Source: a virus (Duplodnaviria > Caudoviricetes). Taken from it: a stretch of DNA of 30,068 bases. Made by a program: the position numbers and the translations under genes. The DNA lies in the IMG/VR virus record IMGVR_UViG_3300030372_002232, positions 1 through 30,068 of that record; one strand, given 5' to 3'. The notes under the pieces are model-generated. The model was not told the DNA's origin. It saw only the letters and a list, made by a program, of their open reading frames with translations, and made no database searches. Below are positions 1 through 30,068 of this stretch, one piece after another. Within the stretch, counting starts at the first letter, position 1. Each line of letters begins with the position of its first letter.

Positions 1-401
1 TGTGTCTGAGCAGGCTGCTGTATAGGAGAAGATGCTTCTTTAATACGTGCTTCTAACTCTTGCATTTTTGCTACGTTCTGCCTGTTTAATTCTTCGTATG
101 CTGGCGGCATTGGCGGCATCTGAGCAGGAGCTGGTGGCTGCTGAATAGGGATCTGTGCAGTTAACTGAGCAGCCATTGTTGTTAGCTCTGACTGAACTTG
201 CTGAGCTACTAAAGGAGGAACTTTATTAATGACATCTTGTACTTCAGTTCTAGAAATGTAATCAGGTAAAACCTTCTCAACTTTCTCTATCCTTCTAGCT
301 AGTTCTGGATCTTGCGTTGATCCTTTAAGACCGATCGTGACGAATTGACCTGTTGCTAAGCCAACAACAACCGCTGCCGCACTGGCAATGAGTACTTCCA
401 T
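1..401 (-). CDS. Hypothetical protein, N-terminal membrane anchor, Pro/Gln-rich (runs off the left end)
   Basis: Read manually from ATG at 401: MEVLIASAAAVVVGLATGQFVTIGLKGSTQDPELARRIEKVEKVLPDY...; open to the window edge, so absent from the ORF track. Confidence 0.75.
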   Translation of the reverse strand, partial: MEVLIASAAAVVVGLATGQFVTIGLKGSTQDPELARRIEKVEKVLPDYISRTEVQDVINKVPPLVAQQVQSELTTMAAQLTAQIPIQQPPAPAQMPPMPPAYEELNRQNVAKMQELEARIKEASSPIQQPAQT

Positions 402-451
402 AAACTATGTCTTGCAGAATGTAATCTAATTGATACGCGCTCAAACTGCCA

Positions 452-784
452 CTATTCGTCGTTTCCTAGGACAATCGCATCCATGTCTAACTCAAAGTTG
501 GTCGAATCAATGATGTCCTGCAATGATTCTTCCTCTTCTTCACAGAAAGCCAAATCAGTATCATTCTCTTCCATTATTCTTGACGGCAAGGAAGCTGTTC
601 CTTCTGTAAATTTAAAAGCAAAACCAGCGTCCTTACTAGCCATAAGAAAGACTTGCTTCTGTGTGAATCTCCCCTCCCAGCAATCTAGTAATGCTGCGAT
701 CAAGTCTTCCCTCGAGTAGTCCCTGATCTCGATTGCAATCTTTTGAAGCAGATATGCTTGCTCCATCGTTAGATCTGGGTTCAT
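452..784 (-). CDS. nblA: NblA-like (phycobilisome degradation adaptor-like) protein with acidic C-terminal tail, 110 aa
   Basis: ATG at 784 has AGGAG (794-798) upstream. DLTMEQAYLLQKIAIEIRDYSREDLIAALLDCW resembles the NblA pattern L(S/T)(L/M)EQxF...S.E(Q/D)(A/L)...L. Confidence 0.55.
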   Translation of the reverse strand: MNPDLTMEQAYLLQKIAIEIRDYSREDLIAALLDCWEGRFTQKQVFLMASKDAGFAFKFTEGTASLPSRIMEENDTDLAFCEEEEESLQDIIDSTNFELDMDAIVLGNDE

Positions 785-1169
785 AATGAATCGCTCCTGA
801 TAAACACCATAGATCAAATAGATCGTTATTCAGAGGTGTAACCCATTCCTTAATTCTGTCTGCTTTTTCCGAGCAATAAAATGTTTGCTCTTTATACCAG
901 ACCAACCAATCACGCTGAGAACCTTTTGCCGAATTACATGGTAGACATGCTGGCACTAGATTAGTGCGAAGACTGCTACCACCAAAAGCTTTCGGTTTTA
1001 AATGATCAATCGTTAAGTGAATTTTAGCCCCTTTACTATCTACCCCGTTTCCGCAATAAGCACAACAGCCCCATTCATCTTTGATTGACTGTCTAAAACG
1101 TCTCAAAGCAGCACCTTTGGAGATCTCTACTAACCCGAAACGGTAGCTCTCCCAACGATCTGGTATCAA
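636..1169 (-). CDS. HNH endonuclease
   Basis: CAYCG...LTIDHLKPKAFGG...NLVPACLPCNSAKG: CxxC plus H-N-N and CxxC motifs of McrA-like HNH nucleases. Confidence 0.9.
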   Translation of the reverse strand: MIPDRWESYRFGLVEISKGAALRRFRQSIKDEWGCCAYCGNGVDSKGAKIHLTIDHLKPKAFGGSSLRTNLVPACLPCNSAKGSQRDWLVWYKEQTFYCSEKADRIKEWVTPLNNDLFDLWCLSGAIHYEPRSNDGASISASKDCNRDQGLLEGRLDRSITRLLGGEIHTEASLSYG

Positions 1170-1269
1170 AGAAAATATTCAGTTGATTCAACAATAACTA
1201 GTTTTATACGTCTACTAATCGAGTTTAGATTTCAAAACACCTACAATTAAAAGTATCGCTCTAAATAGC

Positions 1270-1500
1270 ATGAAGGTTTTAAAGATCGTTGCTATCACTA
1301 GTATCGCCTTTAATATCTCAATTATCGGTGGAACTATTGGTGCATATTTCTACGTCCAAACACCAGCCGTTCAAGAGAAAATAAAGAAAGCATTAATCAA
1401 GAAGCTTGCACCTAATATCCAGAGTCAAATAGGCAAATCAATGCCAGCAATACCAGAGATTCCTGACTTTACTGGAGGAGCAGTTCCGCTTAAGTTCTAG
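1270..1500 (+). CDS. Small membrane-anchored cyanophage hypothetical protein
   Basis: N-terminal hydrophobic helix; C-terminal MPAIPEIPDFTGGAVP motif like recalled cyanophage proteins; TACAAT upstream at ~1242. Confidence 0.75.
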   Translation: MKVLKIVAITSIAFNISIIGGTIGAYFYVQTPAVQEKIKKALIKKLAPNIQSQIGKSMPAIPEIPDFTGGAVPLKF

Positions 1501-1502
1501 TC

Positions 1503-2291
1503 GTGTCGAAGATACGAGAGATCAAGATTAGAGAGATTGACGTACCTGAAATACCTAATTGGGCAATAGCTATACCAGAGAGCATTCCTGTCTTCTCTCC
1601 TATCACTCAGCAAATCATCACAGGACAGATAGGTTTTCCTGTGATGGACGTTCCAGGGTGCGTAGAGGCCAGAGAGACAGCTAATAACGACAATCTGGTA
1701 ATCGATGCAGAAAATACAAATCTATTGGTCTGTGACCCCGGTCAGCAGCCATCGTTTAACGCGATGGACTACAACCCTGACAGCACTCCACCGATTGCTA
1801 AGAGTGTGATGTTGCCGCCCCCTTTGGATCAACCGAAATCAGAGAGTAAATCAACTAATAACAATAATATTTCTGATGGTGCAATCGATCCCACTGGAGG
1901 ACCGCAATTACCAGCACCTAGAACACCTGACCCATGTCCCAGGCCAGATGATCCGCCCATAGGAAGTAAGGGCAAGTTTGGTACAGCTCGTGTCGAATCC
2001 TATTACCGAGATGCTTCGGGAGAATGCAAAATTAAATGGACCGCAGAGAAGCCGCAGGACGTTGCTTTTACATATTTACCTCCTCCTCCCGTCGCTCTTA
2101 CGACAGCAGCAATAGCGGCCACAGCAGTAACCAGTTCAGTCTTAATTAAGCCCCTATCGGATGCTCTGCTTAAGATCGTCAAACCGATTACGAAAAAGGT
2201 TGTTAAGAAGGTACTTAGTCGTCTAGGGAAGAAGCCCAAGGTGCTTTCCGTTCGTGAACGCCGATTAGAGCAGAAGGCTCTGAAGAAATAG
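1503..2291 (+). CDS. Cyanophage hypothetical protein, Pro-rich, C-terminal hydrophobic then basic segment
   Basis: 262-aa ORF starting 2 nt after the previous stop; DVPGCV..CDPG..PSF..DY motif; TAAIAATAVTSSVL then a Lys/Arg-rich tail. Confidence 0.8.
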   Translation: MSKIREIKIREIDVPEIPNWAIAIPESIPVFSPITQQIITGQIGFPVMDVPGCVEARETANNDNLVIDAENTNLLVCDPGQQPSFNAMDYNPDSTPPIAKSVMLPPPLDQPKSESKSTNNNNISDGAIDPTGGPQLPAPRTPDPCPRPDDPPIGSKGKFGTARVESYYRDASGECKIKWTAEKPQDVAFTYLPPPPVALTTAAIAATAVTSSVLIKPLSDALLKIVKPITKKVVKKVLSRLGKKPKVLSVRERRLEQKALKK

Positions 2292-3177
2292 ATGCGTCTT
2301 GTTGTACTTCTGTATCTGTGCTGTCTGATTGGATTTGTTCTTGTTCTTCTGTGGCTATTACTTTTGTGACGTTGATCTTATGAGAATGATCTGGTACTGA
2401 AGAAGGATAATTAGCAACTTCAATATCTCCGCATACAGGAAAATATTTAGAGGTCTTAGAATAAAATATCCCACTCTGTTTCAGAGTTCCACAGTGTTTA
2501 AGTCTTGAAATTTCGTAGTCAAGTACCTTTAAATTTAACTCAGCTCTACGAAGCGCAATCTCTGTACTGGCTGCTTCTTTGCACAGTCCTTGTAGCTTTG
2601 AATCTAAGGGCTTAGACCATTGAATCGTTAAGCCATAATTGAGTCCATGATTATCTTTTTGTTGAGTAAGTACATTTTTCTCGAATAAGACATTACCCGG
2701 ATTATCTGGAGCACCGTCACCATCAATGTCACGCATGTCATAGACAGGCTCTTTATATGAAGTGACATATGGTCTTTTAATGTTATGGCTTAATCCCACG
2801 TAGGGAGACAATGTCATCGTTTCTGCTTGACATACAACGCCATTTTGTCCGAATGTCGAGTTAATAAAATTTCCAGTCAAGACCTGATAGGCGTTCACGG
2901 TCGCTGAACCACTGGAGTTTGCGACTGGATTGGAGGTAGCAGACACTCCTCCTACATCGGCTAATGCATTGGCTGGTATTAGAAATAAGCTAAGAAGTCC
3001 TGCGGCTACTGGCTGAAGACGCTTGAACTCACAATCGTTGTTTCTATTTCTTGTGTGCGAGTTATGGTGGTGCGATTTCGGAGTGATGGTCCTTGATAAC
3101 TCTGCGTCATAGTGAAGGTTCCTCCTGGCGTTGTTAATGACCAGTTTGGAGCGGTATTTAAATCTAACCCTGTCCAT
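2215..3177 (-). CDS. Putative exported cyanophage protein (start uncertain)
   Basis: Signal-peptide-like KRLQPVAAGLLSLFLIPANALA followed by DVGGVSATSNPVANSSGS. The only canonical start is 172 nt inside the upstream gene. Confidence 0.75.
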   Translation of the reverse strand: MDRVRFKYRSKLVINNARRNLHYDAELSRTITPKSHHHNSHTRNRNNDCEFKRLQPVAAGLLSLFLIPANALADVGGVSATSNPVANSSGSATVNAYQVLTGNFINSTFGQNGVVCQAETMTLSPYVGLSHNIKRPYVTSYKEPVYDMRDIDGDGAPDNPGNVLFEKNVLTQQKDNHGLNYGLTIQWSKPLDSKLQGLCKEAASTEIALRRAELNLKVLDYEISRLKHCGTLKQSGIFYSKTSKYFPVCGDIEVANYPSSVPDHSHKINVTKVIATEEQEQIQSDSTDTEVQQDASISSEPSALIGVHERKAPWASSLDD

Positions 3178-3446
3178 GTGGTTGTACCACCTGAAGTCGT
3201 CGTATGATTAATTGTAGTTAAACCCGTAGGATTTATGTGACCAGTGCTTGGTTTTATTCCTGTACCAGAGACACTGTATACATAGCCAGAATTATAATCT
3301 TCTGACACTATCACCTCTGATATGACTTGACGTTGAGTTGTCGTTGAGTCGAGTTTTCCGCTCGTATAATTTGGGACTACAGGCACACTATGACTAGGAT
3401 CTGCCCAGCTAAGCAATAAAAATATTAAACCAACTAAACGTCTCAC
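3006..3446 (-). CDS. Putative exported Thr/Ser-rich protein
   Basis: Signal peptide MRRLVGLIFLLLSWADPSHS, then VPVVPNYTSG; beta-rich composition. Confidence 0.8.
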   Translation of the reverse strand: MRRLVGLIFLLLSWADPSHSVPVVPNYTSGKLDSTTTQRQVISEVIVSEDYNSGYVYSVSGTGIKPSTGHINPTGLTTINHTTTSGGTTTWTGLDLNTAPNWSLTTPGGTFTMTQSYQGPSLRNRTTITRTQEIETTIVSSSVFSQ

Positions 3447-3447
3447 C

Positions 3448-3975
3448 TTAGCGTATGGTTAGCTCTTGAACGTGTTGAGCAATAGCCGTTGTGCCAGCAC
3501 CACCACCCACGATCGCCGTCGTACCGCCCCCAACACTAGTCAAAGTTCCAGCCAACGTCGATTTAGTCCCACCAGCAAATGTCGTAGTCTGACCATATGA
3601 AGGAATGGACTGCACCTGTCCTGTTGTCGTACTAACAGTTGAACCTGCATTCAAAGTAGCTATAGGATCACCCTGTAAATATGAATTACTAAAACTGAAA
3701 CTTTGCCCGGCTGTATGGATATTATAATTTCCCATAATCCCAGTCGGGGCAGCAGTTGCAGAGCCAACAGTTAGACCTGAAAAGGTATCATTATTTCCTG
3801 AACCCACTGCAATATTACTTCCACTTACCGATATGGTTGACGGCACCCGTGTTGCAACTGAGCTAGCCCCATCAACAGTTAATTGAATACTCGATTGAAT
3901 CCGATGATGAACTTCTGAGTAAGCAGGTCCACATAGCGACAACAACCCAATTAAAACAGCGAACCGTTTCATCAC
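3448..3975 (-). CDS. Putative exported Gly/Ser/Thr-rich protein
   Basis: Signal peptide MKRFAVLIGLLSLCGPAYS; tightly coupled to the next gene. Confidence 0.8.
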   Translation of the reverse strand: MMKRFAVLIGLLSLCGPAYSEVHHRIQSSIQLTVDGASSVATRVPSTISVSGSNIAVGSGNNDTFSGLTVGSATAAPTGIMGNYNIHTAGQSFSFSNSYLQGDPIATLNAGSTVSTTTGQVQSIPSYGQTTTFAGGTKSTLAGTLTSVGGGTTAIVGGGAGTTAIAQHVQELTIR

Positions 3976-4028
3976 CTTAAAAATAACTCTCCCCTACACT
4001 GTAGAGAAAAATAATTATCGAGAATTTT

Positions 4029-4238
4029 TTAGAGGTACGCTTTGCTGATATTTGTAGCAAAGCCTACAACTGTGGTTCCCGCAGCAATAACAGCAGCAGC
4101 TCCAATCACCCACTTCTCTACTACCTTTAGCCTCTCTCTAAGATCTGCTTGTTTTTCCTCCAGACGCTCTATCTTCAACTGCATCACTGTGATCTTGACC
4201 TCTTGGGAAGCATCAAGATTTATTCCAGAGTCAGACAT
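4029..4238 (-). CDS. Small coiled-coil plus C-terminal TM protein (XhlA/holin-like architecture)
   Basis: Heptad KIERLEEKQADLRERLKVVEK followed by hydrophobic WVIGAAAVIAAGTTVVGF; start overlaps the upstream stop. Confidence 0.7.
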   Translation of the reverse strand: MSDSGINLDASQEVKITVMQLKIERLEEKQADLRERLKVVEKWVIGAAAVIAAGTTVVGFATNISKAYL

Positions 4239-4714
4239 TAACTATCCTTTGTTGGCTTCTCTGATTTTACTAATTCTGCACCAACAATTTGGATCGGTGT
4301 CTGGACACGAATAACTTGCTCGTTACTGTTTTGTAAGGCAAGGATCTTTAATAATTTTTCCTCTGTTAAGCCTCCACTATTGCTACTTCCGTTCTTCTTT
4401 TGACCAGCACTTATGCCATATCCTGCGAGAATACTACCGAGCAAGCTGGCAGGAAAAGTTGGATCAATATTTCCTTGCTCTGGGATTGGAATAATTGTCG
4501 TCCCAAACGTCAATTTTTCAGGTAGACGTACGTATGAAAGTGTCAACATTGTGATCGACCACCCAAGCACACCAACTTTTATGCCATTTGCGAGAAGCTC
4601 TTGCCATAAAGGTTCGTCTTCTTCCTCTTTCTTTTTCTTCTTAGCTTTAGCAGCTTCTGCCTTTTTCTTTTCCTCTGCGGATAGCTCCTTCTTCTTTTCT
4701 TCGACTTCGGCCAT
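4238..4714 (-). CDS. Two-TM membrane protein with charged N-terminus
   Basis: Lys/Glu-rich N-terminus; hydrophobic segments VGVLGWSITMLTLSY and IDPTFPASLLGSILAGYGI. Confidence 0.78.
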   Translation of the reverse strand: MAEVEEKKKELSAEEKKKAEAAKAKKKKKEEEDEPLWQELLANGIKVGVLGWSITMLTLSYVRLPEKLTFGTTIIPIPEQGNIDPTFPASLLGSILAGYGISAGQKKNGSSNSGGLTEEKLLKILALQNSNEQVIRVQTPIQIVGAELVKSEKPTKDS

Positions 4715-4798
4715 TTTCTAGTAGCAACTTACTTATATATTAAGAAAGTTGCATTATGCAAGATAAAGCATACACTAGATGAACCAAGCATAAGGTCG

Positions 4799-5032
4799 AT
4801 GGTCGTTAGAACTTTAGAACCGTGGGTATCAAAGACTGAACTTTGCAAGTACTTAAACATCAATAGATGGCACTTAGAAAGCTTGTATCCAATTTTTAGC
4901 GAAGGCATTCATTACCGATACAAGAATCCACTCAAGAAAACCAGCAACAAAGTCTGGAAAGCCACCAAAGTAGAGCAGCTCCTCTGCGATAACTCTTCGG
5001 CATTAGCAAGAAGACTGAAGAGGGTTAAATGA
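4799..5032 (+). CDS. Small winged-HTH DNA-binding protein, candidate excisionase/recombination directionality factor
   Basis: WVSKTELCKYLNINRWHL (HTH) plus EGIHYR...W wing pattern, typical of MerR/Xis-like proteins; basic, 77 aa, about 1 kb from the integrase. Confidence 0.6.
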   Translation: MVVRTLEPWVSKTELCKYLNINRWHLESLYPIFSEGIHYRYKNPLKKTSNKVWKATKVEQLLCDNSSALARRLKRVK

Positions 5033-5196
5033 CCAGCTCAAACTTCGCAGACCACAAGGAAGGCAGTAAGAGGAAAATGCAATTCTCGAAGTCAGGAATC
5101 CCTCTTCACCAGTTAGACGACATTCAATACATGGAATTTGCAATGGAATTCCCAGATGAGATCGTAGACCCAGAGGATGACAATGGAACTGCATGA
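5029..5196 (+). CDS. Small hypothetical protein, 55 aa
   Basis: Read manually: MTSSNFADHKEGSKRKMQFSKSGIPLHQLDDIQYMEFAMEFPDEIVDPEDDNGTA; ATGA overlap with the preceding gene and fills the gap. Confidence 0.55.
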   Translation: MTSSNFADHKEGSKRKMQFSKSGIPLHQLDDIQYMEFAMEFPDEIVDPEDDNGTA

Positions 5197-5422
5197 AGAA
5201 TTTAAATTTTGGACGTTGATTAAGAAAGCAGAAGCAATCAAAGCAACAATCCGAAATCAAACTAATCCTGTGTTGCAGTTCTTTTTCAAGCTGTTCCTCT
5301 ATCACAGCTTTATGAAGACAGCTCAAGAAATCCAAGACACGTTCTGGTGCGGAGAGGAAGTATCCCTCTCAAAAATTGATCAATTACCCTCGTTCATACG
5401 AAGGGATTATTTCTTTCACTAA
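5177..5422 (+). CDS. Hypothetical protein
   Basis: 81-aa ORF in an operon-like run; the true start may be ATG 5183, after GAGG. Confidence 0.55.
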   Translation: MTMELHEEFKFWTLIKKAEAIKATIRNQTNPVLQFFFKLFLYHSFMKTAQEIQDTFWCGEEVSLSKIDQLPSFIRRDYFFH

Positions 5423-5431
5423 TTATTTGCG

Positions 5432-5680
5432 ATGCCAAATCACGAAATTAAAATCACCATTAGCCCAGATGGAAATGTAAAAGAGGAAGTTCTTGGAGCA
5501 TCTGGTCATGTTTGCCAACGAATTACTCAACCAATCGAACAGGCATTGGGAGAAGTCGTAGACCATAAGCACAGTGCTGCTTTTTTTATTACTGATTCAA
5601 ATCCGAATGAAGAGAGGATTCAGTTATTAGAAGAGCAAGACTGGAGAGGTTGCTGCGGAACTTTTAATTGTGCCCTCTAG
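5432..5680 (+). CDS. DUF2997 family protein
   Basis: IKITISPDGNVKEEVLGASGHVCQRITQPIEQALGEV...AFF matches the cyanobacterial DUF2997 pattern (I.PDG.V.E.V.G..G..C...T..IE.ALG). Confidence 0.8.
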   Translation: MPNHEIKITISPDGNVKEEVLGASGHVCQRITQPIEQALGEVVDHKHSAAFFITDSNPNEERIQLLEEQDWRGCCGTFNCAL

Positions 5681-5861
5681 GGATCTGTAATTTAACTTCA
5701 ATTGTTCTGGCTTCGTGATCAATTTCGCCGTGAGAGATTGTTTCTATTTTGATGCCAGCAAGATTAAGTCCTTCGAGGTAAGTCTTTGTCTCTCCCTCGA
5801 ATCTGATGACATCTAGCTGGTCATACATCTCATCTACCATGAGATCTTGCATTTGCCGCAT
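5664..5861 (-). CDS. Hypothetical protein
   Basis: 65-aa ORF downstream of the integrase with plausible composition. Confidence 0.5.
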   Translation of the reverse strand: MRQMQDLMVDEMYDQLDVIRFEGETKTYLEGLNLAGIKIETISHGEIDHEARTIEVKLQIPRGHN

Positions 5862-5966
5862 TGGTTTGCTTTTCGTAATGCTGCGAGAAGAATAGCGTCA
5901 ATCTGTGACAAAATGTACAATTTCAACACCATCTGTGGTGTCTGATAGAAATTTGAGTACATATAC

Positions 5967-7211
5967 TTAGTACGGATGTTTAAATCCATCGATCAATCTT
6001 CTTCTCTGTTTGTCTCCGTCTATCCATAGTTGATAATTCCTACGATGGACTTCTAAAGAGTGCCCCATTGCTTTTGCAGTTTCTTCTTCACTTACATGTG
6101 ACCAATTAGGATCTGATGCCATCGTGACAGCATATGTATGTCGTAAATCATATGGAATTGCAGCTATTTTGTGACTTTTCCGCTTTGGATTATCTCCAAG
6201 CAATGGTGGCATTGATCCTTTAGATCCAATCGTGTGATCTGTGATGTATGCACCTAAAACTTTGTTGTTATAGCAAAGTCCTCGGTCATCTTTATGCGAC
6301 AGGGTAATTCTTTGACTTACGTCTTCAGGATCGCGAATATCTGGCTTGCTATTTCGATTAAGCCTTTCCTGATGTTTTTTGAAATTATCAAATAAATGAT
6401 ATCTATCTAACCAGCTTTGATATAAAGGCCAGACGGCATGATCATCAATTGACTTAGTTAAACCCCATGGAACAAGAATAAACCCGTTATCTAATTTCTG
6501 AATATGCCAAAGCTCATGGTTTCTTAGCCCATAGCAAAGCATCATCGCGAGGCACCAGACTCCTAATGGATATTGACCTATGTTTTCATCAAAGTATTTT
6601 TCTGCGGTTTCTTTAGGAATAATCGCCCTCACTTTCGCACCTTCTTGCTTAGAAGATCTATTCCTAGGTTTCATTGAATTATGGTTTTCTCTTTCTCGTT
6701 CTAATAATTGCTTCTGCAACCAATGAGGATCTTCTCCATCTCGTAAGAAAAAAGCTTTTCGTATTTGAGATAAAGAATCTAATTTATTTCTAAAACCACT
6801 ATCTCCATATTGGTGATCACGATGCAACCAATCTTTAATTGAACCCCAAGTTAATTTAGGATTTATTTTTTCTAATGAGTTTAGATGCGATTTAGCATTA
6901 GCGTTAGAAGATCCTTTATTTGATTTTTCTAGATAATCCAAAATAAATTTTTTAATTTCTGACCAATTCGAATCTTCTTTAATATTTTTATACCAATTGT
7001 CTTCTCCTTTGTTTTGGACATCTGCCCATGCTTGTTTGCAATCTTGCTTACTATGTTTCGTTAATGGAGTAAGCGAATATGTTTTGTTTTTATCATCTCT
7101 ATCTCTGACATAAATAAAATCTCTATCTTTCTTCTCAAATAATTTCCATCTGTAATCGTGTGTTTTCTGGAGATCAACATACGATTGCAGCTCGCAGCTT
7201 GATCTACTCAT
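5967..7211 (-). CDS. int: Tyrosine recombinase / phage integrase, cyanobacterial type
   Basis: Catalytic motifs YGLRNHE (R), TK (K), YDLRHTYA, MGHS..VHRRNY (H, Y); AGGAGG at 7221-7226; adjacent to the tRNA fragment. Confidence 0.93.
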   Translation of the reverse strand: MSRSSCELQSYVDLQKTHDYRWKLFEKKDRDFIYVRDRDDKNKTYSLTPLTKHSKQDCKQAWADVQNKGEDNWYKNIKEDSNWSEIKKFILDYLEKSNKGSSNANAKSHLNSLEKINPKLTWGSIKDWLHRDHQYGDSGFRNKLDSLSQIRKAFFLRDGEDPHWLQKQLLERERENHNSMKPRNRSSKQEGAKVRAIIPKETAEKYFDENIGQYPLGVWCLAMMLCYGLRNHELWHIQKLDNGFILVPWGLTKSIDDHAVWPLYQSWLDRYHLFDNFKKHQERLNRNSKPDIRDPEDVSQRITLSHKDDRGLCYNNKVLGAYITDHTIGSKGSMPPLLGDNPKRKSHKIAAIPYDLRHTYAVTMASDPNWSHVSEEETAKAMGHSLEVHRRNYQLWIDGDKQRRRLIDGFKHPY

Positions 7212-7459
7212 GGTTTATGACCTCCTGTATTTAGCCCGAAGAAATAAAATGGAGTAGAAAGGTAGAAAATTCTGTAGTTGATACAGTCCGAAGTGAGTAG
7301 AAATGGGTAGAAAGTGGAGTAGAAACACCTCAAAAACGACCTAAATTTTCTACTCAGAGACGATTTGGAGTAGAAAAAATCGCCAATATTCACTGCCAAT
7401 AACGAAGAAAAACAAGCCACTGTAGAACAAATTTTCCGCTGAGATCCCTTTATAGCACT

Positions 7460-7486
7460 AAAAAAGCCCAGTGTCTAGCTGGGCTT
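7460..7486 (-). terminator. Rho-independent terminator downstream of the tRNA fragment
   Basis: Minus strand AAGCCCAG-CTAGACA-CTGGGCTT followed by a T-run, starting about 10 nt after the tRNA 3' end. Confidence 0.8.
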
Positions 7487-7495
7487 AGTATTAAA

Positions 7496-7537
7496 TGGCG
7501 GGGGCAAGATTTGAACTTGCGACCTTCGGGTTATGAG
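7496..7537 (-). other. attP core: 3' half (42 nt) of initiator tRNA-Met(CAT), not a complete tRNA
   Basis: Minus strand CTCATAA CCCGA AGGTC GCAAG-TTCAAAT-CTTGC CCCCGCC A = anticodon loop, 3' anticodon stem, variable loop, T-arm and 3' acceptor strand. Similarity stops at the anticodon loop; no D-arm or 5' strand. Confidence 0.9.
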
Positions 7538-7687
7538 GGCGGCCTCGAGTAGCCACTTCCATTGGTATGACTAGGCTCAAAAAGTCTCGGAGTAGACACG
7601 GAGTAGATTGTTTCAAAGTGCGACCTTCGGGTGATCAGCCCTACCATTAACCCCACCTTATCCAGCTTTTTAAATTAATCAACCCGA

Positions 7688-7855
7688 CTAGGTTGGATAC
7701 CAAGCAGGCTGAAGAGTGCCTCGATCGTCATCATCGTCATCATCTTCTCTGGTGTCGTAACCAAGAATAAAAGTGACGATTGCCACGCATATCAAAGGAA
7801 TAAACGGGAACAATACGGCTAATTGAAAAGCCTCTGGATCGCTGAAAAAGTTCAT
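7688..7855 (-). CDS. Small membrane protein with poly-Asp tract, 55 aa
   Basis: Read manually: MNFFSDPEAFQLAVLFPFIPLICVAIVTFILGYDTREDDDDDDDRGTLQPAWYPT. The TM + DDDD-G..xP.Y layout resembles small proteins of marine picocyanobacteria. Confidence 0.7.
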   Translation of the reverse strand: MNFFSDPEAFQLAVLFPFIPLICVAIVTFILGYDTREDDDDDDDRGTLQPAWYPT

Positions 7856-7992
7856 TTAGTTAATTGTTTTGATTGGATTTTCTTTTGAGCTTTTAGTTCT
7901 TTCTTTAACAATTTCTTGGCTTCTTTTCTGGATGTACAGACTTCAGCCTTCAGACTAAGTTTAATTAATTTGCGTAATTGTTTTTCGATAAT
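7852..7992 (-). CDS. Small basic helical protein, ~46 aa, non-canonical ATT/ATC start
   Basis: IEKQLRKLIKLSLKAEVCTSRKEAKKLLKKELKAQKKIQSKQLTK; its stop overlaps the next ATG (ATGA); no ATG/GTG near the start. Confidence 0.45.
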   Translation of the reverse strand: MIEKQLRKLIKLSLKAEVCTSRKEAKKLLKKELKAQKKIQSKQLTK

Positions 7993-7994
7993 TG

Positions 7995-8561
7995 TTAACT
8001 AACAGCTTGTGCTAATAATTCAGCAGCAGCTAATTTTGCCGCTGATTCTTTATCAATTGGGACTGGCATTCGCTCTGCTTGATTAGCATCAATCACATCA
8101 TCTAAAAGAACACCAGCACTTGTACCTGTGATTAAAGGTATTAATAATTTGCCCAATCTTCCTGCCATTCTGTTACCACCAACTGACCTAGGAATCGGTG
8201 TTGATTCAATCTGTTGAACAGCTCTTTTGACACTTGGTATATCAGCAGGTTGATCAAAAGCAACCTCTGAAGAATATAAAGGTAATTTGGTTTGTAAGGG
8301 TCTTTCGGTTAATGGAATCGATCTGTACTCAGGTACATATAAACCCAAAGCCTTCATCTGATCTATTGATAAATTCTCTGGAACGCCTTGACCTCTGAGT
8401 TGCATTAATAATGCATCTATCCCAGGAATTTCTTTTTGATAAGCTTCTCTATTTCGAGAAGTTATCTCAGTCATTCGATCAAGAAACTCCTGAGCCTGAG
8501 CAGCTCTTAATGCTTCACTTCTTGGATTTCTTCTTTCAAACTCTTCCTGATTCCAAGCCAT
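7995..8561 (-). CDS. Hypothetical protein (possible internal virion protein)
   Basis: 188-aa ORF, co-oriented and tightly packed with neighbours. Confidence 0.75.
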   Translation of the reverse strand: MAWNQEEFERRNPRSEALRAAQAQEFLDRMTEITSRNREAYQKEIPGIDALLMQLRGQGVPENLSIDQMKALGLYVPEYRSIPLTERPLQTKLPLYSSEVAFDQPADIPSVKRAVQQIESTPIPRSVGGNRMAGRLGKLLIPLITGTSAGVLLDDVIDANQAERMPVPIDKESAAKLAAAELLAQAVS

Positions 8562-8565
8562 GCAA

Positions 8566-8997
8566 CTAAACCCTCGGTTCTAGACCAAGTTTTCTTCTTT
8601 CTTCTAGATCTTGTTTCCAAAGCTGATCTCTTAACCATTGAGGAGCATTTTCATATCCTCCTTTTTCAATTCCACCTGATTCATTCCAAGTTTCAGGAAC
8701 CTCTGCTTTTTTTACTGGCATACCATTTTTTAATATCCATTCTTTAGTTCCTGGGCTGAGATCATCCCAATTTTTACCTTGACCACCTCTCTTCCAGTAC
8801 TGCAACTGATCTTCTACATTTTGTGCTCCAATGAGATCTTCAGAAGAACCACCCAGAGGATCACCTACATCAAAACACTTAGGAGGATCTGATTGCAGGC
8901 AAATTTTATTTCGCTCTTGCATTGGTTCAGGTAGCCCAAGGTCGGGTCCGATTCCCAGCAATGGTCCGATTTCTGATCTGCTTCCAGCGAATAACAT
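8566..8997 (-). CDS. Hypothetical protein
   Basis: 143-aa ORF with 2-4 nt spacing to neighbours. Confidence 0.7.
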   Translation of the reverse strand: MLFAGSRSEIGPLLGIGPDLGLPEPMQERNKICLQSDPPKCFDVGDPLGGSSEDLIGAQNVEDQLQYWKRGGQGKNWDDLSPGTKEWILKNGMPVKKAEVPETWNESGGIEKGGYENAPQWLRDQLWKQDLEERRKLGLEPRV

Positions 8998-8999
8998 AA

Positions 9000-9554
9000 T
9001 TAAGCAACAGGTAGTGCTTGAGCTGGCTGATCTTTCATCGCCAAGATTGCAGGAATACTTCCAATACCTGCCGCACCAAGAGTTGCAAGACCACCTCTTC
9101 TAAGTCTGTTCTTCAAAATCTGCTCTCTTGACAAAGCCTGTGATCCTTTCTCTACAGCTTGTTTATTGACACTTTCTAAGACCCTTTCTAATTCTGGTGT
9201 CTGCTTACTGGTCTCTGTCAGTTCTTTTAATCTTAAAAATTCTTCTGGACTTACACCTTGATTTGCCCCTTTCTTCGCTAAGTCATTAGCAATAGATTTA
9301 TCCATCGCATTAGAGATTGATTCTCTTAAAACCGGATCAAGGCCAACACTTGCCGCTGCTACTGCCCCAGGAGGTAGTCCCGCTAAAAAACTTATTAGAT
9401 AATTAAGTGGTATTTCACCAGAATTTCCACCATGTGTTTCACCCCGAACTAAATCCAATAGCCCTGCTCCTTGCGTTGCTAGACCAGCACCTCCTGTACC
9501 AGCCATTAATGCTAGGAAGGCTGGATCAGAAGCTGCCTTGCGTAAAACAGACAC
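9000..9554 (-). CDS. Hypothetical protein with Gly/Ala-rich hydrophobic segments
   Basis: 184-aa ORF, GTG start, TAGAATAAG motif upstream. Confidence 0.75.
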   Translation of the reverse strand: MSVLRKAASDPAFLALMAGTGGAGLATQGAGLLDLVRGETHGGNSGEIPLNYLISFLAGLPPGAVAAASVGLDPVLRESISNAMDKSIANDLAKKGANQGVSPEEFLRLKELTETSKQTPELERVLESVNKQAVEKGSQALSREQILKNRLRRGGLATLGAAGIGSIPAILAMKDQPAQALPVA

Positions 9555-9593
9555 GATTTATTATTTTTAGTAATCATTACTTATTCTAAGTAA

Positions 9594-9791
9594 TTATTTT
9601 TCCAAAAGTTTAATTAATAGGGGTCTTAATTCGTGTTCTGGCGGGAAGTGTCTCATGATTGCTCTTGCTTCTCTTCTGACTTCTCTAGGAATCCTTGGTG
9701 TTTCCTTTGTATCAGTTAAACGAAGCAAGAACTCCCTCGCGCCAACCATTGCTTCGATTTGTTGATTTGGCTGACTAATTCTGAGCTTCAT
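9594..9791 (-). CDS. BPSL0761-like small protein
   Basis: AREFLLRL...TPRIPREVRREARAIMRHFP resembles the R.FL..L...P..VR.EA..LLRHYP pattern; ATG 9791 preferred as start. Confidence 0.65.
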   Translation of the reverse strand: MKLRISQPNQQIEAMVGAREFLLRLTDTKETPRIPREVRREARAIMRHFPPEHELRPLLIKLLEK

Positions 9792-10065
9792 CTTGCTTAA
9801 AAACAATCTTCTTTGTGTTGTCTTTGAGCTTTAACCCATCCCTTACATTTTTAATATGCCAATTATTGGACATATCTTGAACAATTTCTCGACCTAACTC
9901 CAAAGCAAATTCTTCTGCTAGCCCTGTAAAAACAGCATGGGGGTGTTGGCCTTTTGGTAAATCATGACGACCAGAGCGGTCATATAGATAATTAATAAAA
10001 TCACAGCGGTTCTGCTGCTGTCTGACTGATCGTTTTGCTTGCTCTCTTTGGTCAAGTAATTTCAT
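9775..10065 (-). CDS. Hypothetical protein
   Basis: 96-aa ORF with TAAAATAAG motif upstream. Confidence 0.7.
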   Translation of the reverse strand: MKLLDQREQAKRSVRQQQNRCDFINYLYDRSGRHDLPKGQHPHAVFTGLAEEFALELGREIVQDMSNNWHIKNVRDGLKLKDNTKKIVFKQDEAQN

Positions 10066-10119
10066 GCGAGACTTGGCTTACGTTATGTAAGCTTAGTCTT
10101 ATTTTACTGATACTGCTAG

Positions 10120-12717
10120 TTATCCTTTGATTAATAGTTTGGTTGATGAAAGAGCGACACCAGCGTATACATCGGTTCCTGTTACAGGTGTAAGTCCAAG
10201 AGAGCCATCAAATTGAAGGTAGTATTTTTGCCCTGGAGTCAGCGATGATTTTGTAGCCGTGTTACCTACAATTTTCACACTTCCAGTAGCTCCATTACTA
10301 ATTGCGGCTTTGGCAAAACCTATAAAGTTTTCACTAGTTAAGTTTGTAGAACCTGGTATAAATGCTGCTGCATCACCTGCATCATCGTTCTGTCCATCTC
10401 TTACTGCAATTAATGCCCTTCCAACATTAGCATTCCAACCAACGGCAGATTCACCAGCACCTGCTAATACTTCAAATCTAGGTGTCCAAGTTATTGTTGT
10501 TCCACTAACTGTTCCAACAGAAGCGTATCTTTTAGATTCTGTATTAGAGTACCAAGATGCTATTACGTTGTTAGTGGCTGAATCGAGAACCGCAGACATA
10601 TTTTGAGTTTGATCTGTATCTATAGTTACTTCAGATCCCCAACTAGGATCATAGGGTGATGAGCTACCAACAGTACAGACTCTAGAGTGTAGTTTCCAAG
10701 TATCAGTATTAGTAGCATAAACTTCTACGAATTTATTAACACTAGGTACAAAGACAAGAGAGTGAGCACTTACCTCACCAGAGGCCAAGGAAACTTCACT
10801 ACTTCCACCTGAGAGGGTATTACTAAAAGACTTTGAAATAATATTGTTTGAACCTGTACTTTTTCTCCATGTAGCTAGATATCTGTCTAAGTTGGTGTCA
10901 TAAGCTACGTCTATCATGCCTGATGAACTTACACTGGTAACTTGAGTTGAACCTACGTCCCAATCCCAATCAGCATTATCGTTGTCATACTTACCCTGTG
11001 CCATCCATACATGATTATTAGTATTAGTCCAGAAGAGTGCAACTCTACTATTATCTGGATTGAAACAACATCTTAAATTCCTTGTGTCCTGAGTATCAGG
11101 GTTACCCATTAACCTATAACCCGCACCGAAAGTGATATCATCTCCTGCGCTATTAGCATAACCAACGGCTGTATGTACCCTACCCCAATCTTTATTGATA
11201 TAGGTAAGCATGAATCTATCGTTTGTGGTGTCATAACAACAATCAAGTCCTCTATATCCAAAGTATCCTCCTATCTCACCACTGCTGGAACCATCAGTAG
11301 GTATCATTCTCTGTGTTCCGTATGAAACAGTTGTTCCACTAATGGTTACACTTCTGCAATATGCAGAGGGATATTGACTGTTTGATCCAGTGCCTTTTAG
11401 ATAAAAAATTACATTATTGTTTTTATCAGGGTTATAAACAACTCGCATAGGAGCTATATAATCACTACCACTTCCACTATGGTATTCAACGGCTGTCCCT
11501 ATTGTGTCATTCTGTCCAGTAACTTTTTCAATAGTTCCGTCTGTACGTACAATACAAGCTTCTTGAATTGCAATTGCTCCTGTAGCTGTAGCTTCTATTT
11601 CAGGAGAACCTCCAACGTCCGCCCAACTAGGAGCCGCACCGCTACCACCTGACGTTAATACTTGTCCACTTGTGCCGTAGTTAGCTCCAGCAATACCAAA
11701 TTCACCTGAAGTTCCGATGCGAAGTCTTTCAGTATCTGTTCCACCAGTTGTTTTAGTATGTAACTGTAATACCCCACCACCCGCTGATTCAGCAGCCCTT
11801 ATTCTACATAAATCAGTAACATTGTTACCTTTAAACTCTAATGCAGGAGTATTGTTATTTCTATTAAATCTGATTCCAGTAGTACCTTCTTGAATATCAA
11901 ATAAAGTAAATGGATCATTAGTTCCAATACCAACTCTTCCCGCACTCGTGATCCGCATCCGTTCGGTTAAATTACTTGAGGTAGAGTCTCTAGTTTCAAA
12001 AACTAAATTTCCATGTCCACCACTTACTATTTCGTTTCCAATTCTTGCCCTTGAACTGTTAGAACCCCCATCAAAAGCTAAATATTGTGCATCTCCTACA
12101 CCTGGATCGGATCTAAGTCTTAATAATGTTATGTCTCCACTTGTAGCATTATAAATTTCTAGTTTTGCTTGAGGGCTGGTAGTTCCAATACCAACGGCAT
12201 TATTCGTGCCGTCTACAAAGAATGTTGTTCCATCTACTTTTAAATTCTTTCCAGATGCAATTTCTATATGCTCACTAGATGTCCACGAATCAGTAGCGTT
12301 TAACCAATTAAATGTTTTTGAAGTAGAGCCAAGCAAGGTCCAACCTCCCCCGTCGGCGGTGGTATCACTAGGACTAGAGACCTTACCGATTTCGATATTT
12401 TTGTCTTCTACCTGAAGTGTTGTCGTATTGATAGTTGTCGTTGTGCCGTTAACAGTTAAATCTCCACTTAGTGTGAGATTGACTCCTGTAGCATTACCCG
12501 TAAAAGCAGGGGCAGCTTTTGGTGCGAAACTAGCTACAACGAATGCAGTCGAAGCCGCTTTAGTACTATTGTCTCCTGCTGTAGCCGTTGGTACTGTGAC
12601 TGTACCCGTGAAAGTTGGATTTGCCTTTGTTGCCAGATCAGCTATGACAACAGTTATCTCATTATTCGAGCTATCCTCGTAAATCAAATCTTGAACTTTT
12701 AAATCACCAAACGCCAT
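10120..12717 (-). CDS. Tail fibre / receptor-binding protein A
   Basis: FTGTVTVPTATAGDNSTKAASTAFV fibre repeat, VEDKNIEIG module, GxVGIGTxxP and ERMRI repeats, and a C-terminal beta-rich domain. Confidence 0.88.
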   Translation of the reverse strand: MAFGDLKVQDLIYEDSSNNEITVVIADLATKANPTFTGTVTVPTATAGDNSTKAASTAFVVASFAPKAAPAFTGNATGVNLTLSGDLTVNGTTTTINTTTLQVEDKNIEIGKVSSPSDTTADGGGWTLLGSTSKTFNWLNATDSWTSSEHIEIASGKNLKVDGTTFFVDGTNNAVGIGTTSPQAKLEIYNATSGDITLLRLRSDPGVGDAQYLAFDGGSNSSRARIGNEIVSGGHGNLVFETRDSTSSNLTERMRITSAGRVGIGTNDPFTLFDIQEGTTGIRFNRNNNTPALEFKGNNVTDLCRIRAAESAGGGVLQLHTKTTGGTDTERLRIGTSGEFGIAGANYGTSGQVLTSGGSGAAPSWADVGGSPEIEATATGAIAIQEACIVRTDGTIEKVTGQNDTIGTAVEYHSGSGSDYIAPMRVVYNPDKNNNVIFYLKGTGSNSQYPSAYCRSVTISGTTVSYGTQRMIPTDGSSSGEIGGYFGYRGLDCCYDTTNDRFMLTYINKDWGRVHTAVGYANSAGDDITFGAGYRLMGNPDTQDTRNLRCCFNPDNSRVALFWTNTNNHVWMAQGKYDNDNADWDWDVGSTQVTSVSSSGMIDVAYDTNLDRYLATWRKSTGSNNIISKSFSNTLSGGSSEVSLASGEVSAHSLVFVPSVNKFVEVYATNTDTWKLHSRVCTVGSSSPYDPSWGSEVTIDTDQTQNMSAVLDSATNNVIASWYSNTESKRYASVGTVSGTTITWTPRFEVLAGAGESAVGWNANVGRALIAVRDGQNDDAGDAAAFIPGSTNLTSENFIGFAKAAISNGATGSVKIVGNTATKSSLTPGQKYYLQFDGSLGLTPVTGTDVYAGVALSSTKLLIKG

Positions 12718-12832
12718 GAAGCAATCTCTACTTTCCCAATACCCTTATTTTAGTAGAAGTCCAGTACGACTCCCGCCATACGTCAATTAATGGATAAAAG
12801 TTCTATTACACACGAGGATCACAAATTAATAA

Positions 12833-15232
12833 TTAAGTAGTTTTACGTCTAATTAGTATTTTATCTGCAGCGACAGCTAATCCACCGGGATAAGCAAGAC
12901 CACCACCACTAGTGATAGTTCCGCTGTCTGTCCAATAATAAACACTACCCGGAGTTAAACTAGACTGATTTCCAGCTACATTTCCTTCTAATTTAATAGT
13001 TCCTGTAGCTCCATCACTAATTGCATCTTCAGCAACACCAAGAAAATTTTGACCACCAGCAGTCAGGTTACTTGTATTTGACACTACACCTCCTGTTCCA
13101 GAGAAATTATAATCATTTACTCCACCATCTCCTTTGCCGATATATGCTATTTTTCCATTATGTGACATATAAACACTAGCTAATCTCTCTATATTTCCTC
13201 CATAATTAGTTATTTGCTCAGAGGCATTACTTGTATTTAAAGTTATAGCAGTTCCAGAAACTGTTCCTGATATTGCATAAACATATTTTTGATGTTGGGC
13301 ATAAATGTAATAAATATGATGCTCATCTGAGATGCAAATATTTAAACTATAATCAGGTCGGCCATGGCTTTCATAACTCTGTGCTGTACCAGATGTAATA
13401 TCAAGTGAAGATGAATTAATTGTATGTGCGTTAGTTTGTAAAGAATTAGTACCATCGTAATTCCTCCAAGCAGTAATCCAAGATCCAGAATTAGCATGAT
13501 AATTTATTGCATTAATACCATCACCATTACCTGATTTTACCGTTATTGTTGATCCTTCAGTTACAGCAGCAGCACTGTCAGTCGCAACTTTAAACGCCAT
13601 CATTCGCTGATTGCCACTTGTATCCCATATAGCAGCAGCAACATTGTTTGTTGAATCATGGCTAATATCCCAATGCCCTGCAGGATTATCTGCACCCAAT
13701 TGTTCAGCTTTTCTAAAAGTCCAAGCAGTACCTGATAAATCACCAATAATCACACCAAGAGTATTCTGAGCAAACTGACAATTAGCATTATCAGCTTTTG
13801 AGAGAACAGCTATTCGATTTGTACCTATAGCTATAGGTGCTGGTCTTTCATAATATGAACTATTGCTACTGTTTCCATCAAGATCATATTCACTACCTAA
13901 TGTATCAAAACCGTCATTAGATGAATTAACAGGTAAGATTTTTATTCTTGTACGAGTTCCATCTGTATAGACAGCCACAAATCTTTTGCCTGACATGGCA
14001 CAAATACCATATCTATCAGCAGCTACACCTCCTGATTTTATTGTGGTATGTCCATGACTTGTAAAATCAGTACCACTTGTTGAAAGTAATACGCATTTTA
14101 AATCACTTCCGCTAGTTCTAAATGCGTAACAAATTAAATCACTTTCAGAGTCATAAGCTATAGCATCTTTTTCCTGTCTTATTCTTGACCATGTATTCGA
14201 CCCAGATAGTTGCGTTCCACCTGATGAGGAAACACCATCAGTTGCTGTACCAGATAATTTTATTTCCTCTGCCTTTCCATTACTTTTAATAATTACTGGC
14301 TTACCAGCCGCAATGGCTCCATCGGCAACTAAGTTAATGGTATTTCCACCAGCTAAAGCAGAACCGTTGACATTGATTGCACCCGTTACGTTTATTCCAC
14401 CCGAAGTTGTCTCTAATTTCTTATTCCCCGTATGAAATAATTCTGCTACATTTGCATTTACTTTAAGAATATTATTTCCAGCTGCATTTGTTAAACGTAC
14501 ATCATCTCCAACAATTTTTAATGCACCTGTACCAGTATCGTTAATATATGAGTGGTTTGAAGAATGGTATATCTCAAGTCCATCAGTAGTTCCTGAAGCA
14601 CCACCAACTAAGAACTTCTTATCATCAGGTACATGTATATGCTCACTAGATGTCCAAGCATCTGTAGCATTAACCCAATTGAATGTCTTGTCGGTGGCAC
14701 CTTTCAAGGTCCAGCCTCCTCCATCGGCAGTCGTATCAGTAGGAGTTGAAACCTTGCCTATGACTATATTTTTGTCTTCAACATCAAGTGTTTGAGTATT
14801 AATGGTAGTAGTAGTGCCGTTTACAGTTAAATCTCCACTTAGTACAAGATCTGCTGCATTAACTGTTCCAGTAAATGTAGGAGCAGACAAAGGTGCATAA
14901 GTACTAGCTGCTATTGATGTTGTTAGGTAATCTCCTAATTCCGTTTGAACGTAAGCAGTAGATGCGGCTTTTGTTGAATTATCATTAGCTGTTGCTGTTG
15001 GGACTGTGACTGTCCCAGTAAATGTTGGTGATGCTTTAGGTGCAAAGCTAGTAACTACAAAAGCAGTAGATGCAGCCTTTGTAGAATTATCTCCAGCCGT
15101 AGCCGTCGGTACCGTTACAGTTCCTGTAAATGTTGGATTATTCTTAGGCGGTATATCTGCAAGGACTACTGTATTATCACCAGAGCCTGTATTCCATATC
15201 AGATTCCGAACCTTTAGGTCACCGTAAGCCAT
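12833..15232 (-). CDS. Tail fibre / receptor-binding protein B (paralogue of A)
   Basis: Same N-terminus (MAYGDLKV vs MAFGDLKV), two fibre repeats, VEDKNI module; different central and C-terminal region. Confidence 0.88.
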   Translation of the reverse strand: MAYGDLKVRNLIWNTGSGDNTVVLADIPPKNNPTFTGTVTVPTATAGDNSTKAASTAFVVTSFAPKASPTFTGTVTVPTATANDNSTKAASTAYVQTELGDYLTTSIAASTYAPLSAPTFTGTVNAADLVLSGDLTVNGTTTTINTQTLDVEDKNIVIGKVSTPTDTTADGGGWTLKGATDKTFNWVNATDAWTSSEHIHVPDDKKFLVGGASGTTDGLEIYHSSNHSYINDTGTGALKIVGDDVRLTNAAGNNILKVNANVAELFHTGNKKLETTSGGINVTGAINVNGSALAGGNTINLVADGAIAAGKPVIIKSNGKAEEIKLSGTATDGVSSSGGTQLSGSNTWSRIRQEKDAIAYDSESDLICYAFRTSGSDLKCVLLSTSGTDFTSHGHTTIKSGGVAADRYGICAMSGKRFVAVYTDGTRTRIKILPVNSSNDGFDTLGSEYDLDGNSSNSSYYERPAPIAIGTNRIAVLSKADNANCQFAQNTLGVIIGDLSGTAWTFRKAEQLGADNPAGHWDISHDSTNNVAAAIWDTSGNQRMMAFKVATDSAAAVTEGSTITVKSGNGDGINAINYHANSGSWITAWRNYDGTNSLQTNAHTINSSSLDITSGTAQSYESHGRPDYSLNICISDEHHIYYIYAQHQKYVYAISGTVSGTAITLNTSNASEQITNYGGNIERLASVYMSHNGKIAYIGKGDGGVNDYNFSGTGGVVSNTSNLTAGGQNFLGVAEDAISDGATGTIKLEGNVAGNQSSLTPGSVYYWTDSGTITSGGGLAYPGGLAVAADKILIRRKTT

Positions 15233-15289
15233 GAATAGGTTTCTTCTATTTCCCTATCAGTAGTTTAATTGAACCGAAGAACCTAACGT

Positions 15290-15463
15290 CTACTCTGGAA
15301 CGACTTCAGTAGGAGTTACCTCTTCTAATGCGTTTATTTCTTCTTGAGCAATAGCTGTCTTTAGTTCGTCAACTGCTTTATTTGCTGCTTGGAATTTAGC
15401 ACCTGCTTCGTTCTGCACTTTAACTGCTTCTATGAGCTTGCGAACAAGTTCCTGATCTGCCAT
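15290..15463 (-). CDS. Small coiled-coil protein, 57 aa, possible tail-fibre chaperone
   Basis: Read manually: MADQELVRKLIEAVKVQNEAGAKFQAANKAVDELKTAIAQEEINALEEVTPTEVVPE; sits between fibre genes, TATAAT upstream. Confidence 0.7.
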   Translation of the reverse strand: MADQELVRKLIEAVKVQNEAGAKFQAANKAVDELKTAIAQEEINALEEVTPTEVVPE

Positions 15464-15526
15464 AACAATAAATAGACGTATCCAAATTATAGATTATTTA
15501 GATGCTGACTGTGTTTTCGGCCAACA

Positions 15527-18094
15527 CTAAGCATGGGCATAATAGATAAACGATTCACCTGAACCATTTACTTTAACTACACTTCCTCCAGCACTACCAG
15601 CGGTTAATTCAAATCCAGTAGAGTTGAAATCAAGCAAATCTTCAGTTTGGACAGCATCAGGACCATGAAGACTGAAGAATTTGCCATCTCCATTAACGCT
15701 ATCAACTAACACCCAACCTTGAGCAGCAGTATATCTTTTGATAATAACTAGCCTCGGCTGAAATCCAGTTGTTATCTGTAAAGTTGAATTTGAGCCGTCA
15801 TACGATCCAACAGAACTGATGCCTTCAACGCTGGAGAAGAGCATGGCTATGTAGTCTTTACCAGTATCATTTACATCACCATTATCCTTTAAAGTAAAGT
15901 GAGTACTCGTAGGGGCTGTGTCATTCCATATATTAATTGAATCAACTTCGGCAGCATTACTATTTAAAACTAAGTGATACTGTTCTGGATTTGTTCCACC
16001 ATTCAAACCTTTGTGATACACTTTCCAATCTTTTGAACTGCTTCCTACTCTGCATTTGACCCAAATCATCTCTGGAGTTTTCGAGAGGGAATGAGGAACT
16101 GCTTGGCTACCGCTGTCATCATTTCCTGCATAAGCCACCACATCCATCCCAGCATGTCTCTTCCACATCCAAGCCTGATAATTAATAAAACTACTAGTTG
16201 AATCAAGGTAACCATTGTTAAAATCATATTGTTGGTGAGAATCTGAACTCTCAGCATCAGCCGTGTTTGTAAATAAGTATTTACCTTGAGTTAAACGAGC
16301 ACTTGTGTACCAACCTTGAGATGTTGTTGTGTATTTTGTTGTTGCAAAATCAGTAACAAATCCACTAACAAAGGTAGGTATATCAGAATTACTTGTACCC
16401 ATGACCATATTGAATACATCCGTACCAAGTTCAACGGGTTTGCCAACGTATCCATCTGATCTTCTTATCGCACAATAAATTATTGTCTCTCCATTTTCGT
16501 TGTAGTGTGCATTGCTGGCAGTAATTTTAAAACCTGTAGGAGTTAAATCTATTACGCTTTCATCATCTTCAGCATTACTTACATTTGGTCGTAAGGAAGC
16601 ATCATCACCACCTGTTGCTATTCCTCGCATTGCATCAACTATTTTCCAATCTCTACTTGAGGTTGTAGCGTTTTTCAATAGTATCCAAGACGGCTCGAAT
16701 CCTAAATTAATCTCTGGCCCTGTAGCCGATCCATTCCCAACATAACTACCGCACTTGATTATTCCTTCCTTACTGTCTCCAAATTTAAAACCAGCAGGGT
16801 CGTCGAAGGGGCTATCTGTTGATGCTGTTGGATCACCATTAGCAGTAATCGTTCCTCCTGTTGTCTTGCCTGTTGTTGAAGAGTTATTGCAACATAAAAG
16901 AACTGTATTAGTAATACTGGTTAACGGCTCAGTTGGTGGTCTAAATGATGATGTATAAACTGCTGTTCCTTTTACTAAACGTACATTACTTATATTACCT
17001 ATAAAGTTTGTTCCATAGTTACTTGCAACCTTAAATGTTTTATTGGTAGAACTTCCCCAATCATTGCTGTCAGTAAATTGGCCTTGTTTTACACCATTCA
17101 TGTAAAAACTAACAGTTGAACCAGATCTAACTATTGCATAATGACACCACTGATCTCTAGGAGGTAATGATAAAGCAAATTCTTGATCGCCTCCGTGGTT
17201 AATATAAAATTTACTATTGTAGCAATAAATAAGGGCTCCACCAGCAACATTATACGCACCTATTTCCATAATCCCTTCAGGGCCAGCTGATGGAGTAGAG
17301 GTACGTTTGCACCACCATTCCAGTGTAAAATCTCCAGTTAAATGAAAATCATCACTAGCAGCTAGTGATAAATGGTCATTCCCATCAAATACAACAGACC
17401 TTGCAGTAGCGGCTGTGGACTCACCTCCTCCGAATAGGTAGGCTACATAATTGTGACCGTTTTCATTAACTATTCCATTCCATCCCACAGTAAATACAGA
17501 AGCCGTGGGAGGAGTATCACCCCATATTGTTGAGTCTTCTTCTTGATCGTCAGTTGTATTGAGCCTTAGCCAACTTCTAGATGTATTAGGTAAATCTCTA
17601 TGCCATACAGCCCAAGCATCACTACCAGTTGTCTTCTTGACTATAATCATCCCCGGCACACACCCAAGTGAATGACTTATGTTTTGAGCAGAATTTTGGC
17701 CGCTATAGGTAACAACATCACAGAACCCTTTTGCCTTGCGGAATGTAAATGAGGCATAGTCATTAGATGATGCATTTACTTGTGTATTAGTACCTAATTT
17801 AAAACCATTAGCATTAAATCCAGTAAGACGTTGACCTAAGCCTGCATTATCCGTATTTGAATTTGTTATAAGTCTTTCATTATGACCTCGAACCGTATCA
17901 TATATAAGGTTATCATCTGTTCCATTTCTTTTCTTAATCCATGTCATACCTCCTTCACCAGATAAATTAATTCCATTATTTATATTTCTATTTTCTGTTG
18001 AATTTCCTTCCCAGACGTACGTGCTGAACACATCGTCCAAATACGTCTTCTCGCTGGCACCTACGCCAAGCATTAATTGTTGAATTGGTGTCAT
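15527..18094 (-). CDS. Repeat-containing tail-fibre-like protein with inserted LamG/ConA-like domain
   Basis: About five repeats of the type Y.GN.....I.(H/.)..G..P..I..K...W...Y(I/V).Y; central SVVFDG...DFTLEWW...QWCHYAIVRSG..FYMNG...GNISNVRLVKG LamG signature. Confidence 0.85.
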   Translation of the reverse strand: MTPIQQLMLGVGASEKTYLDDVFSTYVWEGNSTENRNINNGINLSGEGGMTWIKKRNGTDDNLIYDTVRGHNERLITNSNTDNAGLGQRLTGFNANGFKLGTNTQVNASSNDYASFTFRKAKGFCDVVTYSGQNSAQNISHSLGCVPGMIIVKKTTGSDAWAVWHRDLPNTSRSWLRLNTTDDQEEDSTIWGDTPPTASVFTVGWNGIVNENGHNYVAYLFGGGESTAATARSVVFDGNDHLSLAASDDFHLTGDFTLEWWCKRTSTPSAGPEGIMEIGAYNVAGGALIYCYNSKFYINHGGDQEFALSLPPRDQWCHYAIVRSGSTVSFYMNGVKQGQFTDSNDWGSSTNKTFKVASNYGTNFIGNISNVRLVKGTAVYTSSFRPPTEPLTSITNTVLLCCNNSSTTGKTTGGTITANGDPTASTDSPFDDPAGFKFGDSKEGIIKCGSYVGNGSATGPEINLGFEPSWILLKNATTSSRDWKIVDAMRGIATGGDDASLRPNVSNAEDDESVIDLTPTGFKITASNAHYNENGETIIYCAIRRSDGYVGKPVELGTDVFNMVMGTSNSDIPTFVSGFVTDFATTKYTTTSQGWYTSARLTQGKYLFTNTADAESSDSHQQYDFNNGYLDSTSSFINYQAWMWKRHAGMDVVAYAGNDDSGSQAVPHSLSKTPEMIWVKCRVGSSSKDWKVYHKGLNGGTNPEQYHLVLNSNAAEVDSINIWNDTAPTSTHFTLKDNGDVNDTGKDYIAMLFSSVEGISSVGSYDGSNSTLQITTGFQPRLVIIKRYTAAQGWVLVDSVNGDGKFFSLHGPDAVQTEDLLDFNSTGFELTAGSAGGSVVKVNGSGESFIYYAHA

Positions 18095-18095
18095 A

Positions 18096-19160
18096 TCAGC
18101 TCAACCCTGCACCTGAGATGTAGGCAACACTACTTGCTTGGAACCAAATAGTAGCCATTCCACGAGCCGCAAGTGTGCGATTTCCTGTTGCTGCATCGGC
18201 AGCGTTGTGAAGAGTTAAACCACTAGCTTGAGTAATCGTAATATCTGAGCCACTATGATTGATTATTGTCACGGCACTACCACCAGTAAAGACACCGTTA
18301 GGGACAGTAACTCCTCCACTTGTGTTAGTAACTGCTTTACCAACATCACTACTTGATAATGTGTAAGCAGAAGTTGTTGCGTTGTTGGGTATTTTTCTTA
18401 ATTCACCAATGCTGTCTGATACCGTTCCAGCAAACGTGGCGTTACCCGAACCTGTTACGGTTATATTTGACACCCAAGAGCCAGTTGATTTGCTATCTAG
18501 TACAAAGTCTCCGCCTGATTCTGCGTGAAATCTCCAGTAGTCAGCATTATCATCACCTTCGTCAGCAGTAAGTTTAAGAATTGCACCATTACCTTCTGCT
18601 CCTTTAATTGAAATTTCACCAGCAGTAGTTTCTATACCTTGATTAAACGTCCAATAATCAGTAGCGTTTACCCAAAGAATCGACTTGTCGGATGCGCCTT
18701 TGAGAATTATGCCTCCCTGATCCGCAGTCGTATCACTAGGACTAGATACCTTACCGATTTCAATCTGCTTGTCTTCTACATCTAACGTCTGAGTATTAAT
18801 TATCGTCTGAGTGCCATTAACCGTCAGATTCCCGCTTAGTGTGAGATTTACTCCTGTTGCCGTTCCTGTAAATGCAGGATCAGCTTTGGGTGCAAAACCA
18901 GCAACGACAAAGGCTGTTGAGGCAGCTTTAGTACTGTTATCTCCTGCTGTAGGCGTTGGGATTGTAACAGTCCCAGTGAATGTGGGGCTTGCGTCTGAAT
19001 ACGTAAGAGCTACTAAAGATGAACCTTCTTTGACATATAGCTTATTTTGATCTTCGGCATAACTAATCTCTCCATCTTGAAGATCTGAAATACTACCGTT
19101 TAAATTTGAATAAGAACCTCTTGCTATTCTTACTGGTGTTCTAGTGCTGGGAGTTGGCAT
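18096..19160 (-). CDS. Tail fibre protein C
   Basis: N-terminal RIARG...LQDGEISY...KLY anchor motif; shares the fibre repeat and VEDK module with fibres A and B. Confidence 0.85.
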   Translation of the reverse strand: MPTPSTRTPVRIARGSYSNLNGSISDLQDGEISYAEDQNKLYVKEGSSLVALTYSDASPTFTGTVTIPTPTAGDNSTKAASTAFVVAGFAPKADPAFTGTATGVNLTLSGNLTVNGTQTIINTQTLDVEDKQIEIGKVSSPSDTTADQGGIILKGASDKSILWVNATDYWTFNQGIETTAGEISIKGAEGNGAILKLTADEGDDNADYWRFHAESGGDFVLDSKSTGSWVSNITVTGSGNATFAGTVSDSIGELRKIPNNATTSAYTLSSSDVGKAVTNTSGGVTVPNGVFTGGSAVTIINHSGSDITITQASGLTLHNAADAATGNRTLAARGMATIWFQASSVAYISGAGLS

Positions 19161-19162
19161 AG

Positions 19163-19483
19163 TTAGCTACCGAAATCGCCTCCGTCAAATACATTCGCTG
19201 TACTTATCGTAGACGTTCCGTTATTGAAGTTACCTCCATCAATCATAATTAAAGTTCCACCTATCTCACCCCAACTTGATGTATAGCCTTCAAACTTAGA
19301 CGTTGTTGTGTTATATCTAAACATCCCTGCTGCTGCACTACCCGGTCTTTGAGCAGTAGTACCAGCATTTAACTTCAAAGCTCCAGTATTGAAGAGATGA
19401 ATGTTTATTAAATCAAGAGTGACATCTGTACCTGAATCGTTGTACAGAAACTCATCAATTTTTAGTTTTCCGTATTGTGGCAT
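19163..19483 (-). CDS. Short tail-fibre-associated protein
   Basis: GTTAQRP...GMFRYNTTTSKFEGY motif typical of phage fibre proteins; N-terminus YGKLKI resembles fibres A and B. Confidence 0.8.
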   Translation of the reverse strand: MPQYGKLKIDEFLYNDSGTDVTLDLINIHLFNTGALKLNAGTTAQRPGSAAAGMFRYNTTTSKFEGYTSSWGEIGGTLIMIDGGNFNNGTSTISTANVFDGGDFGS

Positions 19484-19484
19484 T

Positions 19485-19997
19485 TTAAAGAATCACCCAT
19501 ACTCTATTTTGGGGTACCGTCACGACGGCATTGTTTTGAATCGTCATTGGTCCGACTGATACGGCGTTTTTGTCACCATCGCCATCGCCAATTGTGTATG
19601 AAGTCGTAACTGTATATTGATTTTCAAGAAACGACTCATCAGTTCCACCACCAGATCCAGCCCCGCCGCCACCGCCTACAGCAGTCCAAGCGTTGATTGA
19701 TCCAGCTAAATATATTTTAGTGCTTGAGTCAGTTGTGTTATGCCACCAATCACCTTCGTTCATTCCAGATGATGGGGCTGATGTTTGAATATAAACCTTA
19801 CTTCCACCAACAGATTCCCATGCACTGCCATTCCACATCTTGAGCAGACTATTTGTGGTGTCGTACCACATGTCTGCTGTCTGTGCAGTAGGCGCTGAAG
19901 ATGCTCTATAAATCCAAGGTGTATTTAAACGATCACTAGCAATATCCAATTCGCTTGGATAGCCATTGATATAAATTATCGGTTTGCGTGTTGCCAT
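19485..19997 (-). CDS. Tail-fibre-associated protein
   Basis: Two SAP...(G)DxW(Y/H)(D/N)T...LK repeats and a C-terminal NAVSVGPMTI...VTVP...WVIL motif. Confidence 0.8.
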   Translation of the reverse strand: MATRKPIIYINGYPSELDIASDRLNTPWIYRASSAPTAQTADMWYDTTNSLLKMWNGSAWESVGGSKVYIQTSAPSSGMNEGDWWHNTTDSSTKIYLAGSINAWTAVGGGGGAGSGGGTDESFLENQYTVTTSYTIGDGDGDKNAVSVGPMTIQNNAVVTVPQNRVWVIL

Positions 19998-20528
19998 CTA
20001 CTTCAGTTGTACTGGGACATCAATGTTTAATGCGAGAGTATTTGCATTCAAAGCTTCTCCCACAAAAACGACATAATGACCACCTGTTGATGGTGGTGTT
20101 GTTGATATTGCTCCTGATCCGTTTAAGAAATAACGACTACCAACAGTTAAATTCCCTCCACTCCAACCAGTTAAATCAATCTTTCCAGCAAAGGATAATT
20201 TAGCAGTAGCGTTTGCTGAAACTGCTTCCATCACCATTCCCGCAACAGTTGCAATGTCTCTTGTCGAACTATGTATTGCTTTTGCAAGTTTTCCGTTGGC
20301 ATCGATGTAAACAACATCGCCAATTGCTAGATTCTCTGCGGCAGTTAATTCAATTTCAAGAGCTGAACCACCACCCATTCCAGCAATAGCAGTTTGAAGT
20401 GCTATTAAGGCTTGAATAACGCCTCCCGTATTGCTGAGATACTCTCCCGTCACTGTTCCTCCCGCTGCGACAATGCAAGCTTTAATGGCTGAAATAATGC
20501 CACCAGTATTTTCAGGGTAAGCCGCCAT
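19998..20528 (-). CDS. Virion protein with cement/DUF2190-like domain
   Basis: AAENLAIGDVVYI...AGMVMEAVSANAT...LTVGSRYFL...VGEAL pattern. Confidence 0.7.
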   Translation of the reverse strand: MAAYPENTGGIISAIKACIVAAGGTVTGEYLSNTGGVIQALIALQTAIAGMGGGSALEIELTAAENLAIGDVVYIDANGKLAKAIHSSTRDIATVAGMVMEAVSANATAKLSFAGKIDLTGWSGGNLTVGSRYFLNGSGAISTTPPSTGGHYVVFVGEALNANTLALNIDVPVQLK

Positions 20529-20548
20529 ACTTCCTATTCTAAGGACTT

Positions 20549-21967
20549 CTAAGGAATGATTATTGGAGCGGTGTTTGACCCTCCTTTTACTACTTCAATC
20601 ATCGGGTAACTAACACCTCCAATTGTTACTGTGCTTTCAAATTGTTGGTTGCTTGCATTGAAGATTCTGATCTCTTGCGTACCTCTTTTACACCACCAAT
20701 CATTCTGTCTGCACCAGCTTGCTTCTGGTTCTTCGTGATCATTCCAGAGCATTGGTCTATTGTCTGATCTAATATTATTTCTTACGTCTGTACCCGGAAA
20801 AAGTTCTAAGCCAACAACTTCTGCTAAAGCCAAGGCGTACCTGTCGTAGTTAACTCGATGTCTTGCGTTGTATTCGTCATAGACCTCATCACTAAACTCT
20901 CGCTCCATACTTGAATCTGTAAGCAATCCACTAGTGTTGTCGCCGTAATACTGAGTTGGAAAATCGTTTGGTTCATACCAAGGGATTCCACATTCCCATC
21001 TCATCGCATGCATATGTTTACATTCGCGACGTTCGTCAATGCGACCTTGTAGAGAACGCCACTGCCTGTAATAACCAGCACCCTGTCTTTCCCATGCAGC
21101 CCTAACAGTTCTACTGGCGTTAGGTAATGGGAACATATCTTGATCAACTTCTCCTTTCGGAAATTCAAGGTTGGCTAATGCGCCACCTAGATGATCAGGA
21201 CAGCAGCAAAACATCTTTGTAGAAGAGCAAAGATGACGAGTTCCATCTGTCTTCCAAATATTTGGAGAAGATGGATTGTAATCAAGTTTTTTCCAATAAA
21301 TTGTATTGTTGTATTTAACTCTTCCATAGGCTTTTGACAAGTCAAATACCAATGTCATCGAACCTGTATTTGCAGCAATTAAAGTTAAAGCAACACTTCC
21401 TTCTGGTTTAGTAACAACATCATCTGGGTAATTAGGTCCAGACGCTGTGTCTTCGAATTGATCACCGATAAAAATAGAAAAAATACCAACTTGAGATGAA
21501 GTTAAGACTCCGTTGACGTTGTAAGTCAACGTATGATTTGCAGGATCAGGATCACTTGTATTCGTTGATATTTGCGACGATGTCAAAGCATTGGGAAGAA
21601 TAATACTTCCTCTTGTTCTTTGTCCTACATACCACGTTCTCTCAGGACTAGTCTCACTTGGGAACATTGTGACAATGTCCTTTGATATACCGCTAACAGC
21701 ACCTGTTGTAAATCGACTATTGCTGTATATAGATAAGTCATCCCAGCTTCTACCCGTGCCAAAATAATAGGCTTGACCTAACTGCCATCTCTTGTAATCG
21801 CTTTGACGATTATACGACTCAAGAATTGTAGGGAACTGAGCTGTTCCGTAGAGACCTAATCCTTTACCTTTACTCGGATATAAACCTTTTGCCTTGTTTA
21901 ATCCAATTCCTTTCGTAACAGGTTGAAGCCCGAAACCTGTACTTAGGCTTCCGAGACCTTTACCCAT
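20549..21967 (-). CDS. Hypothetical protein with SWIM-like zinc-finger motif
   Basis: FCCCPDH ... CKHMHA (CxC...CxH) with a long spacer; 472 aa within the structural operon. Confidence 0.7.
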   Translation of the reverse strand: MGKGLGSLSTGFGLQPVTKGIGLNKAKGLYPSKGKGLGLYGTAQFPTILESYNRQSDYKRWQLGQAYYFGTGRSWDDLSIYSNSRFTTGAVSGISKDIVTMFPSETSPERTWYVGQRTRGSIILPNALTSSQISTNTSDPDPANHTLTYNVNGVLTSSQVGIFSIFIGDQFEDTASGPNYPDDVVTKPEGSVALTLIAANTGSMTLVFDLSKAYGRVKYNNTIYWKKLDYNPSSPNIWKTDGTRHLCSSTKMFCCCPDHLGGALANLEFPKGEVDQDMFPLPNASRTVRAAWERQGAGYYRQWRSLQGRIDERRECKHMHAMRWECGIPWYEPNDFPTQYYGDNTSGLLTDSSMEREFSDEVYDEYNARHRVNYDRYALALAEVVGLELFPGTDVRNNIRSDNRPMLWNDHEEPEASWCRQNDWWCKRGTQEIRIFNASNQQFESTVTIGGVSYPMIEVVKGGSNTAPIIIP

Positions 21968-23232
21968 TATCTAAAACTACTTGATGGGTCGAAGTAAGTA
22001 CTACCTCGCTCTTCTCCAGACCTCAACCCTGCTTTTGCGTATGGTCTGTCCTCTCTCACTCTTGGACCAGCAGTGATTCTGCTTCTTTTTCTTGAACGAT
22101 CTGAAGTTGCAGTAGCTCCTGAAGTTAGATCACCTCTTCTTCTGCCTGGGAAACTTCCAACACTAAATCCTCTAGTCAACTGTGATGTCTCATCAGCACG
22201 TTGAGCGTTGATATAAGAATCTGCTTCTCTTCTTGCGTCGTCGTAATCAGATTCTAGTTGTGCGTATTTTTCTTTATTTTTGTTGAGTGCATCGTCGTAC
22301 TCGATTTGAGTGCCGCCGTCATCAGTGTTATCAGTATTGTCAGTATTGTCTGTGTTATCAGTGTTATCAGTGTTATCAGTGTTATCGGTATCATCAGTGT
22401 CATCAGTTATAGGCACACATCCAGTACCTGCGCTGTTTAATTGCTGACCCGAACCACAAACAATCGGTAATTCATCTTCTTCTTCGGTACTTGTATCACA
22501 GTTAGATCCATCCCAAGTACCACCAGATTGAGCACATGCATACTCATCGCTTCGTCTGATATTTGCTAATACTTGTTCTCTTGTCTGCTTAGGTCTGTCG
22601 TCCTGACCATAAGTTAATTCGGTATCGCCCCTTAAATCACCCATCCAGTAATTTCTACCCTCATCTCCTAATTGTCTACCAAGTTCACTCTCGTAAATAT
22701 CATTTAGCCACTTTTCGTTGCTGAGATTGATATTTGATTCAACCTCTTCACGAGTAGCACCTCTTCCTAAGTCTCCTAGCCAATATTCTCGACCTTCATC
22801 TCCAAGATCACGATTTAATGCTGTTTGATAAGTACTCTGTAACCACTCCTCATCGTTCTGACCAGAACCTGCTGTATCGTTGATATTTTGATATTCATTG
22901 CTACGCCTGAAATTGTCTACAACTTCTTGCTGCGTTTGTGCCCCACTATTGATTTGTTCAGCCCAGTAATTAGCTCCTGCGGTATCTGGCTCTCTATCTA
23001 ATTCAATCTTGTATGTATCTTCAATAAACTGCTGAGTTTCCACTTCCTTGTCTGCTTTGATCTGCTTTGCTTCATCTGAAGAATCAAATAATGCAGCAAC
23101 TTGATCAGCACTTGTTTTCCCTGAATCTAATTCAGCCTTCCAATAAGCCTTGCCTGCCGCGTCAGGTGCTCTACCAAACTTCTCTTGGTAAAGCTGATCT
23201 AAATATGCTCCTGTATCAGCAAGTGACGACAT
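21967..23232 (-). CDS. DUF4214 repeat protein (S-layer N-terminal-like domain) with Cys motifs and TDN repeats
   Basis: Four repeats of Y...(L/F).R...D..G..YW...(L/I)..G...R..V...(F/I)..S.E; then CAQSGGTWDGSNC, CGSGQQLNSAGTGC, an acidic repeat and a basic tail. Confidence 0.8.
   Translation of the reverse strand: MSSLADTGAYLDQLYQEKFGRAPDAAGKAYWKAELDSGKTSADQVAALFDSSDEAKQIKADKEVETQQFIEDTYKIELDREPDTAGANYWAEQINSGAQTQQEVVDNFRRSNEYQNINDTAGSGQNDEEWLQSTYQTALNRDLGDEGREYWLGDLGRGATREEVESNINLSNEKWLNDIYESELGRQLGDEGRNYWMGDLRGDTELTYGQDDRPKQTREQVLANIRRSDEYACAQSGGTWDGSNCDTSTEEEDELPIVCGSGQQLNSAGTGCVPITDDTDDTDNTDNTDNTDNTDNTDNTDNTDDGGTQIEYDDALNKNKEKYAQLESDYDDARREADSYINAQRADETSQLTRGFSVGSFPGRRRGDLTSGATATSDRSRKRSRITAGPRVREDRPYAKAGLRSGEERGSTYFDPSSSFR
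22318..22407 (-). repeat. 9-bp tandem repeat, 10 units, encoding (TDD)2(TDN)7(TDD)
   Basis: atcagtgtt-like units directly visible, with synonymous variation. Confidence 0.9.
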
Positions 23233-23235
23233 GAC

Positions 23236-23772
23236 TTAGAAGAAACCTCCTTGAGCGAAAACGTGAACTCGTGTATTTGCACTTGGAGCCGCAATCGCTT
23301 GATCAACTCCTACATAAAGCAATGCACTTGATGGGACATATAAACCTGTATTTTTCTTATCCGTTTCAGTTGGATACGCTGCCATCGTTGCTGCTGGGCT
23401 TGCCAAGTTAGGAACAGGAACACTTAATGGAGGTAAAGGAATATTTGTTCTAGTACCAACAGCCGAGGAAGCAATTGCTGCTCCTCCTACATACGCTGAA
23501 TTTGCTGTTGTTATAGATGTCGCAGTTGTCGCTGTACTTAAGAAAACTAAAACATTTCTAGCAGTGGTATTAGCTTCTAAAGCCACGATGGACAAACTAT
23601 CAACTACAGCTCCATCGTTTCCAGAACAATCCACAAGAACAACAAATCCTGCTGGAGCTGGCGTATTGAAATTGGTTGCTGTTACCAGTCCAGCAGTACC
23701 ACCAATCGTTGCGAATGAATGCAGAGGTCTATCGACCAACAGAGGCATTTTGTTTGAACTACTCGTTGCCAT
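23236..23772 (-). CDS. Putative virion structural protein, Ala/Thr-rich
   Basis: 178-aa beta-rich ORF in the structural operon. Confidence 0.7.
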   Translation of the reverse strand: MATSSSNKMPLLVDRPLHSFATIGGTAGLVTATNFNTPAPAGFVVLVDCSGNDGAVVDSLSIVALEANTTARNVLVFLSTATTATSITTANSAYVGGAAIASSAVGTRTNIPLPPLSVPVPNLASPAATMAAYPTETDKKNTGLYVPSSALLYVGVDQAIAAPSANTRVHVFAQGGFF

Positions 23773-23826
23773 TTAATTAACCATCTATAGAAAGTTTACT
23801 GAGAATTCAATACCGGAAGATCTCAA

Positions 23827-24264
23827 TTAGACAGGAGAGATATCCCTGAGAGGTCCGCTATTCATCAGACCTAAAGATGTACTCATGCCTCTTTTCTGTG
23901 CCTTCTCCTTTACAGGTTTCACTTTTCCAGCTCTTTCGACTGGAACTGGAGGAGGATCAAACGATGAACCCCTTTGATTAGGTCTCGTTAATGTAGGTGT
24001 TTCATTATTGATAATCTGTTCACCATCGCCATATGGATTTCTTCTTACTACTTGATCTCCTTGCATAGAACCAGCAGGATCTGCTGGAGCTGGTACTGGC
24101 TGGAATGATTTTATATTCTGAGGATTATTAGGTACTCCACCTTTCGATCCAGCTAAGAAATTATTAACTTCTCTTTCTTCTTGCTTATTGATGTACCACT
24201 CATTTGGTCGGAAAGATCTTTTAGCACCTTCTTTATACTTCATGTGCTCGGCTTTTTTAGTCAT
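23827..24264 (-). CDS. Hypothetical protein
   Basis: 145-aa ORF with ATGA overlap to the upstream gene. Confidence 0.7.
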   Translation of the reverse strand: MTKKAEHMKYKEGAKRSFRPNEWYINKQEEREVNNFLAGSKGGVPNNPQNIKSFQPVPAPADPAGSMQGDQVVRRNPYGDGEQIINNETPTLTRPNQRGSSFDPPPVPVERAGKVKPVKEKAQKRGMSTSLGLMNSGPLRDISPV

Positions 24265-25157
24265 GCCACAGATCCTCCGCCTAGAGCTTGAAATACATAA
24301 TTAGGAACCCTTCCTTTTGTAAATGATGTGACTAACTCGTCTGCTGGATTAGGAACATTTCCGGGCTGTCCTCCAGGGGCAGGTAATTCTAATCCTGATT
24401 CTCCGCCAACTTGTGGTTGCATGTTGGAGTTAAATGCTGGATTAAAATCATCCTCTGTTGTTGTCTTGACTGACTGAGCTAATAACGTGACCGGATCACC
24501 AAAAGCATTTGCTCTATTTGTATTTGCGTCGGTCAGACTTGGAGCGATTTCTAATCCACCTTGCTCAGGATCTATGCCAGAGATATCCGCTTTCTTTTCA
24601 TAGACTGCTTCGCTTTGACTTGTTATCTCATCTCTTTGTAATTCAGGCGCTGGCTGTATCTCTCCACCATTAATTGATTGAGTACCCTCTACTGCTTGAC
24701 TTGCATCAAACGACTTGTTTCCTCCCGGCAAATTAATTGTGTTTGACCTTGCTAATAAGTAACCAAGACCTCCACCTAATAGTGCATTTTGAAGTTTTCC
24801 GTCACCTAGAGCCAAGCCAAGTCCTGCACCCATTACAGCACCACCAGCAGGATCAAGAAGAACCTTTCCATGCTGTTGAAGCATTTGATTCATTTGACTC
24901 TGACGATTTCTTTCTGTCTGAGCACCAGCGTTATAAGTCGGTAAAACCTCTTGTTTTTCGCTACTTTCTACGGAAGATTGACCTTCGATATTTTGTTCCG
25001 CTTTATCAATATCTACGATTTTTTTATCATCAAAATAATCTGTTTGACCAAGCATCTCTAATGCTCTTGCTTTTTTGCCATCGTAAATCTGCTGTTTAAT
25101 TTGATTATGTCTGCCTCCAACTCCAAGGCGGCTTCCATATGGTGAATTGTCTGACAT
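24261..25157 (-). CDS. Hypothetical protein with glycine-zipper-like segment
   Basis: AGGAVMGAGLGLALG...ALLGGGLGYLL; GGAGG upstream of the ATG. Confidence 0.75.
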   Translation of the reverse strand: MSDNSPYGSRLGVGGRHNQIKQQIYDGKKARALEMLGQTDYFDDKKIVDIDKAEQNIEGQSSVESSEKQEVLPTYNAGAQTERNRQSQMNQMLQQHGKVLLDPAGGAVMGAGLGLALGDGKLQNALLGGGLGYLLARSNTINLPGGNKSFDASQAVEGTQSINGGEIQPAPELQRDEITSQSEAVYEKKADISGIDPEQGGLEIAPSLTDANTNRANAFGDPVTLLAQSVKTTTEDDFNPAFNSNMQPQVGGESGLELPAPGGQPGNVPNPADELVTSFTKGRVPNYVFQALGGGSVA

Positions 25158-25166
25158 GGTTCGTGG

Positions 25167-25652
25167 TTACCTCCAGTTTTGTGATCCAACGGCTTGAGCA
25201 ATTCTTGTTCCAACTGCTGTATCAGCCGGACCTTTGATTGCCATGATGTATTCAGATCCAGATCGATCGAATGCGTATCTCCTTACCTCGTCTCGTCGAT
25301 AGTTAGCCACATACAGAGTTTCAGCTAAACGATCAACTTCTCTGAGGTAAACCTCTCGATAGGTCTTATCTGCCTTAATAGGATCTGACTGCATGATCTG
25401 CCTGTCAGTATCCCCAGTAATCCGTTGGACCATATTGGGCTGTGGAGCACTCTCAGTTTTAAAGATCTGAGAAAGCCTGTAGACCTTATCGCAACGATTA
25501 AGATGCTCAATGATTCGCTCATAGAAATAACTATCAGGAACACGAGCCATTGCTTCTTCTAAACGAGCAATATCACCGGCAGGCAAATTCGCTCCGGTGT
25601 TATAGCCAAGATGGAACCTTGTACGGCTTTTGTCGTAGTCGTTAAGTTCCAA
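25167..25652 (-). CDS. Putative head-tail adaptor / head completion protein
   Basis: Position three genes after the capsid gene; helical; N-terminal DKSRTRFHLGY is reminiscent of adaptor VRxxLG motifs. Function inferred from position. Confidence 0.5.
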   Translation of the reverse strand: MELNDYDKSRTRFHLGYNTGANLPAGDIARLEEAMARVPDSYFYERIIEHLNRCDKVYRLSQIFKTESAPQPNMVQRITGDTDRQIMQSDPIKADKTYREVYLREVDRLAETLYVANYRRDEVRRYAFDRSGSEYIMAIKGPADTAVGTRIAQAVGSQNWR

Positions 25653-25681
25653 CCGTAAATAAAAGCGACTTTCGCTTTATT

Positions 25682-26110
25682 CTAGGCAATGTAGATAAGG
25701 TCTTCTTTAAATACCTCATCCCAATCAACTCTCGAGATCTTTTTAAGTTGATCTAATTTTGAAAATCTTTCTCCGGGTAGAGATAATCTGAGTTCGATAA
25801 TTTTCTTAGCAGTTGCATATCCAATCCCTTTAACTTGCTTGGCAAGTGATTCTGCTGTGGCAACATTCACGTTAAGCCTTGTATCTAATGGGATTACAGC
25901 TTCTGGAATTTTATCCTCATCCTTCTTTTCCATAACAACTGGTTCAACCTTCTGACCCGTTCGACCTTTGTTTGCTTCGTAGGAAACCAGATCATCTAAA
26001 GCAACGTATTGAACTACGCCTGTCGCATTCTTGACCATTGCCCAGTCTTTGTCGTGATGTCCAATGAACTCGACAACTTGACCGTTCCTTTGATTTTGAT
26101 ATAACGCCAT
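25682..26110 (-). CDS. Helix-hairpin-helix (ComEA-like) DNA-binding protein
   Basis: LNVNVATAESLAKQVKGIGYATAKKIIELR...FSKLDQLKKI. Confidence 0.85.
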   Translation of the reverse strand: MALYQNQRNGQVVEFIGHHDKDWAMVKNATGVVQYVALDDLVSYEANKGRTGQKVEPVVMEKKDEDKIPEAVIPLDTRLNVNVATAESLAKQVKGIGYATAKKIIELRLSLPGERFSKLDQLKKISRVDWDEVFKEDLIYIA

Positions 26111-26114
26111 AAAT

Positions 26115-26145
26115 AAAAAAAGAGCACCCCGTAAGAGATGCTCTT
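26115..26145 (-). terminator. Rho-independent terminator after the capsid / capsid-associated gene pair
   Basis: Minus strand AAGAGCATCTC-TTAC-GGGGTGCTCTT plus T-run; includes G-U pairs. Confidence 0.8.
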
Positions 26146-26169
26146 ATTGTAGTGAGAAAACCTAGTAAT

Positions 26170-26805
26170 TTAGGTCTCTGTGACGAATGGGATGTATGTA
26201 TCATCCAATCCAGCAACCTCATCGTCTGTGAAGTATGAGACTTCAACGATGATTGGTGTACCACCAGCTTGTGTAGAAGATAAAGCACTTCCAGCAGCGT
26301 TAGCCGCTGCATTACGAACATAGACCTTAAGAGTCTCAGCTCCTGAAAGAACTGCTGCTGTTACGATTCCTTTCTTCGCAGATGCTGGTGCAATAGTTGT
26401 ACTAGCAACTGCAATTGTTGGAGATGAAACAACACTTGTTGTAATGCTGCCAGCCGCTGAAGCAGCAGCATCTTTTACAGCAATTGTGTCTGTGTTAGTA
26501 CCAACTAGACCAGAAGCGGCAGTACCGACTCCAAGATCTTTACGCATATCAGGAACACGAATACCTACGTGGTATACGCTTGATCCTGCTGGAATTGTTA
26601 GTCCTGTGATGTTGGCACGAACTTTGTCGTCGCCACGCATATCAGGGCTAGGGATGGTAATTGCAAACTCAGTAGCTCCTGTAGAAGTTACTAGTGCATA
26701 ACCAACAACGTGATGATAAACACGACCTGGAACAGCAACTACTGGCTGTCCTTGGTAACTACTTAAATTAGTGACCCAGTTACCGGGGTATATCTTTTTA
26801 GCCAT
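26170..26805 (-). CDS. Capsid-associated (decoration/minor capsid) protein
   Basis: Directly follows the capsid gene with strong AGGAGG overlapping the capsid stop; Ala/Thr/Val-rich; terminator follows. Function inferred. Confidence 0.65.
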   Translation of the reverse strand: MAKKIYPGNWVTNLSSYQGQPVVAVPGRVYHHVVGYALVTSTGATEFAITIPSPDMRGDDKVRANITGLTIPAGSSVYHVGIRVPDMRKDLGVGTAASGLVGTNTDTIAVKDAAASAAGSITTSVVSSPTIAVASTTIAPASAKKGIVTAAVLSGAETLKVYVRNAAANAAGSALSSTQAGGTPIIVEVSYFTDDEVAGLDDTYIPFVTET

Positions 26806-26819
26806 TATTAGTTACCTCC

Positions 26820-28551
26820 TCAATATACGAATGAGTAAGCAACGGTAATGAAGTCCTTATTAAGAATTTCAAAACCAGCAAAGAGACTCCAAATCATAAT
26901 GATGAATCTTGAGAAATCATCATTGTTATTAAGAAGAATCTGTGCGTTGTTACCACCAATACCTACGCCAACTGCCTGTGGTCCGAAGAACAACATTGGA
27001 GCAATTGTGTAGTTAGCTGCACCAGCATTTGCTGTGTCAACTGCAATATTTGCATTGATAGTTTTCTCAGGCAAGTTGGTTGATTCGAACCATCTTACGC
27101 CCTCGAACAAAAATCCCGTCGGCATGACAGGCTGTCCGGCAACGAAGCCAGCTTGTCCATAAGCTGGACCCATTCCTTGGAAGAAGTTAGCGTTAGGTGC
27201 CTCGGATGGATTCATGGGGTTAACCATTCCATTCCCAGCGTACCGAGCTATTTCACGGAAAGCATCATTTTGCAGTAGCCGTTCATATCTCTTGATATGA
27301 CTGGCTTTTTGTTACCCCGAAAGCTCTTTATCTCTCGGTTCAATACCTTTTCAATCGGTATTGCTCAGACTATATCATCACAGCTTTGTTTCTTTTGGAA
27401 ACTAGTTCTGCGGAGGGGACTCGTGGAGATTTTACTCAGTTACCTGTCGATCTCTAGTCGTTGAACCTTCCAACTTGTAGGTTGGCTTGGCTGCTGATCA
27501 CCCAGTTATAGGGGGCTTCCAGCAATTCACCCTCTTCTCTCTTATTAATTACTTAATAAGGGCGCAAATGATGTGCTTCGTGCAAATTTTCTAATGTTGT
27601 TTGCACTAACTACCTTTAGTAGGCAGTAAGACTCATTATGTCTACGCAAGTGCATCATTGCCGTCGGATCGGCTATACACCTGTAGTATCCGTCAGAGAA
27701 CGTCGGTACGTTTCTCTTACGCATATCCTTGACGACCTGTAAAAGGTCTGTCTTTACGTCGAACTTAGCAGATATGTTTGCACCGTATGTAAAGACTGGG
27801 TTACCTGCTGCTTTTGCAGCTCCACCTGGGAAGTAGTAACCACCTTCACTTGAAGATGCTAAACCGTTTGCTTCTGCCTTGAATAGTTCGTCAGCAAAGA
27901 CTCTATCTCTCCAACGTCTGTAGTCATCAAGAAGGGTTAATGAACCTATTGACTGATGGAATACGTTGAGGTTACCAGTGTCTAAAAGTAGACGCTGTGC
28001 TGTTAAGAGAGTCTCACGAGCAACCTTGAATGTTGAAGGAGTAGTTGGAGCTGCTGGATCAGCAGGACCGGTGTACTCTTTTAGGTTGACGAGGACTTTG
28101 TCCTTAACAATGTTTCTGCTAGATGCTGTGCCAAGTGTTTGATCAGCAGTACGCTCTCTGGAATCCTTATTACCTGGATTACCCCAGAAGCGATATCTGT
28201 CTAATTGAACAGTTTGACCAGGTTGCTTACTGAAATCGTGAACAACCACAGGCTCTACAGCCATCTCGATGATATAACCGGGATGAGGTCTATAAAGCTC
28301 TGCACCTAACAGTTTTGGAACGTGAATACCCCTACTTTCATAGGGCACCGACTATATCATCACTTTTTACAGTGCCGGACGCTCGTGCCTGTAATTAAGA
28401 GAACTGTATCTCTCAGGTAGTCTGTGAACCTTCCAGAGATGTATCTCTGGCTTGGCTGCTGATTGCCTTATCTCGCGACTTAGGTTTCCAGCAATTCATC
28501 CGGTTTTAAATGATCCTAGAGTCTTACGACTGAATCATTATCAATCCACAT
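26820..28551 (-). CDS. Major capsid protein, 382 aa after splicing; exons 28551-28533, 28320-27644, 27272-26820
   Basis: Removing both introns at U|...G| junctions gives MWIDND-F-PKLLGAELYRPHP... and ...AMMHLR-QNDAFREIARYAGNGMVNPM... in one frame (19+677+453 nt). Motifs PGQTVQLDRY, YRCIADP, GFLFEGVRWFES and FFGPQAVG fit HK97-fold capsids (N4-gp56-like). Confidence 0.88.
27273..27643 (-). ncRNA. Group I intron 2 (371 nt, IA-like, no internal nuclease ORF)
   Basis: P AATTGCTGGAA, Q GATCAGCAG, R GTTCAACGACTA, S ATGATATAGTCT. P2 CTTATTAA-GTAA-TTAATAAG; P1 GCGT/GCGC with U-G; P7.1 insertion; three P9 hairpins; ends in G; splicing restores the frame. Confidence 0.93.
28321..28532 (-). ncRNA. Group I intron 1 (212 nt, IA-like, no internal ORF)
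   Basis: P AATTGCTGGAAA, Q AATCAGCAG, R GTTCACAGACTA, S ATGATATAGTCG. P1 AATGATT/GATCATT with U-G at the splice site; P3 CCGGAT/GTCCGG; P9 CCCTAT-GAAA-GTAGGG; terminal G. Confidence 0.93.
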
Positions 28552-28640
28552 TGGGATTTATAACTCCGAAACTTATAGGGAACAAATACACACCTATAGT
28601 GTGTTGCTTATATCATAAATACATCTCATAGGGTAAAAAT

Positions 28641-29348
28641 TTGGAGCCCACAGATGTTCGTGGAATCTTGGGATTGTTGATAGCAGACGGTAGCCTTGTC
28701 CCATATCGCACTCCCAGCGGGGGATATGTGCAGTTAACGATGACGGCAGGTGAATCTGACTCCGCATTCCTTGAAGAAAAAGTTGAAGAATTTAAGCAAT
28801 TTATTTTCACTAGGGCCAAAATTGTTCCCTATAAGACCAGACAACGTAGTGATGGTAAAAGAAGTACTGTTTTACGTTTTAGAGTCTCAACTAACAAATT
28901 GCGTCCTGTATACAATCTTCTCTACCCCATCGGAGAGAGACAGATAACACAAACCACACTTAATTTGCTTGGAGCACAAGCAGCTGCATGGCTCTGGGCG
29001 GAAAGTGTAAAAATCCACAAAAAAGGAACTGCTTTGCTTAGCAGGGTTGGATGTACTCAAGAAGAAGCGCAAATGATCTCCAGTTGGCTACAAATGTTGA
29101 CTGGCGCAACGTCAAAACTAGATGAAACATACACGAGACCCAGAATCCTTTTTGATAAAGAGCAAACGTTGAAGATCCAAGAAGGTCTTATTGATTACGC
29201 ACCTAAAAGCAGAAAACATTTATTTCTTCAGGAGGATTGGAATGTCAGCTCAATTCGTAGCGCACGCACTGAGCTACATCTTGGGAAAGGGGAGCATCAG
29301 TCTGAAAGGACCGAAGAAGCGACCTTGGCTGGAAATTGCAAGATCTGA
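28641..29348 (+). CDS. Free-standing LAGLIDADG-family protein 1 (LAGLIDADG_2-like)
   Basis: Motif 1 ILGLLIADGSL; linker YNLLYP.GERQI; degenerate motif 2 AAAWLWAES. Confidence 0.8.
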   Translation: MEPTDVRGILGLLIADGSLVPYRTPSGGYVQLTMTAGESDSAFLEEKVEEFKQFIFTRAKIVPYKTRQRSDGKRSTVLRFRVSTNKLRPVYNLLYPIGERQITQTTLNLLGAQAAAWLWAESVKIHKKGTALLSRVGCTQEEAQMISSWLQMLTGATSKLDETYTRPRILFDKEQTLKIQEGLIDYAPKSRKHLFLQEDWNVSSIRSARTELHLGKGEHQSERTEEATLAGNCKI

Positions 29349-29832
29349 AATAGATCGTAGATATTTATCCCACCAGCTAAGGCTTTTAAAGGAACACCAT
29401 GACGGAGCCTTTGAGTTCTATCGAGACCGTATTGCCACGGATGGTTTCTACGACAAGGAAAGGTTTCGCTTTCAAGGCGATAATTTATGGAGAGTATATG
29501 AGTTGATTTATCCGAAAGATAAGAAGCGTTTATCTAGAGAAGTGCTAAATATTGCTGGACTTAAAGGAGCTGCTGCTTTATGGATAGACCAGGGAAGAGT
29601 AATTGGAAAGCAAGGCTCTATCAGAGGAAGATACAGCGAACATGACTACGGAGAATTGGAATCATGGTTCAATGATCTTGGAATACCAACAAAGATCCTT
29701 AGAAATCAAATCAGTATTATTCACTTGAGCTTCAAGAAAGATTCATTAAATGAATTAAGACAACTGATCAGACCCCTCGTACACATCAATATGAGAAAAA
29801 CATTGCAGCAACGTATCTCAAATTTCAGGTAG
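29242..29832 (+). CDS. Free-standing LAGLIDADG-family protein 2 (degenerate)
   Basis: ATG 29242 preceded by AGGAGG (29230-29235); motif 1 ALSYILGKGSI; linker YELIYPKDKKRL; motif 2 AAALWIDQG. Confidence 0.75.
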   Translation: MSAQFVAHALSYILGKGSISLKGPKKRPWLEIARSEIDRRYLSHQLRLLKEHHDGAFEFYRDRIATDGFYDKERFRFQGDNLWRVYELIYPKDKKRLSREVLNIAGLKGAAALWIDQGRVIGKQGSIRGRYSEHDYGELESWFNDLGIPTKILRNQISIIHLSFKKDSLNELRQLIRPLVHINMRKTLQQRISNFR

Positions 29833-29838
29833 ATTAAA

Positions 29839-29958
29839 CCTGCCCCGAAGCAGAACTACGGCAGGGGTATTTGAGATAGTCAGGAGTCTTAATTTTTGTA
29901 GTTTCTTAAGACTTTAAATTGACCCGTCTGCGTTTTGCTAGCGTGGACGGCTCCTGAC
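29839..29958 (+). ncRNA. Candidate structured RNA (hairpin plus three-way junction)
   Basis: CCTGCC/GGCAGG hairpin; GTCAGGAG/CTCCTGAC enclosing TCTTAA/TTAAGA and CCGTCTGCG/CGTGGACGG. G-U pairs favour the + strand. Confidence 0.55.
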
Positions 29959-29997
29959 ATGTTGGATTCATTAAAATACGACTATACAAGGGTTTTC

Positions 29998-30068
29998 ATG
30001 TCTATGAACGACTCTCTTGAACCCGACGACCTCCACTCATCCAACATCTCTCGATCTAGGAGACTCTA
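29998..30068 (+). CDS. Start of a hypothetical protein (partial)
   Basis: ATG 29998 (MSMNDSLEPDDLHSS...) open to the window end; TAAAAT at 29972-29977. Confidence 0.4.
   Translation, partial: MSMNDSLEPDDLHSSNISRSRRL

Follow-up and report, generated by a model that had tools for sequence, protein, structure and literature searches.

The locus analysed here raises the question of how a virus obtains its most abundant virion protein from a gene whose reading frame closes after 11 codons. The window, i.e. the whole stretch of 30,068 nucleotides of virus DNA that was analysed, contains a minus-strand gene which, when left unspliced, is translated to MWIDNDSVVRL followed by a stop. We consider it very probable that this is a major capsid gene with two ORF-less, self-splicing group I introns, selfish elements that lost their endonuclease and are reshuffled by recombination.

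Joining the three exons listed in Table 1 results in 1149 nt, which correspond to 382 amino acids plus a stop, and each of the two introns (212 and 371 nt) is preceded by U and has G as its last base. A GTG within intron 1 starts a called ORF of 267 aa (28348-27545) in frame with exon 2, so that gene callers break the capsid gene into pieces of 267 and 135 aa. Since further U/G boundary pairs also leave the frame open, the splice boundaries were decided by homologues, and only those given in Table 1 yield junction peptides that are invariant, on both junction flanks, in the 30 aligned intron-less proteins, which were chosen out of 61 uninterrupted homologues. When the spliced protein was compared with 80 viral loci fetched with exon 2, 61 aligned in one piece over residues 1-382 with 81-96% identity, while eight of the remaining 19 are truncated by contig ends and 11 carry introns. 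The first-pass annotation of this DNA had described two ORF-less group I introns in a capsid gene with a 19-nt first exon, a single 382-aa frame after excision of both, an unspliced frame that gene callers start wrongly and fragment, and intron-less homologues that should be colinear across the junctions. All of this was confirmed, at exactly the coordinates it gave, and its further claim that both excisions are needed for the native capsid protein is supported. A purine motif like the putative ribosome-binding site is found upstream of the start codon in most relatives. A small hairpin is predicted over the start codon (28541-28556, minus strand) and a similar one in 74 of 76 relatives, a count made without a shuffle control; it may affect translation or the folding of P1. 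A promoter scan gave fewer matches than shuffled sequences did.

Table 1. Features of the capsid locus and of the adjoining LAGLIDADG_2-like genes in the window.
Feature	Position	Strand	Basis and remarks
Putative ribosome-binding site GGAG	28564..28567	-	12 nt upstream of start codon; sequence
Exon 1, major capsid gene, 19 nt	28533..28551	-	homologues; RNA contigs join exon 1 to exon 2
Group I intron 1, 212 nt, ORF-less	28321..28532	-	RF00028; covariation; kin of S-PM2 psbA intron
In-frame stop met after 11 codons without splicing	28516..28518	-	sequence
Internal guide of intron 1, 7-bp P1, U-G at 5' splice site	28509..28515	-	sequence, covariation
P7.1 extension of intron 1, between P7 5' strand and P3'	28388..28417	-	
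Exon 2, 677 nt	27644..28320	-	frame and homologues
Group I intron 2, 371 nt, ORF-less	27273..27643	-	RF00028; fold z -5.5; covariation
P1-loop insertion of intron 2, 67 nt, predicted three hairpins	27577..27643	-	
Internal guide of intron 2, 4-bp P1 with U-G and predicted P10 with start of exon 3	27562..27573	-	
P7.1 extension of intron 2	27426..27454	-	two-sided changes in 4 of 5 outer pairs
Exon 3, 453 nt including stop	26820..27272	-	frame and homologues
LAGLIDADG_2-like gene A	28641..29348	+	Pfam PF03161, E 1.8e-10; clade-conserved
Degenerate LAGLIDADG_2-like gene B	29245..29832	+	PF03161, E 0.007, below cut-off; clade-conserved

The identity of the gene product was approached through an intron-less homologue with 96% identity (L002), which matches the major head protein family phrog_1357 over residues 34-379 (E 1.3e-21), while its matches to Pfam Phage_capsid_3 and TIGR04387 lie below the cut-offs; Atlas assigns capsid-family clusters (0.97). 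An earlier structure model from a shallow alignment was unusable (pLDDT 42), and the L002 model from a 40-sequence alignment reached a pLDDT of 81.6. In the Foldseek comparison of the latter, all 24 PDB rows among the matches listed are virion or capsid structures of phages or haloarchaeal viruses, the best being the capsid of cyanophage P-SCSP1u (E 1.1e-13); the capsids of P-SCSP1u, Pan3, GP4 and N4 match with E 1e-13 to 1e-10 and TM 0.44-0.50, and the matching BFVD rows are mostly named capsid proteins. By sequence, a PDB search with one protein gave no match and a profile search gave weak capsid matches alone (E 0.007). The assignment as a tailed-phage (HK97-fold) major capsid protein holds on the predicted fold of L002, and a scan of 29 window ORFs identified no second capsid gene.

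Synechococcus phage S-EIVl is the sole GenBank phage matched by exon 2 (78.5%) and the only cultured relative found. Its capsid gene (L081:5980-7131, KJ410740.1) is an uninterrupted frame of 383 codons, which GenBank annotates as two hypothetical genes, one on the minus and thus wrong strand and the other a fragment of 156 aa. Because of this kinship and of photosystem reaction-centre genes in two of five related near-complete genomes, that of L002 included, the host is likely cyanobacterial and the virus likely a marine S-EIVl-like cyanophage. Elsewhere, the window contains a run of tail-fibre or virion structural genes (10120-19997, minus strand), four DUF4214 repeats (21967-23232), a helix-hairpin-helix motif (25682-26110) and, far from the capsid gene, a free-standing HNH endonuclease gene (636-1169, minus strand).

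The full RF00028 model matches intron 1 at 28552-28329 (86.6 bits, E 5e-21) and intron 2 at 27589-27341 (61.8 bits, E 1.4e-13), both above the cut-off of 50, and no other Rfam match was found in the 30-kb window. The core helices P3, P4, P6, P7 with the G-binding site, P8 and P9 are present, as checked and counted pair by pair, and the P1 helices with a U-G pair (7 bp and 4 bp) and the terminal G, which had been read from the sequence in the first-pass annotation along with the group I cores, were found in both introns. P4 and P7 are invariant, P8 and P9 covary in both intron families and P3 covaries in the family of intron 1. In the 12 introns located after nt 18 or 19 of the spliced gene, 96.8% of the cells are paired and 24 of 68 pairs changed on both sides, a covariation score reached by none of 500 shuffles, with slid controls at 33-42%; the corresponding values for eight introns of the intron-2 family are 98.7%, 27 of 69, none of 500 and 34-47%, where it has to be considered for both sets that structures drawn by hand from the window's own sequences are favoured over slid controls and that kin sequences can beat shuffles. 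Despite this bias, the compensatory changes are scattered over many helices, and in P1 of intron 1 a U-A pair has become C-G in two relatives (L174 and L179), the guide changing together with a synonymous exon base.

In both introns, P7 and P3' are separated by a covarying helix some 30 nt long. Helices P7.1/P7.2 at this position are a feature of subgroup IA (IA2/IA3-like). Intron 2 is the long version of an intron of 250-257 nt at the same site (nt 696), the short form of which lacks the P1-loop insertion; the long version has extra hairpins too. An identical copy of intron 1 is present in L189, and intron 2 also occurs in L042, L195, L197, L198, L336 and L344. In most introns an in-frame stop arises within 0-12 codons, while intron 2 deviates with 32 codons; an early in-frame stop is described as usual for introns (PMC3073962). 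By model score, core helices, P1 and terminal G, the two blocks are group I introns, and they would work like ordinary phage group I introns. Both would likely leave the late mRNA by self-splicing to give the 382-aa capsid protein: following group I chemistry, free guanosine bound in P7 would attack at the U-G pair of P1, and the freed exon would then attack at the terminal G.

Support for splicing in nature comes from environmental RNA, in line with the first-pass proposal to look for the exon junctions in metatranscriptomes: marine metatranscriptome contigs from two studies join the exons at both predicted junctions. Eight of 23 listed runs were compared, seven of them RNA and all as assembled contigs. 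The 371-nt skip of intron 2 is a listed joint in X1 and X4 (study P1) and in X5 (study P2), although the short side of the X4 joint (27272/27644) comprises only 19 letters and the X5 joint is marked "between: not known". The 212-nt skip of intron 1 is a listed joint in X1 and X4, and one X1 contig of 875 nt spans both junctions, being 99% identical to the window with eight other letters and two gaps. In X2, X3 and X5, loose contig ends read on into the neighbouring exon, and X10 shows the join of exon 1 to exon 2 from a more distant allele, while no exon joint was found in X9. X18, whose type is not on record, crosses the exon-intron borders of both introns. A contig of intron 2 in X2/X3 (one sample, depth 2-3) starts exactly at the 5' splice site with four unaligned letters; it was not counted as excised intron, since contigs cannot show RNA ends. 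Missing cover of intron 1 and depth differences in the RNA runs were not used as evidence either.

The joined RNA contigs could also stem from an unsampled intron-less allele instead of splicing, given that the joints are known from assembled contigs of RNA libraries only. In this respect the nt-19 flank is undiagnostic, being common to ten carrier rows and 12 intron-less rows. The flank at nt 696 (the 11 bases opening exon 3) was considered unique to intron carriers, a view weakened by L341, a 77% identical allele that has this flank without an intron there; as it occurs in the RNA contigs, it is nevertheless shared with seven carrier contigs against this one intron-less contig, and the nt-107 flank in the RNA contigs is shared with nine carriers and no non-carrier. 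Among the matches listed by the protein-led scans described below, moreover, the closest wholly intron-free allele has only 86.7% DNA identity, and introns are present in each of the four alleles that are closer. The differences of X1, X2, X4 and X5 at 28220-28235 match the flank of nt-107 carriers, as read by hand from the tables, so that the source of these RNAs may be an allele with three introns, after splicing. Overall, the exon-joined RNA contigs make it likely that both introns are spliced out in nature.

Comparison with related alleles revealed that the capsid gene is an intron hotspot. Introns were located at 14 sites, after nt 12, 18, 19, 51, 107, 144, 257, 265, 397, 418, 696, 849, 1055 and 1062 of the spliced gene, of which 257, 265 and 1062 were read by hand. 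Two protein-led scans, which retained the best 80 matches out of roughly 40% of the collection and in which split genes may be under-represented, found at least one intron in 17 of 117 distinct contigs and none in the other 100. The 17 carriers include L062, which was left out of the site table because the 3' end of its intron and its frame look damaged. The sub-lineage of the window is intron-rich, with at least one intron in four of the five closest alleles among the matches listed in these scans. No single site is fixed, and the intron sets mix freely among alleles with more than 87% identity. L197 (1429-3949) contains five ORF-less introns, each of which exceeds the Rfam cut-off, with an exon of 37 nt between the first two, and splices to 382 aa; L344, an independent assembly, contains both window introns and two more. 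The spliced frame is open in all seven multi-intron alleles tested.

The sites lie in conserved stretches of the gene (p 0.002 for 12 sites, 0.024 for nine clusters). All 11 RF00028 matches in ten whole related records (619 kb) fall in the capsid gene, but six of these records were chosen because they hold capsid introns, and endonuclease-split introns elsewhere could be missed. A family-wide core pattern, applied to three of the 64 parts of the collection, hit this capsid gene at only four of 123 loci; the intron family itself is therefore not capsid-specific. Although they occupy different sites, the intron at nt 144 in L174 and that at nt 51 in L341 have almost the same structured insertion in their P5 region, some 85 nt long, so that introns may have exchanged sequence with one another. 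Short database proteins of the capsid family often stop near residues 31-40, 88-93 or 138-160, close to intron sites. This suggests wide fragmentation of the gene by gene calling; contig ends may also explain it.

Within the window introns no intron-encoded homing endonuclease was found, the longest ATG-started frames measuring 28 aa (intron 1) and 55 aa (intron 2), and on the features tested they are not homing introns. In more distant capsid genes, however, introns of the family at nt 107 (L250), 144 (L215) and 265 (L338) contain a LAGLIDADG_2 gene of about 250 aa, which begins right after the 5' strand of P7, i.e. at the position of the P7.1 hairpin of the compact introns. The nt-144 intron of L338 retains just the tail of such a gene, a partly deleted intermediate, so that at this one site the endonuclease gene is found complete, partly deleted or lost altogether. 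As a whole, these two distant capsid genes contain four introns (L338:1-2850) and three introns (L215:1-2650), a mixture of endonuclease-bearing, partly deleted and compact forms. In a further allele (L112:1028-2222), the intron at nt 418 is 1195 nt long and contains a double-motif LAGLIDADG gene in antisense orientation; it gave no RF00028 match at the cut-off. The pattern is that expected of endonuclease gain and loss, and it suggests that the window introns lost theirs. This history is inferred from other sites, as no endonuclease-bearing form was found at nt 18/19 (20 of 33, nine and five loci in three overlapping searches, all ORF-less; the other 13 matches of the first search are unrelated to the capsid gene) or at nt 696 (four and seven of eight loci in two overlapping searches, all ORF-less), with search patterns some of which depended on the 5' junction or on the P1 loop being short.

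By sequence, intron 1 is related to the psbA introns of the cyanomyovirus S-PM2 (78.9% over 160 nt, E 9e-31, the P7.1 region included) and of S-SRM01 (80.6%), while no close named relative of intron 2 was found among GenBank phages. For psbA of S-SRM01, an endonuclease-bearing intron has been published (PMC8557907); further along psbA, after the annotated partial gene (L340, MW015081.1), we observed a second, compact intron that is near intron 1 in sequence.

Several other explanations of the locus were weighed. The early stop of the unspliced gene would fit a pseudogene in which the two blocks are either assembly artefacts or insertions in decay. We regard this as extremely improbable, since the cores are intact and covarying, both introns occur in independent assemblies and across the exon-intron borders in X18, the spliced frames are open in the multi-intron alleles tested and no second capsid gene was identified among the window ORFs scanned. 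Collaborative homing would mean that the two LAGLIDADG_2-like genes (28641-29832), which overlap each other, are divergent from the capsid gene and are conserved across one clade, spread the ORF-less introns, in the same way as the free-standing F-CphI spread the S-PM2 psbA intron, the kin of intron 1 (PMC6083498). The pair adjoins the capsid gene, and gene A matches PF03161 and shares 26% identity with an intron-borne endonuclease across 155 aa. However, in 106 rows gene A is present beside 37 intron-less and 15 intron-bearing alleles and missing beside 45 intron-less and nine intron-bearing ones, and a complete genome of 80 kb (G002) lacks it despite an nt-18 intron, in an allele that looks damaged. 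As its presence does not track the introns, the pair was rejected as a dedicated homing partner. In addition, the second motif of gene A lacks the acidic pair present in the intron-borne enzymes, a nuclease cutting the intron-less site could not reside in intron-less genomes, and one enzyme cannot serve 14 sites. A stop lies inside 14 of 49 gene-A slices, probably the natural stop within the slice end, and no match of gene A was found among GenBank phages. On the features tested, the window introns are not a collaborative-homing system, an explanation we hold to be very unlikely; genes A and B may encode domesticated proteins that bind DNA or RNA and descend from intron endonucleases.

It would also be conceivable that the introns are retained as a control device, with splicing gating capsid synthesis by light or energy state. 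The psbA intron of S-PM2, the kin of intron 1, is reported to splice in a light-dependent manner (PMC5931967), the 19-nt exon 1 would place the initiating ribosome on the P1 strand, and most of the closest alleles in the protein-led scans carry introns. The 100 intron-less contigs in the same scans (best 80 matches) argue against this, and the absence of a fixed site and the free mixing of intron sets fit parasites better than a conserved switch, which makes such a device unlikely. More credit, though still rather little, can be given to the proposal that new sites are colonised via RNA, by reverse splicing into guide-matched targets or by intron-intron recombination, and not by endonucleases. 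Guide and core of the nt-1062 intron of L338 are those of the short nt-696 introns, and the last four exon bases are identical at the two sites; introns thus seem to have moved between sites whose exon ends match. The introns at nt 107 and nt 1055 likewise have their guide and 5' flank in common and form one group in a tree. On the other hand, the family has endonuclease-bearing members, off-target cleavage by endonucleases would lead to the same pattern, and a source on the RNA pathway describes it as being without direct evidence (PMC3984707). Combining the two ideas, the capsid mRNA of a widespread marine cyanophage lineage would be a stack of up to five ORF-less ribozymes, related to the light-responsive S-PM2 psbA intron, that act as a serial splicing gate coupling virion output to the light and energy state of the host, at sites colonised by guide-matched RNA insertion without endonucleases; we consider this combination improbable. 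The favoured account of selfish introns that lost their endonuclease would instead see them as passengers of a very conserved gene, which likely arrived as mobile forms with a LAGLIDADG gene in the P7.1 position, would have lost it by deletion and would now be reshuffled between co-infecting phages by recombination. Such reshuffling would account for the way in which introns are freely present or absent at the 14 positions.

Introns in orf142 of the staphylococcal phage Twort are likewise ORF-less. Three of them are reported from this tail tube gene (PMC11878797, PMC3073962), which resembles the window lineage in that a single late structural gene holds several small introns of similar kind but differs in being a tail gene and in its reported exon skipping. 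The first-pass annotation had placed phage group I introns mostly in genes other than capsid genes. This background is weakened by published capsid-gene introns (PMC3706429, PMC7886860), which make the capsid location less surprising than first thought. For the major capsid gene of mycobacteriophage LittleE, a spliced group I intron was demonstrated by RT-PCR and N-terminal sequencing, and the same report cites a capsid-gene intron of the lactococcal phage Tuc2009 (PMC3706429). These are group I introns in a major capsid gene as in the window, with splicing during late expression reported for LittleE; the LittleE intron, however, is a single one of 819 bp with an antisense endonuclease gene, a layout also found at nt 418 in L112, whereas the introns of the window gene are two, both compact and ORF-less, and its first exon has 19 nt. 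For crAss-like phages of the groups Delta and Zeta, group I introns are reported in the MCP genes, one of which is in five pieces (PMC7886860). The occurrence of several introns in one capsid gene is shared with the window lineage, in which they are mostly ORF-less, while most of those in the crAss-like phages were found via endonuclease domains and many of their core genes are hit. The psbA intron of S-PM2 is, like intron 1, an ORF-less intron in a cyanophage mRNA, but it differs in host gene, phage lineage, P1 and P9. Moreover, S-PM2 has F-CphI, whereas no matching helper nuclease was found in the window, and the window gene contains two introns, with up to five in its relatives. Among the top literature matches listed, none deals with capsid-gene introns in cyanophages or S-EIVl-like phages, and the supplementary intron tables of phage surveys may already hold such elements. 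What is new is the host lineage, together with how densely ORF-less introns occupy a single gene, the support from environmental RNA and the endonuclease-loss series.

With 14 positions and zero to five introns per allele, this 1.15-kb gene offers a natural series for the study of intron gain and loss, and, together with the endonuclease series at nt 144, makes the cycle of endonuclease loss and the ectopic movement of introns testable in phages. Because gene callers fragment or miss this marker gene, the intron-less S-EIVl gene being mis-annotated too, lineage surveys based on capsid genes are biased. Serial splicing, with exons down to 12-37 nt, is likely tolerable even for the most abundant virion protein, and if splicing proved to be regulated by light, the importance of these introns would be much greater.
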